Part shown: positions 1 through 64,000 of the stretch, piece after piece
Layout: every line of letters begins with the position of its first letter
Position numbering within the stretch: the first letter of the stretch is position 1
NCBI GenBank assembly: GCA_963743255.1
Contig: CAVUPD010000009.1
Coordinates: 221,827-285,826, forward strand
Reading direction: 5' to 3'
From: an uncultured Chloroflexia bacterium
GTDB taxonomy: Bacteria; Chloroflexota; Anaerolineae; Anaerolineales; E44-bin32
Length of the DNA stretch: 64,000 nt
Notes under the pieces: generated by a model
What the model was told of the DNA's origin: nothing
What the model saw: the letters and a program-made list of their open reading frames with translations, nothing else
Database searches by the model: none
Position numbers and translations under genes: made by a program

Positions 1-665
1 CTCATCTCCTGGCAGTGACCGTCGAGGATCAGCAGGGGGTTCGCGGAGTCTCCGCGCCGACCAGCGTATCGATCGAGGTGGTGCCTCCGCCTCGAGGCCT
101 GGCTGTGCTCCGGCCCGCCCTCACGCCGTTTCTGGCGGCAATCGGCCTGCTCCTGGTGGGCGTCGTCGCGACCGCCGCCTGGATCTCGACGCGCCGCAAG
201 TTGGGCGGGCCGCGCCAAGCCTCAGCCACCCGGAGCTTCCGCCGCCCGACGCTCCGGCGCGCCCGCTTACAGCGCATCGAGGAAAGCACGCGCACCGAAG
301 CCTTCCTGCTCTGGGAGGGTGAGGCCGGCGATCCGATCCCGCTGATCGGAGTCGACCTGACCTTCGGGCGCGATGCTGCCCTGGCGTCGGTCGTACTCGA
401 CGACGCCTCGATCTCCGGGCTGCACGCCCGGCTGATCCGGCAGGCCGACGGCGGTTACATTCTCAAGGATCAGGGCTCGATCGGCGGCACCTACGTCAAT
501 TTCGACCCCCTACCCGAAGCGGGCCGTCGGCTGCAGCACGGCGACCGGGTGCACATCGGGCGGTTGTCTTTCCGGTTCCGCCTGGCGGATGCGCCCGCGC
601 CTCGCACCGTCCGCGTGACTTCCGCCGCCGAAACCGGCTTCCCGCCTAAGGAGCCCCGCGTATGA
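1..665 (+). CDS. Membrane-anchored FHA domain protein (5' part outside window)
   Basis: TM helix followed by FHA motifs (LTFGR, SISGLHARL, DQGSIGGTYVN, GDRVHIG); stop overlaps the next ATG. Confidence 0.85.
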   Translation, partial: HLLAVTVEDQQGVRGVSAPTSVSIEVVPPPRGLAVLRPALTPFLAAIGLLLVGVVATAAWISTRRKLGGPRQASATRSFRRPTLRRARLQRIEESTRTEAFLLWEGEAGDPIPLIGVDLTFGRDAALASVVLDDASISGLHARLIRQADGGYILKDQGSIGGTYVNFDPLPEAGRRLQHGDRVHIGRLSFRFRLADAPAPRTVRVTSAAETGFPPKEPRV

Positions 666-1583
666 TCCGGACTGATCGACCCCACCTCATCGTCGCCGCT
701 CAGAGCCATCCGGGGGAAACGGGGAAGAACAACGAGGATGCTTTCTCGGTTTCCAGCTACGCGTTGGAAGTCGGCAAGGTCCCGTCGCTGCTGGCGGTCG
801 TCGCCGATGGCATCGGGGGCCACCAGGCGGGTGAGGTCGCCGCGCAGCTGGCTGTCGAGACGCTCGTCCAGCGCGTGGCAGGCTCGACCGGGCGCGAGCC
901 GCTGCCGGTCCTGCGGACGGCGGTGGTGGAAGCAGGTCGCGCCATCCAACGCGCCGCTTCCGCCTCTCCCGATCATGAGGGCATGGGCTCGACGATCGCC
1001 GTCGCCTGGGAGATCGGCGGGAAGTTGTACACCGTCTACGTTGGCGATTTCGCGGATCTACTTCTTGCGCGGCGCTGGCCTGCACCGCCTGAGCATCGAT
1101 CACACCTGGATCCAGGAGGCCCTCGATCACGGCATCATCACCCCCGAGGAAGCCCGGAATCACCCGCATGCTCACGTCCTGCGGCGGCACCTGGGCGGGA
1201 CGCAGGATCCGCAACCCGATCTGCGCCTGCGGCTGCGGCCAGACGAGAGCGATGCGCGCGCGCAATCCAATCAAGGCCTGAGCCTGCGCGCGGGCGATCA
1301 GCTCCTGCTGTGCAGCGACGGCCTGACCGACCTGGTCACCGACGCCGAAATCCAGACCATCCTGGGCTCACATCCGCCAGCAACCGCCACCCAGACGCTG
1401 ATCGACCTGGCCCGGGCACGCGGCGGCCACGACAACATCACCGTCATCGTCGCCCTCGTCCCCGCTGCCCGGCGACGGCCACGGCCGCTCCTCCCGGGTC
1501 TCGTGTTGGCGCTGGCCTTGATGCTGATCCTGGTGGCGGCGGGCACGCTCGGGCTGTGGTGGCTCGGGCTCTGGCCCTGGTAG
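662..1583 (+). CDS. PP2C/PPM Ser/Thr protein phosphatase with C-terminal TM helix (frameshift ~1050)
   Basis: NEDA, VADGIGGH, MGST, VGD in ORF 662; DHTW, LLCSDGL, GGHDNIT in ORF 738..1583. Confidence 0.9.
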
Positions 1584-1650
1584 GTCGCTGGATCACTTCT
1601 CCCCGGCAATAGGAAGGAAGGGCGGGGAGCTGAAGCACAGGAGGTCAGCC

Positions 1651-2267
1651 ATGCCCTCCACCAAGAATCTTCCTGCGCTCACGCGTCAGGCACTGGAAGA
1701 TCCCGAGGTCCTGCGGCGTCTGCTTCGGTCGCTCCTTCCGGAAGAACATGAACCTGCAAGTGCGGGAGACCGCATTCAAGGCGCTCCTGCCGCTGGCCCT
1801 GGCGCAGCCGGAGGTTCTCCTGCCCCACTGGAGCGAGCTCGCCGGTCTGCTCAAGTCCGAGAAGGCCTTCGCCAAGTACCCGGCGGTCCACCTCCTTGCG
1901 GCGCTTGTACCGGCCGATCGGGAGCGGCGCTTCGACCGCTCGTTCAACGCATTCTTCTCGCTGCTGGAGGACGATGCGATCAGCGTTGCGGCGCACGTCG
2001 CCCGGTTGGCCGGCCCGATCGCCCGTGCCCGTCCGGACCTTGAGCCGCGCATCACTCGCCGGCTGTTGGCGTTGGACAAGAGTCACTTCGATCCGGGCCG
2101 CCGCGACCTGGTGAAGAGCTACGCCCTCGAGGCCTTCGGCGCCTATTTTGATCACTCAGCCCGCCGGGCTTCGATGCTCTCCTTCGCCCGCGCGATGTCG
2201 ACCTCCAAGAAGTCCACGCGCGGCAAGAGCCGCCAGGACCTTCCTCAAGGCGCACGCACCGGGTTAA
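1651..2267 (+). CDS. Hypothetical alpha-helical (HEAT/ARM-like) protein, frameshifts ~1730 and ~2200
   Basis: RBS GGAGG then ATG 1651; helical core in ORF 1748; plausible TAA at 2265-2267. Confidence 0.55.
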
Positions 2268-2346
2268 GCCTAAGCGCCGGCTCCGCCGTTAGAGGGGCAG
2301 GTGAGTCTGAGCAGAGGCGAGGTTGGAGCGGCGGATGGGTAGGATC

Positions 2347-3255
2347 TCAGGTCGTACGCGCTGCGCCTGAGTCGGGCGCCGCGCGGTTGACCATCCACAC
2401 GCCGACCAGAATCGCTGCTCCCCCGGCCAGCATCGGGCCGCTGATCGCCTCGCCCAGCATGGGCCAGGCCAGCAAGGCGGTGACCAGGGGGCCGAAATAA
2501 AGGAAGACGCCCGCCTGGGTGGCATCGATCCGGTCCAGTGCGTCATACCAGAACAGGTAAGCCAACCCCGAACAGCCCAGGCCCAGGAAGGCCATCGCCC
2601 ACCAGCCGTCGACGCTCAGGTGGAGAATCGCCTCCGCGCCTCCCGCGGCGCCGAGCCAGCCCAGGCTGAACGCCCAGCCAATGCCCATGACGTACAACAT
2701 CATCGTCACCGGGCGCAGTGCCGTCCCGGTCTGCATGAACCGCTTGCTCAAGATGGTGAAGACGGCCCAGTTGACGGCGCTGAACGCGATCAGTAGGTCA
2801 CCCGGCGTCCCGGCCGTGCCGGCCAGCAGGCCGCGGAGGTCACCGTTGCTGACCACGAGCGACACCCCGGCCGCCGCCAGCAGGATGCCTGAGACGCGCC
2901 ATCCCCCCATGCGCTCGTGCAGCACAAGCCAGCCGAGGATCGCAACGAAAATCGGAATCGAAGCGACGATCCACGACGTGACCGTGGCGGAGGAGCTTAA
3001 CAATCCGGTGGCCTGCAGCCATTGGTGGAGCGTGATCCCCAGAAAGCCCAAGAGCGCCAGCCAGGGAAGGTCGCGTGCGCGGGGCGCCTGGAGCTGACGC
3101 CGGGCGGCGGAGACGGCTGCCAGGACGGCGAGCCCGACGGCGAATCGCACCACCGTGATCGTCGCCGGGTTCAACTCGCGCAACAAGACCTTGAGGGCCA
3201 CGAACGACGCACCCCAGAAGGCGACCGTCAGGCCAAGGCCGATGTAGGCGCTCAT
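2347..3255 (-). CDS. DMT/EamA family transporter
   Basis: About 10 hydrophobic segments, FWGASF start motif, duplicated EamA pattern. Confidence 0.9.
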   Translation of the reverse strand: MSAYIGLGLTVAFWGASFVALKVLLRELNPATITVVRFAVGLAVLAAVSAARRQLQAPRARDLPWLALLGFLGITLHQWLQATGLLSSSATVTSWIVASIPIFVAILGWLVLHERMGGWRVSGILLAAAGVSLVVSNGDLRGLLAGTAGTPGDLLIAFSAVNWAVFTILSKRFMQTGTALRPVTMMLYVMGIGWAFSLGWLGAAGGAEAILHLSVDGWWAMAFLGLGCSGLAYLFWYDALDRIDATQAGVFLYFGPLVTALLAWPMLGEAISGPMLAGGAAILVGVWMVNRAAPDSGAARTT

Positions 3256-3432
3256 CGGTCAATCCCCACCTTGCACTCGTCCCCTCCGGTTCGCCCCACC
3301 CTTCAGCTTCGCTGCGCCGAGCTGCGGGACAACCTGAGCCCTTTCAGACGAGGGATGTACCCCAGGACAACACCGCCAGGCATCCGGTGCCCATCGCCTT
3401 CCGGCGGGAGGAGGGCAGCAGCTGCACGCCGG

Positions 3433-4451
3433 TCAACGTGTGATCGTCAGGCGGTAGATCGAGCGCTCGACCCCGCCGAGGCGGAATTTGTAGCCCTCGT
3501 CGCCGCGCAGGAAGTCGATCTCACGCCGCCCGTGCTCGATGGCCCACTGGATCAGCCGCCCGAGCAGAACCCAGCCGGGCGAGAGGGAAGCGTACGCCGG
3601 ATTCAACCCGGAGTTGTAGACCCACAGCCGGCCGCCGTAGTCGAAACTCCAGTACGCAGCCGCCGGGTCCGAGCCGACCTCCAGAAACGCGAGGTGCAGG
3701 CACCCGCAGTCGAAGGCCGCCTGCGTGAGCCCGAGGAAGTAGGCGCGCATCGTGTCGGTCAGGAAGGACGCTTTCGTCGGGTCCAGGGCCATCAACCCGA
3801 GAAACGCCTCGGCCTGCGCCTGGACATCATCCTGTGCCGTGACCAGGCGCAGGCGAACGCCGGAATCCGATTCATCGGCGCGACGCATCTTTCGCCGCAG
3901 CTCATGGCGCTGCTTCTTGTCCAGGCGATTGAGGTACGCCTCCCAGCCGCCGTCGAGGGAGACCACCGGGCACGGATCCAGCAACTGCCGGGCCGACTGC
4001 CAGCCGTGTTCGGACGCTGCCGTTTCGAGCGCATTGAGCGTCGGTGAAGCCTCCGGGAGGTTGTACAGGTCGAGGCCGGCGATCGAAGGCCTCGGCCTCG
4101 ATCGCCGAGAGCAGTGCCGAGGCCAACTCGGCGCTGCCCTGGGCCGGGACGATCAGGTCGAGGTAATCCGAGATCTCGAAGGAGCCGATCAGGTGCAGTC
4201 GCCCGTCGACGTGGGGGCCGCCGGGCCGGAACAGCGGGCACACGCCCTGGAGAACGCCTTGCTCGTCCCGCGCCGTTCCCAGCCATAGTTCCCCGGAGGG
4301 CCACTCGCCGCCCCCGAGGGACGACCACCATAGGCTTTGCACTTCGTGGCGGAGAAAGGGGACGCGGGTAGCGGCGCGGTCGAGCAGCGCGTTCCACTCG
4401 CCTGCCAGTCGCCTCGAAAGCCGAAGGGTGATGCTCAAAGGTCAACTGCAT
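3433..4451 (-). CDS. GNAT acetyltransferase of CelD/BcsL (Acetyltransf_6) type, two frameshifts
   Basis: EWNALL..PFLRHE, SDYLDLI, YNSGLNP..SLSPGWVL, IDFLRGDEGYKFRLG spread over three ORFs. Confidence 0.8.
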
Positions 4452-4546
4452 GCGGGTCTCGCACGAGGAACGGCTCATTCTACCAGCGGCGGCCCGCGTC
4501 TTGCACCTCGCGTTGCCAGCGCGGGAGGAACCTGTATACTAACGCC

Positions 4547-6656
4547 ATGCCTGGTTCGCTGGAAGCCGACGTCGCCTTTGTCCACATCGCCGGCGGTGCG
4601 GCGCGGGTCACCCCCCCGCCGGGAACGCTAGCCCAGACGGCGCCGCGCCGCGCGGCGCGCGGCCGCGGCGACGACATGCTGCTCCTGTGCCTGGGCGTCT
4701 CGTCCAGCCAGGCGCTGACGCCGGGGCTGGTCGACCACCTCGCGCGCCAGGCGGCGGACTCGTACTACACCACCAACGGCTCGGTGACGGCGGCGCTGCG
4801 CGCCGCGGCCGCCGTGGTCAACGACCACCTGCACGATTTGAATCAAACCGAAGCCGGAAGCCTGCGCGTCGCCGGGCGTCTGATGCTGGGTGTCCTGCGC
4901 GGCGGCGACTTGTATCTGGCGCAGGCTGGCGCCGGCCAGGCGATCCTCATCCGCCCCGGCCAGGTCAGCCGGCTGGGATCGGACGAAGCCGCTGACCGGC
5001 CGCTGGGCCAATCGGTGAGCCCCTTCCTGCGCTACCATCACCTCGAAGCGCAGAGCGGGGACGTCGTCCTGCTCACGCCGCACGCCGGCCCGCAGTGGGC
5101 CGATCCGACGCTGGGCGGCCTGCTGACGCTCGACCTGGCGCAGGCCGTCGAACGCCTGGGAGCCGCCAGCTCGAACGATCTGACGGGCTTGCTGTTCCGC
5201 ATCGCACAGCCGGGGATGGGCGGCCCCATGCCGCGCGCGACGCAGATGCCGGCTGCGGCTCCGAGCTCGCGCGCCCGGTCGGCCAAGCCGCGCCCGGAGC
5301 GCTCATTTGCCAGCATGGCATCCGTCGGCCGCGCCTTCGGCCCCGCGGGTCAGGCCGTGCAGTCGGCCTTCCAGTCTTTGGGCCAGCGCATGGTTTCGCT
5401 GCTGGCGCGGATGGCGCCCGGACTGGTGGAGCCCGGGCAGCCTGGCAGCCTGTCCCCTTCCGTGCTGGCGGGGACGGCCATCGCCGTCCCACTCGTGATC
5501 GTGATCCTGGCCAGCGTGATCTACTTCCAGCGCGGTCGCGGCGAGCAGTTCCAGGAGTACCTCGGCCAGGCACAGGCGGCCGTCGTGGCGGCGCAGCTGC
5601 AGGCCGATCCCCTGCAGGCGCGCTTCTACTGGGATCAGGCGCGCCAGTATCTCGACCAGGCCCAGCGCTACGGCGAGGGCGCCGACTACAGCATCCTGAC
5701 CACGCTCGTCGATCAATCGTTGGATACGATCGACAACATTGCCCACGTCGAGTACATACCGCTCTTCAGCGGCGGGTTCGGACGTGGGGCACACCTGACC
5801 TCGATGGCCGCCACGGCCAGCGATCTGTACGTCCTCGATTTCGGCCGGGCCCACGATCTACCACGCCTGGAACACCGGCCGCGGCTACGAGATCGACAAG
5901 GACTTCCGCTGCCTGAAGGGCAGCGACAGCGCGGCGGAGATGGGCGCGCCGGTGGCCATCGCCGCGCAGCCTGAGCCGGGTGCGCTGGGCGTTGCCGGCG
6001 TAGTGGCGCTCGATTCAGACGGGACGCTGTTGTACTGCGCCCCCGGCCAGACCCCGGCTACGAGCCAGCTGACACCGCCCGATACCGGCTTTGGCCGCAT
6101 CGACGCCATCGCCGTCTCGAACGATGTCCTCTTCGTCCTCGACCCCAAGGCCAATGCCGTGTGGCTGTACGACGCCTCCGGCGGCCTGTTCAGCGGCGCG
6201 CCGGGGATGTACTTCGCTGAGTCGGTCCCGGACCTCAAGGGCGCCGTCGACCTGGCCATGACCCAGGATGAGCTCTTCCTGCTGTACCAGAACGGCAAGC
6301 TCGATCGCTGCCAGCGCGAGCGCGAGGTAGCGGCCGGGGCGCTGCAGTCGATTCGCGTCGAGTGCGAGAAGGGCCTGACGTTCCAGGATGAACGCCCCGG
6401 CGGGGCAGCTTCGGATCACATCCCCGGCGCCGCGCCGATCACGATCGTCTACAGCGCGCCGCCGGAGCCTTCGCTCTACTTCCTCGACCTGCTGACCGGC
6501 GGGGTGTACCACTACAGCATGCGGCTGGCTTACCAGGGGCTGTACTTGCCGAGCCACGAACTCGAGGGCGAGGTGAGCTCCCTGGCGCTCGGACCGCCCA
6601 ACGACCTGTTCGTCGCCGCCGGATCGCAGGTGTACTACGTCGAACGTCTGCACTGA
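4547..6656 (+). CDS. Hypothetical membrane protein: degenerate PP2C-like N-domain, TM helix, extracellular beta-propeller-like domain (frameshift ~5845)
   Basis: LYLAQAGAGQAILIR...PLG...SGDVVLL resembles the PP2C fold; TM IAVPLVIVILASVIYF; repeated LYVLD/LFVLD/LYFLD blades. Confidence 0.6.
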
Positions 6657-6687
6657 CCCTGAGCCTCGCGTTCCCGGGCCGAGTGGG

Positions 6688-7618
6688 ATGACGTCCCGCT
6701 CGGCCTTTCGCGTCCCGCCCGTGGCGCTGGCAGAAGCGCTGCTCACCACGGCCATCTGGGGTTCTTCCTTCGTCGTGGCCAAAGTCGGCCTGCGCTCGAT
6801 AGGGCCGATCACCCTCGCAGGCCTGCGCTACTTCGTCGCCTTTCTGCTGCTCACGCCATTCCTCGCTCGTCGGCTTCGTTCGTCGGGCTGGCCGTCGCCG
6901 GCCCTATTGCGCAAGCTGGCGCTCCTGGGAATCTCGGCCTACCTGGTGGGCAACGGCTCCTTCTTCATCGCCCTGCAGGTCGTGCCATCGACGACGGTCT
7001 CCTTCCTGATGGGATTAATTCCGATCCTGATCCTGCTCGGCAGCCTGCTGTGGCTGAAGGAGAACCCGACCCGGTGGCAGGCCTTCGGGCTGGTGGTTTC
7101 GATGGCCGGGACGGTACTCTTCTTCCTGCCGGGGATGCAGGCGAATGTGTGGCGCGGCATTCCGATCCTCGGGCTGGGGATCCTCGGCTTCGGGTTCTTC
7201 GGGCTGCTCAGCCGGCTGATGGTCCGTGAGCGGCAGGTGGACTTATTGACACTGACGGCGATCCCGCTTGCCGTCGGTGGCGCCGGGCTGCTGGCGATCG
7301 GCTTACCGATAGAAGGTTTGCCGCAATCTGACGCCCGTCGGGCTGGGGATCGTCCTCTGGCTGGCGGTGGTCAACACCGCCATCGCCTACCTGCTCTACA
7401 ATCACGCCTTGCAGCACATGACTGCGCTGCAGATGAACCTGGTCCTCAACCTGTCGCCGTTTGTCACCGCGCTGCTGGCCCTGGCGGTCCTGGGCGAGCA
7501 ACTGGTCGCGGTGCAGTGGACCGGTATGGTCGTGGGAGCTGCCGGCGTGGCACTGGCGCAGCGCGGCCAGGCACCGCAATCGCCTTTGGGGACGTCCGCA
7601 CCGGTGGCGGGACCGTAG
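6688..7618 (+). CDS. DMT/EamA family transporter (frameshift ~7335)
   Basis: IWGSSF motif, hydrophobic helices; C-terminal half in ORF 7367..7618. Confidence 0.85.
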
Positions 7619-7690
7619 ACTCCCTCCCCCTCCCAGGGCCGCAGGTCGCCGGAGCGAAGCGGAGGGGAGTAGGGCCGGGGGTGGGAGTTC
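7618..7690. repeat. C-rich/G-rich palindromic intergenic element
   Basis: ctccctccccctccc...ggaggggagtagggccgggggtgggag, directly after a stop codon. Confidence 0.5.
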
Positions 7691-7803
7691 GGCGTCGCCG
7701 CGATCGCATGCTGCAGAACGCGTAGATGGCGCTTAAGGTTCTTTGACTTCTACCTGCGCCAAGGCTAGAATCAAGCTTCGAGCATGAGTGCGGAGGCGGT
7801 CCC

Positions 7804-8938
7804 TTGAGTTGCTGGGCGGGAAAGTACGTCATCGGGTTGACCGGCAACATCGCCACCGGCAAGAGCGTGGTGCGCAAGATGCTCGAGCATCTCGGCGCCT
7901 ACGGGATCGACGCCGACGCGCTTGGACACCGCGCCATCGCCAAGGGCGCGCCCGGCTACCCTCTGGTGCTGAAGGCGTTCGGCGAGTGGATCCTGGACGA
8001 GGAAGGCCAGATCGACCGCGGCCGCATGGCCAAGCTGGCCTTCTCCGATCCCTCGGCCCTCGAGCGTCTCGAGGCGATCATCCACCCGCTGGTGACGCAG
8101 GCCGTCGATCTGCTTATCCGCCGCGCCAAACAATCCGTCGTCGTGATCGAAGCGATCAAGATGCTGGAGACTGACCTGGCCGCCGGCTGCGACACGATCT
8201 GGGTGGTCGACGCCCCCGAAGAGATGCAAGTGGCGCGCCTGATGCACAAGCGCAACATGTCGGAAGCCGCCGCGCGGCAGCGCATCGCCGCCCAGCCTCC
8301 CCAGAGCCTCAAACTGCGCGCCGCCAAGGTCATCGTCCACAACGACGGCAACTTCGAGAATACCTGGGACCAGGTGCAGCTGGCCTGGACCAAGCTGCCC
8401 ACACCGGAAGAGCCGCTGCTTCCCACGCCGCCGCCTGTTCGCCCGGGGCAGATCGTCATCCGCCGCGGCCGGCCGCAGGACGCCGACGAGATCGCCCGTT
8501 TCGTCACGCGGGTCACGCACGGCAAGCGCCACATGACGCGCGGCGACGTGATGGCGTCTTTCGGCGAGAAGGCGTTCCTGCTGATCGAGCGGGACGGCAA
8601 GCTGGCCGGCGTTGCCGGCTGGCAGGTCGAGAACCTGGTTACGCGTATCGACGAGCTGTATTTCGAGGCCGGGGTCGCCCTCGACCAGGCCATCCCGGCG
8701 CTGATGGAGTTGGTCGAAACCGCCTCGTCCGAGCTGCAGAGCGAGGCGGCGCTGCTGTTCCTGCCGCCGTACCTGGCACAGCATGTCGGGTCGTGGCGTG
8801 CCGTCGGCTACCGTCCGCAGACCATTCAGGGCCTGGGCGTGCGCGCCTGGCAGGAAGCTGCCGTCGAGTTCGATGCCACGCGGTTCGTCGCTGTGGTTCA
8901 AGCGACTGCGCGACGACCGTGTGCTGCGCCCGATGTAG
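7804..8938 (+). CDS. coaE: Dephospho-CoA kinase fused to a C-terminal GNAT-like domain (frameshift ~8870)
   Basis: IGLTGNIATGKS, IDAD, LEAIIHP, EAIK, ARQRIAAQ; extra ~170 aa domain; corrected stop TAG 8936-8938. Confidence 0.88.
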
Positions 8939-8944
8939 CCGCCG

Positions 8945-9152
8945 GCCCCGACCCGACCCCCACCCCCCGCCCCTCCCCCTGCGGCCGCGAACCTTCGCGG
9001 CCGCAGGTGCGATGCAGGGGGAGGGGTGGCCCTTTTTCGTGTTGGCAGGGGCAGCGAAGCTCCCCCTGCCCAACACAGGTGGACGAACCCACATGCGAAT
9101 TGGGGTTTCGCGACGAGGCCGCCCTCCGGCCGGCGGGGGAGCGCAAACCCCA
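8945..9152. repeat. Multi-hairpin C/G-run palindromic element (same family as 39541-39731)
   Basis: cccctccccctgc...gcaggggagggg, ggcagggg...ccccctgcc and tggggttt...aaacccca stems. Confidence 0.6.
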
Positions 9153-9330
9153 GTGAGAGTTCCTGCGCGTGAGGACGCCCTCCGGCCGGCTGCTCAATCC
9201 CACGCCCAGACCACTCCCGATTGGTCGTGTGCCTTCGATCCATATCCGCGTCCAGGGAGGCCGCCGCGGCCGCAGAGCGCCACATGATCAACGACACGTT
9301 GGGGCGAGCAGAGTGCCGTTTGATAGGCCG

Positions 9331-9665
9331 CGTAGGGGCGAAGCACCGTTCGTGCCGCGAAGCACCCTGTTCGGGCCGGGGCTCGCGGCCCGAACAAGGT
9401 GCGAGACGGCATGCTTCGCCCCTACGGAACACGGGTGAGGCTTCCGCAGCCGCGGCGGGTCACCGATGAGCGTAGGGGCGGGTTTGAAACCCGCCCCTAC
9501 ACGCCGACGGCGCACGTATCCCGTTGCACGCGGTCATGCGAATGGAACGCGTAGGGGCGAAGCACCGTTCGTGCCGCGAAGCGACCCTGTTCGGGCGCGG
9601 GGCTCGCGGCCCGAACAGGGTGCGAGACGGCATGCTTCGCACCTACGGAACTTGGGCGAGGCCTC
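9331..9665. repeat. GTAG-type REP cluster (BIME/REPIN-like): two ~110 bp near-identical units flanking a single REP
   Basis: cgtaggggcgaagca...tgcttcgcccctacg at 9331-9426 and 9550-9647; gtaggggcgggtttgaaacccgcccctac at 9472-9500. Confidence 0.8.
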
Positions 9666-9669
9666 GCAC

Positions 9670-10583
9670 CTACTCCGATTCGCCGAGGCGAATGTGGCAG
9701 TACGACTCGTAGCGTTCGGGGCTCACCCGGCCGTGCTCTACGGCCGCGATCACCGCGCAGCCCGGCTCGTGCAGGTGCGTGCAGTCGTTGAAGGCGCAGT
9801 CGGCCACCAGCTCGCGCAGCTCGGGGAAATACCCATCGAGCTCTTCCGGCTCGATGTCCCAGCAGCGCGAAGGCACGCAGCCCGGGCGTGTCGGCCACGT
9901 ACCCGCCGACCTCCAGCGCCATCAGCTCGGGCACGACCGTGGTGTGTGTCCCTTTCCCGTATGCCTGGCTGACCTCGCCGGTGTGCAGCCCGAGGCCCGG
10001 CTGGATGGCGTTCAGCATGCTGGACTTGCCCACGCCTGACGGTCCGGCGAAGACCGAGATCTTTCCCGCCAACGCCTTGCGCAGTCCCTTGATGCCTTTG
10101 CCCGTCAGGGCGGAGACGTAATGCACCGGATAGCCGAGGCGCGCGTACTCGTCGAATTCGTCACGCGCGGCGCGTTCGACCACCAGGTCGATCTTGTTGG
10201 CGCACACCTGCGCCGGGATCTGCTCGCGCTCGGCCACCACCAGCAGGCGGTCGAGCATGCGAAAGTTGGGATCGGGGTCGGCGCAGGCGAAGACGAAGAC
10301 GACCTGGTCGGGGTTGGCGACGATCACCTGCTCGGCCTTGCGGCCCCGGCGCCTGGCGCGAGAGCACGCGCTGGCGCGGGGCCACGTCCTCGATGCTGCC
10401 GGTCCCATCCGCCAACCGGGTCACATGCACCCGGTCCCCGACGGCGGCGGCATCGCCGGTACGCGGCCCGCGCTTGAGCTTGCCGCGCAGCTGGGCCACG
10501 ATGCGGCCCTCGTCCGTCGCCACTTCGAAGAACCCCGACTGGGCGCGAACGATCAGTCCGGGGACGATGTCCGGTTCGGGCAT
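9670..10583 (-). CDS. rsgA: Ribosome small subunit-dependent GTPase A (two frameshifts)
   Basis: AVGDRV, NKID, GPSGVGKSS, GTHTT, DTPG, CAFNDCTHLHEPGCAV zinc motif. Confidence 0.93.
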
Positions 10584-10587
10584 ACCG

Positions 10588-12826
10588 TTAGGGGGTGGGT
10601 GTTTCAGTGGCGTCGCCGCCCTCGGGCGTCGGCGTGCGCCACACGCCGATCTGCGACTCCCAGGGGTAGAGCGTGAAGGGGCGTCCAAAGAAGTACGACT
10701 CGACCACGCGGCGGAAGATCGGCGCCGCCCACTCCGAGCCCTCGCCTTGGTTCTCGGCCAACACCACGACGGCGATGTCCGGTTTCTCCGGCTCGTTGCG
10801 GAATGTGTAGCCGGCGAACCAGGCGTGCGAACTCCGTCCCCTCACCACTGGTCGCCGTGCCGGTCTTGCCGGCCAGGTCGATGTTCAGACCCAGGAAGCG
10901 GCGGTAGGCCGTGCCTTTCGGCTCGCGCACTACCTGCGTCATCGCCTGTTGAATGAACGCCAGGTTCTCGGCCGAGACCGGGAGTCTTGCCCTGTTCGAC
11001 GACGGCGAACTGTCGGCTGACCGCGCTTTCGGCGGTCTGGATCGTCTCGACAATCTGTGGCTGATAGAGCGTCCCGCCGTTGCCGACGGCGGCGATGAAG
11101 CGTGCCACCTGCAGAGGCGTGACGCCCATCGAGGCCTGGCCGATCGCCAGTTGCACCGAGTCGCCGGCGCTCCACTCCCGGCCGAGGTTGGCCAGCGTCC
11201 ACTCCGGGTCCGGGATCAGGCCCTGTAACTCACCGATCTCGATCCCGGTCGACTGGCCCAAGCCAAAGCCCTTGGCCATGTCGGGCAGCGCCGTCGGGAA
11301 GCCGCGGTCGAACAGCGCCAGCCCGATGTGCCAGAACCACGGGTTGCATGAGCGCTCGAGGCCCTGCATCAGCGTCAGCGTGCCGTGCGGCGGCAGTTCC
11401 TTGACGACGGTCCAGTCGTGGCCCGTGAACCATCCGGGGAGTTCCTCGAAGTAGTTGGTGCACGTGTACTCGCTGTCCGGCGTGAAGGTCTTGGTCTCGA
11501 GTGCCGCCGCCATGGTCAGGATCTTGAACACCGAGCCGAGCGGATAGGCGCTGTCGGTGGCGCGGTCGAGGAACGGGTTGTCGTTGCGTTGGCCAAGCTC
11601 CGTCAGCCCAGGGCCGCTGTTCGGGTTGTTGGCGTTGAACAGGTTAGGGTTGAACGACGGCGACGAGGCGATGGCCAGGACGCGCCCCGTATTACGCTCC
11701 AGGACGACGATCGCGCCGCGCAATCCCTCCAGCGCCTGCTGCGCCTCGAGCTGGAGGTTTCGGTCCAGCGTGGTCGTCACCGCCTGCGGGACGCCGGGGT
11801 CGCGCGACGCCAGCGGCGTGAGCACCTGCCCGCTCGTGTCGCGGACATACAGCGTGCCGCCGGGCCGGCCGTGCAGCTCGTTCTCGAACACGAACTCCAA
11901 CCCGGTCTGCCCGACAAACTCGTCCCCGGCGTAGCCGCGCCTGCCGGTATTCGTCGGCCTGCTCCACGGTGATCTGTGCCACGTACCCGACGGCCTGCGA
12001 CGACTGCTCGCCCAGCGGGTAGTAGCGCCCGGAGTAAGTACCCCAATTCGTCCCGCCGACGGCCGCCAGCGTGCCCTCGATGCGCTGGAAATCTTCCAGC
12101 GCCACCTCGCCCAGTGGGATCAGGTAGTCGGTGCCGCGGAACGGCTCATACAGCGCCTGGATGCTGCCGGTGCTGCGGTCGAACAAACGACCGAGGACGG
12201 TCAGCATCGTTTCCTCGGCCTTCTCGTCGCCGATCAGGTTGGGTTGGATGTAGACAGCCACGACGTCGGCCTGCACCGCCAGCGCCAGCCCGTTGCGATC
12301 GTAGATGTTGGCCCGCGTCGGCGTGACCACATCCATGAACAGGCTCGTGCCCTGGGTCAGCTCGGGCACGACGGTCGTCGGCGCCCAGGCCACCTTCCAC
12401 TCCCCCGCCTCGCGCATGAGCGACAGGTAGGTGTCGCGCACCACGTCCCCGACCACCGAACTGGTGAGTGTGATGCGGTAGGAAACCTGCGCCTCGCGTG
12501 GATTGACCAGCGACGAGGTGATCTGGTAGTCGATCGACGCCAGCGCAGCCGTCTGCTTCACTTCCTGATAGAAGGAAACGAACTCTTCCTCGGTCATGAC
12601 TGTCCTGGCTGAGGGGAGTGAGCAGCGCGTACATCGCCGGGAGGTCATCACGCTTCCACGCATCCAGGAACAGGCGGGCGCCGATCTCTGGATCGGGCGC
12701 GGCGACGTTGGTGATGACCGGCGTCGGCAGCGTCGGGCTCGGCTCAGGCGTCTTGGGGCCGGAGCGCAGGGTGCAGCCGGCGAGCATCCCTCCGACCAGG
12801 AGGCCGACGGCCAGCGCGCGCTTCAC
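10588..12826 (-). CDS. Lipoprotein class B penicillin-binding protein with NTF2-like (MecA_N) N-domain (about four frameshifts)
   Basis: Lipobox LAGC; RANIYDRNG; SXXK (GSVFK), SXN (SCN), KTG (KTGTA). Confidence 0.88.
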
Positions 12827-13502
12827 GCGTCCGTCCCCAAGATCGCGGGTAGATCTCGCAGGTGTAGTGCGTGTGCGCCTGACAGGCGGCGGGGATGTCC
12901 GCCCCCGACGCGAGCCCGCGCCGCCGCATCAGCCGTGCCAGGTGACACAGAGGCAAGCCCATCACGTTGGCGTAGCAGCCGGTCATCCGCTCGATGGCCA
13001 CCGACTTAAAGCCCCGATCCTGAATGCCGTAGGCGCCGGCTTTGTCCAGCGCCGCGCCGGAGCGAACGTAGGCGTCGGCTTCTGCGGGAGTGTACTCGCG
13101 GATCGGGACGTGTGTGGTGCAGACGTCGTGCGCCTCCCAGGACTCGCCCGCCACCAGCAGGGTCAACCCGGTGACGACGTCGTGCTCGCGCCCGCGCAGC
13201 GACTCCAGCATGGCGAGCGCCTCGCCGCCATCGGCCGGCTTGCCGAGCAGCGCGCCGTCCAGCGCCACGACCGTGTCGGCCGCCAGGACCAGCGACCCGG
13301 CCGGCGAATTTGCCGCCACCGCATGCGCCTTGACCCGGGACAGGCGGCGCGCCAGTCCGAGGGCATCCTCGCCGGCCAAAGGCTGCTCGTCGGCTTCCGC
13401 CGGCCTGACCATCGCCGTCCACCCCGTCAGCGCCAGCAGTTCGCGCCGGCGCGGCGAGGCCGAAGCCAATACAAGCAGTGGGACCGCGGCTCCAGAGGTC
13501 AT
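12823..13502 (-). CDS. maf: Maf family nucleoside triphosphate pyrophosphatase
   Basis: LASASPRRRELL, AADTVV, LGKP, DKAGAYGIQ, NVMGLPL; likely frameshift near 12845 restoring a GTGA overlap with the PBP gene. Confidence 0.92.
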
Positions 13503-13634
13503 GCGCCGCGATTCTAACACAGCGATTGTCGCGCCCGCCGGAGCACGATGTTAGAATGGCCCGTCGGTCGTCAGGTGGCTCCATCGCCGCGGCCGATCGA
13601 CCGAACCTGATTTCGCTTGCGATCCAGGACCCAC

Positions 13635-14546
13635 GTGGCCGTTTCTCCTTCCTCCCGCAAATCCGCGCTCCCTTACCTCGCCATGGCGATCGGTGTGGTG
13701 GCGTTGGGATTCTCGGCGCTGTTTGTGCGCTGGGCGAACGCGCCCGGCCCGGTCACCGGCGCCTACCGCATGGGTCTGGCCAGCATGGTCCTGCTTCCCC
13801 TGGCCATGCGCCGCGGGCGCGGGCGTGCCTGGCCGCGCCGCGGCGTGATCTTCGCCGTGCTCGGCGGGACGTCGCTGGCTCTCGACATCGCCCTGTGGAA
13901 CACGAGCGTCAACATGACCCGGGCCGCCAACGCCGCCCTGTTCGGCAACACGGCGCCATTGTGGGTGGCGGTCGCCGGATGGGCGTTCTTCGGCGAGCGA
14001 CTGCCGGCTCTCTTTTGGGGTGGTCTGGGGATCACGCTGCTGGGCGCGGGCGCCGTCGCCGGCGCCGATTTCCTCGTCCATCCGACGCTCGGCTGGGGCG
14101 ACGTGCTCGGCCTGATGGCGGGCGTGTTCTACGCCGGCTATTACCTGGCCACGCAGTTCGGCCGCCGGCACCTCGACTCGGCCCGCTACGTCTGGCTGGC
14201 GGGCGCCGCCTCGGCCACCGTTCTGCTGCTGATCTGCCTGCTCGCCGGCCTGCCCCTCACCGGCTACTCGCTACAAACGTATCTGGCCTTCTTCGGCGCG
14301 GCGCTGGTGACCCAGTCCATCGGCTATCTGGTCGTCGGCTACGCCCTCGGCCACCTGCCCGCCTCGCTCGTCTCCCCGATCATGATCGGACAGCCGGTGA
14401 TGACCGCACTGCTCGGCATCCCATTGCTCGGTGAACCCCTGACCTCTGTACAGTGGCTCGGCGGTGCGGCCGTCGTGACCGGCGTGTACCTGATCAACCG
14501 CGCCCACAGCCGCCAGGCGCCGGAGCCTCCCGAAGCCAACGCTTAG
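13635..14546 (+). CDS. DMT/EamA family transporter
   Basis: Ten hydrophobic segments, EamA duplication. Confidence 0.88.
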   Translation: MAVSPSSRKSALPYLAMAIGVVALGFSALFVRWANAPGPVTGAYRMGLASMVLLPLAMRRGRGRAWPRRGVIFAVLGGTSLALDIALWNTSVNMTRAANAALFGNTAPLWVAVAGWAFFGERLPALFWGGLGITLLGAGAVAGADFLVHPTLGWGDVLGLMAGVFYAGYYLATQFGRRHLDSARYVWLAGAASATVLLLICLLAGLPLTGYSLQTYLAFFGAALVTQSIGYLVVGYALGHLPASLVSPIMIGQPVMTALLGIPLLGEPLTSVQWLGGAAVVTGVYLINRAHSRQAPEPPEANA

Positions 14547-14652
14547 GCGAGCAGAGCCCGCGCCCAAAGCGAGCCTCGCCCGTCGGCTCCGCATTCGAAC
14601 CGTGTGTGCGCCGCGTCCAGCTGCCCGCCATCGCGATGGTACAATGCCCGCG

Positions 14653-16086
14653 ATGGACCTGTTCGACCACGCGTTGGCGCAGCGACTGGCCCGGGAGGCG
14701 CCCCTGGCGGCGCGCATGCGCCCGCGCACGCTCGACGAATTCGTCGGCCAGGATGCCATCGTCGGGCCTGGCCGCTTACTGCGCCGGGCGATCGAGGCCG
14801 ACCGACTCTTCGCCTCGATCCTGCTGTGGGGGCCCCCCGGCTCGGGTAAGACCACGCTGGCGATGGTCATCGCCAACACCACACGTTCGCACTTTGAGAT
14901 CATCTCCGCCGTCCTGGCCGGCATCCCTGAGCTGCGCCGGGTGATCACCGAGGCCACCGAACGCCGCAAGCTTCACGGGCGCCGGACGATCCTGTTCGTC
15001 GACGAGGTCCACCGCTGGAATAAGGCGCAGCAGGACGCGCTCCTGCCGCACGTGGAGACCGGCACGCTCACGCTCATCGGCGCCACGACCGAGAACCCCT
15101 ACTTCGAGGTTATCGGCGCGCTGGTCTCGCGATCACGCATCTTCCAGCTGCGGCCGCTCGAGGACGATCAGGTGCGGCGCGTGATCCGGACGGCCTTGAG
15201 CGACTCCGATCGCGGCTATGGCGGACGGCCGATCCGCCTCGACGACGATGCGCTGGAGCACCTGATCAACGTCGCCGGCGGGGACGCGCGCAATGCCCTC
15301 AACGCCCTCGAGCTGGCAGTCGAAACGACCCTGCCCGGAGCCGACGGTGCTCTGCATCTGACGCTCGACGTGGCGCAGGAGTCGATCCAGCGCCGCGCCG
15401 TCCTGTACGACAAGGACGGGGACGCCCACTACGACACGATCTCGGCCTTCATCAAATCGGTGCGCGGCTCGGATCCGGACGCAGCGCTCTACTGGCTGGC
15501 CAAGATGTTATACGCCGGCGAGTCGCCGCGCTTCATCGTCCGCCGGCTCTTGATCCTCGCCGGCGAGGACATCGGGCTGGCCGACCCGTTGGGGTTGGTC
15601 GTGGCCTCCGCCGCGGCCCAGGCCTTCGAGTTCGTCGGTCTGCCAGAGGGCATCTATCCGATTGTCGAGGCGACGCTCTACCTGGCGACGGCGCCGAAAT
15701 CCAACAGTGCCACGGCCTACTTCAAGGCCCTGCGCCTGCTGGAAGAAGAAGGCCAGATCGAGGTGCCGAGGCATCTGCAGGATGCCAACCGTGATGCGGC
15801 CGCCCTGGGTCACGGCGCCGGCTACCGCTATCCGCACGAGTTTCCCGAACACCATATTGGCCAACAGTATCTTCCCACTTCCTTGCTGGGCACCTACTTC
15901 TACCGCCCGTCCGAGCAGGGCTATGAGGCCGGCGTCGCCGATCGGCTGGAGCGCTGGCGGCAGGCGCAGCGCCTGGCGTTGGGCATCGAGGCCGGCCGCC
16001 ATGCACCCGAACTTTCGGAGGCCGAGGTACTCGAGCTCAAGCGCCAGCACGGGCGAGGGCCGATCACCGGGCGCGAGACGGCATGA
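14653..16086 (+). CDS. rarA: Replication-associated recombination protein A (RarA/MgsA AAA+ ATPase)
   Basis: [55 protein letters not shown]. Confidence 0.95.
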
Positions 16087-16697
16087 CCACGCTGTACTTG
16101 ATCCGCCACGCCGAAAACGACTTCATGCGCCAGCACAAACTGGCCGGCTGGCTGCCGGGGATCCATCTGAATAACCGAGGTCGCGCTCAGGCCGAGGGGC
16201 TCGTGCCTGTCTTCGAGGGCCTGCGATTGCAGGCGCTCTACAGCAGCCCGCTTGAACGCACGGTCGAGACCGCCGCCCCGCTGGCGCGGGCACACGACCT
16301 GGCTGTTCACCGGCGTGCCGGGCTGGGCGAGATTCGCTACGGCCGCTGGCAGGGCCAGCCGCTGAGCCGCCTGCGCCGGCTCAAGCTGTGGTCACAGGTG
16401 CAGGCGACGCCTTCCCGCGTCACGCTGCCGGAAGGCGAATCATTCCGCCAGGCGCAAGCGCGGATCGTCGACGAGCTCGAACGGATCCTGGCGCTGCACC
16501 GCGGCGCGGTCGCCTGCTTCTCACACGCCGACCCGATCAAGCTCGCGCTGGCTCACTACCTTGGGCAGCCGCTCGATCTCTTCCAGCGCCTGACGATCGA
16601 GCCGGCGTCGGTCAGCACGCTGCTCATCGGCGACGGGCGGGTGCGTGTGCAGTCGATCAACGACACCCGCGCCACGCGGTCGCCGGGCGCTGGATGA
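16083..16697 (+). CDS. Histidine phosphatase (MSMEG_4193-like putative phosphomutase)
   Basis: LIRHA, SSPLERT, GESF, FSHADPIK; ATGA overlap with rarA. Confidence 0.88.
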   Translation: MTTLYLIRHAENDFMRQHKLAGWLPGIHLNNRGRAQAEGLVPVFEGLRLQALYSSPLERTVETAAPLARAHDLAVHRRAGLGEIRYGRWQGQPLSRLRRLKLWSQVQATPSRVTLPEGESFRQAQARIVDELERILALHRGAVACFSHADPIKLALAHYLGQPLDLFQRLTIEPASVSTLLIGDGRVRVQSINDTRATRSPGAG

Positions 16698-16740
16698 TAT
16701 ACTTCGCCGCATTCGCATCCCGGGGCGGACGGAGCACGTG

Positions 16741-17268
16741 ATGGCGGGCAAGGAGTACGAACTCAATCCAGTGTCCCGCATGACCACCGGCACCGTCGGG
16801 CCGGCTGGTAAACGCGTGTTCTATCTGCAGGCTCGGGGCGAAGCCGAGACCGTGACGTTGATCGTGGAAAAGGCCCAGGTGCAGTCGCTGGCCATCGGGC
16901 TGGAACAGTATCTGCAGGAACTGCAGCAGCGCTTTCCCGCCCTGGAGGAGGCCAGCCCCGACTTCGATGAGTCCGAGATGGACCTCGAACTGCCCGTCGA
17001 TCCGGCCTTCCGGGTGGGGCAGCTCGGCCTCGGCTACGACGAGGCCTCGGACCACCTGGTGTTGGTGGCGCGTGAGATCCAGCCCGAGGGGACCGACCCT
17101 GAGGAAGCCTCCGTGGCACGCTTCTGGTGCACGCGATCCCAGCTCTGGGCGATGTGCCGCTGGGGGATCGAGATCGCAGCCCGCGGGCGTCCGATCTGCG
17201 GAAACTGCGGCGAGCCGATCGACCCGGAAGGGCACTTCTGCCCGAAGCGGAATGGGCACAAGCACTAG
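16741..17268 (+). CDS. DUF3090 family protein
   Basis: GTVGPAGKRVFYLQA, FRVGQLGLGYD, C-terminal GRPICGNCGEPIDPEGHFCPKRNGH. Confidence 0.88.
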   Translation: MAGKEYELNPVSRMTTGTVGPAGKRVFYLQARGEAETVTLIVEKAQVQSLAIGLEQYLQELQQRFPALEEASPDFDESEMDLELPVDPAFRVGQLGLGYDEASDHLVLVAREIQPEGTDPEEASVARFWCTRSQLWAMCRWGIEIAARGRPICGNCGEPIDPEGHFCPKRNGHKH

Positions 17269-17538
17269 CTGGTAGCTGTCAGCTTTCAGCCGTTAGCTTT
17301 CAGCTCATTGCCCGTCACTCGAGCATCAGTTAATTGCACGCCGGCAAAGGGACCCAGGAAATCGGTGTTCTCCGGAATCAGGCGGCATTGGTCCCCATCG
17401 GCATGCAATCGACAGTCCTTGCCATTGTGCTCATGCGCGGCACCGGAACAGAGAGCGTGGAAACAACCCGACAGTCGCCCCGTCCGAGCGTGGCCAATAG
17501 TTGGACGCTGACTGCTGATCGCTGATCGCTGACCGCTT
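17267..17538. repeat. Inverted heptamer-repeat tracts flanking a ~200 bp spacer
   Basis: agctggt agctgtc agctttc agccgtt agctttc (17268-17305) versus gctgact gctgatc gctgatc gctgacc (17507-17537). Confidence 0.65.
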
Positions 17539-17539
17539 C

Positions 17540-18256
17540 ATGCCCTCCCCCGACCCACTCACGATCCTCTCCACCGGCACCCTCGAGCTGAAGGGTCAGT
17601 TCGTGTGGGGGTCGAATTACACTTTCTTGGTGCAGGCATCGCTCGGAAGCGAAATCGTCCCGGGCGTCTACAAGCCGGCGCGCGGCGAACGCCCGTTGTG
17701 GGACTTTCCGGAAGGATCGCTTGCCCAGCGCGAGGTGGCGGCCTACGTCGTCTCCCGCACCCTGGGATGGGATCTGGTCCCGCCGACGGTCCTGCGCCCG
17801 GACGGCCCTGCCGGCCCGGGCTCGCTGCAGTTGTTCGTCGACGCCGACCCCGAGCGGCACTACTTCAGTTTCAGCGGGGCCGAGAAGCAGCGGCTGCGCC
17901 CGGCGGCGCTCTTCGACCTGCTGATCAACAACGCCGATCGCAAGGGCGGCCACGTCCTGCTCGGGGAAAGCAACCACCTGTGGTTGATCGATCACGGCAT
18001 CTGCTTTCACATGGAGGACAAGCTGCGCACGGTGATCTGGGATTTCGTCGGCGAGCCGATCCCCGACGAGCTGCTTGCTGGATTGCGTGCCTTCCGCCGT
18101 GGGATGAAGGAAGATGCCGCGCTGCGGGCGGAGTTGGCGGCGCTCCTCTCTGCACCGGAACTGTCGGCGCTGCAGGCCCGCGCCGGCCGGCTGCTCCGCC
18201 TCAAACGCTTCCCGCCGCCCGGCGCCGGACGACCGTATCCATGGCCGCTGGTCTAG
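17540..18256 (+). CDS. SCO1664 family protein (PI3/PI4-kinase-like fold)
   Basis: GSNYTF, YKPARGERPLWDFP, REVAAY, NNADRKGGH, LIDHG, YPWP end. Confidence 0.9.
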   Translation: MPSPDPLTILSTGTLELKGQFVWGSNYTFLVQASLGSEIVPGVYKPARGERPLWDFPEGSLAQREVAAYVVSRTLGWDLVPPTVLRPDGPAGPGSLQLFVDADPERHYFSFSGAEKQRLRPAALFDLLINNADRKGGHVLLGESNHLWLIDHGICFHMEDKLRTVIWDFVGEPIPDELLAGLRAFRRGMKEDAALRAELAALLSAPELSALQARAGRLLRLKRFPPPGAGRPYPWPLV

Positions 18257-18280
18257 CGCCGCGGGCGCACACCATGAGGG

Positions 18281-19363
18281 ATGACGATGCCTGACGCACT
18301 ACGCCTCGCCTTCCTGGGTTTCGGCAACGTCGGCCGTGCACTGGCGCGCCTCCTGGAAACAAAACGTTCGGATCTCGAGGCCGGCTATGGGCTGCGCACC
18401 CGCGTCGTCGCCATTGCCACCGGACGGCACGGAGCCATCGTCCGTCCCGAGGGGATCGACGCCGTAGAAGCAGCCGAGGCAGTCGAGGCCGGTCGTTCGA
18501 TCTCCGGCTTGGGCACCCCCGCCCCCGCCGACGGCCTGGCGTTCGTCCAGGCGCTGGAGGCCGACGTCGTGCTCGAGTCGATCCCGGTCAACTACCAGAC
18601 CGGACATCCCGCGTTCGGCTACCTCGAAGCGGCCCTTGCGCGCGGCCTGCATGTCGTCAGCGCCAACAAGGGACCGGTGGTCCACGGCTACCGCCGCCTC
18701 ACCGACCTCGCCCATCAGCACGGGGTCCGCTACCTGTTTGAATCGGCGGTCATGGATGGCGCCCCGATCTTCTCGCTGTGGCGCGAAGCGCTGCCCGCCG
18801 CCGTGCTGTCGTCCTTCCGCGGCATCCTGAACTCGACGACCAACTTGATCCTGACGCACATGGAAGCGGGCCAAACGTACGATCAAGCGCTGGCCTACGC
18901 ACAGTCGATCGGGATCGCCGAGACCGACCCATCGGGAGACATCCTGGGCTGGGATGCGGCGGTCAAGGTAGCGGCGCTGGTTACGGTCCTGATGGATACG
19001 CCGCTCACCCCGGAACAAGTGGCGCGCCGCGGGATCGACGGCCTCTCGCTGGAGCAGATCGAGATGGCGACGCGCGACGGACGTCGCTGGAAGCTGGTGT
19101 GCACGGCGGAGCGAACCCCGGCAGGAATCGTGGCTCGCGTCCAGCCGGAGCTCGTCGATCCGTCCGATCCGCTGTACACCGTCTCGGGAACCTCGTCGGC
19201 GGTCACGTTCACGACCGACGTGTTGCCTTCGCTGACGGTGACCGAAGGCGACCCCGGCCCGCTGACGACGGCTTACGGTATGCTCGCCGACCTGGTGCGC
19301 GCCTCAGGCGCACTCCACGATCCGGCCCCCCGCTTCCCTGGCGCAGACACGAACCCTTCCTAG
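18281..19363 (+). CDS. hom: Homoserine dehydrogenase
   Basis: GFGNVG, VVSANKGP, FESAVMDGAP, GILNSTTN, AETDPSGDILGWDAAVK. Confidence 0.9.
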   Translation: MTMPDALRLAFLGFGNVGRALARLLETKRSDLEAGYGLRTRVVAIATGRHGAIVRPEGIDAVEAAEAVEAGRSISGLGTPAPADGLAFVQALEADVVLESIPVNYQTGHPAFGYLEAALARGLHVVSANKGPVVHGYRRLTDLAHQHGVRYLFESAVMDGAPIFSLWREALPAAVLSSFRGILNSTTNLILTHMEAGQTYDQALAYAQSIGIAETDPSGDILGWDAAVKVAALVTVLMDTPLTPEQVARRGIDGLSLEQIEMATRDGRRWKLVCTAERTPAGIVARVQPELVDPSDPLYTVSGTSSAVTFTTDVLPSLTVTEGDPGPLTTAYGMLADLVRASGALHDPAPRFPGADTNPS

Positions 19364-19557
19364 CAACATGCTGAGCCACCGGTATCCCGCCTCATCCCAC
19401 GACGCCGACTCCGCTGACAGCAGCCCGTCCTTTGAGCGATCGTGGCGGAGAGGCGGCGGGAGATGCGGGGCTCCAACAAGCATGCGTATTCCTCCCACAA
19501 CTCACCAGGGGAGCTCAGGGCGCAGTTGCCCGATAGCCTCCGAAAAGTCACACCACC

Positions 19558-20616
19558 ATGCTTGAACCGCTTCCCCAGCCGGACTCACAGGCCGGCGCCG
19601 CTGTACGGGTAATCGATGCCCCGGCCATCCCCGGATTGCGCTTCCGCCGTCTCACCGGATCGAGTGACTACACCGCCCTCGCGCGCCTGCGCGCCGCCTG
19701 CGAGCTTGAAGACGGCGGCGACGAACTGGTGACCGAAGCCGACATCGCCAACCTCCTTGAGAATCCGGTCGAGACCGATCCCTACCGTGATCTGATCCTC
19801 GGCGAGGTCGGCCAGGCGATGGTGGCGCTGCATTGGTCGAGCCTCCGCATCGTGGAAGGCATGTGCGTGTCTACTCTGCGGGGCTACGTCCATCCGGCAT
19901 GGCGGCGCCGCGGGATCGGTGCCCCGCTCCTGGCGCACGGCGAAAGCCATGCGCGCATGGTTGCATCAGCTTCCGGCGCCGGCACGCCTGGCGTCTGGCA
20001 GACCATGGCCAACTCGCTCGAGCCGGGGGCGCACGCGCTATACCGGGCGTCCGGGTACACCGCCTTTCGCTACGCGTTCACCATGGTCCGAGACTTGGCG
20101 GAACCGATCCCGGCGATGGAACTCCCGGCAGGGCTCGAGATCCGCCCGGCCCGCCCGGAGGACTACCGCGCGATCTGGGAGGCAGAACGCGAGGCCTTTC
20201 AGGATCATTGGGGCTACACGCCCTGGCCGGAGGAGAACTTCCGACGATTCCTGGGTTTCCCGCACTACGATCCTGCCCTGTGGCGCGTCGCATGGGACGG
20301 CGACCAGGTCGCCGGAATGGTGCTCAGCTACATCAACGCCGATGAAAACGCCGTGTTCGGCCGCCTGCGCGGCTACACCGAAGACATCGCCGTCCGTCGT
20401 CCATGGCGGCGCCGGGGCTTGGCCTCGGCCCTGCTGGCCGCCTCGTTGCGCGCCCTGCAGCAGCGCGGTCTGCATCAGGCGTCTCTGGGCGTCGACGCCA
20501 AAAACCCCAACGAGGCGCTGCGCCTGTACGAACAGCTCGGGTTCCGCACTACGCTCCTATGGACAACGTTCCGCCGCGCGTGGATTGGACCGGACCCCGA
20601 GGGGAGCACCCGATGA
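19558..20616 (+). CDS. Tandem-domain GNAT acetyltransferase (MshD-like architecture)
   Basis: Two acetyl-CoA motifs VHPAWRRRGIG and VRRPWRRRGLA; AFQDHWG; LGVD..N..A..LY..LGF. Confidence 0.85.
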   Translation: MLEPLPQPDSQAGAAVRVIDAPAIPGLRFRRLTGSSDYTALARLRAACELEDGGDELVTEADIANLLENPVETDPYRDLILGEVGQAMVALHWSSLRIVEGMCVSTLRGYVHPAWRRRGIGAPLLAHGESHARMVASASGAGTPGVWQTMANSLEPGAHALYRASGYTAFRYAFTMVRDLAEPIPAMELPAGLEIRPARPEDYRAIWEAEREAFQDHWGYTPWPEENFRRFLGFPHYDPALWRVAWDGDQVAGMVLSYINADENAVFGRLRGYTEDIAVRRPWRRRGLASALLAASLRALQQRGLHQASLGVDAKNPNEALRLYEQLGFRTTLLWTTFRRAWIGPDPEGSTR

Positions 20617-21251
20617 CCGACCAGGCTCAGCCGGCCGCCGTTCGCGCCGTCCTGTGGGATTTGGGCGGCGTGATCCTGCGTACGATGGATTGGGGCCCGC
20701 GTTCCCGGTGGGAAGAACGACTCGGGCTGGCGCACATGCAGCTGACGCGCCTGGTCTTCGAAAGCGATGCCAGCCGACGAGCGACTCTGGGACAGGCCAC
20801 GGACGACGACGTATGGGATTCGGTTGCGGCGGCGCTGCAGCTCGATCCGACGACCCGCGACCAGCTGCGCCGCGAGTACTTCGCCCACGATAAGATCGAC
20901 GCCGCCTTGATGGAATTCATACGCGGCCTTCGCCGCCACGTCCGGGTCGGCATGATCACCAACGCCTGGCCGGGCGTGCGCCGCTACCTGGAAACCGAGT
21001 TCCAGATCGCCGATGCGTTCGACCCTCTGATCGTCTCAGCCGAGGTTGGCATCGCCAAACCGGATCCGCGCATCTACCAGCTGGCGCTGGAGAGGATCGG
21101 CGTCGACGCGTCGGCGGCGGTCTTTGTGGATGACTCCGAGGCCAACGTCATCGGGGCACGCTGGGCGGGAATGCAGGCGGTGCAGTTCTCTTCGACCCCG
21201 CAGGTGATCGCCGCGGTGCGCGGGCTGCTGCGCGGACCCTCGGCAGACTGA
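20613..21251 (+). CDS. HAD-superfamily phosphatase
   Basis: WDLGGV, ITNA, KPDPRIY, FVDD; ATGA overlap. Confidence 0.88.
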   Translation: MTDQAQPAAVRAVLWDLGGVILRTMDWGPRSRWEERLGLAHMQLTRLVFESDASRRATLGQATDDDVWDSVAAALQLDPTTRDQLRREYFAHDKIDAALMEFIRGLRRHVRVGMITNAWPGVRRYLETEFQIADAFDPLIVSAEVGIAKPDPRIYQLALERIGVDASAAVFVDDSEANVIGARWAGMQAVQFSSTPQVIAAVRGLLRGPSAD

Positions 21252-21758
21252 GCGCGCGGCAGGCGCCCACAGCCTCTGCCCGGTGCTGCGCGATGACCCG
21301 CTTCATCTCCGTTAAGACTGGGCAGGGAGAAAGGCGAGCCCCCTGCCATTCGCATGACGGCCGGCACTGCCGCTCTTGCCGGAAGGCCCCGTCCGCTTGC
21401 CGTAGGGAAGGGCGACCTCTGACCGCAGGCATCGAATTCGATCCCAATGCCGTCCCGCAGGGCGTGCGGTGCGATTGGGTCTTGGGTCGGAGGTGGCCAC
21501 GGCCTACAGGGGCGAGCAGTCCTGCGATGGCCTGAGGCTCTCGAGTCCACTGTAGGCCACGCCGGTTAGCAAGTCAATCGGCGTATCGCTTAAAGAAGGT
21601 ACCAACCGGCTGGACGACGCGTTCGCTCACGCCGCCAGGGCTATAATCCCGCCACCGCCGCCGCGAAGTTGGCGTCTCATCGGCCCCCTCCCCTGACCAC
21701 GCCTCAGGAGGAGGATCCCTCGCAGGCACCGCCGGGCAGGCCCAGGGAGGATTGGATC

Positions 21759-22673
21759 ATGAGCCGTCGGGTGAAGCTGATCTTCAATCCTCACGCCAAC
21801 CGGGGGAGCGCCTGGGAAGTCGCCACTGCACTGCAGGCGATCGTCGCCCGCTACGGGGAAGCCGAATGGGCTTCCACCGAGCATCCGCTGCACGCCGCGG
21901 ACTTGGCGGAGGAGGCCGGCCAGCAGGGGTTCGACGTGGTGGCGGCGCTGGGCGGAGACGGCACGTCCAACGAAGTGCTCAACGGCCTGATGCGGCTCCC
22001 CGCCGAGAGCCGGCCCCTGATGGCCGCTGTCCCCGTCGGCTCCGGAAACGATTTCGCCTCGAACGTCGGCGTGGCGCGCGACCCTGAGACGGCGATGCAG
22101 CGCATCTTCACCGGCGATCCGCGAACGATCGACCTCGGCCAGGTCACCGATCAGGCGGGACGCTCCCGGTATTTCGGAAACGTCCTGGGCATCGGCTTCG
22201 ATGCCTGGGTCACCTTGTATTCGTACCGCGTCACTCGCCTGAAGGGATTCGCGATGTACCTGTGGTGCGTCCTGCAGGCGATCGCCAGCAACAACGCCGC
22301 GCCCGTAGTCAGCGTCCGGACGGACCAGGAGTTGTTCCAGCAGGCGGCGCTGATGTTCTGCGTCTGCAACGGTGCGCGCGAGGGCGGAGGCTTCTTCGTC
22401 GCTCCGGACGCCCGCCCGGATGACGGCGTCTTCCACTATGCGGTGATCGAGCAGGTGTCGCGCCTGATGATGCTGCGCCTGCTGCCCGAGGTGATGAAGG
22501 GCACGCACGGCCGATTCCGGCAAGTGCGGATGGGGAAGTTCGCCGAGATGGAACTGCAATCCGACCGGCCCCTGGCGATTTATGCCGACGGCGAGATCAC
22601 GGCCGGCTTCCAGTCCGACGTCACCGGTCTGAGCATCCGCTTGCTGCCCGGCGCCTTGCGGATCATCGTCTAG
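21759..22673 (+). CDS. Diacylglycerol/lipid kinase family protein
   Basis: IFNPHA, GGDGT, PVGSGNDFA, GIGFDA, YADGE; RBS GGAGG. Confidence 0.9.
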   Translation: MSRRVKLIFNPHANRGSAWEVATALQAIVARYGEAEWASTEHPLHAADLAEEAGQQGFDVVAALGGDGTSNEVLNGLMRLPAESRPLMAAVPVGSGNDFASNVGVARDPETAMQRIFTGDPRTIDLGQVTDQAGRSRYFGNVLGIGFDAWVTLYSYRVTRLKGFAMYLWCVLQAIASNNAAPVVSVRTDQELFQQAALMFCVCNGAREGGGFFVAPDARPDDGVFHYAVIEQVSRLMMLRLLPEVMKGTHGRFRQVRMGKFAEMELQSDRPLAIYADGEITAGFQSDVTGLSIRLLPGALRIIV

Positions 22674-22695
22674 GATCACCCGGGCGGCCCTCGGT

Positions 22696-24367
22696 ATGCA
22701 GCCGCTCCTGCGGACGCTTCAGGACCACGACTTCGGCCACCTGCGCATCCTTGCCGAAGTCTGGGGCTTCGACCCTCCCGCCGGGCCTTCGCCCCAGGCC
22801 GCCCGCACGCTGGCCAAGGCCATGCTAGAGCCCAGCACGCTCGGCGAGATGATCGAGAGCCTCTCTCAGGACGCCCGGCAAACGCTCCAGGCATTGCAGG
22901 CGGCCGGCGGGCGTATGCCGCTGGCCGATCTTACCCGACGTTACGGCCCATTGCGCGAGGTCGGCGCCGCGCGTCGCGACCGGGAGAAGGTCTGGCGCCA
23001 GCCGGCCTCGCCGCTCGAGACTCTTTGGTACCGCGGACTGCTGGCACGTGCATTCGCCGATTTGCCTGCCGGGCCGTGCGAGTTCGGCTTCATCCCCAAC
23101 GACATCCTCGATCAGATCAGGCCCGAGTTCCGCGCCGCCGGACGCACCGCTGGGTCATCCGTCCCCGGAACCGCCCACCACGATCCCCGCGGACGATTCG
23201 GCGGTGGACGATGCGGTCACGCTCCTGGCCGCCCTGCGCCGTCGACCCTCGCGTGACCTCGAGCCCGCGGATGCCTGGTTGCTCCCCTTCGCCCGCCACC
23301 TGCGGCGCGCCGAATCCGCCCGCCTGCTCATCGCGCTGCTCCGCGACCTGGGGATCGTCCAGGGTCCGCCGCTTCGCCCTCAGGCGCGTGAGGTCCACGA
23401 ACTGCTCGACCTTCCGGGGACGGCGATCCAGGCGCGGTTGATCCATACCTGGTTGGGCACGACGGGTTGGAACGACCTGGCGCACGTCCCCGGCTTGCAG
23501 ATCGCCGGCGGGAGTTGGCCGAACGATCCCGTCGCCGCCCGGCGTGTGATCGCCCAATGGCTTGGGGATGTTCCTCGCGGGACCTGGTGGAATCTGGACG
23601 CGTTTGTGGCACAGGCCCGCGAACGGCATCCGGGCTTTCAACGCCCAGGTGGCGATTTCGACTCGTGGTACTTGCAGGAGGCGTCGACCGGGGAGTTCTT
23701 GCGCGGCTTCGAGCACTGGGAGGCCATCGAAGGACGGCTGCTGCGCTTCGTTGTGACCGGGCCGCTGCATTGGCTGGGTGCGGTCGAGGTGGGCATCGAG
23801 CCTCAGACCCATCGGGTGACAGCCTTTCGTACTACCGCCGCATTCGACGTGCTGACCGGCGGGGTGGCTCCGACGGCGGATGAGGCGCCGCAGGCCGCGG
23901 CCAGCCTGTTCCCCGACGCTCACCTGGTGGTACCACGCACGGCGGGCAGGCCCCTTCGCTACCAGGTTGCCCGCTGGGCGGCGTGGGGCCCGCTATTGCC
24001 AGAGGGCTACGCCTACCGAATTACGCCTCGGGCGATTGAGGCCGCCGGCAAGCAGGGGTTGCGCGCCGGGCAGGTCCTGGCGATCCTCAAGGCCGCATGT
24101 GGCTTCCCGATGCCCGAGCCTCTCGAGCGAGCAATCGAGCGCGCCGCGACCCGCGGCGCCGAGGTTCGGGTGCATACCCTCAGGGTCCTGCGGGTCTCCA
24201 GCCCGAGGCTGCTTGAGGAACTCCGCCGCCGCCGAGCCACGGCCCGCTTTCTGGGTGAGTCGCTCGGGCGCGACACCGTCGCGCTCCGCTCCGAGGACTG
24301 GCAGGCGCTGTGCGAGGCCGCCGCGCGCCTCGGGCTCCTGATCGAACCTCCGCCCGCGGACGAATGA
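22696..24367 (+). CDS. XPB/Ssl2-associated (Helicase_C_3-like) domain protein without helicase motor (frameshift ~23130)
   Basis: LWYRGLL, RPGGDFDSWY, LHWLG, YRITPRAIEAAGKQG; no Walker A. Confidence 0.7.
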
Positions 24368-24597
24368 CCCGACGAGGCCCACCAGGCGGCGGGTCGCTCG
24401 AACAGTTCGCCGCCTCGCAGTGCTCGACCTATCCGGCGCACCCATCGTGGGCGGTGGCCCTGGGGACCGTCCCGTTCGAGAAGTCCTGGTTCTTCTTCGA
24501 GCATCAGGGCAAGCGAATTGGCCTGGCCATCCACGACCCGGACACGCTCGAGCCGCTGGACGAGGTACTGGCGACCTTTCGGCTCGAGGCAGGCTGA
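24364..24597 (+). CDS. Small hypothetical protein
   Basis: ATGA overlap with the upstream stop; 77 aa. Confidence 0.4.
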   Translation: MTRRGPPGGGSLEQFAASQCSTYPAHPSWAVALGTVPFEKSWFFFEHQGKRIGLAIHDPDTLEPLDEVLATFRLEAG

Positions 24598-24707
24598 CTT
24601 TCGCGGCTCCGATCGATGACGAAAGGGCGGCCGCCTGGCCGCCCACCGTAGACAACCCTCTCGGACGATCTTGAGATTCGGGCAGAGCCTCGGCGTCGTC
24701 GAGACGC

Positions 24708-25754
24708 CTAGCGCTGAATCCTCCCCGAGCCTCCGCCGGCCATCAGCTGGCGCACCTCGGCGACGGTGCTCAGGTTGATGTCACCCATGATCGAGTGCTT
24801 CAGGCACGAAGCCGCCGTGGCGAACTCGAGCGCCTCACGCTGCTCCAGCCCGCTTATCAGCCCGTAAATCATGCCGGCGGCAAAGGCATCCCCCGTTCCG
24901 ACGCGGTCGACGATATCGTCGATCTCGTACTCGGTGCTGGTCAGGAACGCCTCGCGATTGTGCAGGCACGCGGACCAGCCGTTTCGATCGGCACTCCGAC
25001 TTTGACGAAGCGTGATCGCCTGCAGCCGCAAGTTCGGGAAAGCCTCCAGGACCTTCCCGGCCAGAGCACGGTACTTTGCAGACACCAGCTCCCCGCCGGC
25101 AACCTGTTTCTCCCACTCCGTGTCCTCGAGGCTGATACCCAGCGCGCGCTGGCAGTCCTCCTCGTTCGCCATGCCTACATCCGCCAGGCGCACCAGCTCA
25201 GGCATGACCTCCGCCGCTTCCCGCCCGTATCTCCACAGGTTCTTGCGGAAGTTGTAGTCGCAGGAGACGGTCAATCCCTGCCGCCGGGCGGCCTGCATCG
25301 CGGCGATGGCGTTGTCCGCCGCCCGGGAGCTCAGCGCCGGGGTGATCCCGGTCACGTGGAACCATGCCGCGCCTTGCAGCAGGTTGTCCCAGTCGAAACA
25401 CCCGGGCGGGGCGTCCATGAGGGCCGAGTGATCGCGATCGTAGACCACCTTCGACGCGCGCTGGTTGGCGCCTGCCTCGAGGTAATACACCCCCATGCGA
25501 TCGCCGCATCGAGCGATGCCGTGTGTGTCCACCCCCTGCCCGCGCAGGTATTCGATGCAGGCGTCGGCGATCGGCGTCTGCGGCAGGGCGGTGATGAAGG
25601 CCGCCTCCAGGCCGAAGCGCGCCAGGGAGATGGCGACATTCGCCTCCCCGCCCCCAAAGCTGGTCTCCAAGATCGGCGACTGCAGGAGACGCTCGTGTCC
25701 AGGTGCCTTGAGCCGGAGCATGACCTCGCCAAAAGTGATCACGCGCCCGGTCAT
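24708..25754 (-). CDS. kdgK: 2-keto-3-deoxygluconate kinase (PfkB family)
   Basis: [40 protein letters not shown]. Confidence 0.9.
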
Positions 25755-26398
25755 GCGCCGCCTCCTCGTGCCTGACGGGCGGTGGAGACCGCCTCCTGCG
25801 TCAGCCGAGTGATTTCATCAAACCGTCCGGCGGCGATTAGCTTGGGCGCCACCAGCCAGCTGCCTCCGACGGCGAACACCGCCGGCAACTTCAGATAGGC
25901 GGTCAGGTTGGCGGCGGTGATACCGCCTGTGGGGACGAATCGTACGCCTACGAAGGGAGCCGCGATCGCTTCGAGCGTCGGGATGCCCCCCAGAGATTCC
26001 GCAGGGAAGAATTTCAGGATCGTGAGTCCATGGTCGAGCGCCTGCAAGATGTCACTTGGGGTGGCGACCCCCGGCAGCACCGGGATGCCCGCCTCGACGC
26101 ACCACTCCACGACCTTCGCCCCGAAGCCGGGCGAGACGATGAACTTGGCTCCGGCATCGACCGCCTGCCGGGCCTGATCGACCGAGACGACCGTGCCGGC
26201 GCCGACGACCAACTCGGGCACGGCAGTCGCGATTTGACGAATGGCGTCGGCTGCCGCCTGCGTCCGAAAGGTGACCTCGGCGCACGGGAGGCCGCCGGCT
26301 AGAAGTGCCCGGGCCAGCGCGACCCCTTCCGCCGGCGTTTCGACACGCACCACCGGCACGATTCCCAATCCGCCGATCAACTCCAGAGGATTCGGCAT
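25751..26398 (-). CDS. eda: KHG/KDPG aldolase
   Basis: EVTFRT, GAGTV, FIVSPG, KFFPAE, PTGGI, GGSW. Confidence 0.93.
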
Positions 26399-26467
26399 GC
26401 TTGCTCCCTCGAGCTAGCCCGCGGCGTAATCACGACGGCGTGTCCGCACTGCTCGCCCCGCCTCCGA

Positions 26468-26953
26468 TCAGGCAGGCCCTGCGTTCGGCGCCGGGCGGAC
26501 CTGCACCACCATCTCGATTTCCACCGGGATTCGCCCCGGCAGCTCACTCACCCCAATCGAGGTCCGGGCATGCACCCCGCAGTCCCCAAATACGGCCAGG
26601 AAGAGCTCGGAGGCACCGTTGATGACCTCGGGCTGTCGGTCGAAGCCCGGCGCGCTGTTCACATAGCCATTGACCTTGACGACTCGGGCGACGCGATCCA
26701 GATCCCCGAGCGACTGCTTCAGCACGGTAAGAAGATTGAGGGCCGTCTGGCGCGCTGCCCGGTGAGCCTCTTCCAGCGTGACTTCCGTGCCGACCTTTCC
26801 GATCGCCATCGGGTTCCCATCGAGATAGCAGGTGGTCCCCGACAGGAACAAGAGGTCCCCGGCTGCCACGCAGGAGGTGTAGGCGCCGACGGGCACCGGG
26901 ACCTTCGGCAACGTCATTCCAAGCTCTGCCAGCCGCGCTTCAACCACAGACAT
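26468..26953 (-). CDS. RidA/YjgF family protein
   Basis: PVGAY, INGASEL, GVHARTSIG, PVEIE. Confidence 0.88.
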   Translation of the reverse strand: MSVVEARLAELGMTLPKVPVPVGAYTSCVAAGDLLFLSGTTCYLDGNPMAIGKVGTEVTLEEAHRAARQTALNLLTVLKQSLGDLDRVARVVKVNGYVNSAPGFDRQPEVINGASELFLAVFGDCGVHARTSIGVSELPGRIPVEIEMVVQVRPAPNAGPA

Positions 26954-27206
26954 CGATCGGCCTCACTTGCCACGGCTTCGGCGCGGTGGACCTCCGGGGA
27001 GGGATGCAAATCCATGGTGGGAGGTCCACCGCGTCCTGGAGCGGGTCGTAGCATTTCTCAACGTTGCCGGCCCGAGCCACACGGGACCCGACGATGAAGA
27101 CTAAGATCCAGCGGGCCCCCACAGGAGGCGTTGCACACCTCCTGTGGGGATTCCTTCAAGGAGAACCGGTGCTGCCCTCTCCGCATGGGCCGAGAGTCCG
27201 GTTAGG

Positions 27207-28187
27207 TTAGAACGTGCCCTCCGGATTGTAGAAGCGCATGACGTTGTCCTTCGTGATCAGCGGCGACGGCAGGTAGGTGTCCTTCTCCGGGGTCCCTCCG
27301 CCGAAGATGGACATCAAGCGGTTGAACGCCGCGCGGCCGATCTGGTCTGAGTTGTTCAGGCCGGTGGCAGCGTAGTTGGTGCCGTTGATGATGGCTTCCA
27401 AGGCAGCGGTCTCGCCGTCGACGCCGACGAGGAACATCTCATCTGCCCGGCCGGCATCGGCGATGGCCGTCTGAGCGCCCAGGCACATGGAGTCGTTCTC
27501 GCAGAACACGGCGTCGATCTTCGGGTTGGAGGCCAGCATGTCCTCCATCAAAGCGATGCCGCCATCCGCGCTCCAGCTGCCGAAGTCCGGCGCAGTGACC
27601 ACGGTGATGCCCGGGAACGTCTCGGCGACGCTGAGCATCCCATTGCTGCGATTCAGCCCGATCGAGTTGTCCGCGGGTCCGCCGCGCAGCTGAACGATCA
27701 CGCCTTCCCCGCCCAGACGATCACAGATGTACGTGCCGTCCTGGACTCCGATGGTGAAGTTGTCCGGGCCGATGTAGGACGTGTAGGCGCTCTTGCTCCC
27801 CGCGCCAAACTGCCGATCGACGAGGACGGTCGGGATCCCCTCTGCCGCCAGGGCGTCCAGCGCCGCCGGAGCCTCCTCAAGCCACGCCCCCGAGATGATG
27901 ATCCCGTCGATTCCCTGAGCGATCAGGTCCTCGATGTCCGACTGGAACTTGGCCGCGTCGCCGTTGGCATCGGTGGAGATGATCGTGACGTTGGAGTAGG
28001 CCTTCGCTTCCTCCACGACGGCGTTGTTCATGCCGATGAAGTACGGGCAGCACTGGGAGAAGTTGGCCATCCCGATCTTCAGCGGTCCGGCGGCTGCCTC
28101 AGGAGCAGCCGTTGGAGCAGCCTGCCCGCAGGCTGCAAGCATCACCGCCAGAATCACGATGATGGTCATACCGAGGTTGCGTTTCAT
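27207..28187 (-). CDS. Sugar ABC transporter substrate-binding lipoprotein (RbsB-like)
   Basis: Lipobox LAAC, DANGD, LVDR, ENDSM, VGVDG. Confidence 0.9.
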   Translation of the reverse strand: MKRNLGMTIIVILAVMLAACGQAAPTAAPEAAAGPLKIGMANFSQCCPYFIGMNNAVVEEAKAYSNVTIISTDANGDAAKFQSDIEDLIAQGIDGIIISGAWLEEAPAALDALAAEGIPTVLVDRQFGAGSKSAYTSYIGPDNFTIGVQDGTYICDRLGGEGVIVQLRGGPADNSIGLNRSNGMLSVAETFPGITVVTAPDFGSWSADGGIALMEDMLASNPKIDAVFCENDSMCLGAQTAIADAGRADEMFLVGVDGETAALEAIINGTNYAATGLNNSDQIGRAAFNRLMSIFGGGTPEKDTYLPSPLITKDNVMRFYNPEGTF

Positions 28188-28303
28188 CGAAGAATCCTCC
28201 TCTTCTCATGGTTCCGAGTGGATCGACTTAGGACACGACGGAATGCAGCTCCTCTCCTCACCTCCTTCTGCTCCGCCGGGATGCGGGCTGGCCGAGAGTT
28301 CCG

Positions 28304-29311
28304 CTACTGCTGCTTGCGTCGCGCCAGAACCGCGACCAGGATGATCACGCCCTTGAAGATCTGCTGGTAATACGACTGGACGTTGAACAGATTGAGCAGG
28401 TTGTCGATCACGCCGAGCGCCCCGACCCCGGCCAGGGTGCCAAAGACGCTTCCGCCCCCGCCGCCCAGGACGGCGCCGCCGATGACGCAGGCGGCGATGG
28501 CATCCAGCTCGAACCCCGCGCCCACGCTGGGTTGCGCGATCCCCAGCCGGGAGGCCAGCATCACCCCCGCCAGGGCGGAGAACAGGCCGGAGATCATGTA
28601 GGCCAGGAAGATGTGCCAGTTGACGCTGATCCCCGCCAGGCGCACCGCTTCCTCGTTTCCACCAATCGCCACGATCGCACGCCCGGACTTCGCCCGATTG
28701 AGGAAGAACCACATGATGGGATAGCAGGCGACCATGATCAGAGCCGACACGGGAAACGGACCGACGAAGCCGGCTCCGAGCACCGCGCGGAAGGCCGGAT
28801 CGGTGGGAGTGATCGGGATATCGGAATAGACAAAGACCAACCCGCGGATGGCCCCCATCGTCGCCAGGGTCACGATGAACGGCTGGAGCTTGAAGCGCGC
28901 GATGAAGAAACCGTTCACGGCGCCGGCGAGCACGCCGACGACCATACAGATCAGGATCGCCAGGGCCAGGGGCATCCCGCCCTTCGACATGCCCGAGACC
29001 ATGATCGCCGCCAGTGCGACCACCGACCCGACCGAGAGGTCGATCCCGCCCGTCAGGATCACCACCAGCATTCCCAGGCTGATCATGCCGTTGGTCACGA
29101 TCTGCCGTCCCAGGTTGCTCAGGTTGCGCTGGGTGAAGAAGACATCCGACACCGTGGCCGTGATGACCAGGAGGAGCACGAAGGCAACGATAAAGGCGTA
29201 ATCCACCCATCGGCGTCGGGGTCGGGGCCCTGCCCTGCCGGGCAGCAGGCTGCGCAGGCCGCCCGGGCCCCGGACGGGAGTGGATGGCGTCGGTGCAGAA
29301 CCAGAGGTCAT
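28304..29311 (-). CDS. Sugar ABC transporter permease (RbsC-like)
   Basis: ILTGGIDLSVG, PFIVTL, AIGGNEEA, FELDAIAACVIGG. Confidence 0.92.
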   Translation of the reverse strand: MTSGSAPTPSTPVRGPGGLRSLLPGRAGPRPRRRWVDYAFIVAFVLLLVITATVSDVFFTQRNLSNLGRQIVTNGMISLGMLVVILTGGIDLSVGSVVALAAIMVSGMSKGGMPLALAILICMVVGVLAGAVNGFFIARFKLQPFIVTLATMGAIRGLVFVYSDIPITPTDPAFRAVLGAGFVGPFPVSALIMVACYPIMWFFLNRAKSGRAIVAIGGNEEAVRLAGISVNWHIFLAYMISGLFSALAGVMLASRLGIAQPSVGAGFELDAIAACVIGGAVLGGGGGSVFGTLAGVGALGVIDNLLNLFNVQSYYQQIFKGVIILVAVLARRKQQ

Positions 29312-30809
29312 TGCCTCACCCCTGCGGCCGCGGCCAGCAGCCTCTCCTCGCTGGCCTCCGCCCGCGTGAATTCTCCGACCAAACGACCCTCTCGCATCAC
29401 CAGGGCCCGGTCGCTCATACCCAGGATCTCCGGCAGTTCGGACGAGATCAGCAGGATGCCGATCCCGTCGGCCGCCAGATCACTGATGAGCTGGTAGATC
29501 TCCACCTTGGTGGCGACATCCACCCCGCGCGTAGGCTCGTCGAGGATCAGGACGCTGGCCTGCGACAGCAGCCACTTCGCCAGCACCAGTTTCTGCTGGT
29601 TGCCGCCGCTGAGTTGGCGGACCAACCGGTCGAGCAGCGGCGGGCGAATGTCCAGCTCCTTCACCTTCTGCTGCACCTCGGTCTCTTGTGCCCGGCGATT
29701 GACGACGCCCCAGCGGCTCAGCCGGTCAAACGAGGCCAGGCTGGCGTTGTCGCGTATCGAGCAGATCAACACCAGACCGTCGCGCTTGCGATCCTCGGTC
29801 AGCAGGGCGATCCCTTCCTTCACGGCCTCACGCGGCGACGGGGATGGATCGGTTTGCCGCCGACCCGAAGCTCCCCACGATCGAACGGATCGGCGCCGAA
29901 GATGCAGCGCGCCACCTGCGTCCGCCCGCTTCCCACCAGTCCGAACATTCCCAGGATCTCGCCCCGCTGGAGCGAGAACGACACATCCGAGAAAGAACCG
30001 CCCCGGTCGAGGGCCTTCACTTCGAGCGACACCCCGTCCTGCGGAGGCTGCCGGGAGGGGAAGATCTCGCCGAGCGATCGGCCCACCATCATCCTGATCA
30101 ACTGGTCCTGATCGGCTGTCTGAGGCAGCACCGTGCCGACCAGCTCGCCGTCCTTGAGCACGGTGATGCGCTCAGCCATCTCGAACACCTCGTCCAGACG
30201 GTGGGAGATATACAGGATCAGCGTCCCCTCCTGCCTGAGCTGGCGCATCAGGGCGAACAGGCGGTTCAGTTCCTCCTGCGACAGGACGGCGGACGGCTCG
30301 TCCAGGATCAGGATGCGCGGCTGCACCGCCACCGCCTTGGCGATCTCGACCATCTGCTGGTGGGAGACGCTCAAGTGCCGGACAACCGTGCGCACGTCGA
30401 TCCCGACAAAACCGATGGACCGAAGGATCTCCTCGGCCCGGCGAAAGGCCTTGGTCCAGTCCACACACCCTGGCACTCGGGCCGAGGGCATCTGCCCTAG
30501 CAGGATGTTCTCGGTCACGGTCAGGTGCGGCACCAGGCTGAACTCCTGATAGACCGCCCGGATGCCCAGCCGATGGGCGGTGAGGGGTGTGCTTACGTCC
30601 GCCACCTCGCCGTCGATCAGAATCTCTCCGCCGTCGCGCGCCACCGCGCCCGACAGGATCTTCATCAGCGTCGACTTGCCGGCGCCGTTCTCGCCGACGA
30701 TGGCGTGCACCTCCCCCTGCCGGGCGCGGAAGTCCACCCCGCGCAGAGCCTCGGTGACGTCGAAGCTCTTGCGGATCCCCCGCATCACCAGGAAGTCGGC
30801 GTCCGTCAT
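29308..30809 (-). CDS. Sugar ABC transporter ATP-binding protein (RbsA-like, frameshift ~29830)
   Basis: GENGAGKST, LDEPS, GLVGSGRT, EDRK, LSGGNQQK, DEPTRGVD. Confidence 0.92.
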
Positions 30810-30818
30810 CCCCTGCGC

Positions 30819-32264
30819 CTACTCCACCGCCGGGAAGGCGTTGTGCACAATGATCGTCTTCTGGTCGGTCATCTCGTCCAGCGTGTCGTGCACGCCCTCA
30901 CGCCCGTGTCCGCTCATCTTGACGCCGCCGAACGGCAGCGTCTCGACGCGCAGGGCGGACGACCAGTTGACGATCACGCCGCCGGCCTCGAGCTGGTAGG
31001 CGATAGTCGAAGGCCTGGTTGATGTCCTGGGTGAACACCGCGGACTGCAAACCGTAGGGCGAGTCGTTCGCCATTCGGATGGCCTCTTCCACCGAGGTGA
31101 AGCGCACCAGCGGGGCGACCGGACCGAAGGTCTCTTCCTTGAACATCGGGACATCCACCGGCACGTCGGTCAGGACGGTCGGTTCCATGAACGCCCCTCG
31201 GCGCTTGCCACCGGTGCGCAGCTTGGCGCCCGCCTGGATGGCCTCGTTGACGACCTCCTCCACGTCCTTGGCCGCCTCTTCGCTGATCAGCGGGCCGACG
31301 TCGGTGTCCTCCTGCAGCTGGTCGCCGACCTTGAGCGCCTTGGTCTTCGTCGTGAGCAAGTCGGCAAATCGATCGTGAACCGAGGCGTCTACGAAGATGC
31401 GCTTGACCGCGCAGCAGATCTGCCCATTGCCGCGCGCCAGGCGGCCGAGGACGACGGCTTCCGCCGCCTTCTCCAGGTCGGCGTCGGCCAGGATGATCAT
31501 GGCGTCGTTGCCGCCGAGTTCCAGGTGGACCTTCTTGAGTTGCTCGGCGGCCAACTGGGCGATGCGGATGCCGACGGCCGTGCTGCCGGTCACGGTGATC
31601 AGCTCGATGCCGGGCGCCTGCGCCAGGTAGTCGCCGATCATCGCACCGGGGCCGGTGATGATCTGATGTGCGCAGGCGGCAGGCCGGCCTCTTCCATCAG
31701 TTCGGCGATCTTGAGCAGCGTCAGCGGGCAGGCGCTGGGCGGCTTCGAGATCACGGCGTTCCCGGCGGCCAGGGCAGCCGCCGCCTTGTGTCCCCACAAC
31801 TCCACCGGGTAGTTGAAGGGCACGATGGCGGCCACGACGCCCAGCGGGCGCCGAATGGTGAAAGCGAAGTGCCGCTCCTGACCGCGCACTGCGTCAACCG
31901 GCATCACCCGTCCGAAGATCCGCTTGGACTCTTCGGCGAAACCCCGGAAGATGCTGGCCGTCACCGCCACCTCGGCGCGGGTTTGCTGGATCGGCTTGCC
32001 GTTCTCCTGCGCCAGCAGATGCCCGAGTTCGGGCACACGGGCCTCGATCGCTTCGGAAACGCGGATCAGCATCTCGTAGCGCTGCCGGGCGGCGAGTTTG
32101 CGCATGGCCAGCTTCCCGGCCTGCGCCGCCTCCACGGCGCGACGCGTGTCGTCGAGCGTCGCCCGCGGGACACGATCGATCACCTCCCCGGTGCCGGGGT
32201 TGCGGATGTCCATCCAGACTCCGTCCGAAGCCTCTACCCACCGACCGGCGATCAGCATCTTCAT
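30819..32264 (-). CDS. Aldehyde dehydrogenase (frameshifts ~31005 and ~31670)
   Basis: PFNYP, TGSTAVG, LELGG, GQICC, EETFGP, PFGGVKMSG. Confidence 0.9.
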
Positions 32265-32323
32265 CCCAGCCTCCGATACCTGAGGTGCACCTCAGGGGAA
32301 TTCAGTCGTAGGCCGCCGGCGTT

Positions 32324-33169
32324 TCAGCCGGCGTAGCCCATGCGCTTCGAAACTCGCAGCGCCGCGTCGCGCACGACCGGCGCCAGCGCGATACAGCGCT
32401 TGCGATCCATTCGATTGCCCGGCCCGGAGACGCTCAGGGCGGCGATGACCGTCTGGGTGTAGTCCGAGATCGGGGCACCGATGCAGCGGATGCCCGGTTC
32501 GTTCTCCTCATCGTCGATGGCGTATCCCTGGGCGCGGATGGCGTCCAGCTCGCGCTCGAGCGCGTGCGGCGAGGTGATCGTGCTGGGGGTGCGGGATTTC
32601 AGCGGCTGGGCCAGGACGTCCCGGCGGCGCTCCGGAGTGCTGAAGGCCAGGATGGCCTTCCCCAGGGCGGTGCAGTACATCGGCAGGCGCGCGCCGATAT
32701 AGGAGTACATGCGCAGGGCGTGCTTGCTTTCCACCTTGGCGATGTAGACGACCTCCGTCCCCGAGGGGACGGCCAGGTGAATGGTCTCATCCGTCTGGGT
32801 CGCCAACGCTTCGAGGGCCGCCTGGCTCTCCGTCCTCAGGTCACTGTTGGCCAGAAACATGCCCGCCAGCTCGATGACCTTGGTGCCCAATCGGAAACGA
32901 TCGGTATCGCTGCGTTCGGCCAGCTTCAGCTGTTGCAGGGTGGCCAGATAGCGGTGCACGGTGCTTTTCGGCATGCGGAGTTGGGCGGACAGGTCCGTGA
33001 GCGTGATGCCCCGATCGGATTGCGCCGCGAGGACATCGACGATGGTGAAGGCTTTGGCGACCGTCCTGGAGAGCGCCACGGCTGGAGGATCGGCCGCCGC
33101 CGGAATCCCCGGCGCACGCGTCGGCCTGCGCAGGACGGATGCGGGTCTTGGTCGACGATCTTCGGTCAC
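32324..33169 (-). CDS. IclR family transcriptional regulator
   Basis: HTH PKSTVHRYL, ETIHLAV, YCTALGKA, GYAIDDEE. Confidence 0.92.
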   Translation of the reverse strand: MTEDRRPRPASVLRRPTRAPGIPAAADPPAVALSRTVAKAFTIVDVLAAQSDRGITLTDLSAQLRMPKSTVHRYLATLQQLKLAERSDTDRFRLGTKVIELAGMFLANSDLRTESQAALEALATQTDETIHLAVPSGTEVVYIAKVESKHALRMYSYIGARLPMYCTALGKAILAFSTPERRRDVLAQPLKSRTPSTITSPHALERELDAIRAQGYAIDDEENEPGIRCIGAPISDYTQTVIAALSVSGPGNRMDRKRCIALAPVVRDAALRVSKRMGYAG

Positions 33170-33237
33170 CCGGTCCCTCAGGAGAAGAGTTCCCCGCCAG
33201 CATGCTTCCCGATGGGTTTCAGGCCGGATTCAGCTTG

Positions 33238-33292
33238 TTCTACTTTGTGGAATTACATTCCAAATATTAGCACATCATGAATACTCTGTCAA
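33238..33292 (-). promoter_or_regulatory. Sigma70 promoter with overlapping IclR-type operator(s)
   Basis: TTGACA (33287-33292), 17 bp spacer, TGn-TAATAT (33264-33269); palindromes TGGAATTACATTCCA (33248-33262) and TTCTACTTTGTGGAA (33238-33252). Confidence 0.8.
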
Positions 33293-33402
33293 CACCCTCC
33301 CCTCCGGGAATCACTCGGGGGCGGCCGCCTCGCCGCCCCCCCGATGCAACCGCCAGGTCCCGACTTCGGAAGTCCGATGAACTTCTGAAGTCGGCGGTTT
33401 CC

Positions 33403-33783
33403 CTAGTGCGGCTTGGCCGCCGCCTTGGCCTTCTTCAGCGCCGCCTCGAGTTCCTCCAGCGTCACCGGCTTGAAGACGAAGGCATTCGCCCCAAGGCGCA
33501 GCGCCTCATCGACTTGCGCGTCCGTCGTTTCGGACGACAGCATCAGCACCGGCAGGTCGTTGAGCTCCGGCCGCATGCGCACAAACTCGAGGAAATCGAT
33601 CCCGGAGACCTCGGGCATGTTGATATCCAGCACGATTACGTCCGGACGTCCCCCGGCGAGCAGTGCCCGGGCGGCGCTGCGCGCCTCGCGGTGCACGACG
33701 ACGGTGTGGTCCAGTAGCTGCAGCATCAGCCTCACGGCCTGGCTCATCTCATCGTCGTCGTCCACGATCCATGCCTGCGGCAT
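33403..33783 (-). CDS. Single-domain response regulator (receiver)
   Basis: IVDDD, LDINMPEVSG, MLSS, GANAFVFKP. Confidence 0.9.
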   Translation of the reverse strand: MPQAWIVDDDDEMSQAVRLMLQLLDHTVVVHREARSAARALLAGGRPDVIVLDINMPEVSGIDFLEFVRMRPELNDLPVLMLSSETTDAQVDEALRLGANAFVFKPVTLEELEAALKKAKAAAKPH

Positions 33784-33792
33784 GCCTGCCTC

Positions 33793-35653
33793 CTAGAGCT
33801 CGGCCTTGATGCGTTCCGCCAGATCGCGGCTGATGCCCTGGACGCTCATCAGGTCGTCGAGCGCCGCTCCGCGAATCCGGTCCAGGTCGCCGAAGGCCGC
33901 CAGCAGCGCCTTCCGCCTGCGCGGCCCGACCCCGGCGATGGCATCCAGCTGCGAGGCGATCCCGGCCCGGGCCCGCTGCACGCGATGCTGGCCCAGCGCA
34001 AAGCGGTGCGCCTCGTCGCGGATGCGCTGGATCAGGTACAGCCCCTCCGAGCGGCGGTCGAGGGCCAACGACTCGATCCGCCCGGGCAGGTAGAGCTCCT
34101 CGTGGCCTTTGGCCAGCCCTGCCAGGCGCACACGTTCGAGCAGGCCGTGGCGCTCCAACACCTGCACCGCCTTGCCCAGCTGCCCCTTGCCCCCGTCGAC
34201 GATCAACAGATCGGGCAGCCGCCCGAACGCCGGATCGAGCTTGCCCCCGGGCTTGCGCGCTTCCTCGGAGGCGAGCGCCCAGCGGCGGAAGCGGCGATCG
34301 AGGACCTCCTCCATGCTGGCGAAATCGTCCTGGCCGTGCACGCTCTTGATCGTGAACTTGCGGTAGAGCTTCTTGTTCGGGGCGCCCTGCTCAAAGACCA
34401 CCATCGACCCGGCCGCCGCCGTTCCCTGAAGGTTGGAGATGTCGTAGCACTCAATGCGGTTCGGCGGTTCGGGCAGATCCAGGGCTTGCTGCAGCTGCCG
34501 CCAGGGCGGCCACGTGCTTGCTGCGGTCGCTTTCCCACCGGGCGCGCAGCATCGCCAGCGTCTCCGCCGCGTTCTCGGCCGCCATCGCGATCAGTTCGTG
34601 GCCCGGACCGCTCTTCGGGACCAGCAACTGCACCTCCGGCCGTCCCCGTCGCTGGCGCAGCCATTCCTCGACGATGCGGGCCTCCTCGATTTCGGTCGGC
34701 AGCAGGACGCGCTCGGGGATGAAGGCCGCCTCGGTGTAGAACTGCTTGACGAAGCCCTCGACCACCTCGCGGTCCTCCGCCTGCCGCGTGCCCTCCAGCA
34801 CGAAGTACTCCCGGCCGATCAGTTTGCCATGGCGCACGAAGAACACCTGGACGCAGGCGCTGTCTTCATCGCGGGCGAAGGCGATGACGTCCGAATCGAT
34901 CCGCTCCTGGGAGACGATCTTCTGACCTTCGACGACCTTGTCGATCGCCTGCAGCTGATCGCGCAGCGCCGCGGCGCGCTCGTAGGCCATGGCCGTCGAG
35001 GCCCGGTCCATGTCCTCCCGCAGCCGCTTCACGACGGACTCGGTCTCTCCCTGCAGAAAGCGGCACAGGTCGTCGATCATCTGGCGGTAGCCGGCCTGGT
35101 CCACGGCGCCGATGCACGGCGCCAGGCACAGCTTGATATCGGCATACAGACAGGCGCGCGAGTCCAGTCCGGTGATCACGCGGTCGCAGGTCAGGTAGGG
35201 GAACATTCGCCGCAGGACGTCGAGCGTCTCATGCACAGCCCACACACTGGTGTACGGGCCAAAGTACCGGCTCCCGTCCTCCACCATGCGTCGCGTGATC
35301 AGGATCGTAGGGAAGGCGTCCGCCCAACGCACCTGAATGTAGGGGTAGCGCTTGTCGTCCTTCAGCCGGACGTTGTACTTCGGCCGGTGGCGCTTGATCA
35401 AGTTCATCTCGAGGATCAATGCCTCGAGCTCGGATCCGACGACGATCCACTCGATGTCGGCCACGTGCGCCACCAGTTCGGCCACTTTGCGTCCGTGATC
35501 GGCCGCCGGTTGGAAGTACGAACGTACCCGGCTGCGCAGGTTGATCGCCTTGCCGACGTAGATCACAGCGCCGTCGGCCGACTTCATCAGGTAACAGCCG
35601 GGCTTCGCCGGGAGGCCGTTGAGGAGGGGAGGAAGACTTTCGGGCACGGCCAT
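33793..35653 (-). CDS. uvrC: Excinuclease ABC subunit C (frameshift ~34495)
   Basis: GIY-YIG (PGCYLM..IYVGKA..LRSRVRSYF), ECYDIS, DGGKGQ, RIRDEAHRFA, HhH. Confidence 0.95.
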
Positions 35654-35801
35654 GGCGAGGTGATTCTAGCATACGGCCCTCCGCCCCCTCCCTCTTGCAC
35701 CGCGGTCGTCCGTCGAGAGCGGCGCCTCGCGCCCGACATCCACTCCTGGGCATGCATCGTCTCTCCCGGCCCGTGCCACCCGCAGGTGCTAGAATCAGGA
35801 T

Positions 35802-37079
35802 ATGTCGCGTCTCCACTTGTGTTGGATCGTGCTGGCTGCCTGCCTGAGCGCGTGTGCGCCACCCGGGGCGGAGAACCCGAGAGCCACCCAGGGCTTTGAC
35901 GTCACCCCCGCCGGCGATTCGGCCACGACGGCCACCTCGGCATTCACCAGCGCCGGAAGCACGCTCAACATCTGGATTCCCCCTCAGTTCTCGCCCGACG
36001 GGCCGGGCGAAGCGGCGGCCCTCCTGGCCGACAGACTTCGCGGCTTCGAGGCGTCTCATCCGGGCGTGCGCATCGAGGTCCGAGTTAAGGGCCGCAGTGG
36101 GCCGGCGGGCCTGACGGAAGCGCTCGCCTCCGCATATCAGGCCGCTCCCTCCATCCTGCCGGATCTGGTTGCCCTCGATGGCACCGAACTGGCAATCGCC
36201 CACGAACGCCAGGTCATCCTCGCCTGGGAGGAGTTAGGTACCACCCCCGAGACCTGGGGTTGGATCTCACCGATCCTCGCGGGCGCACGGTCACTGGGAA
36301 AGCTGGCCGGCCTGCCTTTCGCCGCGGAAGCGGACGTCTTTGCCTTCCAGCCTCAGGCTTATTCCAGCCCTCCGCACACGTGGGCAGACCTGTTAACCGG
36401 CAACGGCTCGTTCCTCTTTCCGGCCGGTGATCCCTGGTCGGTGTTCACGCTGGGGCAGTACCTGTCGGTGGGAGGCACCCTGCGGGATGCCGAAGGATCT
36501 CCGGCGCTCGACGCCGAACCTCTGCAGGATGTACTCGCGTTCTATGCCGCGGCGCGCGCCGGCGGGCTTCTGCCTCTCTCGTCCCGACAGCATGAGAACA
36601 GCAGTGCGACGGCCGAGGCGTTGACTTCCGGCCAGGTGGGTGCCGCGGTCGTACCCTTCAGCCGGATTGCGGACCTGCAGGCAGGGGGCCTTCAGATCGT
36701 GGGACCGTGGCCGACGCGTGACGGGCGGGGCACCTGCTTCGTGAATTCGTGGAGTTGGGCCGTCGTTGCCCGGCCGACCCCACCGTCGCCGCTGAGCATC
36801 GAACTGGCGACCTGGCTGGCGCAGCCGGAGTTCACTGGTCCCTGGTCGCGCGCGTTGTCCCTGCTTCCCGCAACGTCCCTGGCGCTGGCCGACTGGCCGA
36901 GCGACGATGTCCGCGCGCTGGCGGAGACACTTAGCATGGCGTGCCTGCCCCTTCCCTCGCCTGAGGACCTCGCACTGTTCGGTCCGGTACTGCGTGATGC
37001 CGCTGGGGCGACGTTGACCGGCGAACTCACCCCCGAAGCCGCCGCCGCCCTGGCATCCGCCACTTTGTCAGGACGATAG
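35802..37079 (+). CDS. Extracellular solute-binding lipoprotein (orphan)
   Basis: Lipobox LSAC, PDLVAL, GLPFA, PPHTWADL. Confidence 0.75.
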   Translation: MSRLHLCWIVLAACLSACAPPGAENPRATQGFDVTPAGDSATTATSAFTSAGSTLNIWIPPQFSPDGPGEAAALLADRLRGFEASHPGVRIEVRVKGRSGPAGLTEALASAYQAAPSILPDLVALDGTELAIAHERQVILAWEELGTTPETWGWISPILAGARSLGKLAGLPFAAEADVFAFQPQAYSSPPHTWADLLTGNGSFLFPAGDPWSVFTLGQYLSVGGTLRDAEGSPALDAEPLQDVLAFYAAARAGGLLPLSSRQHENSSATAEALTSGQVGAAVVPFSRIADLQAGGLQIVGPWPTRDGRGTCFVNSWSWAVVARPTPPSPLSIELATWLAQPEFTGPWSRALSLLPATSLALADWPSDDVRALAETLSMACLPLPSPEDLALFGPVLRDAAGATLTGELTPEAAAALASATLSGR

Positions 37080-37264
37080 GCCGGGGGAAGCTTCGCCCAG
37101 ACCGCACGGCACCGCATCTCGAGTCTAAGCTCGTCTTCCGTGATTGCGTGCTCAGTTGACCCTTGTGTGACGAGGCGCGCAGCGTCGCTCGTTACCGCGC
37201 GAGGGACAAGATGTGCGATAGGATTCGGCCCGGCATGCCAGAGACGTCGGAGGTCGAGCAGCGA

Positions 37265-38113
37265 ATGACGCACGAAGACGAGGTCCAGCAGTGGCGTCAG
37301 CGGGTCGAGACCACGCTTCGGGGCGAGGAGAGCTGGCTCTCGCTGGCGGGCCTTTTCTGGCTGGCGCTCGGCGAGAATTCGATGGGCAGCGGCCGGCACA
37401 GCAAGATCCTGCTTCCGCCGGACACTGCCCCGGAGACTGCCGGGAGCATTGGCTTCGATGGGCAGCGCGCCGTCTTCCACGCCGCCCCCGGCGTCGACGC
37501 CCGCTCCGGAGATGAGGCCGCTGGTGACCTGGCGCTGCAGCCGGACATCAGTGGATCCCCGACGCGCGTCCGCCTCGGGGACGTGACGTTTGTGATTGTG
37601 GTCCGCGCCGGCCGCTGGGGGGTGCGCGTCTGGAACCGCCGACATCCTGCCAGGACCGCCTTCCCCGGGCGCCGCTGGTTTCCAATCCATGAGCATTGGG
37701 TACGGCCCGCCCGCTTCGTGCGCTTTGACCCACCTCGCTCGATGATGACCCAGAACATCCTGGGCAACTCGGAGTTGACGGCGTGCCCCGGTCACGTGGA
37801 CTTCGACCTGGCAGGCAAGGCCGCCAGCCTGTTGGTGACAGACGCCGATTCCGACGGGCTGTTCCTGGTCTTCGCCGACCCAACCAATGGGACTACCACG
37901 TATCCTGCCGGCCGGTTTCTGGCCACCGCCCCGTTGGCAGGCGAGGCCGTGCTGCTCGATTTCAATCGCGCCTACAACCCGCCGTGCGCGTTCACTCCCT
38001 TCGCCACTTGTGCGTTGCCGTCACCGGAGAACCACCTGCCAATCCCCATTCAGGCCGGCGAGATGTACGACGCCGATTGGGACGCGCTGGAGCGGCCGCC
38101 GGCCATGGCGTGA
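37265..38113 (+). CDS. DUF1684 family protein
   Basis: SWLSLAGLFWL, FADPTNGTTTYPAGRFL, LDFNRAYNPPCAFTPFATCALP. Confidence 0.9.
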   Translation: MTHEDEVQQWRQRVETTLRGEESWLSLAGLFWLALGENSMGSGRHSKILLPPDTAPETAGSIGFDGQRAVFHAAPGVDARSGDEAAGDLALQPDISGSPTRVRLGDVTFVIVVRAGRWGVRVWNRRHPARTAFPGRRWFPIHEHWVRPARFVRFDPPRSMMTQNILGNSELTACPGHVDFDLAGKAASLLVTDADSDGLFLVFADPTNGTTTYPAGRFLATAPLAGEAVLLDFNRAYNPPCAFTPFATCALPSPENHLPIPIQAGEMYDADWDALERPPAMA

Positions 38114-38212
38114 GCGGCACAAGCGGGCCCGTGCAGCCGCGTACCACGCGCAGTGCCGCCGTCAGGCCCGTGCCATGGACCGCGGCATCATAGGGCGGAG
38201 GTCTCCCAAGTG

Positions 38213-39508
38213 ATGAGTTCCCTTGCCTACGCCGATCGCCAGGAGCACCTGGGCCGTCTGATCGGAGCCGCCCTGGAAGCAGCCGATCCGGAATCCGCCG
38301 TCCGGCGTTACCTGCGCGCCGAGTCGGGAGGTGTGCGCATCGGCCGGCGCCTGTTCAAGTGGACACCGGGCTCGAGGGTTTTTGTGATCGCTCTGGGGAA
38401 GGCGGCACCGGGCATGGCACACGCTGCCACCGAAATCCTTGGGGATCGGATCGAGGCCGGCATCGTCACCACGCTCGCTCCGTTGGTGCTCACGCTCCCG
38501 GATTGCATGCAAGTAGTTCGTGCCGGCCACCCGCTTCCGGATGCCGGAAGCTTGCTCGCCGGCCAGGCCGCGCTCGACCTGGCGCGCCGCGCCCGCGCCG
38601 GCGATCTGGTCCTGGCCCTGATCTCAGGCGGCGGCTCCGCCATGGCCGAATGCCTCGTGTCCGGGCTCGAACTTGAGGACGTGCGGCGCCTCACGGGAAT
38701 ACTGCTCCATGCCGGCGTGCCCATCACCGCCATCAACCTCGTTCGCGGCGAGCTGTCTCTCCTGAAGGCTGGCGGCCTGGCGCACGCCGCAGCACCGGCG
38801 CAAGTGGCCGGGCTCCTCCTATCCGATGTCGTGGGTGATGATCCGACGTCGATCGCCTCTGGTCCGACCGTCCCTCCCGCCTCCCTCCCGCTCGCCGGGG
38901 AACGAACGCTCAGGAGACTCGGCTGTTGGGAGCTCGCTCCCCCAGCCGTACGCGCAGCCCTCACCAACTACGTCGCGCGGCCTCCCGACATGCCCCGTCC
39001 CCACAACGTGATCATTGCCCGCAATCGGGACATGCTGCACGCGGTGGCGGCCGAGGCGCGATCCATCGGGTTCCGAGTCCGGACGCTGACCACCGTCATG
39101 CAGGGCGAGGCCTACACCGTTGGTCTGCGGCTTGGCAGGCGCCTGGTCTCGGCGGCTCCCCCGGCATGCCTGCTCGCCGGAGGCGAAACCACAGTGACCA
39201 TACGACGCGGCGGCCGCGGCGGTCGTAATCAGGAGCTGGCGCTCGGGGCTGCGCTGGCGCTCGACGGACAGGCGCGTTGCGCGCTGGTCGCACTGGCCAG
39301 CGATGGGACCGACGGCCCGACGGATGCCGCCGGCGCATGTGTCGACGGCGAGACCGCCGGTCGCGCTGGGGGGCTTCGGCTCGATTTGCATCAGGCCGCA
39401 ACGGAGCACGATGTGTATCCGCTACTCGACCATCTGGGCGCGCTGCTGCGCACCGGCCCTACGGGCACCAACCTCAATGACCTGGTCATCGGCCTTTCGT
39501 ACGCTTGA
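38213..39508 (+). CDS. Glycerate kinase type 2 (DUF4147/MOFRL)
   Basis: LGKAA, GHPLPD, LISGGGSA, SDVVGD..IASGPT, GGETTV, GGRNQE, SDGTDG, TGTNLND. Confidence 0.92.
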   Translation: MSSLAYADRQEHLGRLIGAALEAADPESAVRRYLRAESGGVRIGRRLFKWTPGSRVFVIALGKAAPGMAHAATEILGDRIEAGIVTTLAPLVLTLPDCMQVVRAGHPLPDAGSLLAGQAALDLARRARAGDLVLALISGGGSAMAECLVSGLELEDVRRLTGILLHAGVPITAINLVRGELSLLKAGGLAHAAAPAQVAGLLLSDVVGDDPTSIASGPTVPPASLPLAGERTLRRLGCWELAPPAVRAALTNYVARPPDMPRPHNVIIARNRDMLHAVAAEARSIGFRVRTLTTVMQGEAYTVGLRLGRRLVSAAPPACLLAGGETTVTIRRGGRGGRNQELALGAALALDGQARCALVALASDGTDGPTDAAGACVDGETAGRAGGLRLDLHQAATEHDVYPLLDHLGALLRTGPTGTNLNDLVIGLSYA

Positions 39509-39540
39509 CCGAGCGGCGGAGGATTGACGAACGCGTACAT

Positions 39541-39731
39541 CCCCCACCCCCGACCCCTCCCCCTGCAGTCGCGTGGCCTCATCGCCCTGAGATTCTTGCA
39601 GGGGGAGGGGAGCATTTCTTCTGGGGGATGGGGGAGCAGAGCTCCCCCATCCCCCAGAACTTGAACCCCCTCTCCGCCGCGAATCCTCAGGCTGGATGGC
39701 GCCGTCTGCGGAGAGGGGGAAGGGGGTGAGG
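39541..39731. repeat. Cloverleaf palindromic intergenic element between convergent genes
   Basis: Stems cccctccccctgca/tgcagggggagggg, ttctgggggatgggggagc/gctcccccatcccccagaa, ccccctctccgc/gcggagaggggg, closed by cccccacccc/gggggtgagg. Confidence 0.75.
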
Positions 39732-39866
39732 ACGAAGACGCCCTACTTGGCACTGCCCTTGGCACCGCGCGGAATCCATACCTTCGGCAGACTGCCAGGG
39801 GGCCGCCCAGCGCGCACCTGGTGGCGCGCTACAGATCGCGGACGGGATTGTGGAAACGCACGGGGC

Positions 39867-41474
39867 TTACGGGCACAGGGGCTCGACGAAATCGACCCCG
39901 ACCGAGCACGCTCGCTCGAAGGTCATCAGCACGATCCGGTCGTTCCCTTCCCAGGTCGGGTAGTAGTTGAAGTTGACCTCGAGCGGGCCAAATGTCCGAA
40001 CTGTAAGCGTGCGCAGGTTGGCCGGCCACTCCAAATTCGGCATGGCCTCGAAAGCGTACACCGCCACGAAACCCGGTGTCACGTCTTCACCCACGGCGTT
40101 CGCCGGGATCGCCTCGCCGGGCTTGGCAAGTTCCTCCCGCACCCGCGGCGAGAGTAAAAACATGCTGCCGCCGTGCGCGCGTATGTAAGCCGCCAGGTCG
40201 GCGCCCGGATCGTCGAGGCTCCGCCCGTGGATCGTCTCCGCCGCATGGACCAGCCACGCGGCCTGCAGCGCCATCATCGCCGCCACCGCCACGGCCAGCA
40301 CCCATCGTCCCCGTTGCCAGCGGAACCGGCGAATCGATTCCAAGATCCCGCGTCCCGCAAGGACCGCCATGAACGGCGCAAGCACCAACAGGTTGCGCAC
40401 GATCATCACCCGCTGCACGGCGAAGAAGGCCACGTAGATCGCCGGGAAGAGCAGCAACACGCCGGCCAGCAGGCGTGACTCCCTCCAAACCCACCAGGCA
40501 CCTGCGGCCGCGGCCAGACTCAGCAGGCCGGCGAGCACGGGGAACGGCGAAAGGAGCACCAACCCCAGGTAGTCGAGCATCCGCCCCAAATGGAGGGCAC
40601 CGGCAGGAATCGTGTAGCCCCAATGTCCCTGGCTGTACCAGCCGCCCTCCACGACCAGCGCCCGGAGGAACGCCCACGGCTGGAGCACCGCGCCGGGGGT
40701 CGTGATCAGGAAGGCCGCGGCGTAGATCATGAGCTCCTGCACCACCACGCCTGCCGTACGCCGGAACGAACGCTTCTCCATTGACGCAAAGATTGAGACG
40801 AGCAGGACCGGAATCAGCAGGAGGCAGGCGGGGTACTTGGTGCCGGTGGCCAGCGCGGCGGCCACGGCGGCGAATTGTCTCCAACGAGCCTGCTCCGGCC
40901 GGGAGGCGGCGGCCACAACCAGGAGCAGCGTCAGCGCTCCGAACTGCATCATGACCGCGTCGGGAGCGCCCCAGCGCGCGTGGTAGGCGATTTCCCACGA
41001 CAGCCCAAGGATGCCGGCGGCCAGCAGCGCCTCGAGGCGCGATCGCCTCCAGATCCAGACGGATAGATAGACCCACAGCGGCGCCAGCGTGGTCAGCAGG
41101 ACCCGGATCGACCGCAGGACCAGCAGGTATTGTGGCTGATCGGTCGCGGCTCTGAGATCCGCTGCGAGGTCCTCCCCTCCCACGCCCTCCACCATGTCGC
41201 GGCACAGGGTCGGGAACAACGCGGCCAGGTTCAGACCGTAATTGACCGAGGGGTAGAGGTAGTAATTGGGCAGAAGCGTGCGCTCGTCGAGGGACCACTG
41301 AACGGGCTGTATCTGCGCCTCGTACTCATCCCAGTGGTAGCCGAAGTCAGTACCGCGCAGCCCGGTCCAGGCGAGCAAGCCCAAGAGCAATGCGATCGGC
41401 GCCCAAGCCACCAGAGCGCGCAGCCGCCGGTGGCCCGGCGGAGCGAGATCGGCCCTGGAGGACGAATCGGCCAT
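39867..41474 (-). CDS. GT-C fold glycosyltransferase (ArnT/PMT, family 39-like)
   Basis: HWDE loop after TM1, YPS, PDA, ATGTKYP, multiple TM helices. Confidence 0.75.
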   Translation of the reverse strand: MADSSSRADLAPPGHRRLRALVAWAPIALLLGLLAWTGLRGTDFGYHWDEYEAQIQPVQWSLDERTLLPNYYLYPSVNYGLNLAALFPTLCRDMVEGVGGEDLAADLRAATDQPQYLLVLRSIRVLLTTLAPLWVYLSVWIWRRSRLEALLAAGILGLSWEIAYHARWGAPDAVMMQFGALTLLLVVAAASRPEQARWRQFAAVAAALATGTKYPACLLLIPVLLVSIFASMEKRSFRRTAGVVVQELMIYAAAFLITTPGAVLQPWAFLRALVVEGGWYSQGHWGYTIPAGALHLGRMLDYLGLVLLSPFPVLAGLLSLAAAAGAWWVWRESRLLAGVLLLFPAIYVAFFAVQRVMIVRNLLVLAPFMAVLAGRGILESIRRFRWQRGRWVLAVAVAAMMALQAAWLVHAAETIHGRSLDDPGADLAAYIRAHGGSMFLLSPRVREELAKPGEAIPANAVGEDVTPGFVAVYAFEAMPNLEWPANLRTLTVRTFGPLEVNFNYYPTWEGNDRIVLMTFERACSVGVDFVEPLCP

Positions 41475-41784
41475 CGGTGTGGACTCCTGCCCGGAGGCGT
41501 GGCCGACCAGCATACCACCGTTGTCGCGCGCAAAGGGCGGGGGCGAGGGGCCGGGCGGCCAACGCAGGCGCGGCGCTCAGGCATTGCGGGGTCGGCCGGG
41601 CGTTCGGTACCTTCGCCGTTGCCCGCACCGTCGATTTGCCGTCTGCGATCGACTAGAACGCCCGTGCGTATTCGGTGTTTGACCGACCTCTCGAGGGCCG
41701 GGTAGAATCCATCTGCCCCGTCGGGCGAGGGAACGGACGTCCGACGGGGCCTCGCCTGAATCCTATCTCCGCTTCGGGGGCTGC

Positions 41785-43245
41785 ATGACGATCCACTTTG
41801 GAACCGATGGCTGGCGCGGCGTCATCTCGGACACCTTCACCTTCACCAACCTGCGCCAGGTTTCGCAGGCCATCGCCGATGCCGTCGCGTCGGGCGAATG
41901 GCTCAACGGCACCTCCAACGGATTGCACCCGGACGCGACGAAGATGGTCGTCGGCTTTGACACTCGCTTCCTCTCCGATCGGTTCGCGCTGGAGGCGGCG
42001 CGCGTCCTGGCCGCCAACGGGTTCACGGTCCATCTGACCACGGCCGACGTCCCCACTCCGGCCGTCTCCCTCGCCGTCCGCCAGCTGGGCGCCATCGGCG
42101 GGCTCATGATCACCGCCTCGCATAACGCCCCGCGCTACAACGGCGTAAAACTGAAGGCGGCCTACGGCGGTTCGGCTTCGCCCGAGCAGTGTCGCCGCGT
42201 CGAGGTGTATCTGAACGACAACGAAAGCCGGGCGCGCGGCCCGAACTTGATGGACCCGGACGAGGCCCGCCGCCTAGGCCGGCTGCAGCGTTTCAACCCG
42301 ACGCCGGCGTACTTCGACCACCTGCGCAAGCTGATCGACTTCGACATCATCGCCGACAACCCGCAGCACCTGGTGGTCGACTCGATGTACGGGTCGGGCC
42401 GCGGCCAGATCAAGGGCATCTTGCAGGGGACGGGCTGCGAGGTGTTTGAAGTGCGCGGTGAGATGAACCCGGGCTTCGGCGGCATCCACCCGGAGCCGAT
42501 TGCCCGCTACCTGGGGGCGCTCGCCGGCGCCATCGCTGCCGGACACGGACAGCTGGGGGTGGCGACGGACGGCGACGCCGACCGGATCGGCGCCATGGAC
42601 GGGCGGGGCCAGTACGTCGACCCGCACCGAATCCTGGCCCTGGCCGTCAAGTACCTTGTCGAACGCCGCGGCTGGCGCGGCAAGATCATCAAGACCATCT
42701 CGACGACCCAGATGCTCAACCGCCTGGGCGCCCGCTACGGGCTGGAGGTGATCGAAACTCCGGTCGGATTCAATCATATCGCCGACCATATGCTCAAGGA
42801 CGACGTCCTCATCGGGGGTGAGGAATCAGGGGGGATGTCGTTCAAGGGACACATCCCGGAGGGCGACGGCATCCTGATGGCGCTGCTGCTGGTCGAGATG
42901 GTGGCCGCCACCCACACGCCGCTGGCCGAGCTGGTCGAGGGCCTGCTGAAGGAAGTCGGCCCGTCGCATTACGCCCGCAACGACCTACGCCTGTCACACC
43001 CGGTCTCCAAGTCGAAGATGGTCGAACGCCTGGCGCACGAGGCCCCGGCGTCCGTGGGCGGCGTCAAGCTGAAGTCGGTCAACAGCCTCGACGGGGTCAA
43101 ATACCTCTTCGACGACGACTCCTGGCTCTTGATCCGCCCCTCCGGGACCGAGCCCGTGCTGCGCATCTACGCCGAGGCCCGCGAGCCGGAGATGGTTGAA
43201 GCGCTCCTGGCGCACGGCCGAACAATCGCCGACCTGCGCGCCTGA
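41785..43245 (+). CDS. Phosphoglucomutase/phosphomannomutase
   Basis: FGTDGWRG, TASHN, DGDADR, GEESG, RPSGTEP. Confidence 0.95.
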   Translation: MTIHFGTDGWRGVISDTFTFTNLRQVSQAIADAVASGEWLNGTSNGLHPDATKMVVGFDTRFLSDRFALEAARVLAANGFTVHLTTADVPTPAVSLAVRQLGAIGGLMITASHNAPRYNGVKLKAAYGGSASPEQCRRVEVYLNDNESRARGPNLMDPDEARRLGRLQRFNPTPAYFDHLRKLIDFDIIADNPQHLVVDSMYGSGRGQIKGILQGTGCEVFEVRGEMNPGFGGIHPEPIARYLGALAGAIAAGHGQLGVATDGDADRIGAMDGRGQYVDPHRILALAVKYLVERRGWRGKIIKTISTTQMLNRLGARYGLEVIETPVGFNHIADHMLKDDVLIGGEESGGMSFKGHIPEGDGILMALLLVEMVAATHTPLAELVEGLLKEVGPSHYARNDLRLSHPVSKSKMVERLAHEAPASVGGVKLKSVNSLDGVKYLFDDDSWLLIRPSGTEPVLRIYAEAREPEMVEALLAHGRTIADLRA

Positions 43246-43339
43246 CCCGAGAACCGCGCCTCCACCTCCCGGACCCTCACGGTGCCGGCGAGGCGCCGCC
43301 TGCCCGGTCTGCCGAGGGTCATGCCGCAGCCTCCGCCGC

Positions 43340-43516
43340 AGGCCGCCGAAGGTCCCGCGTTCTTGGCGGGATTCGCCCCAGATGTCCTCACCGGGGTCCC
43401 GCCGAAGCCCCCGCCGGAGGTCCCGCGTTCTTTGCGGGGCGTCGTTGGCGGGGCGTTCTGTGCGGGGCGGCATGGGCGGGCGTGATCTACCGGGACTTCA
43501 ACAGGGAGTCAGGCGG
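43340..43516 (-). repeat. Modular repeat element copy 1 (attC-like end)
   Basis: 12-bp gccgaaggtccc and 14-bp gcgttctttgcggg units; ends ccgggacttcaacagggagtcaggcgg, overlapping the DUF1003 stop. Confidence 0.75.
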
Positions 43517-44117
43517 AGGCGGCGTTCTTCTTCGACCGGCCTGATGGTATGGAAGGCCTCAGGACTCGACGCTGGAGCCTCTCGATTTCAGCGAGCACCT
43601 CTTCCGGCTTCGTCTCACTTTCAAGCTCCGCCAGCTCCGTGTCCTGATCGTTGTGGATGCCCATCTTGTCCTGGATGGTGTCGAGCATCCGAAGGACCCT
43701 GGTCAACTCGTACTCGGTCAGGAGGTCGATATGAAGGTCCAGGTCGGCGCGATGCTCCGCTTCCTGGCCCATTCGATTCTGTGTGATGAGGACGAAAGTC
43801 GAGAGGAAGATCGCCTCGAGCGAGACAATCATGGTGAGAAGCCCGTAGGGAAACGGATCGAAGGGGCGGAGTCCCAGCCACCCCGTGTTGAGCAGAAGCC
43901 ATACCCCGAACCACACGATGTGCACGTAGACGAACGACATGTGCCCGGAGATGCCGGTGATGGCGTCGGCGATCCGATCTTGAACGGTGCGCTCGCGGGC
44001 GGCCTTGAGTCGAAGGTGGATGATCGTGCGAATGTAGCGTTCAATCGTGGCACTCAGCGCGGGCGTGGGCTCGGAGGGGAGTTCCGCTTCTTCTGGGTTC
44101 ATATCGCCATCCTGCAT
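43509..44117 (-). CDS. DUF1003 membrane protein
   Basis: FDPFPYGLLTMIVSLEAIFLSTFVLITQNR, DLHIDLLTEYE. Confidence 0.9.
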   Translation of the reverse strand: MQDGDMNPEEAELPSEPTPALSATIERYIRTIIHLRLKAARERTVQDRIADAITGISGHMSFVYVHIVWFGVWLLLNTGWLGLRPFDPFPYGLLTMIVSLEAIFLSTFVLITQNRMGQEAEHRADLDLHIDLLTEYELTRVLRMLDTIQDKMGIHNDQDTELAELESETKPEEVLAEIERLQRRVLRPSIPSGRSKKNAASA

Positions 44118-44337
44118 CCTGTCCAGACCCTTCTCGGGTGGACCTACCCATCGGCCGTCGGGCGGAGGATCCGCCCGACGGCCATGAGATCCAAGATCCC
44201 ACGAAGTTGGTGGGAAGCTCTGCCTGTCTGAAGCTGGCAGATCTTCAAGGACTTCTAGGGCATACCGGCGCGCAAGACAAGCACCCCCGAATGACCGACC
44301 CGCCGTGTCAGCCGAAGGTCCTGGCGGTTTTCCAGGG

Positions 44338-44528
44338 TCGAAGACCGCCGGAGGCCGCCGAAGGTCCCGCCGGAGGTCCCGCGTACTGTGCGGGGCGTTC
44401 TTGGCGGGATTCGCCCCGGATGTCCTTACCGGGGTCCCGCCAAAGGCCCCGCGTCGTTGGCGGGGCGTTCTTTGCGGGGCGCCGTGGGCGGGAGTGAACT
44501 TCCGGGGCTTCAGCAAGGTGTAGGGCGG
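44338..44528 (-). repeat. Modular repeat element copy 2
   Basis: Same units as copy 1; ends ccggggcttcagcaaggtgtagggcgg. Confidence 0.75.
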
Positions 44529-44591
44529 CTGCTACCCCGCGGAAGGGACGCGACGACTGGCGATGGGGAGCGTCGAGCGCGGTGGCAGAAC

Positions 44592-45539
44592 TCAATCCCA
44601 GTTTCGGAAATCGAACCCTATGGAGTCCGCCTCGATTTTTTCGACCTGGAAGCGGCCGTACCGCCCGTCGCTCGTCTTGTAGCAGAAGTAGGACTCCGTG
44701 CTGAAGTCGGTGAAGCTAACGGCGCCGCTGCCGAGGGAGGTCTCCTTGCAGTTGTCGTAGCCGGGCGTCCCCGACATCACCTTAAGCAGAGCGCCGTTCG
44801 TGGGCTCAAGGTACCGTTCGGTGTCGGACACGTAGTTCACCCACACGTCGCGGTTCGGATCGCCGGCGCTGGTCCCCCCGTCGAAGTCAATCGAGCCCCC
44901 GTTGTCAATCGTGAGCTTGCCCGCTCGATGGGCGACTACGCTTGGTGTCGGGGTGGGGCCGACGAGGATCTGGACGTAGAAAAGGGTCCCGAAGGGGACA
45001 TCGCTTGCGTTTCGCAAGCGGTAGTTGCCGCGGTGAACCCCGTTCGTCGTCGGAGCCGTCAGCTTGATCGAGATGTCGATGGTGCTGTTGGAAGGCACCG
45101 TGCCCGCCAACGGAACGGCGGCGGGCCCGCCCATCGGTAACCCGTCGGTGAGGATCGCCTCAAAGGACGAGGTCCAGTCGCAATTCCCCGAATTGCGCAG
45201 CCGCCAGGTCTTGGTGAAGCTCTGACCCGGTTTCATCACCGTGTTGTCGGGTATCGTGACGTCAGAGACGAATTGGGAAGCATCGTCGCAGGCGGTAGTT
45301 GCTGTGGGCTGGGGCGACACCGTTGGGGTGCTGGTCGACGGGGGCGGCGTCGGGGTGTCGGTCGACGGCACGGTCGGCGTTGCCAGGCTGACCTGGGTCA
45401 GATGTGCAGAGACGGTCTCGGCTGCGACGGTCTGAGTGAGTTGCTCCGGAGACGGCGGGCGAGGCATGTTGCACGACGCCAGGAATACAAGTCCGGCGGT
45501 GAGCGAGACGGCGATAGCGGGTCTCATTCGTACGTTCAA
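44592..45539 (-). CDS. Lipoprotein with Thr/Pro linker and NBR1-Ig-like domain
   Basis: Lipobox LASC, FVSDVTIPD..PGQSFTKTWRLRNSG.C.W, FYVQI. Confidence 0.85.
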   Translation of the reverse strand: MNVRMRPAIAVSLTAGLVFLASCNMPRPPSPEQLTQTVAAETVSAHLTQVSLATPTVPSTDTPTPPPSTSTPTVSPQPTATTACDDASQFVSDVTIPDNTVMKPGQSFTKTWRLRNSGNCDWTSSFEAILTDGLPMGGPAAVPLAGTVPSNSTIDISIKLTAPTTNGVHRGNYRLRNASDVPFGTLFYVQILVGPTPTPSVVAHRAGKLTIDNGGSIDFDGGTSAGDPNRDVWVNYVSDTERYLEPTNGALLKVMSGTPGYDNCKETSLGSGAVSFTDFSTESYFCYKTSDGRYGRFQVEKIEADSIGFDFRNWD

Positions 45540-45918
45540 GTGGACTACTCCGGGCCGCGCGTGAGAAGGGTGGACGGATCCACGCCGGTCCCCGCGATGC
45601 TACTTCGGGTGATCGATGGCTGTCAAGCGGGTGGGGCTGGGCAGTTGAATGTCAAGCCGGGATCACCATCTCCGGCTGAAGGATTCGGCTGCCAACCTGC
45701 CTCCATGCGCCGATCCGATCGACACGCGAGAGCACCAGGATCTCCCGCAGATCGCCTCCCGGCTCGAAGCCGACGATTCTGCATTCCTACGCGATAGGGC
45801 GATTCGCGATCCCTGCCGCAACAGAATCCCCCGCCGCACATTCATTGTGTCGTCCTTCGCCATTTGCCCGACTACCGTTACGGCCCCGACCACTTCAGCC
45901 AAGTCGCAAGACGCCTGC

Positions 45919-46278
45919 CTATCCCATCGGACTCAGCAGTTGAAAGTAATTCCCATCCGGGTCAGCCAGCGTCGCGATCCATCCCTCTCCCATCGCATAC
46001 GGCGCTTTGATGACCGCGCCGCCCAGAGCCTTGATCCGCTCAAACTCCTCTTTGACTTGCCCTGTTTCGAAATTGAACATCACGCGGCCAGGCTCTTTGG
46101 CGCTACCCCCCATGGCGGAATGCTCCAGGACTGAGAGGAACGCACTTCCCATTCGCCACCCCCAAAAGCCATTGTCTTTGTCGATCATGTCCGCCGGCTT
46201 TCCAAAGACGTCCTCATAAAAAGCCGCCAACGCCGCTGGTTGTTTCGTTCCGATCATGACGGAGCTCAGATTCAACAT
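45919..46278 (-). CDS. VOC/glyoxalase family protein
   Basis: FYEDVFG, ATLADPDGNYFQL; RBS AAGGA; lower GC than flanks. Confidence 0.88.
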   Translation of the reverse strand: MLNLSSVMIGTKQPAALAAFYEDVFGKPADMIDKDNGFWGWRMGSAFLSVLEHSAMGGSAKEPGRVMFNFETGQVKEEFERIKALGGAVIKAPYAMGEGWIATLADPDGNYFQLLSPMG

Positions 46279-46455
46279 TCTGCGCCAATCCTTTCTGGTT
46301 GCCAGTTGGGGAAACCATCCCGGGAACCTAATCCTGATCCCATTATAGCCAACCGGATTTGCCGTCGGGCCAGCAATTCGATTGTCATGCCGCGTGATGA
46401 GTTTGCTGCTGTGGATACTTCTCTCGAATGGACGGTCGGACTGGCCTGAAGGACC

Positions 46456-46954
46456 GCCCAACGGCCTCGAGCTATCGTAGACCGCCGAAGGTCCCGCGTT
46501 CTTGGCGGGATTCGTCCCGGATGTCTTCACCGGGATCCTGCGCTCGTTGCAGGGCAAGGTCCCACCTCGACGGTGGGAAGCTGCCCGGCGAAAGCGGGCG
46601 GTTCGCCAAGATTTCTCGCGCGTGCCGGCGGGCGAGGCGCCACACCCAACGCCCCAGCCCGTCGGGTCCGCCGAAGGCCCCGCGTCGCTGGCGAGGCGTT
46701 CTTTGCGGGGCGTCTTGGGCGGGGGTGACTTCCCAGGACCGAAGGCTGTCCGTCCGGGTGTCTGTAGCGGGATCCTGCCGTAGGCCCCGCCGAAGGCCCC
46801 GCCGGAGGTCCCGCCGGAGGTCCCGCGTAGTGTGCGGGGCGTTCTTTGCGGGGCGTCGTTGGCGAGGCGTTCTTTGCGGGGCGTCTTGGGCGGGGGTGCC
46901 CTCCCGGGGCCGTAGGTCCTGGTGATCGTCCAGGACTTCAGCCAGTTGTTAGGC
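46456..46954 (-). repeat. Modular repeat element copy 3 (about 500 bp) bounded by attC-like core sites
   Basis: Minus strand begins GCCTAAC (46954-46948) and ends agctcgaggccGTTGGGC (46462-46456); interior is tandem 12- and 14-bp units. Confidence 0.7.
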
Positions 46955-46971
46955 GGACGGGATGCCGCCCT

Positions 46972-47820
46972 TCATCCACCGATCCGCCTCACCGGAGGTC
47001 GCAAACCGAGATACCCACCCAGGAGGGCGAACCCCAGCAGCAAAACCAAGAACTCACCACCGGCGAGAACGATCGTAACCTCCAACCCCACTTTCAGACT
47101 GGGCGGGAGCCCCTCCCGCAACTGCGCGGCCGCGAGTCCGACCCCTGCCAGGATGCCGACGCCGCACGCAAGCCGCCAGGGGTGGAGCCTCGGGTTGAGC
47201 CACGGAACTCGGGACAATAGCAGGCCGGAGTCAAAGCGCAATATGGATTCGAAAAGTGGACGGGGAAGGACTCGTTTCAGATGCCGGGACGGAATTCGGA
47301 CAAGCGCCCACAGGTCATCGATGGCGTCTGCCAGGGTCAAGTCCTCCGGGGGGCGAGGCCCAGGCACTTGGCGCGCAAGGATCACAAGCAGCATTCCACA
47401 GGCGACGCACAGTACGGACATGAAGATCAACTGCCACTGGAGGACCCGACCCCAATAGGATGGAAGTGGCGACCGTGTAGCTTCGGCCACCGCATCTGCA
47501 AGGAGAGTGACCAGGACTGCTGAAAGAACGACGGCGTTGCCTCGCAGGATCAAGCGGACCCTTGCAGCCAGAGAGAACTCGGACTGCAGCCTCAGGGAAC
47601 GGGCATAGGTCAGGACGCCAACCACCAACCCCACTTGGAAGGCGAACGATCCAACGGCATCGTAGGGGTCCGTGGAGAATGGGTTGTCTTGAACGAAGGG
47701 AGGTCCCTTGTTGACGAAGAAGAATAGGGTGAAGACTACCGCATAGGCGAGGACAAGCGCCGAGACCAAGTGAAGGGCCCGTGCCGCCCGCACATCAATC
47801 GTCGCGCCTTCCCTATCCAT
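46972..47820 (-). CDS. Hypothetical integral membrane protein
   Basis: 282 aa, about 6 TM helices, NPF..DPYDAVGSF motif, RBS AGGTAGG. Confidence 0.7.
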   Translation of the reverse strand: MDREGATIDVRAARALHLVSALVLAYAVVFTLFFFVNKGPPFVQDNPFSTDPYDAVGSFAFQVGLVVGVLTYARSLRLQSEFSLAARVRLILRGNAVVLSAVLVTLLADAVAEATRSPLPSYWGRVLQWQLIFMSVLCVACGMLLVILARQVPGPRPPEDLTLADAIDDLWALVRIPSRHLKRVLPRPLFESILRFDSGLLLSRVPWLNPRLHPWRLACGVGILAGVGLAAAQLREGLPPSLKVGLEVTIVLAGGEFLVLLLGFALLGGYLGLRPPVRRIGG

Positions 47821-48128
47821 TGCCTACCTACGCGCATCCGCCTGAGAAATGATTTTACAACTCCCCTCTCTCGCTGGTAGGTCACCCCGACAGGAGAGGG
47901 GACGATGCGAACCGCAGGCCGAGGCCGCTGAGGCGGATTGATACGCGAGACAGGCGGGTCGGCGATTGCGCGCGGCGCGTGCCGCCATGGTTCGATCCAC
48001 TTTAGGGGGAGCAGGCGTGCGCAAGGGATGTGCGGCGCAGGCGGCATTTTGACCACTCACCAATCCGCGCTGCCAAGCCTGCAGTCAGTGGTACGATTCC
48101 ACACGTCACGATCAGTGGAGGTCGGCAA

Positions 48129-48590
48129 ATGGCTATGCCAAAGGTCGGAGAGGTGGCGCCGGATTTCACTCTGACTTCCGACACGGGAGATTTAGTGAAC
48201 CTCAGCGCCCTGCGGGGTGGTCCGGTGGTCCTGTATTTCTATCCCCGGGATGACACCAGCGGGTGCACGGCTGAGTCGTGCAGCATTCGGGACGACTATG
48301 GCGCCTACCGGCAGGCCGGCGTCACCATCCTTGGCGTCAGCCCCGATTCCGTCGCCTCGCACGTCAGGTTCAAGGAGAAGTACAAGCTGCCCTTCTCGCT
48401 GCTGGCTGACGAGGACCATTCGGTCCTGGAGGCCTATGGCGCCTGGGGAATGCGGAAGGCGCGCATGGGCGTCCTGCGGACGACGTTCCTGATCGCCCCG
48501 GACGGAAAGATCGCCCACGTCTTCGAGCAAGTGAAACCGCAGGGACACAGCACGGAGATCCTGGCCGCGTTGAAGGAAGTCCGGCCGTAG
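48129..48590 (+). CDS. bcp: Peroxiredoxin Bcp/PrxQ
   Basis: APDFTL, YFYPRDDTSGCTAESC, GVSPD, RTTFLI. Confidence 0.92.
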   Translation: MAMPKVGEVAPDFTLTSDTGDLVNLSALRGGPVVLYFYPRDDTSGCTAESCSIRDDYGAYRQAGVTILGVSPDSVASHVRFKEKYKLPFSLLADEDHSVLEAYGAWGMRKARMGVLRTTFLIAPDGKIAHVFEQVKPQGHSTEILAALKEVRP

Positions 48591-48744
48591 GAAAATCAAC
48601 CGAACGTCCGGACCCCCAGTCGGCTGCGCTTGCCTCCCAAGGTTGGGCCCTCTCGGACGTCCCCACCCTACTCCTTCCGACCGCCAGGTTGTGCAGCAAC
48701 CTAGGGGTGGGACCACAGCGGAGAGCTGGCGAGGGCGAGCCCCG

Positions 48745-50061
48745 TCACTCAGCTCGCGGCCGGGAGAGGAGCTTGTATCCTCGGCCGCGCTGGGTGATCA
48801 GGTAGCGCGGGTTGGCCGGGTCCTGCTCGATCTTGCTCCGCAAGCGGCTGACGAGCTTCTCCACGCGGGCGTCGTCGATCTCGTCCAGGTAGCCTTCGCC
48901 CCACACGGCCGTCACGATCTGGTACTTGTCGGTTAGTTTGTCGCGCCGCCCGTGCAGGAGCTGCAGCAGCTTGTACTCGAGGTCGGTCAGCACGGGGATG
49001 CGGACCTCGTCCACCCACACGTCGCCGGAATCGGGGTCCAGGCGAACCCCGGCGGCGGGCGTCTCCGGCCCGCGCAGGCGGCGCGTGACGAACGCCTCGA
49101 AGATTGGCGAGAAGGGCCGGCCGGCACGCAGCAGACCGAGTGACTCAAGGTGCTCCAACTGCTGGGGAGGCAGGCTGCTCGCCGGCTCCACTGCCAGGCT
49201 GATGATCGCCTCCTGCTCCTCGGGCGTCAACTGGTTCCAAATCTTGAGACATTCGGCGCGCGGCGTCGGTTCCAGGCCGACAACCTGGAGCGCGTCCCCG
49301 AGCTGCTCGGTCTCCATCCCGGCGACGACCTGCGCCGCCGCCACCAGGAGCCCCAGGTGCCCGCCGGCCAGCTCCAGGCAGGCCGCCACGCGCTTGGTAC
49401 CCAGGCCGGGGATGTTCAGCGAGCCGAGGATCTGTCGCGCTTCGTCATCGTCCAGCGGCGGCATCGGGTAGGTCGAGCGGGCGAACATCTCGGCGAATTC
49501 GTCTTCCACCGTGCTGCCGCGCAGGTCGGGGAGCACGCGAAGCGTGGCGGTCACGTACCCGAGCCGATCCTTGAAGCGGTCGCGCAGAGCCCGCAGGTTC
49601 AGCAGGGCGCGGTCATCCAACGTCGTGTACAGCTCGTCGAATTCATCGATCAGCAGACACAAGTCGCGCCCGAGGTGCTCGCACAGATCGGTGAGCGCCA
49701 GGTTGAACGACAGCGAAGCATTGAAGGCCGTGGTGGCGTCGGTGACTTCCTGGTGGTGGGCGCGGAGCGTGGCATTGATGTCGAGCGCCACTTGATCGGC
49801 CAGCGCCTCGAGCAGCGAGCGCAGGACGACCTCGTAGAAGCCCTGGGCCGAAATGGCCACCGCCCGGTTGCAGTCGACGTAGATCATGACCGCCCGCCGG
49901 CCGCACAGCTTGGCGTAGATGCGCTCGGCGGTTTGCCCGGAGAGGGCGCGCATCAGCGTCGACTTACCGGTGTTGCTCAGGCCGACCAGCGCCGCACATC
50001 GTCCGGCGGATAGATCGGTCAGCACCCGGCGGGCAAGGCTCTCGTAGGGCAGGACGGCCAT
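48745..50061 (-). CDS. STAND-like P-loop NTPase with C-terminal OmpR-type winged helix
   Basis: GLSNTGKST, LLIDEFD, AGGH; LTDLEYKLL..VWG..LVSRLRSKIE.DP.NPRYLITQRGRGY. Confidence 0.82.
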   Translation of the reverse strand: MAVLPYESLARRVLTDLSAGRCAALVGLSNTGKSTLMRALSGQTAERIYAKLCGRRAVMIYVDCNRAVAISAQGFYEVVLRSLLEALADQVALDINATLRAHHQEVTDATTAFNASLSFNLALTDLCEHLGRDLCLLIDEFDELYTTLDDRALLNLRALRDRFKDRLGYVTATLRVLPDLRGSTVEDEFAEMFARSTYPMPPLDDDEARQILGSLNIPGLGTKRVAACLELAGGHLGLLVAAAQVVAGMETEQLGDALQVVGLEPTPRAECLKIWNQLTPEEQEAIISLAVEPASSLPPQQLEHLESLGLLRAGRPFSPIFEAFVTRRLRGPETPAAGVRLDPDSGDVWVDEVRIPVLTDLEYKLLQLLHGRRDKLTDKYQIVTAVWGEGYLDEIDDARVEKLVSRLRSKIEQDPANPRYLITQRGRGYKLLSRPRAE

Positions 50062-50154
50062 CGGCGATCCCCCATCACGACGCGACGGCAGGGCCAACGC
50101 AAGGTTGACCCTGCCGGGATGAGACGCTTGCGTGCACTCGAACGGATGGCACGC

Positions 50155-50697
50155 CTAGGTCGTCGAGCGCATCCGCAGCTGGCGGGAGACGATCACCACC
50201 ACGACCAGCAATACGCCCAACAGTACCAGCCCGGGCAATCCGACTTCGTCGGCGAAACCCGTGCTGGGGAGCGCCGTGGCGGTCGGCGTGCCTCCGCCGC
50301 CTCCCGCAGCCGCCAACGTTGCCTGGGCGATCGCCGTGGCGATGCCCGGGTCAACCGTCGATTGCGGCGTTGACGTCGGTGACGCCACGACGACGACCGC
50401 CGTAGGCGTGGCGGTGGCCGACGGAACCGGCGTGCGCGTCGGCGCCCTGGTGTTGGTGGGGTGCAGGGCGGCCGCCGTCTGCGTCAGCGATCCGGCCGTC
50501 TTGGTGTTGTCCAAGATGATCTGGGTCGCCTGCGCGTTGCGCGACTCCTGCTGGCGCGGCGCCACCACCAGCGCATACAGCGCCAGGCAGACCATGCTCA
50601 GGACGAGCAATCCGCCCACCGCAGCCGCGGCGAACACGAAGGTCCGGTTGGACGATTCCTCCGGCGGCGCGCTACCGACCTCGAAGTCTTCTGCCAT
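50155..50697 (-). CDS. Thr/Pro-rich surface protein with N-terminal TM and C-terminal LPXTG-like sorting signal
   Basis: LPSTG, then hydrophobic stretch and RQLRMR tail; RBS GAGGAG. Confidence 0.75.
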   Translation of the reverse strand: MAEDFEVGSAPPEESSNRTFVFAAAAVGGLLVLSMVCLALYALVVAPRQQESRNAQATQIILDNTKTAGSLTQTAAALHPTNTRAPTRTPVPSATATPTAVVVVASPTSTPQSTVDPGIATAIAQATLAAAGGGGGTPTATALPSTGFADEVGLPGLVLLGVLLVVVVIVSRQLRMRSTT

Positions 50698-50759
50698 TGT
50701 CGCTTCTCCTCACGCCATGTCCTGACGACGCCCCTCGTGGTCCGGCGCCGGGGCACGGT

Positions 50760-51827
50760 CTACTGGATGACTTCCAGATTGGCCAGAGGAATCATCCGAT
50801 TCCCCAGACCCTCGATCTCGACGGCTGCACTGCGGGCGAGCAGCCCGCTCGGAAAGTCGGCGGCTTTGACAGGCAGGTCGCGCACGATGCCGACCGCGCC
50901 GTGGAACGGCGCTCGCAGCACGCGCACGCGCACACCCGCCGCCAGCGGGATGACGTCGTCAGGAACATCCGCCTGCCGGCTGGTCGGCATCGGGATGATG
51001 ACTTCGGGGCGCTGGTAGCTGTAGCGGTCTCCCGGGCGGGCGTCGACGGCGGCATCCCGACCGACGTTCGTGGTGAGCATCCCGTAGGCGACCGTGTTCA
51101 TCGGCAGCGAGCCGAAGCCTTCGGTGATCATCAGCGGGTACGGCAGGCGCAGCGCCACGGGGATGAGGTCGGAGGTGATCGAGCCAAGCACGATCCCACG
51201 CACCATCAGTTCAGTCGCCTGGTGCAGCGGGGCAGGCTGATCGCAGGTCCCGCCGATCAGCACGGCGCCGCGCAGGTTGATGTCGAGCATGTCGGTCTGC
51301 ATCCGCGCCGCCGGTCCGCTGCCCAGCGTGCGCATCACGCCGAAATCTTGCCGGCCGTTGCCCCAGATGCCCTGCACCAGCGCCGCCGTAGTCTCCAGCG
51401 TCACCGACTGGGTCCCGTCCGAGGCCACCACCATGGCCGGCATGCCGGCCCGGAGGCCGATCGGCTCGCCGCGCACCTCGAACAGCACGCGGCTGCCCTC
51501 GATGGCGACCACGCGGCCGTCGGCCGGGGCGCGCACCGTCCGGCGGGCGACACCCACCGGGCCGGCGATCGTATCGCCCATCTCCACGCGGTCGCCCTTC
51601 TCGCGAACCAGGTAGCCCGGCGCTTCCTTCGGCGGTACGCCCAGCCCGCGGGCCAGGTCGAGGTACACGTGGCGGGGTGCCGTCTCGGCTTCGGCGATCA
51701 CGTCCACGGCCTGCACCCGCTCGTTCAACCGGGCAGTGACCGTCCCGGCAATAGGCAGCGTCCGGTCCCGCCGGACGATCGTCAGCGGCAGGACGTGCGA
51801 GACGGGAGGCAAGTAGGCAGATTTCAT
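50760..51827 (-). CDS. Conserved hypothetical protein with sandwich-barrel-hybrid-like repeats, alpha/beta domain and KOW-like C-terminus
   Basis: NERVQAVDVIA, KGDRVEMGDTIA, VRAPADGRVVAI, VQGIWGNG, ITEGFG, RVRVLRAPFHGAVGIV. Confidence 0.7.
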   Translation of the reverse strand: MKSAYLPPVSHVLPLTIVRRDRTLPIAGTVTARLNERVQAVDVIAEAETAPRHVYLDLARGLGVPPKEAPGYLVREKGDRVEMGDTIAGPVGVARRTVRAPADGRVVAIEGSRVLFEVRGEPIGLRAGMPAMVVASDGTQSVTLETTAALVQGIWGNGRQDFGVMRTLGSGPAARMQTDMLDINLRGAVLIGGTCDQPAPLHQATELMVRGIVLGSITSDLIPVALRLPYPLMITEGFGSLPMNTVAYGMLTTNVGRDAAVDARPGDRYSYQRPEVIIPMPTSRQADVPDDVIPLAAGVRVRVLRAPFHGAVGIVRDLPVKAADFPSGLLARSAAVEIEGLGNRMIPLANLEVIQ

Positions 51828-51867
51828 GGCCAGGTGAGACCCGGGTTGCAAGAGAAGTGCCAGACCG

Positions 51868-53634
51868 TCATTGGAGCGCCCCGATGTCGAACAACCACTT
51901 CTGGTTGAGCTCCCGGCGCCGGCCGGGATCCTTCGGTAGCAACAGCGGGCGCCCTCGAGCGTCAATGATCAGCCCGACCGCCCCGCCGGAGACTTTCAGC
52001 GCCCCGGCCTTCCCGGGCCCGCCCAACCCGACATCGAACCCCCGCTCCGGGCGCAGCGTAAGCCGGCCGACTTCGCCCGGTCCCAGTGGGAGCACGACCA
52101 ATTGGCCGAGCCGGACCTCGCCTTCCAGCGCCGCCTGGCCCTCTCGCTCGAGCTTGACCCTGGCCACAGCCCGGCCGGCCCGCCCCCCTCCCATCGGGGA
52201 AACCACGGTGCCCAGGCTGACGAAACTGCCCGATTCCATGACGTGAACGGTGACCATCGGCAGCACAGCTGCCGCCGCGCCGAGGGCGGGCGTCAGGCTG
52301 TGCGGGTCAAGGACCAGGGTGGTGATCCCGGTTGGCTGCAGCGAATCCAACAGCGCCAGCGCGGCATAGCCCGGGCGCGGCGCCCGTGACAGCACGCCCC
52401 CGCCCGCCAGGATCGGCTCCATCTGCGGAAGCCCCGCCAGACTCCGTCCATCCTTGCCCTTCGGCCAGCCGGCGCGCGCCATGCCGAGCGCGATCTGCAG
52501 GACCTGGCGCGCCAGGGCGAATTCCAGGTGCAATTCGTCTCGCTCCATCGGGATCGTGGCTGGATGGAGGGACTTGTTGAAGATGTAGTCGCGCACCAGA
52601 TCGTCTTGCAGGTCGGTGGGCAGCCAGCGCGTGATCGACTCGATCGAGGTGTGACGCAACAGCGAAGGCAGCGGTGCCCCCAACCCGAGGTCAGTGCGCA
52701 CCGTCAGGCGCAAGTCACCTCCGAAGCCGGCGGCGATGGTCGTCTGCGAGGCGCCGATGTCGACGCCCAGCACGCCCTTACGCGGGTCGTACGTCTGGCT
52801 CAGGTGACGGATCACGCGCCCGAAGGCATCCGCCGTCAGCATCACGTAGCCGCCCGACCACTGGCGCATCTCGTCGTAGCCGGAGATCTTGGCACCGCGT
52901 AGTTCGGCGATGACTTCGGCCAGCCGGTTGCGCGCCGGCGTCAGGTCGTCACCCTCCAGCCCGGGGCGTACATTGGGCGCCAGCGAGACCGAGGTCCGGT
53001 CGGCGAAGCGTTCGACGATCGCGGCCCCCAGCTGGCGGTTGCCGGCGAACAGGACGCGCGGCACCGGCCCGCCGGGGCGCAGCCCGGCCGCCATGGCGAC
53101 GCCTTCGACCAGCCGCAGGACGGAGGCGCTGGCGCCGCCGTCCGTCCCGCCGACGATTAAGATCAGGTCGGGCCGGGTGGCGAGGATCAGGTCGATCTGC
53201 TCTTCCTCGCGCCGCCGGTCGGCGAGCCCGATCTCCTCGACCACATCCAGGTAGGTGGAGGTGGCCAGGCGCCGGCCGGATTCCAGCGACACGCCCGGGG
53301 TCAGCCCGACCAGGACGGCGCGCAAGCGAGGTCCGGCGGACGAGGTGGCGACGAACACGTCCACGCCCGCGCCTTGCGACGTACTCGGCATGATCAGGCC
53401 TTCGGAGTCGTCCAGCAGCCGGCGGCCGGTGATGGTCTGGACCTGATCGAGCGCAATGCGCACGCCTTCGCCGATATCGAGCAACGGCGTCGTCGCCGTG
53501 GAGAGCGAGCGACCGGTGGCCACCAGACGATACTGGTTGTCGACCACATCGAACAGGCTGGCCCGCGTGTGGACACTTCCCACGTCCACGGCCAGCAGCG
53601 TTTCGGAGTCGACCATCGTCGGCAGGTCCATCAT
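51868..53634 (-). CDS. Glutamate mutase L (GlmL/MutL)-like ASKHA-fold protein
   Basis: AVDVGSVHTRA, ATSSAG, PDLILIVGGTDGG, GVDIGASQT, GGGVL, IIDARGRPL. Confidence 0.82.
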   Translation of the reverse strand: MMDLPTMVDSETLLAVDVGSVHTRASLFDVVDNQYRLVATGRSLSTATTPLLDIGEGVRIALDQVQTITGRRLLDDSEGLIMPSTSQGAGVDVFVATSSAGPRLRAVLVGLTPGVSLESGRRLATSTYLDVVEEIGLADRRREEEQIDLILATRPDLILIVGGTDGGASASVLRLVEGVAMAAGLRPGGPVPRVLFAGNRQLGAAIVERFADRTSVSLAPNVRPGLEGDDLTPARNRLAEVIAELRGAKISGYDEMRQWSGGYVMLTADAFGRVIRHLSQTYDPRKGVLGVDIGASQTTIAAGFGGDLRLTVRTDLGLGAPLPSLLRHTSIESITRWLPTDLQDDLVRDYIFNKSLHPATIPMERDELHLEFALARQVLQIALGMARAGWPKGKDGRSLAGLPQMEPILAGGGVLSRAPRPGYAALALLDSLQPTGITTLVLDPHSLTPALGAAAAVLPMVTVHVMESGSFVSLGTVVSPMGGGRAGRAVARVKLEREGQAALEGEVRLGQLVVLPLGPGEVGRLTLRPERGFDVGLGGPGKAGALKVSGGAVGLIIDARGRPLLLPKDPGRRRELNQKWLFDIGALQ

Positions 53635-54368
53635 CGTCCGGCCATCAGCCCGGTCAGGGCATCCATCAGGAATTGAACCCGCTGCGTCAGGATCAGCAGC
53701 GTGGCCGAGAGGGCGCCGGCGTACATCACCCCGAAGGCCAGCGCGATGAACGATTGGCCGAGCGCGCTGACGGCCTTCCCCAGCAGGCCGATCGGCCCCA
53801 GCGGGCGGCCCTCACTCCCCGGACCGCGCCGGAGCGTAAATCGGAAGTAGGCCAGCGTGCTCAGCGTGCCCGTCAGGAGGATCATGACGTTGATCACACG
53901 CTCGAAGCCCGTTTCGCCGGTCTGCGGCGAGACCACGCCGGGATCGAAGGTGCCCATCGCCGCCAGGGATTGCGGGATCAGCGTTCCGGTGATCGCCCCG
54001 CCGACAACCACCGCCGCACCGACACCGACCAGGAACACGGTGGAAAACGTGCCCAGCCGCGAAGGCCCCGGGACGAGTTTGAGGACCAACAAGAACGCCA
54101 GCAGCGCCGGGACGAGCAGCGTCAGCGCCGCCGTCGGATTGAGCAGTCCGCCCAGGCCGGCTTGCAGGATGGGCTGCACCAGTCCGGGCCACAACACCGA
54201 GCGGGCCGCCAGCGCGCCGGCGTAGCCTGCCGCCACGCCGATGAACAGATGTGTCGCCAGACGGAAGAGCGGGTTGTCACCGATCAGGTAGCTGAGGACC
54301 ATGACCGTCAGCAGCGCGGCGACGATCGGCCCGATCAGCGTGTCGACGAGCGTGGTGATCTCGGTCAT
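53631..54368 (-). CDS. Conserved hypothetical polytopic membrane protein
   Basis: SYLIGDNPLFRLATHLFIGVAAGY; 5-6 TM helices; ATGA overlaps on both sides. Confidence 0.8.
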   Translation of the reverse strand: MTEITTLVDTLIGPIVAALLTVMVLSYLIGDNPLFRLATHLFIGVAAGYAGALAARSVLWPGLVQPILQAGLGGLLNPTAALTLLVPALLAFLLVLKLVPGPSRLGTFSTVFLVGVGAAVVVGGAITGTLIPQSLAAMGTFDPGVVSPQTGETGFERVINVMILLTGTLSTLAYFRFTLRRGPGSEGRPLGPIGLLGKAVSALGQSFIALAFGVMYAGALSATLLILTQRVQFLMDALTGLMAGR

Positions 54369-56866
54369 GCGCGCTTCGGCCTCGGCCGCGGCCTGACGGC
54401 GTGCAGGATCCATGCTCCGACCCCGGACACGCCGCCGCTGATCAGCAGGAGCTCGAGCACCAGGATCCCCAGGCTGAACGGGTTCCAGCGTTCGACCGCC
54501 GGGCCGGGCTTGCCGTTGCGCAGCTCGTAAGCCACAGCCGCCGGTTCACCGCTCAGCAGCCCGTTCACCTGTGGGCGCAGGGCCTCGTAGTAGGGCCGAA
54601 TCATCGGCTCGACACCGGCACTCAACACCATCACCAGGGGCTTCCCGCCCAGCCATGGGCTGGCTTGCTCAATCCACGACCGCGCGCTCTCTGCACCGGC
54701 GGTGATCACCACCACCATGCCGAAGTCGGACAGGGTCCGCACGCCCTCGAGGACCGGTGAACCCCATCCGGCCATCGATCCGCCGTCCGAGTCGACCGTG
54801 GCGGCAAAGCCGCTCAATACGGCCCCGCGCGGGTCGGCGGAAAAGAGCTGTATCGCCGGAACACCGCCGGAGAGATAGCCAAGGTGGACATAGTCCTCGC
54901 CGGTCCGGTAGTCGTACGCCGCGCCGCGCAGGCGCAGCAGGCGCTCGGCCAGAGGCGGGCCCGTCGGTCGCGTCGAGAGGGTCGCCAGCGGGACACCCTT
55001 CGTCATCAGGTCCTCGATCAGGGGACCAGCGACGACCTCGAGCTCGCCGGCGTTCGCCGGCTCGAAGTCGAACACCAGCAAGGCGGGACGATCAGCGGGC
55101 AGGCCGGCCACCAGATTAACCAGCGGTGCGAGCTCGAGAGGCTCGACGGTCGGCAGCGCAAACACCGACAGGCGCAAGACGATCGGCAGGGCGACGGCAA
55201 GCAGGAGCAGCCCGGCGACCGCCCAGCGCAGCAGCGGTAAGCGGCGGGGCGCTCGTCCGGTTGGGGAAATCTCGCGCAGCTCGTCCTGCACGAGTTTAGT
55301 GAGCTGCTCAGCCTGGGCATATTGTCGTTCGGTGACGTTCAGGCGCGTCGAGCCGACACCGGAAATGCGCGGCAGCGCCACAACCGGCTCCGCCATCAAC
55401 ACGCCGCGCAACCCGGCGAGCGGACCGGCCAATTCGACCGCCTGCTCGTCCTCGGGCAAGATCTCGACCACCGAGCGGAAGGTGTCCACCGGGCGCATTG
55501 CTTCCAGCCAGGTGGGGAGCGTGGCGGGCGCTAGATCGGGACGGACCTCCGAGGAAATGGCCGCCTCGGACGGCATGTTGCCTGCTTCCGTCAGCCAGTC
55601 GGGGACCCCGACGTTTTCCATGTCGAAGTCCGCGCCCTCGGCTCCGCTACCGCTCGACACAAGCGCCTGGACGTGAGGCATGGGCGCCGCGGCTTCCGGC
55701 TGCCGCAGATCCTTCATCCACTCCGGCTCTGCGGTTTCGATCGCCGGGGCCGCTTCAGGCGCGCTGGTCGTCGGCAAGACAAGAGGTGGGCGAATGGGCT
55801 GCGAGTCCGGTTCCTCGGACGCCGGGACCAGGCTCGAGAGCCCGGTCTCATCGTCGAGCCCGCCAATGCCGAAGGGTGGTGTTGGCGGAGGAGCGGCCGG
55901 GGGTTCACGCAGTCTGCCCGTCGAGCTGGCCGCCGGGATTAGGTCATCGGTGCGAGGTCCTACCGGGGCCAGGCGATCTGCGCGCTTCGCAGGCTTCGGG
56001 GCCAGCGGGCCGGTGGACCGCTCCGCCACGGCGGGAGGTGCTGGTGGTTCCGGCTCGGAGACCGGTGGCTCGGGAGCCAGGCGTTCTGAAAGGCGGCCGG
56101 TCCGCGGCTCAGGCTCGGCGGGCGGCGTCTCCGGCTCAAGCCACGAGGGCGCCGGCGGGCCGGATGCAGAGAGGAAGTCCTCCGCCGGTAGGTCGCCGGG
56201 CGTCGCGAGCAACCCGGTCAGGCCGCTGTGCCAGCCGGTCTTCTCGAGATCAAACACGTCTGGCAGTGGTTGTCCGGCTTCATCCAGGGCATCCTCGTCG
56301 ACGCCTTCTTCGGCCTGTCTGGCGCGCACGCGGGCGAGCCAATCCGGGATCTCGCCCCTTGCCGCCGGCGGTGCCGAAGGAGTTGGCTCGCCTGCCGCAG
56401 CCGGCGCAGCCGGCGACTCTTCCGCCAGCCAGGTGGGAAGTTCACCTGCCGGTGGACCTGCTTCCTCTGAGGAGGCCTCGCGCAAGCGGCTGAGCCAGTC
56501 CGGGGATTCCCCGGGGCGCCCTACGGGACGTGCGGCCGGCTCCTTCTCTTCAGGCAGCCCTGCGGGCGGCTGGGCGGCGGCGCTTCCGTCCCACTCGCTT
56601 TGCGACCAGTCTGGATCGGTGGAGCGCAAGCGCGCCAGCCAGTCGCCTTCGTCGGTCGGTTCAGCCGGCTGGGCCGGGGCTGGAGGTTCATCGTCCGGCC
56701 CGCGCAGACGGGACAGCCAGTCCGGCATTGGAGGCAGCGGTTGGTCGGATGGCGGTGGCGTTGTGCCTGCTGGAAGAACCGGCTTGAGGCGCGCCCCGCA
56801 AAATCCACATTCATCCGCCCCTTCGGGATTGGGCTTGCTGCACATCGGGCAGCGCACGTCCGCCAC
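54365..56866 (-). CDS. Zinc-ribbon, PDWL-repeat disordered region, TM, extracytoplasmic alpha/beta domain, TM
   Basis: CPMC..CGFC; about 9 P-D/T/S/E-W-L/M motifs in a Pro/Glu-rich tract; VFDFEP..GEL, GEDYVHLGYLSGG. Confidence 0.8.
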   Translation of the reverse strand: MADVRCPMCSKPNPEGADECGFCGARLKPVLPAGTTPPPSDQPLPPMPDWLSRLRGPDDEPPAPAQPAEPTDEGDWLARLRSTDPDWSQSEWDGSAAAQPPAGLPEEKEPAARPVGRPGESPDWLSRLREASSEEAGPPAGELPTWLAEESPAAPAAAGEPTPSAPPAARGEIPDWLARVRARQAEEGVDEDALDEAGQPLPDVFDLEKTGWHSGLTGLLATPGDLPAEDFLSASGPPAPSWLEPETPPAEPEPRTGRLSERLAPEPPVSEPEPPAPPAVAERSTGPLAPKPAKRADRLAPVGPRTDDLIPAASSTGRLREPPAAPPPTPPFGIGGLDDETGLSSLVPASEEPDSQPIRPPLVLPTTSAPEAAPAIETAEPEWMKDLRQPEAAAPMPHVQALVSSGSGAEGADFDMENVGVPDWLTEAGNMPSEAAISSEVRPDLAPATLPTWLEAMRPVDTFRSVVEILPEDEQAVELAGPLAGLRGVLMAEPVVALPRISGVGSTRLNVTERQYAQAEQLTKLVQDELREISPTGRAPRRLPLLRWAVAGLLLLAVALPIVLRLSVFALPTVEPLELAPLVNLVAGLPADRPALLVFDFEPANAGELEVVAGPLIEDLMTKGVPLATLSTRPTGPPLAERLLRLRGAAYDYRTGEDYVHLGYLSGGVPAIQLFSADPRGAVLSGFAATVDSDGGSMAGWGSPVLEGVRTLSDFGMVVVITAGAESARSWIEQASPWLGGKPLVMVLSAGVEPMIRPYYEALRPQVNGLLSGEPAAVAYELRNGKPGPAVERWNPFSLGILVLELLLISGGVSGVGAWILHAVRPRPRPKRA

Positions 56867-56869
56867 GGC

Positions 56870-57502
56870 TCAGTCTCCGTAGGGGCGGTCGGCCCCGAGC
56901 AGGACGCGCAAGCCGGTGGCGACGGCGCCCAGGGCGATGCCCAGGACGATGCCGCGCGCCGCCCCCGCAGCCCACACCTGCGCCAGCCAGTTGCGCAGCC
57001 ACCCGAAGTAGGCCGTCAGCCCTCCGCCGCCAAACGGCCAGGGCGCCGTGCCCAGCAGGACGAGCAGCGCCGTGACGATGAAGATCAGACTGTAGACATC
57101 ACGCCGGCGCGCCACCATGCGCACACCGGCCACGGCAAGCGACACAGCCAGCAGCGCCATCAACGTCGCTTCAACCGGAAGCTGGATGTACTCGAACAGC
57201 GAAAGGACGACACGGTTGTCCGGGCCGAACACCAGCCCGAGCACCAGCGTCCCGAGCAGGATGATGATCAGCAGCGCACTGTAGGGCCAGCCGCCTTCCT
57301 GCTGTGTGACCTTGTGCATGTGCGCGGCGAGCAAGTTCAGGATCCCAAGCAGGAGCGCCGTGGCCGAGAGCAGGATCGCCCAGCGCATGAAGAGTAGGCG
57401 CAGCTCCTGCAGCGTCTGCCACTCGACGAAGTAGCCCGCCAGCACGACCCCGCCGAACGCCATCGCCACCGCGGTCCATACGATCCACGCGCCCAGCTTC
57501 AC
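56870..57502 (-). CDS. Conserved hypothetical polytopic membrane protein
   Basis: About 6 TM helices; IQLPVEATLMALLA, AGAARGIVLGIALGAVATGLRVLLGADRPY. Confidence 0.8.
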   Translation of the reverse strand: MKLGAWIVWTAVAMAFGGVVLAGYFVEWQTLQELRLLFMRWAILLSATALLLGILNLLAAHMHKVTQQEGGWPYSALLIIILLGTLVLGLVFGPDNRVVLSLFEYIQLPVEATLMALLAVSLAVAGVRMVARRRDVYSLIFIVTALLVLLGTAPWPFGGGGLTAYFGWLRNWLAQVWAAGAARGIVLGIALGAVATGLRVLLGADRPYGD

Positions 57503-58245
57503 AGCCCAACCCCCAGCGTGCGGAGCAGCGTGCCGACCAGGATGGCCAGGATGACAAGGACGCGGACGACGTCTTGCGTGCGCAGGCTTGCGCCGTGGAA
57601 CACGCCGGCATTCAAGTAGGCGCCGCCGGCGAAGACCTCCTCGCCGATAAGCGGGTGGTCGGCCGTGGCATACAGCAACGCCTGCGCGTGGACGTCGTCA
57701 CTGCCGCCGACGACGAACGCCTGCCGCCGCTCCCCGAAGTCCGCCACCAGCGCACCCTCGGCGCCGAAGGATCCGTTCAAGATGTGGACTGAGACGCCCT
57801 CGGTGGCGAGGACGGCCGGAATGCCGGCGGCATACGAGTACGGCGTGGCCCCCAGCATTCGGCCCGAGGTCGGTTCGAAGCGATCGCCGGCGCCGACGCG
57901 CGCGTGCGCCGTGCGCAACGTGTCCTGGGCCAGGATGGCCATGGCGCCATCGGCGGTCGTGGCCACCGCCGGCCGGTCGCTCATCACCGTCGCCGATGCT
58001 ACCCGAGAGAGGACGACCAGTCCGGCCATGGCCGGCGCCAACTCCGGCCCGATCACCGAGCCGGTGCCGAGGGAGACATGGACTCGTTCGCCGGCCTCGA
58101 CGGCATGTTCGATCGCCGTCCCAAGCGCCTCGAAGCTGGGCAGACTGCGGAAGGCGGGCTGCCACTTGCGTCCCAGAAGCGCGAAGATCAGGAGCAGCAG
58201 CGTGAATGCGCCGATGACGGCCAGCCCGACCCAGTCAAAGCTCAT
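57499..58245 (-). CDS. DUF6754-like membrane protein
   Basis: N-terminal TM, R.LP.FEAL..AIEHAVEAGERVHVSLGTG, GSFGAE, LIGEEVFAGGAYL, ASLRTQD..R, C-terminal TM. Confidence 0.75.
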   Translation of the reverse strand: MSFDWVGLAVIGAFTLLLLIFALLGRKWQPAFRSLPSFEALGTAIEHAVEAGERVHVSLGTGSVIGPELAPAMAGLVVLSRVASATVMSDRPAVATTADGAMAILAQDTLRTAHARVGAGDRFEPTSGRMLGATPYSYAAGIPAVLATEGVSVHILNGSFGAEGALVADFGERRQAFVVGGSDDVHAQALLYATADHPLIGEEVFAGGAYLNAGVFHGASLRTQDVVRVLVILAILVGTLLRTLGVGL

Positions 58246-58490
58246 GGCGGCGGCTCCCGACGCAGGCTCTCGACAAACCCCGCCATGCGCTGCGGGTCCT
58301 CCAGCAAGCCCACCAGCCCCGCGCTGCGCGTGGCGTGCGGACCGATCAGGGGTCCAACCATGTACCCCAGCTGCGCGCCGACCCAGGCCAGCGGTGCGAG
58401 CGCCTCGATCAACGTTGAGGCCGCGCCCTCGAGCCCCAGCGAGCGCACTTGGGCCGCGAGTCGATCGTCGAACGATCGGTCGGGGTTCAT
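58242..58490 (-). CDS. Small conserved hypothetical protein (82 aa), first gene of operon
   Basis: LIEALAPLAWVGAQLGY..LLEDP; ATGA overlap with the next gene; ATG 7 nt below an extended -10. Confidence 0.65.
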   Translation of the reverse strand: MNPDRSFDDRLAAQVRSLGLEGAASTLIEALAPLAWVGAQLGYMVGPLIGPHATRSAGLVGLLEDPQRMAGFVESLRREPPP

Positions 58491-58497
58491 CGCGGGC

Positions 58498-58506
58498 AGT
58501 ATAGCA
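58498..58506 (-). promoter_or_regulatory. Extended -10 promoter (leaderless) for the GlmL-like operon
   Basis: TGCTATACT 7 nt upstream of ATG 58490; no SD. Confidence 0.65.
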
Positions 58507-58649
58507 TAAGGGTTTTGGGCAGGCCACAAGGCGCCATCTGTGGCGGTCGGGTGTGGGCCATGGCGTGGATCTTGGAGACGACCCTCCCCCGCGAGCGTGA
58601 GTCCTGCGCCCATCGGGGGATTCTTGGTTGCGTCGGGACCTCCATCCAC

Positions 58650-58670
58650 TATAATGCGGAACAGGTGTTC
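58650..58670 (+). promoter_or_regulatory. -10 box plus LexA (Gram-positive/Chloroflexi type) SOS box upstream of nurA
   Basis: TATAAT 58650-58655; GAACAGGTGTTC 58659-58670. Confidence 0.78.
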
Positions 58671-58681
58671 GAGCGGCGTCC

Positions 58682-59866
58682 ATGAGCCTGAATCTCCCTG
58701 GAATCCTGGGACAACTCGAGAAGATGGGCGCGGCGCTGGCTGAACAGCAGGCCGCGCTTCGCCGGTTGCAGCCGGCAGCACGCAAGGCGCTCGAGCACGC
58801 GGCAGGCCTCTCCCCGCAGGAACTCTCCGCACAGGTGGCGCGCGCCGGGGATCGCTACCGAGGCGCACGTCCCACCGACGAACCGCTTCTCACCGCTGGC
58901 GCTGCCCCGGCCCTCGAAGCCGGTTTGGTCGTTGCCGGCGCCGACGGCTCCCAGATCTACCCCGACCGGCACGCACCGGCGCTGTACTACGTGATCCAGG
59001 TTGGCGGGCTGGCCATGGAGACCGGGTCCAGCCGGGCACCGCAGACACGCACGCAGCCGCAGATCTACTTTCTGCCGGAGGACCTGCACGATCAGCAGGG
59101 GTATCCGGTCGGGAACGCCATGATCAACGGCCGGCGCGACGCGGAGGAAATGAAGGCCCTGGCCGAATGGGCGCAAGCTCACTCCGGCCGCCCGTTCGTC
59201 GCCCTGCTCGATAACGGCCTGCTGTTGTGGTTCGCCCTGCAGGTGCGCGAGCAGAACCAAAAGGACGTCGATCACATCCTGCAGTCCTACCTCGGCCACC
59301 TGGACAGCCTGCAGGCCAGCGGCGGATGCGTGGCGGGATTCATCGATCGCCCGCGAAGTGCCGACGTGCTGACACTGGCGCATCTTTCGACGCTGCCGCC
59401 CGAGGCGGTGAACGATCAATCGCTGCGCGCCAACCCGTTCCGCTCCCTCACCGATCGGGCGCTGTTCGACGACCTTCTCGGGCCGGGCCAGCGCTCGGCC
59501 TGTTTCATCGACAGCTCTCCGCTGAATCGCGATTTCGAGACGAAGGGCCATCAGGTCCGTTTCTTCTACCTGAAGACCGACGCTCGGGGGACGATCGCCC
59601 GGGTCGAAGTTCCTGCCTGGGTGGCGCAGGATCCGGCGCGGCTTGGGCGGGTGCACGCCGCCATCCTCGACCAATGCCGGGCCACGGGGGGGTTCCCGTA
59701 TGTGCTCGTTCGCGCTCACGAGCTGGCTGTCGTGACGAATCAGGATCGCCAGCAGCTCGAAGGGCTGATCCAGCAGCGGCTCGTGGACAGCCACGTGGCC
59801 GGACGCGCATCGCAGAAGGCAACGACCAAACGCTGGACGCGCTCGCGCCGCAAGCACCGACTGTAG
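58682..59866 (+). CDS. nurA: NurA family nuclease
   Basis: GADGSQI.PDRH, LLDNGLL, FFYL, ARVEVPAW, GFPYVLVRAHELAV. Confidence 0.85.
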   Translation: MSLNLPGILGQLEKMGAALAEQQAALRRLQPAARKALEHAAGLSPQELSAQVARAGDRYRGARPTDEPLLTAGAAPALEAGLVVAGADGSQIYPDRHAPALYYVIQVGGLAMETGSSRAPQTRTQPQIYFLPEDLHDQQGYPVGNAMINGRRDAEEMKALAEWAQAHSGRPFVALLDNGLLLWFALQVREQNQKDVDHILQSYLGHLDSLQASGGCVAGFIDRPRSADVLTLAHLSTLPPEAVNDQSLRANPFRSLTDRALFDDLLGPGQRSACFIDSSPLNRDFETKGHQVRFFYLKTDARGTIARVEVPAWVAQDPARLGRVHAAILDQCRATGGFPYVLVRAHELAVVTNQDRQQLEGLIQQRLVDSHVAGRASQKATTKRWTRSRRKHRL

Positions 59867-59916
59867 GACGGCGTGGGTCGCCGGGGCCGCCGGCAGTCGC
59901 GGCCGAAAGAGGGCGT

Positions 59917-60514
59917 ATGACCGCAGAGGATCGACCGATCGGCCGGGTGACCCGCTGTAGCACGCGCGGTTTCGTCGGCGCCGTTCGCCTTCCGGAACCC
60001 GAGTGGCCTGTGTTCGGCACCTACTGCCAGGCTGAGGCCCAACAGGGGCGCAGCCACGTGATCGGGTTGATCTACGACCTGAGCATCGAGGATGACGAGC
60101 TGGCGCGTCAACTGGCCGCCTCCGAAGTCGCTCAGCCCCGAACAACTGGCCGACAGTCAGGTCAATCGACAGGTGCCGGTCGAGTATCGGGCGCTGGCGA
60201 TCGGCTACCGGAACGGCGCCGGCTTTGTGCAGTCCCTGCCGCCGCAACCGCCGCTGACACTGGCCCCCATCCATCGCCTGTCGCCGGCGGATGTTCGTCA
60301 ATTCACCGGGCATCTGGAGTTCCTCAAGTTGATCCTGGCGGTCCCGGAAATCCCGGTGGACGACCTGCTGGCGGCGGCGCTGCAGGCCGCTGCGGCCGTC
60401 CGGCCCGAGAACGAGCGCCGTGCGTATCTTGTATCTGCGGCGGCAGAGTGTGCCCGGCTCGTCGGGCGGGACCTGACGCGCCTCGAGAGCCTAGTTCGTT
60501 CGCTCCGGCCGTAG
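59917..60514 (+). CDS. HAS-barrel domain protein (frameshift ~60135)
   Basis: IGRV..ST..F, PVFG, IGLIYD, LPPQPP; sits between nurA and herA. Confidence 0.7.
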
Positions 60515-60575
60515 GGGCCAACCTGCCGAGGATGCCGGCCGGCCGCGCGTCCGAGCGCGACCTGAGGGAGAACGT

Positions 60576-62231
60576 ATGACCAATACCTCCGAACTCGACG
60601 CCTACTTCGGCCCGCGCCCGGGCGAGACACCGCTGGGAATGGTGGTGGGCGGCTCGCTTTCCACCGGGCTGCTGGTCAAGCTCGACCCGCGCCTGTCGAT
60701 CGAACGCCTGGCCGTCGGGCGGTACGTCGTCATCCGCGGCACCAGCGGACGCAAGTTCTTCGGCATCGTCACCGACATCGCCCTCGACGCCACCAATCCC
60801 GACCTGATGCGCCAGCCTCCCGCACCCGGCGACGCCTTCGCCGCCGAGGTGTACTCGCGGCAGGTGGCCTACGGCACGCTGTCCGTCAGCCCGATGCTGA
60901 TGCTCGATCCGGAGGACGACCAGCCTCGTCCCAACAAGACCGTCCCGGCGCACTTCGCCCCGGTGGATGAGGCATCGGCCGAGGACGTCGAGCGCGTGTT
61001 CGGTGCCGAAGACGAGAAGCACCTGTTCCTGGGCACCCCGCTCGACATGGAGGGCGTGCACGTCAACCTCGACCTGGAGCGCTTCGTCGAGCGCTCCTCC
61101 GGCGTGTTCGGCAAGAGCGGCACGGGCAAGTCCTTCATCACGCGCATCCTGCTGGCCGGGATCATCCGCGCCGGCGGCGCCTCGGCGCTGATCTTCGACA
61201 TGCACAACGACTACGGCTGGGCGGTCAAGGACGAGGCCGGCCGCGAGTTCAAGGGCCTGCGCCAGCTCTTCACCGCCGGCCAGGTCAGCGTGGTGACGCT
61301 CGACGAGGAGACCTCCCGGGCGCGCGGCAGCAAGGTCGACCGTGTCCTCCGGATCGGCACGCAGCAGCTCGAGCCGGAGGACGTCGAGATGCTCTCCGGC
61401 CTGCTCGGACTGAGCGACGTGCAGACCGGCGCGCTGCCGTTCCTGCGGCGCCGTCTGGGACCGGCGTGGATCGACCGGCTGCTGAGCGACGGGCCCGACG
61501 AGGAGCTGGCGTCGCTGGTCGAGGAGGAGCGCATCGTCTCGTCGACGCTGGGCGCCATCCAGCGCAAGTTCGAATTCTTCCGCCGGCTTGGGTTCCTGGT
61601 GCCCGGCCCCGGCGACGACGCCGTCGATGACATCTTCCAGCGCCTGAAGCAGGGACGGAGCGTCGTGCTCGAGTTCGGCCGCTACGGGAACACGCTGGCG
61701 GCCTACATCCTGGTGGCCAACTTCCTGACCCGACGGGTCCACGAGCGCTACGTGCGCCAGAAGAACGAGGCAGTTGGGAGGAAGGCGGACGAGCCGCAGC
61801 CGCTGGTGATCGTCATCGAGGAAGCGCACAAGTTCCTCGATCCTTCGATCGCCGGCCACACCGTCTTCGGCAACATCGCCCGCGAACTGCGCAAGTACAA
61901 CGTCACGCTGCTGATCGTCGACCAGCGTCCGAGCGGCATCGACGACGAGGTGATGAGCCAGATCGGCACGCGGGTCACCTGCCTGCTGGACAACGAAGCC
62001 GACATCCGGGCGGTGTTCTCCGGCGTCAGCGGCGCCGGAGCGCTGCGCGAGGTGCTGGCCCGCCTCGACACGCGCCAGCAGGCGCTGATCCTGGGCCACG
62101 CGGTGCCGATGCCGGTGGTCGTGCGCACGCGTGACTACGATGAATCGTTCTACCGTTGGCTCGGTGCGGCCGACGACGGTGAGCGCAAGGTCCGCGCAAA
62201 GAAGGGCAGCCAGGCGTTGTTCGGGGAGTAG
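60576..62231 (+). CDS. herA: HerA/DUF87 family ATPase
   Basis: N-terminal HAS barrel, GKSGTGKS, IFDMHNDY, IVIEEAH, RELRKY, VDQRPS. Confidence 0.88.
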   Translation: MTNTSELDAYFGPRPGETPLGMVVGGSLSTGLLVKLDPRLSIERLAVGRYVVIRGTSGRKFFGIVTDIALDATNPDLMRQPPAPGDAFAAEVYSRQVAYGTLSVSPMLMLDPEDDQPRPNKTVPAHFAPVDEASAEDVERVFGAEDEKHLFLGTPLDMEGVHVNLDLERFVERSSGVFGKSGTGKSFITRILLAGIIRAGGASALIFDMHNDYGWAVKDEAGREFKGLRQLFTAGQVSVVTLDEETSRARGSKVDRVLRIGTQQLEPEDVEMLSGLLGLSDVQTGALPFLRRRLGPAWIDRLLSDGPDEELASLVEEERIVSSTLGAIQRKFEFFRRLGFLVPGPGDDAVDDIFQRLKQGRSVVLEFGRYGNTLAAYILVANFLTRRVHERYVRQKNEAVGRKADEPQPLVIVIEEAHKFLDPSIAGHTVFGNIARELRKYNVTLLIVDQRPSGIDDEVMSQIGTRVTCLLDNEADIRAVFSGVSGAGALREVLARLDTRQQALILGHAVPMPVVVRTRDYDESFYRWLGAADDGERKVRAKKGSQALFGE

Positions 62232-62275
62232 GCCATAGAAACGAGGAGCGGCCGGCAGGGCGCCAGCCGCTCTTC

Positions 62276-62341
62276 GTTAGTTGCCAGTTGCTGACTGCAA
62301 ATCGCTAATCGCTCATTGCTAGTTGCTAGTTGCTGATTGCC
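62276..62341. repeat. Heptamer tandem repeat tract between convergent genes
   Basis: gttagtt gccagtt gctgact gcaaatc gctaatc gctcatt gctagtt gctagtt gctgatt. Confidence 0.7.
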
Positions 62342-62344
62342 CGT

Positions 62345-62665
62345 TCAGGCTGCTGCCCCGCCGATCGAGATCATGAAGACCATCGCCAACAGGCAGATGA
62401 CGCCGGCCAGAACATACCCGACGGCCGCTGCCCGATGGCGCGATTTGTTGAGGCGGTTCATGCCGCTCAGGTAGGCGTTGAACTCTCCGACAAACGTCTT
62501 GTTCGCTTCAGCCAGGACAGGGTCCACGGCGGCGTCGGCCAGCGGAGTATCGCGCTGCCGGATGGAGAACGGCCGGATCTCCTGTCCGGTCTCGCGCCAG
62601 TGGATGTAGGCCGAGTAGAAGAAGAAGGCGGCGAAGAAGAGCCAGATCGGATACAGGTAGGCCAT
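62345..62665 (-). CDS. Small two-TM hypothetical protein
   Basis: RBS GGAGG, two hydrophobic helices, 106 aa. Confidence 0.65.
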   Translation of the reverse strand: MAYLYPIWLFFAAFFFYSAYIHWRETGQEIRPFSIRQRDTPLADAAVDPVLAEANKTFVGEFNAYLSGMNRLNKSRHRAAAVGYVLAGVICLLAMVFMISIGGAAA

Positions 62666-62947
62666 TCGATCCTCCAATGGCCGCACGATTCGCACGGCCC
62701 CTCGTCGTCGTAGACCAGGCAGGTTGGCAAGCCGACTCGGAGGAGATTATAGATGACTCACGCCCCGGGCGCAGTCGTCCTCTCCTCCCATCCTCTGGCC
62801 CACACCCGGGATGCGGTTCTGCTAGAAACCGGTGGGGGTGGGGCACCAACCGGCGCGCTCGGAGACGGCTGCCTTGATCGGGTCGGCCAACGGGTCCTGC
62901 GTCCCCAAAGGTGAGATCGAGAACGCCTTGTCACGCATCTGGGAATA

Positions 62948-62965
62948 GAACATTTGTGCTATACT
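62948..62965 (+). promoter_or_regulatory. Probable LexA box abutting an extended -10 (leaderless start)
   Basis: GAACATTTGTGC 62948-62959, TATACT 62960-62965, GTG at 62972. Confidence 0.65.
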
Positions 62966-62971
62966 GGGCCT

Positions 62972-64000
62972 GTGGATGCGTTCCACAAGCTCGCCCTGGC
63001 TACCTGCCAGGCAACGCTGGAAGCGGATGGAGAGCCCTCGGCCTTCAGGCCTGCCCCCGCGCCGGATCGCCCGGCGGGACTGACCGCAGGCCAGGTCTCT
63101 CGCCGCTACGGCGCTCACCCTGGATCATGGTTCGCCGATCTGGACGGCTACACCATCCCGCTCCATATGGCCGTCATGCCGGGCGGGCGCCGGCTCCCGC
63201 TGCTCAAGTCGATGCTCACGACGGCTTGCGAGCGCGACTGCCTGTACTGCGGATTCCGCGCCGGATGCGACCCACAGCGCGTCACCTTCCAACCCGACGA
63301 AATGGCACGCCTGTACTTCGGACTGCACCAGCGCGGCGTCGCGCACGGCCTGTTTCTGTCCTCGGGCATCCTCGGGGGCGGAGCACGCGCCCAGGACCGG
63401 CTGCTCGATACCGCTGAGGTGCTGCGTCGCAAACTCGGCTATCGCGGCTACCTGCACCTGAAGATCATGCCCGGCGCCGAACGCGATCAACTTGTTCGCG
63501 CAATGCAGTTGGCCGACCGCGTGTCGATCAATCTGGAGGCGCCTTCAGCCCCGCACCTGCGCCGGTTCGCGCCACACAAGCAGTTCGAATTCGAGCTGCT
63601 GGCGCCGCTCCGCTGGGCCGAAGAAGCACGCCGCGAACTCCCGCCCTCGTCCGCCTGGCGCGGTCGGTGGCCCTCAACCACCACGCAGTTCGTCGTCGGC
63701 CCTGCCGGGGAGAGCGACCTCGACCTGCTGTCGCTCACCGACCGTCTGACCCGGGGGCTGGGACTGGCGCGCGCATACTTCGAAGCCTTCGGACCCCATC
63801 CCGGGACGCCCCTCGAGGCCGTCGCCCCGGAAGACCCGCTGCGCGCCCACCGCCTGGTGCAGGCATCGTTCCTGCTTCGGGATTACGGCTTCGACCTGGA
63901 GGACCTGGCCTTCGATGCCCGAGGCGGGCTGGCGCGGCACGTCGATCCCAAGCTGGCCTACGCGCAGGCGGCGCTGGTGGGATCACCGGTGGAGGTGAAT
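62972..64000 (+). CDS. Putative DNA modification/repair radical SAM protein (runs off window)
   Basis: Manual translation: LKSMLTTACERDCLYC (CxxxCxxC), GLFLSSG, GYLHLKIMPGA, ADRVSINLEAP, TTQFVVG. Confidence 0.88.
   Translation, partial: MDAFHKLALATCQATLEADGEPSAFRPAPAPDRPAGLTAGQVSRRYGAHPGSWFADLDGYTIPLHMAVMPGGRRLPLLKSMLTTACERDCLYCGFRAGCDPQRVTFQPDEMARLYFGLHQRGVAHGLFLSSGILGGGARAQDRLLDTAEVLRRKLGYRGYLHLKIMPGAERDQLVRAMQLADRVSINLEAPSAPHLRRFAPHKQFEFELLAPLRWAEEARRELPPSSAWRGRWPSTTTQFVVGPAGESDLDLLSLTDRLTRGLGLARAYFEAFGPHPGTPLEAVAPEDPLRAHRLVQASFLLRDYGFDLEDLAFDARGGLARHVDPKLAYAQAALVGSPVEVN

Follow-up and report, generated by a model that had tools for sequence, protein, structure and literature searches.

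The question raised by this locus is what lies between its genes. In the window, by which we mean the whole stretch of 64,000 nucleotides that was analysed, four unrelated minus-strand genes separated by long, repeat-built elements stand between PGM (41785-43245, plus strand; Pfam) and bcp, the gene for an AhpC/TSA peroxiredoxin (48129-48590, plus strand; Pfam PF00578, 133.5 bits). The initial annotation had seen in the elements either a decayed CALIN (a cluster of attC sites lacking an integron integrase) with sites grown to 180-500 bp, or a new family of repeats that targets or derives from attC sites. Its account of the genes agrees with their open reading frames and Pfam matches: along the minus strand, a membrane protein (cassette gene 1, 46972-47820) is followed by element E3, a glyoxalase/VOC-fold protein (cassette gene 2, 45919-46278; PF18029 and PF00903), a decayed site, a lipoprotein with an NBR1-type Ig domain (N_BRCA1_IG; cassette gene 3, 44592-45527; PF16158, 76.6 bits), element E2, a DUF1003 membrane protein (cassette gene 4, 43509-44102; PF06210, 99.4 bits) and the truncated element E1. 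The membrane protein, called as an open reading frame, belongs to no family above the Pfam cut-off, having only a sub-threshold match there and none in the NCBIfam search. The array and bcp sit between PGM and a STAND-type regulator gene, on a chromosome that is probably that of a member of the Anaerolineae (Chloroflexota).

The layout is that of gene cassettes, with single ORFs closely followed by an attC site and all four genes on one strand. The stop codon precedes the R'' box by 17 nt in the membrane gene and by 65 nt in the lipoprotein gene, and the DUF1003 stop overlaps its own R'' box. The window holds one exception to the promoterless cassette, the lipoprotein gene, which has its own promoter-like site at 45626-45597 (TTGACA-18-TAGCAT, 10/12 matches in a promoter scan).

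E3 (46456-46954, minus strand, 499 nt), delimited by sequence, alignment, covariance model and end profiles, begins with the R'' box GCCTAAC (46948-46954) 17 nt past the membrane gene stop and ends at 46474-46456 in ...AGCTCGAGGCC GTTGGGC, the last seven letters being 46456-46462; the initial annotation had read both ends in the same way. It alone in the window has canonical cores (RYYYAAC / GTTRRRY). In minus-strand order it consists, inside its ends, of insert A (265 nt, 46936-46672), an inner core (46671-46579) and insert B (104 nt, 46578-46475). The core matches a covariance model built solely from integrase-linked sites elsewhere in the genome (46580-46671, model positions 19-111, 44.9 bits, E 2e-8), and nhmmer profiles find the two ends within the window at E 9e-6 and 2e-10. 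The sites of the window were called with a model of the genome's own family, not with IntegronFinder. E2 (44173-44526, minus strand, 354 nt), delimited by alignment, covariance model and R'' profile, has the same plan, with insert A of 196 nt (44508-44313), an inner core (44312-44220) that the model matches at 44220-44311 (positions 20-110, 28.9 bits, E 1.4e-4) and insert B of 24 nt (44219-44196). Its cores are degenerate (R'' GCCCTAC, 44520-44526; R' GTCGGGC, 44173-44179), and in the window its proximal (R'') end profile reached E 0.0017 and the distal one just 0.75.

Two decayed sites lie beside E2 and E3, which are 2.3 kb apart. E1 (43246-43514, minus strand), the truncated last attC of the array by sequence and by alignment to a reference site, is a degenerate R'' box, GCCTGAC (43508-43514), that holds the DUF1003 TGA stop and is followed by tandem hairpin modules up to the PGM stop; it has neither inner core nor R' distal end, and against the 131-nt reference site its first 18 positions alone align, 12 of the 18 being identical. 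The other is a spacer on the minus strand (45528-45918) with an R''-like end near 45884-45908, recognised by sequence. Neither E1 nor this remnant matches the covariance model of integrase-linked sites, and near 45893 no end profile matches the remnant within the window. The initial annotation is borne out on the gap-free alignment of the three gene-proximal 27-mers, on the stop codon inside the E1 box, on the degenerate distal cores of the first two copies (absent altogether from E1) and on its weak fourth end near 45893, which is this remnant. Because the E2 cores break the conserved AAC/GTT triplet (TAC, GTC) and E1 is without a distal end, at most one site of the window looks capable of recombination.

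As the initial annotation had stated, the 64-kb window holds no integrase; tblastn for a remnant gave a best E of 0.7. An intI, whose absence from the lineage would have told against its reading, is present elsewhere in the genome and, by the integron integrase model TIGR02249 with a cut-off of 265 bits, in 27 of 61 family genomes. An apparently intact integrase gene with an open frame lies at C13:40086-41021(+) (406 bits), and an array with attC sites of this family diverges from it at 22.9-39.1 kb, on the opposite strand; a second integrase, on C9 (20280-21222), is split over two frames (338 and 99 bits). The family site of 131 nt is predicted to be an imperfect hairpin, with an R box (GCCYAAC / GTTRGGC), a short unpaired spacer, a bulged stem and a variable tip; the consensus fold has 28 pairs and two single-base bulges, and the predicted fold of the bottom strand has the R box paired, the spacer unpaired and one bulged T. 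AAC and GTT are invariant in 24 aligned integrase-linked sites. Compensatory changes were seen at none of the 28 stem pairs, since the pairs are nearly invariant, and the attC fold proposed for this family draws on energy and analogy. Of the 27 sites that measure 129-135 nt, 22 have a predicted probability of R-box pairing of 0.5 or higher, as against 4 of the 14 that reach 211 nt or more; the value is 0.01 for E3 and 0.40 for E2, though their outer boxes are kept in sequence.

Aligned to the reference, E3 and E2 read as positions 1-18, an insert, positions 19 to about 112, a second insert, and the rest to position 131, so that the outer 18-19 nt of the family on each side and a core of about 92 nt are retained. 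The inserts enter after model positions 18 and ~112, two mirror-image points of the stem, and are runs of GC-rich hairpin units of 12, 14 and 24-28 nt. This region of an attC is where sites tolerate variation. The genome also holds smaller inserts: a 26-nt unit ending GATCTTCGA stands after reference position 18/19 in four sites and after position 112 in one, and the larger inserts use the same two points. The lengths form a graded series, from 131 to 157 nt (one 26-nt unit, in either arm), 211 nt and 286-499 nt, exact values being subject to the possible mis-assembly of tandem repeats in metagenome-assembled genomes. Insert lengths are continuous from 24 to 265 nt, with internal tandem periods of 12 and 14 nt. 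Among sites linked to an integrase, on the strand read away from it, 24 of the 27 measured are 129-135 nt long; in integrase-less arrays, the 21 measured comprise three of 129-131 nt, four of 157 nt and 14 of 211-499 nt. In five relatives, each of the 44 covariance-model matches within integrase-linked arrays runs the full length of the model, and 26 matches in this genome's integrase-less loci span only positions 18-111. One array, C14:187-199.7 kb, is an exception to this polarity and mixes full-length and split sites without order.

Within the genome, copies of the elements lie in about ten co-oriented arrays at a spacing of ~1 kb. BLAST gave 68 merged intervals, all within such arrays except one isolated interval on C23; the scatter that would have spoken against the initial annotation is not seen. 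The hairpin modules occur in 4 of the 61 family genomes and differ between strains. The arrays bear the signature of crossover at G|TT: in 18 of 23 informative neighbour pairs R'' fits the upstream R' better than its own, with one pair against and four ties (13/0/1 for, against and tied in integrase-linked arrays; 5/1/3 in integrase-less ones). In the window, the lone adjacent pair with both parts is that of the DUF1003 cassette, whose 5' TCGGGC matches R'' GCCTGA at 5 of 6 positions including an unusual G:C pair; the upstream core of its equivalent in G003 is GTT, which makes the match there 4/6. Comparison of E3 with E2, which are not adjacent cassettes, is a tie.

The initial annotation had also proposed comparing relatives for precise gene gain or loss at G/TT between PGM and bcp. 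Cassette content at this interval indeed differs among three congeners, in all of which bcp is the fixed array boundary, and the block is missing from the examined loci of 10 genomes of other genera, but the breakpoints of the lipoprotein swap are not at G|TT. In G003 (PGM 99.6% identical) the lipoprotein is replaced by a cassette for a PPOX-class F420 oxidoreductase (TIGR03667, 169.5 bits), with swap breakpoints at window positions 45782 and 44492; there a complete attC of 209 nt follows the same decayed remnant that is found at 45528-45918. The lipoprotein gene recurs as an 88% identical copy in G001, which has 21.7 kb with at least nine sites between PGM and bcp. The remaining cassette genes are shared with G003 at 95% (DUF1003), 97% (VOC) and ~90% identity (membrane protein, there split over two frames). 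The sites differ in length between the two genomes: 272 nt here against 150 nt in G003 for E1, 354-359 against 378 nt for E2, and 499 against 381 nt for E3. Metagenome contigs from four runs of three studies contain an E3 with a 54-nt deletion, at the level of modules. In five of the ten other-genus loci PGM lies no more than 453 nt from the regulator gene; at the examined loci of five other-genus genomes in which PGM abuts the STAND regulator gene, bcp was not found.

With at least two clustered attC sites and no integrase in 64 kb, the region is, very probably, a CALIN, and E2 and E3 are attC sites of the genome's own integron family, enlarged by hairpin units at two stem points. The first of the two original readings is the one favoured. 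None of the four observations that the initial annotation named as refuting it was made: the copies are not scattered, the inner cores score against the genome's attC model and the element ends are matched by profiles, intI occurs in the lineage, and the content between PGM and bcp is not fixed. The second is partly right too, in that the modules added to the sites form a repeat family confined to attC sites, which may spread as an element or grow by local duplication. The data themselves show what the sites are, how their inserts are laid out and differ among strains, that cassettes have turned over at this locus and that the genome bears the integron crossover signature. On the growth of the sites and their present capacity to recombine we infer the following. 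Slippage, or unequal recombination among the direct repeats of this hairpin-prone DNA, would lengthen and shorten the inserts, chiefly where a cassette has been freed from the need to fold for an integrase. Enlargement would lower the chance that the recombination hairpin forms, and the cassettes may thereby become fixed chromosomal genes; the shared modules could instead offer homology for ordinary recombination between arrays. More generally, we put forward as a tentative model, with a modest chance of being right, that in this Anaerolineae lineage the variable tip of attC is a growth zone, where discrete hairpin units of ~26 nt become inserted at two mirror-image places on the stem and then multiply, so that sites lengthen from 131 to ~500 nt, and that enlarged sites mark, and perhaps cause, the passage from mobile cassettes to fixed, self-expressed genes and give homology for integrase-independent shuffling between arrays.

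Other explanations take the same hairpins differently. GC-rich palindromic units between co-oriented genes are also what ordinary chromosomal genes with intergenic REP/BIME-like palindromes, unrelated to integrons, would show, and we regard this as exceedingly improbable. Genome-wide intergenic dispersal is not what the window elements display; their repeats stay within arrays, and integron integrases stand beside two of these, their ends are the R''/R' cores of integrase-linked arrays, the crossover signature is present genome-wide, and the block is missing in other genera and variable within the genus, findings that refute this candidate. Another candidate is a MITE- or REP-like mobile element, small and non-autonomous, with attC hairpins as its specific target. 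Some insertion sequences and group II introns target attC sites, and here the units are found only inside attC sites, a discrete 26-nt unit and larger inserts occupying two fixed points. The inserts, however, show no evident terminal inverted repeats or target duplications, have no coding capacity, and vary continuously in length (24-265 nt), with tandem periods of 12 and 14 nt inside them; between orthologous sites the differences are of entire blocks, as slippage or unequal exchange predicts, and the sole Y1 transposase match, at C1:130001, is away from every array. We hold such an invader to be quite unlikely.

It is somewhat less improbable, if still doubtful, that enlargement is functional rather than decay. 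Each cassette of an array without integrase would then be its own transcription unit, started from a promoter-like box in the site tip, its RNA stabilised by 3' hairpins and antisense read-through blocked. A -10-like box (nAnAnT) has three positions invariant in 24 of 24 aligned 131-nt sites, in a tip that otherwise varies, and TTG is placed as a -35 in most of these 24 (alignment read by eye). However, the box has a 1-nt insertion in E2 and E3, a properly spaced -35/-10 pair is not conserved in the attC tips of other genera, and a consensus promoter scan flags one attC site in an 18-kb array and none of the window sites. In the first insert-B hairpin the stem is preserved although both of its sides change (CCCAC/GTGGG four times, CCCAT/ATGGG twice, CCCGC/GCGGG once), and two modules are terminator-like on the plus strand, but the count of seven terminator-like structures is not above shuffles (mean 4.1, sd 2.0). 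A transcription start within an attC has been mapped once in Vibrio, according to PMC11014356. Finally, the enlarged sites may belong to an older attC subfamily that was long from its origin, rather than being sites that lengthened once contact with the integrase was lost.

If these are attC sites enlarged as we propose, integron surveys will be affected, as they detect cassettes through attC sites with model size limits tuned to 57-141 bp. The default attC size limit of IntegronFinder is ~200 bp, and the sites of the window would thus probably be missed; with natural sites two to four times longer passed over, cassette arrays in Chloroflexota, and perhaps others, may be undercounted. One genome offers sites of 131, 157, 211 and 286-499 nt, all variations on a common attC scaffold, together with an apparently intact integrase gene, and this graded series is material for testing limits of tip length on folding and recombination, which have been studied so far mostly with engineered sites. 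Should the 499-nt site still recombine, the integrase would tolerate a tip of >400 nt, far beyond the lengths that we found in the literature. The locus also illustrates concretely how mobility may be lost and cassettes turn into ordinary chromosomal genes.

Among known systems, IS1111-attC insertion sequences and group IIC-attC introns likewise place extra DNA specifically inside attC. These are kilobase-sized and encode their own enzyme, whereas the inserts of the window are short tandem units of 24-265 nt with no ORF. REP/BIME elements resemble the inserts as short GC-rich hairpin units in tandem clusters 3' of genes, but REPs are scattered over whole genomes and associated with RAYT transposases, while units of the window type are restricted to the attC sites of cassette arrays. 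Homogeneous at ~131 nt and with a branched tip, the sites that this genome has beside its integrases resemble those of sedentary chromosomal integrons such as that of V. cholerae. The attC range given in PMC5371416 is 57-141 bp, with V. cholerae repeats of 120-129 bp; at 354 and 499 nt, E2 and E3 lie outside it, and differ from V. cholerae-type sites in carrying, where the tip begins, a further 220-369 nt of hairpin units in tandem. CALINs are already known, and we found no description in the literature of attC sites enlarged two- to fourfold by repeats. From the CALINs of Cury et al. (2016, PMC4889954), half of which are in genomes with IntI elsewhere, the present array differs in that two of its four sites are decayed and that its sites of 354 and 499 nt compare with a published tip of 20-100 nt; it agrees in its two or more attC sites, its co-oriented single-gene cassettes of unrelated function with no integrase in 64 kb, and an IntI encoded elsewhere in the genome.

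The large elements behind three of the four genes between PGM (41785–43245, plus strand) and bcp (48129–48590, plus strand), the boundaries of the array, have the ends of integrase-linked attC sites, as judged from end profiles that located 66 proximal and 56 distal ends across the genome (3.41 Mb, 66% G+C, 23 contigs, about 80% complete). The window corresponds to C9:221827–285826. The initial annotation had placed four minus-strand genes here, and Pfam agrees: a DUF1003 gene (43509–44102), an NBR1-type Ig lipoprotein gene (44592–45527) and a glyoxalase/VOC gene (45919–46278) are each confirmed, and a membrane protein gene (46972–47820) is without family. The elements E1, E2 and E3 lie on the minus strand behind the DUF1003, lipoprotein and membrane-protein cassettes, respectively, and their reported features were all recovered from the window: the three gene-proximal 27-mers align without gaps, GCCTAAC lies 17 nt past the membrane gene stop, the far end of E3 reads GAGGCC GTTGGGC, the DUF1003 stop falls within GCCTGAC, a weak fourth end lies near 45893, and the far cores of E1 and E2 are degenerate. 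An Rfam scan of 43000–48800 (E up to 1) returned nothing but two chance matches, to a snoRNA and an lncRNA. A near-consensus sigma-70-type promoter candidate (45597–45626, minus strand; TTGACA, 18-nt spacer, TAGCAT; 10/12 matches) precedes the lipoprotein gene by about 70 nt, and this cassette probably brings its own promoter.

When the elements were compared with the whole genome by BLASTN and the intervals merged, 68 intervals were obtained (10 on contig C1, 19 on C9, 4 on C11, 12 on C13, 11 on C14, 11 on C19 and 1 on C23), confined to cassette-like arrays bar the isolated C23 interval. They form about 10 clusters, each with one orientation and a spacing of roughly 1 kb. Integron integrases are present in the genome, according to the NCBIfam integron-integrase model TIGR02249 (cut-off 265 bits): one with an open frame at C13:40086–41021 (406 bits) and a second in two frames at C9:20280–21222 (338 and 99 bits). 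Each gene has a long array behind it, encoded on the other strand (C13:22.9–39.1 kb and C9:0.1–17.4 kb), which is the canonical divergent layout. The C9 platform (C9:19164–21222) has its integrase split into an N-terminal part (20280–20549) and a catalytic part (20548–21222), adjoined on the minus strand by inverted fragments of a third, ~30% identical integrase (C9:19164–19898). The window itself, as had been stated, has no integrase, and no remnant of one was found in it; the nearest on the same contig is ~245 kb away. A 33-residue C-terminal integrase fragment, 52% identical to the C13 protein, lies in the integrase-less C1 array (C1:90542–90640) and may be left over from the platform that gave rise to this array. 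Among integrase relatives, the closest (83% identity) is in an uncultured Anaerolineae genome, and integron integrases above the cut-off occur in 27 of 61 genomes of the family.

Pairing of proximal and distal ends allowed 48 sites to be measured, 27 in integrase-linked and 21 in integrase-less arrays. In the two integrase-linked arrays 24 of 27 sites are 129–135 nt long, the remaining three being 100, 156 and 198 nt, and the 21 sites of integrase-less arrays comprise 3 of 129–131 nt, 4 of 157 nt and 14 of 211–499 nt. The 131-nt site has the layout GCCYAAC-AA-CTCGCTGAAGCTGACCCGGCGG...variable tip...CCGCCGGGCAGCTTAGCTCGAG-GCC-GTTRGGC, and the predicted fold of its bottom strand pairs the R box, leaves the spacer unpaired and places a bulged T in a long stem. 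The consensus of the alignment contains 28 pairs, with two single-base bulges on the arm expected for extrahelical bases; because the stems are invariant, no covariation support was found among these pairs. Changes in the L box between the 131-nt and enlarged types were not counted as covariation, since the same bases occur in the first inserted hairpin.

E2 and E3 are best described as 131-nt sites interrupted in both arms. In E3 (46456–46954, 499 nt), reference positions 1–18 (46954–46937) are followed by insert A of 265 nt, positions 19–112 (46671–46579), insert B of 104 nt and positions 113–131. E2 (44173–44526, 354 nt) is organised likewise, its two inserts measuring 196 and 24 nt. E1 retains nothing but a degenerate first 18 nt and modules, and it abuts the PGM stop. 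A covariance model derived from 24 integrase-linked sites alone matched the core of E3 (46580–46671, model positions 19–111, 44.9 bits, E 2e-8) and that of E2 (44220–44311, model positions 20–110, 28.9 bits, E 1.4e-4); it gave no match at E1 or the fourth remnant, and a looser search for the distal ends of decayed sites yielded nothing convincing. The integrase-less loci of this genome gave 26 core-only matches, none past positions 18 or 111, and in five relatives belonging to other genera the integrase-linked arrays gave 44 matches, all full length; 20 sites measured there span 88–131 nt.

Sites in this genome form a graded series of 131, 157, 211 and 286–499 nt. Adding one 26-nt hairpin unit that ends GATCTTCGA to the 131-nt site gives the 157-nt form; the unit follows position 18/19 in four sites, one of them that of the second cassette from the C9 integrase, and position 112 in one. 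These sites of 156/157 nt (C9:16324, C1:87135, C11:34942, C19:6433 and C9:359604) carry one 25–26-nt unit in either arm at mirror-image positions, and the single unit looks like the first step of enlargement. In the 211-nt site, 81 nt follow position 18; at 286–499 nt, both arms hold inserts. The inserted DNA is made up of tandem periods of 12 and 14 nt and of 24–28-nt hairpins, whose GC stems measure 5–6 bp and loops 7–9 nt. In the small sample for the first hairpin of insert B, both sides change with the stem kept (CCCAC/GTGGG in 4, CCCAT/ATGGG in 2, CCCGC/GCGGG in 1), and 3 are imperfect. In five integrase-less arrays (C1, C9:349–361 kb, C13:228–236 kb, C14:126–129 kb and C19), one or two full-length model matches come first in the coding direction and the sites after them are split; a sixth (C14:187–199.7 kb), which runs off its contig, is mixed. 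This polarity is consistent either with sites that grow as cassettes age or with recent insertions on top of an older subfamily of long sites.

The integrase crossover falls between G and TT of the distal core, R'; the final six bases of each site are therefore part of the following cassette, and the gene-proximal core of a cassette, R'', should complement the upstream R' rather than its own. Among 37 neighbouring site pairs, 23 were informative, and the upstream R' fitted better in 18 and the own R' in 1, with 4 ties. Integrase-linked arrays contributed 13, 0 and 1 to these classes, respectively (e.g. GTTAGAT then ATCTAAC, and GTTAGCT then AGCTAAC), and integrase-less arrays with enlarged sites 5, 1 and 3. 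On these counts, the genome bears the integron crossover signature. In the window, the start of the DUF1003 cassette (TCGGGC) is complementary to GCCTGAC at 5 of 6 positions, an unusual G:C pair included; because the core upstream of this cassette is GTT in the congener G003, that match rests on one substitution.

Comparison with two congeners indicates that, within the genus, the array keeps its place beside bcp while the cassettes in it change. G003, whose PGM is 99.6% identical, has the DUF1003, VOC and membrane genes and bcp, and at the place of the lipoprotein block a complete 209-nt attC site and a PPOX-class F420 oxidoreductase cassette (TIGR03667, 169.5 bits). Its membrane-protein gene (L039:6830–7676) comprises two overlapping pieces in different frames and looks frameshifted. 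In G001, the PGM–bcp interval spans 21.7 kb with at least nine attC ends; the lipoprotein is present (88% identity) and the other three cassettes are absent. Turnover of gene content in this interval, a check proposed earlier, was seen, but the precise G / TT joints were not: in the one mapped swap, homology with G003 breaks at 45782, exactly at the start of its attC site, and at 44492, ~35 nt inside E2. Because these breakpoints are off G / TT, we infer that the lipoprotein/PPOX swap probably took place through repeats common to both arrays and not in a clean integrase-mediated step.

The repeat modules themselves also turn over. Between this genome and G003 the flanks of orthologous sites are 95–97% identical, and site lengths are 272 vs 150 nt for E1, 499 vs 381 nt for E3 and 354–359 vs 378 nt for E2. 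Contigs from four public DNA runs of three studies, which represent relatives ~90–99% alike to the window, break at repeats and were interpreted where they cover it; each of the four runs shows a 54-nt deletion inside E3, and three of them a 171-nt replacement, and these contigs show module-level indels and no clean cassette-excision junction. A module-rich 266-nt probe matched 4 of 61 family genomes (this one, G001, G003 and, with one match, G038), and none of its matches fell in congeners G002 and G004, whose assemblies of 740 and 320 contigs may lack repeats.

Elsewhere in the family, 10 loci of other genera were compared. In 5 of them the convergent STAND-type regulator gene that borders the array in this genome is 2–453 nt from PGM; ordinary large genes occupy 5–6 kb between the two in 2, and 3 have no regulator homolog within the 10 kb fetched. 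Neither bcp nor any of the four cassettes has a homolog in these 10 loci. We rejected this interval as a cassette hot spot in other genera: the 5–6 kb in G014 and G016 consist of large ordinary ORFs with no attC ends. The bcp–regulator spacer in the window (48591–48744) contains GCCCAAC on the minus strand and gives no match to the attC model; the orthologous spacer of G003 (L039:5973–6090) gives a weak full-length match (13.7 bits, E 0.68). The motif may be a relic of the array's first site, or chance; bcp as an inverted cassette is unsupported, that G003 match being the sole hint.

Plain REP-like repeats are excluded as an explanation by the confinement of the repeats to arrays, their attC-core ends, the crossover signature and the variability of the block within the genus and its absence from other genera; a REP/RAYT link was rejected as well, the sole Y1 transposase match lying well away from every array. 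It is possible that the 26-nt unit is a mobile micro-element targeting attC hairpins, but termini, target duplications and associated enzymes lend this no support. A role of the sites in transcription is suggested by conserved hairpins and by an nAnAnT box invariant in the tips of 24 of 24 sites; in the 131-nt sites of loci L010 and L014 this −10-like box (TAGAGT, CACAAT, GACAAT, TACAGT) has A, A and T at positions 75, 77 and 79 (alignment A1, first sequence), with TTG at −35 spacing before most of the boxes and orientation towards the next cassette. Standard promoter scans do not support such a role: one attC site was flagged in an 18-kb integrase-linked array and none in the window. Read antisense to the cassettes (plus strand), two hairpin modules, at 44446–44466 and 46820–46840, are terminator-like, with a GC stem then GTTCTTTG, and could stop read-through from PGM; the count of such modules is not above that in shuffles.

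Folding with DNA energy parameters predicts that the R box pairs with a probability of 0.5 or more in 22 of 27 sites of 129–135 nt but in only 4 of 14 that are 211 nt or longer; the values for E3 and E2 are 0.01 and 0.40, respectively. PMC5371416 points out that sites with a large tip may tend towards branched folds in which the recombinogenic site is not restored. Because the cores of E2 are degenerate, E1 is truncated and the fourth site is decayed, the window array looks largely immobilised, with E3 the sole candidate for activity among its sites.

Clusters of attC sites without an integron integrase (CALINs) are already known, and a literature search of limited reach found no report of tandem hairpin repeats enlarging attC sites. 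Tips of attC sites span 20–100 nt in a section of PMC4889954. Excerpts of PMC5371416 give an overall attC range of 57–141 bp and 120–129 bp for sedentary chromosomal integrons, with whose sites the 131-nt sites of this genome agree in size.

Follow-up and report, generated by a model that had tools for sequence, protein, structure and literature searches.

What does a protein of the actin/Hsp70 (ASKHA) fold, whose nearest named relatives are presumed reactivases and whose homologues some public records label ‘glutamate mutase L’, do in an operon of membrane proteins? The locus that raises this question lies in a 64,000-nucleotide stretch of DNA from an uncultured Chloroflexota bacterium (the whole stretch is called the window below). 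An earlier note on it had argued for an envelope machine rather than mutase reactivation, encoded by a seven-gene operon with a surface-protein gene behind it. The seven genes, A to G, are all present; the gene behind them, H, proves to be a conserved eighth member, and the eight co-oriented genes A-H are a real operon (Table 1).

Table 1. Features of the operon and their positions in the window.
Feature	Positions	Strand	Basis
Extended -10 box TGCTATACT (TGcTATACT)	58498..58506	-	Sequence read; 7 nt between the box and the start codon (ATG) of A
A, 82 aa	58242..58490	-	ORF; no Pfam or NCBIfam match
B, 248 aa, DUF6754	57499..58245	-	Pfam PF20539, hydropathy
C, 210 aa, integral membrane protein	56870..57502	-	About six TM helices (hydropathy); no known family
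D, 833 aa, scaffold protein	54365..56866	-	Zn ribbon, PxWL motifs, two TM helices
E, 245 aa, integral membrane protein	53631..54368	-	About five TM helices (hydropathy); no known family
F, 588 aa, Pfam MutL ASKHA ATPase extended by a C-terminal domain	51868..53634	-	Pfam
F C-terminal domain (residues 455-588), beta-sandwich then helix	51871..52272	-	Model pLDDT 91.5
G, 355 aa, three-domain partner of F	50760..51827	-	Model pLDDT 86.2, fold matches
H, 180 aa	50155..50697	-	ORF, hydropathy, homologue alignment

Operon layout and promoter box

All of the genes reported earlier are present as open reading frames on the minus strand, where the operon runs from 58490 to 50155, and they are joined, as had been claimed, by overlaps or short gaps: four 4-nt overlaps (ATGA at A/B, D/E and E/F, GTGA at B/C) and gaps of 3 nt (C/D), 40 nt (F/G) and 62 nt (G/H). 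A two-hexamer scan found no promoter. The extended -10 box that had been read from the sequence is nevertheless conserved: of 63 related loci with a match to A, 56 have TGnTATAnT where that gene starts, 50 of them exactly as TGCTATACT, against an expectation of 0.007 per 140-nt window of sequence. In 38 of the 56 box-bearing loci, 6-8 nt separate the box from the next in-frame start downstream, a layout compatible with a leaderless transcript. One RNA-library contig extends 31 nt past the box, so that a transcript start at the box is only a candidate. Of 30 bins, 28, 26 and 19 are covered by RNA-library contigs, which come from two studies; such coverage proves neither transcription nor a single transcript, and uncovered bins carry no weight. 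The contigs span the B/C, C/D, D/E, E/F and F/G junctions, and among the contig pieces listed none bridges A/B.

Distribution across Chloroflexota

Related loci were collected with an alignment of the F C-terminal domain, and the best 80 are all from Chloroflexota. Among those with enough flanking sequence, 56 of 61 contain all eight genes in the same order, and G directly follows F in 77 of 78. B to G also occur together in several other Chloroflexota families, so the claimed gene set is syntenic well beyond the window, in keeping with the earlier suggestion of similar sets elsewhere in the phylum. Of 20 loci chosen from diverse families, 12 have B-F and 16 have G adjacent, with G elsewhere in the same genome in the remaining 4; homologues of A head the cluster in 11 of these 20 loci and in most of the best 80 close ones. 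H comes after G in almost every Anaerolineae-type locus and was detected in only 3 of the 20 diverse loci, where F-G persist.

Across 401 Chloroflexota genomes, F has a match in 213, and DUF6754 (B) is present as a single copy in 92, of which 88 also have F (lists compared by eye). The membrane module is thus absent from over half of the F-bearing genomes, indicating that the core job of F-G is independent of it; the core pair of the system is F and G. F is 62-67% identical across many Anaerolineales metagenome proteins, and the G family comprises 3,848 representative clusters at 50% identity. In other lineages, secreted or wall-related genes lie beside F-G (LCP, LTD and CarboxypepD_reg proteins, YkuD), two of them have large secreted repeat proteins behind G, and hybrid histidine kinase and receiver proteins adjoin G in four Chloroflexia-like genomes. 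The literature searched on DUF6754, PF13941, TIGR01319 and ASKHA GlmL gave no published description of the cluster, and searches on GlmL in Chloroflexi, actin-like ‘glutamate mutase L’ and Chloroflexi sortases returned nothing relevant.

F belongs to Pfam MutL yet is not GlmL

Like GlmL/MutL, F falls in PF13941 and has the ASKHA fold: it matches the profile at E 3e-61 (208 bits; gathering cut-off 27), its residues 14-467 correspond to profile positions 2-447 of 450, and it retains the motifs DxGSxxT, GGTDGG and DIGxxxT. Against models for GlmL, however, F falls far below the cut-offs, scoring 95.2 bits where the equivalog NF040745 calls for 475 and 61.4 bits against the subfamily cut-off of 204.05 for TIGR01319 (glmL_fam). 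True GlmLs encoded next to glmE in two genomes, G394 and G235, reach 565.4 and 610 bits on NF040745, and G394 additionally carries a separate F-type cluster whose F-type paralogue scores 28 bits. F is 26% identical to a true GlmL over the N-terminal half only, and GlmL-type ORFs align to the F profile only as far as position 455 of 570. This difference is also one of size, as a GlmL is expected to be about 460 aa without a further domain, whereas F has 588 aa and ends in a conserved domain of about 120 aa.

The C-terminal domain is the most conserved part of F, with invariant D558, R560, P563 and W580, and lies outside the predicted interface with G. Its fold is that of a generic beta-sandwich, with a best VIA match of only Z 5.2, to FN3 domains; Foldseek gave no match at E <= 1e-3, and a Pfam scan of each member of its alignment gave scattered single matches only.

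Genomic context separates F from GlmL as well. F is neither linked to nor co-occurring with glmE/glmS, and its partners are instead G and membrane proteins. A glmE gene scores above the cut-off in 8 of the 401 Chloroflexota genomes and is absent from 208 of the 213 that have F (two lists compared by eye); together with the presence of both gene types in G394, these counts argue against strict linkage of the two. As in the earlier note, no mutase partner was found: the window's contig has no gene for a B12-binding domain, and the genome it comes from (80% complete) gave no match to glmE (PF06368).

The ATP motifs of F are degenerate in several lineages that have only F and G (L036, L039, L044, L046, L049 and L050), suggesting that ATP turnover may not be universal. 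Where TM helices are missing, either F or a TM-less D-like protein has a basic-aromatic C-terminal tail. We also considered whether F replaces FtsA or MreB, and rejected this: each of the 5 genomes tested has both proteins, so that F fills no obvious gap. Nor is it supported that F tracks peptidoglycan, as FtsW/RodA is present in 4 of 5 F-negative genomes tested.

G is a three-domain protein predicted to clasp F

G had been described as a barrel-sandwich-hybrid repeat protein, a description that its structural model and fold matches replace with one barrel-sandwich hybrid domain (residues ~12-125), one swivelling beta/beta/alpha domain (~148-282) and one KOW/SH3-like domain (~292-355). No curated Pfam or NCBIfam model exists for G, which gives only weak RnfC matches below their cut-offs (RnfC_N, 22.7 bits; cut-off 25.6), and the N-terminal domain resembles in fold 8ahx_C (Z 7.9; 67 residues aligned, 30% identity) and NqrA (Z 7.2). 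The best fold matches of residues 148-282 are phosphohistidine domains of PTS enzyme I and rifampin phosphotransferase (2wqd_A, Z 11.8; 5hv1_A, Z 10.8; rmsd 2.3-2.5 over 103-106 residues). A weaker match is to the swivelling domain of the diol dehydratase-reactivating factor, by VIA-align (2d0o_A, Z 8.0, rmsd 2.9, 112 residues aligned) and by Foldseek (1nbw_C, E 6.6e-3; 2d0o_C, E 1.5e-2). Invariant and nearly invariant residues of G are mostly glycines, plus V, A, P and E275, and no histidine is found among these columns of a 30-sequence alignment. A match of G to the Cpl-7 wall-binding repeats of 5i8l (E 3.8e-7) was set aside: it reflects one 30-residue motif (QGIWGNG) that hits three identical target repeats, in stretches of about 10 bits each that we treat as meaningless.

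The contacts between subunits that the earlier reading called for are predicted for F-G, the pair tested. Modeled together, F and G reach an ipSAE of 0.92 (runs of 0.92, 0.91 and 0.92), compared with at best 0.01 for three controls, and the runs share at least 92% of contacts with a partner pLDDT of at least 89; in a calibration that is only rough because it used our own alignments, 58 of 80 solved complexes attained the ipSAE mark, as did 2 of 110 mismatched pairs. Sequence searches gave no solved relative for either F or G, which makes a score owed to memorised structures unlikely. In the predicted complex, G clasps F with all three of its domains, and the contacts include elements beside the nucleotide cleft: F contributes residues 345-368 (with invariant P358), 20 and 417-420, and G residues 237-239 (G237 invariant, G239 nearly so).

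Membrane proteins and a putative sortase substrate

B matches DUF6754 (PF20539; E 4.8e-29, 101.7 bits, gathering cut-off 27), and by hydropathy has TM segments at residues 1-28 and 223-248, with about 195 aa of soluble domain between them. In the ESM Atlas it falls in DUF6754 clusters only, most commonly from Chloroflexota. C has invariant residues P109, L118, R183, G184, G188 and R199. D begins with a Zn ribbon (residues 6-27; the Zn_Ribbon_1 match is weak, at 19.5 bits below the cut-off of 25) followed by a disordered region (48-455) with 8 motifs of the PxWL type, [DE]-hydrophobic-P-x-W-L, of which homologues have 3-49. Its two TM helices (~542-575 and ~795-824) enclose a conserved domain of about 220 aa that, judged from charge distribution, the sole basis for sidedness in both D and B, would lie outside the membrane. 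The ESM Atlas places the C-terminal part of D in unnamed clusters at 0.89-0.90, to be taken as no more than leads. When each sequence in the alignments of C, E and the C-terminal part of D was scanned against Pfam, only scattered single matches appeared, and profiles of B and of the D C-terminal part gave nothing below E 0.1 against PDB sequences. Internal duplication was rejected, with hhalign detecting no homology of B with the C-terminal part of D or of C with E.

The N-terminal region of H is conserved and acidic, and ends in EESSNRTF. Behind it come a TM helix and a linker rich in Thr, Pro and Ala, then LPSTG, a hydrophobic stretch and a basic tail (RQLRMR); hydropathy gives two TM helices in all. 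Of 75 H homologues, 65 carry the motif [LIVM]Px[TSA]G, and the genome has two PF04203 matches for sortase genes. H thus has the form of a membrane-anchored sortase substrate. It shares LPSTG, the hydrophobic stretch and the basic tail with LPXTG surface proteins; unlike them, it has a conserved N-terminal motif on the cytoplasmic side and a TM helix with proline behind it, and has only the Thr/Pro/Ala-rich linker in place of a folded surface domain. The N-terminal motif and TM helix suggest that H probably stays in the membrane as well.

Discussion

The operon appears to encode an undescribed cell-envelope machine, and the earlier preference for such a machine over mutase reactivation is supported by synteny in other genomes, the absence of strict co-occurrence with glmE, predicted contacts between F and G and the lack of an existing description in the literature searched; the machine itself we infer from topology and gene content. 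No subunit has a characterized relative that would fix its activity. We propose only tentatively, and with a little less than even confidence, that the operon encodes a membrane-docked ATPase complex coupled across the envelope and unrelated to B12-mutase repair. F, clasped by the three domains of G, would act in the cytoplasm as a nucleotide-dependent switch or assembly unit. D, through its Zn ribbon, PxWL motifs and two TM helices, would with B, C and E hold F-G at the inner face of the membrane, a task that basic-aromatic C-terminal tails on F or a TM-less D-like protein may perform in other lineages. On the wall side, the unit would be extended by the inter-TM domain of D and by H, and with the N-terminus of H in the membrane and its C-terminus in the form of a sortase substrate, it would span from cytoplasm to wall.

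Such a complex would work like the MreB-RodZ-MreCD or FtsA/PilM platforms, relaying ATP-state changes in the cytoplasm to components of the envelope. The shared plan, seen in MreB-RodZ-MreC/MreD, FtsA and PilM-PilN, is a membrane-held actin-fold ATPase with a bitopic protein and polytopic partners. D may be likened to RodZ, a bitopic protein with a small cytoplasmic domain, disordered linker, TM helix and outer domain, and the basic-aromatic tails of some F homologues to the amphipathic helices that FtsA and MinD carry. The likeness has limits: F has no sequence relationship to MreB, FtsA or PilM beyond the ASKHA superfamily, MreB and FtsA are present in these genomes, and those systems have no counterpart of G, the PxWL repeats or H. 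A more specific version of this proposal, which we regard as improbable, makes F a new membrane-tethered actin-fold assembly protein whose copies are gathered or nucleated by the 8-49 tandem PxWL motifs of D, gated at its nucleotide cleft by G, and coupled mechanically, through the outer domain of D and through H, to the wall of filamentous Chloroflexota. By analogy, and with the same low probability, the motifs of D would then be a bacterial counterpart of tandem-WH2 nucleators.

Several other readings were considered. F-G could be an ATP-driven, Hsp70- or DdrA-like remodelling pair, in which F provides the ASKHA core and G the swivelling domain in trans, a possibility that we consider unlikely though worth keeping in view; its client, an equally uncertain matter, would be B-E or the membrane/wall-anchored H, which F-G would assemble, repair or quality-control. 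The presumed reactivases among the relatives of F point this way, as do the DdrA-like middle domain of G and its predicted contacts with F beside nucleotide-binding elements, the region that exchange factors contact on Hsp70. DdrAB (2d0o, 1nbw) shares with F-G an ASKHA ATPase and a swivelling beta/beta/alpha domain, but in DdrA that domain is an insert in the same chain, whereas in F-G it sits on a separate three-domain protein, with no dehydratase or beta subunit. The swivelling fold is also widespread and finds its better match in PTS enzyme I; no client enzyme is linked to the cluster, with no B12 dehydratase linked to F-G in the loci examined; the ATP motifs are degenerate in some lineages; and a multivalent PxWL scaffold is left unexplained. 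In another reading, F would be an ASKHA kinase or transferase acting on an envelope precursor, with G as a mobile carrier or substrate-presenting protein and the membrane proteins importing or exporting the product. Kinases are common among ASKHA families, the swivelling domain of G has the fold of a phosphohistidine carrier, and the histidine kinases and receivers beside G are in keeping with this; yet G differs from PEP-utilising enzymes in having neither a conserved histidine nor PEP-utilising/ATP-grasp partner domains, the phosphate motifs of F vary in several lineages while its most conserved part is a non-catalytic-looking beta-sandwich, and no substrate-pathway genes are linked to the cluster, making this role decidedly unlikely.

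We hold it to be more doubtful still that the operon is a dedicated export or anchoring system for H-like surface proteins, with B, C and E forming a channel and F providing energy. The place of H behind G in nearly all Anaerolineae-type loci and the secreted repeat proteins behind G elsewhere would fit such a system, but F-G persist in diverse loci where H was not detected, no likeness to a known secretion ATPase or channel was found, and ASKHA proteins are not known to serve as translocation motors. Strongly disfavored, and hardly credible on our data, is a canonical GlmL that reactivates a coenzyme-B12 mutase encoded elsewhere. It could draw on the Pfam MutL match, the names in public records and five B12-binding-domain matches in the genome on contigs other than the window's, of which 3 exceed the Pfam cut-off; against it stand the low scores of F on both GlmL models beside those of true GlmLs, the limited N-terminal identity, the rarity of glmE relative to F and the lack of a glmE match in this 80%-complete genome, and the separate contexts of the two gene types in G394.

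Little is known of the cell biology of Chloroflexota, a phylum abundant in soils, sediments and wastewater sludge. Several of its families carry the operon almost universally, with strong conservation of the core proteins. Our finding would correct the widespread mis-annotation of F as ‘glutamate mutase L’ and define, in G, a new family of partners for an actin/Hsp70-fold ATPase. It also offers concrete, testable parts of a possible device that couples cytoplasm to wall, namely the F-G interface, which is predicted with confidence, the multivalent short linear motif of D, a promoter of the leaderless type, and H, built for anchoring in both membrane and wall. If the reading of F as an assembly protein were true, the system would serve purposes such as filament integrity, septal junctions or surface motility.

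Results

The eight genes lie in one orientation on the minus strand, from gene A at 58490 to gene H at 50155 (see the table), joined by ATGA overlaps at A/B, D/E and E/F, a GTGA overlap at B/C and gaps of 3, 40 and 62 nt at the remaining junctions, an arrangement that an earlier note, made from the sequence alone, had described for A to G. Pfam assigns B to DUF6754 (101.7 bits) and F, an actin/Hsp70-fold (ASKHA) ATPase, to MutL (PF13941, 208 bits); D gives a weak zinc ribbon match, the RnfC_N match of G is below threshold, and A, C, E and H have no family match in Pfam/NCBIfam scans. By a simple hydropathy scan, C has about six transmembrane (TM) helices, E about five, and B, D and H two each. 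Genes unrelated to the operon flank it, with ordinary metabolic genes farther away. The upstream, divergent neighbors encode NurA (E 1.3e-25) and, ~700 nt beyond it, a HerA-type protein (DUF87, E 4.1e-28), and directly downstream of H is a 450-aa protein with an AAA/STAND-like NTPase N-terminal region and an OmpR-type winged-helix C-terminal region (Trans_reg_C, E 2.4e-16).

Coordinates of the operon, its flanking genes and the junctions bridged by RNA-library contigs
Feature	Position	Strand	Length	Bridging contigs
HerA-type	60576-62231	+		
NurA	58682-59866	+		
Promoter box	58498-58506			
A	58242-58490	-	82 aa	
B (DUF6754)	57499-58245	-	248 aa	
B/C junction				X9, 57233-57631; X20, 57352-57789
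C	56870-57502	-	210 aa	
C/D junction				X9, 56750-57169
D	54365-56866	-	833 aa	
D/E junction				X9, 53769-54682; X20, 53673-54929
E	53631-54368	-	245 aa	
E/F junction				X9, 53504-53861
F (MutL)	51868-53634	-	588 aa	
F/G junction				X9, 51754-52341
G	50760-51827	-	355 aa	
H (LPXTG-type)	50155-50697	-	180 aa	
NTPase/winged helix	48745-50097	-	450 aa	

The extended -10 promoter that the earlier note placed ahead of the operon is present: 7 nt separate the box, TGCTATACT, from the ATG of A. Of 63 related loci that have an A homologue, 56 carry TGnTATAnT where A begins (0.007 expected per 140-nt window). The exact sequence TGCTATACT occurs in 50 of these 56 (among L056-L135), and 38 of the 56 have their next in-frame start 6-8 nt downstream of the box. 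A two-hexamer promoter scan returned no promoter. The box-to-start spacing fits a leaderless transcript; one RNA-library contig, which extends to 58537, 31 nt past the box, counts against a single transcript start there. The exact nonamer is kept in the 50 loci, with surroundings that vary from GC-rich to AT-rich, and this one position upstream of A accounts for 56 of the 111 TGnTATAnT occurrences on both strands of L056-L135. RNA-library contigs from two studies cover 28, 26 and 19 of 30 bins and, being 90-99% alike to the window, derive from relatives; they bridge five junctions, though contigs of this kind do not prove that the genes are transcribed, or transcribed as one unit.

We scanned reference genomes with a motif from the C-terminal domain of F, G[VL][VI][IVF]D[AG]RGRP, which matched at least 598 stretches, 564 of them confirmed. 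The best 80 loci are all titled Chloroflexota (Anaerolineales, Anaerolineae or Thermoflexia), and G follows F in 77 of 78 loci among them. Synteny in other genomes, which the earlier note had proposed to check, is borne out: the full eight-gene order is found in 56 of the 61 loci whose flanks reach 5.4 kb or more upstream and 1.9 kb or more downstream, the exceptions being L064, L107 and L116 (no A), L114 (neither G nor H) and L119 (no H). More widely, 213 of 401 sampled Chloroflexota genomes contain an F homologue that spans the C-terminal end (E <= 1e-10). A few true GlmLs are part of this tally, as is the unpublished genome G038, on which nothing specific here depends. Searched with iterated profiles, 20 loci from diverse families yielded F in all 20, a D-like gene in 13, B, C and E in 12 each, A in 11 and H in 3. 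G lies directly downstream of F in 16 of these; each of the other four genomes carries a single G gene elsewhere. DUF6754 is present as a single copy in 92 of the 401 genomes and in 0 of 14 control genomes, and 88 of those 92 also have F (two lists compared by eye). F and G thus form the core, to which a subset of lineages adds A-E as a membrane module.

Where G is not adjacent to F (L052-L055; genomes G223, G231, G295 and G279), a receiver-domain protein is encoded downstream of it in all four cases, with a hybrid histidine kinase (receiver, HisKA, HATPase) between the two in three, two of them with GAF; no such kinase was seen there in L053. Three of these loci have an ATP synthase a-subunit gene nearby, and one has an adjoining YkuD L,D-transpeptidase gene. 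In the F-G-only lineages L036, L044 and L049 (genomes G210, G197 and G374), neighboring genes encode secreted or wall-related proteins: downstream of G, a CarboxypepD_reg-repeat protein of 962 aa and a lamin-tail-domain protein of 1055 aa, and upstream of F, a LytR-CpsA-Psr protein.

The earlier note had called F GlmL-like, after the accessory protein of glutamate mutase; F is not itself a GlmL. On the GlmL equivalog model F reaches 95.2 bits (cut-off 475), and on TIGR01319 61.4 bits (cut-off 204), while the true GlmLs of genomes G394 and G235 score 565 and 610 bits on the former. G394 carries both types: a GlmL (an ORF of ~460 aa) lies beside the mutase subunit gene glmE, and B-C-D-E-F-G are clustered at a separate site, with 28 bits on the GlmL model for the F encoded there. 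Identity between this true GlmL and the F of the window is 26%, over the N-terminal half only, and unlike GlmL the F of the window has an extra C-terminal domain. The absence of a mutase partner stands: in the window's genome (80% complete) we found one MutL-family gene and no glmE, and its B12-binding-domain genes are on contigs other than the operon's. Across Chloroflexota glmE is above cut-off in 8 of 401 genomes and, by comparison of the two lists, absent from 208 of the 213 F-positive ones, so there is no strict co-occurrence. PMC5597319 counts glutamate mutase among the non-polymerizing actin-superfamily enzymes used in a tree.

The C-terminal domain of F (residues 455-588; model pLDDT 91.5) is modeled as a beta-sandwich followed by a helix, and has only generic FN3-like fold matches (Z 5.2). 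Of the eight residues that are invariant in the family, D558, R560, P563 and W580 lie in this domain. ATP motifs are intact in the window's F and degenerate in several F-G-only lineages.

The structure model of G (pLDDT 86.2) has three domains: a barrel-sandwich hybrid (RnfC 8ahx_C, Z 7.9; NqrA, Z 7.2), a swivelling beta/beta/alpha domain (PTS enzyme I 2wqd_A, Z 11.8, rmsd 2.3, 106 aligned; rifampin phosphotransferase 10.8, aconitase X 10.2, DdrA 2d0o_A 8.0) and a KOW/SH3-like domain (Spt5 and NusG KOW domains, Z 7.7-8.0). The family comprises 3,848 representative clusters at E <= 1e-3 and 1,310 at <= 1e-30, the best 150 all ~340-420 aa. Its alignment contains no conserved histidine; conserved residues are mostly glycines, including the invariant G237 and nearly invariant G239 of a TEGFG loop (residues 235-239). 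G also carries a QGIWGNG motif (51290-51380, residues 146-176; QG(V/I)WGNG in close homologues), whose likeness to the Cpl-7 CW_7 cell-wall-binding repeat (5i8l) we judged a short-motif coincidence.

Of the inter-subunit contacts that the earlier note had put up for checking, those between F and G are predicted with an ipSAE of 0.92 (best of three controls, 0.01); 58 of 80 solved complexes and 2 of 110 mismatched pairs attain this mark, counts that are approximate because our own alignments were used. Runs share at least 92% of contacts, with partner pLDDT of at least 89. All three G domains, including residues 237-239, touch F in the model, at residues 345-368 (with invariant P358), residue 20 in the first phosphate loop and residues 417-420 beside the GGG motif; the C-terminal domain of F is outside the interface. 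The score is unlikely to reflect a memorized structure, because no sequence search found a solved relative of F or G. The prediction supports binding of F to G.

D begins with a zinc ribbon, followed by a long stretch rich in Pro and Ala that carries eight PxW[LM] motifs. Two TM helices then enclose a conserved domain of ~220 aa, in which W, Q and two P are invariant within WxEQ and QPY motifs. In 12 of the 20 diverse loci a D-like ORF has 3-49 PxW[LMIV] motifs (background, 0.9 per 1000 aa) and is the only ORF of its locus with three or more; the consensus (n=224) is [DE]-[LVI]-P-x-W-L-[RQK]-[ED]-[ED], at a median spacing of 25 residues. A second PxWL-repeat protein in the window's genome (G000:C2:97556-101880; L136:5566-9881, + strand) has TPR-like termini around a disordered region, in which at least 17 PxW[LM] motifs occur; it is spread across three overlapping ORFs, perhaps through frameshifts or assembly errors. 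Because of this protein, the receptor of the motif is probably not private to the operon. D proteins without TM helices (L039, L042) end in a basic-aromatic tail, and F homologues of L037, L038, L040 and L041 have similar tails, that of L040 also with PDWL motifs; by analogy with MinD and FtsA, we read these tails as putatively membrane-binding. In H homologues, a conserved acidic N-terminus that ends in EESSNRTF precedes a TM helix and a Thr/Pro/Ala-rich linker; 65 of 75 have [LIVM]Px[TSA]G ahead of a hydrophobic, basic end. The window's genome has two sortase genes. We infer from these features that the N-terminus of H would be held in the membrane and its C-terminus linked to the wall.

Discussion

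Our data establish a conserved operon built around an F-G pair unrelated to glutamate mutase. A full-text literature search for DUF6754, PF13941, TIGR01319 and ASKHA+GlmL returned no papers, and further searches gave no relevant titles, in keeping with the earlier note's view of the cluster as uncharacterized. We tentatively prefer, with slightly less than even confidence, to read its products as an ATPase complex of the actin/Hsp70 fold, docked at the membrane and coupled across the envelope. Several findings weigh against a simple version of this: most F-bearing genomes lack the membrane module, the ATP motifs of F decay in some lineages, FtsW/RodA is still present in four of five F-negative genomes tested, FtsA and MreB are in five of five genomes tested, and the C-terminal domain of F, its most conserved part, lies outside the predicted interface with G.

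Among the rival explanations, a DdrA/Hsp70-like remodeller, which we think unlikely, would draw on the fold of F and the DdrA match in G, a lower score than that domain's match to PTS enzyme I. The latter match would suit an enzyme with a swivelling carrier, which we consider improbable; the G family shows glycines and no histidine among its conserved residues. A dedicated exporter for H, for which we see a slim chance, would use the membrane proteins encoded with it, and H is the rarest member of the diverse loci. That F is a canonical GlmL, as its MutL assignment might suggest, is very improbable given its scores on the GlmL models.

In the envelope-complex reading that we prefer, coupling would run from F-G through D, B, C and E to a wall-anchored H, and the proposed complex would resemble the MreB-RodZ-MreCD and FtsA/PilM platforms in its working principle.
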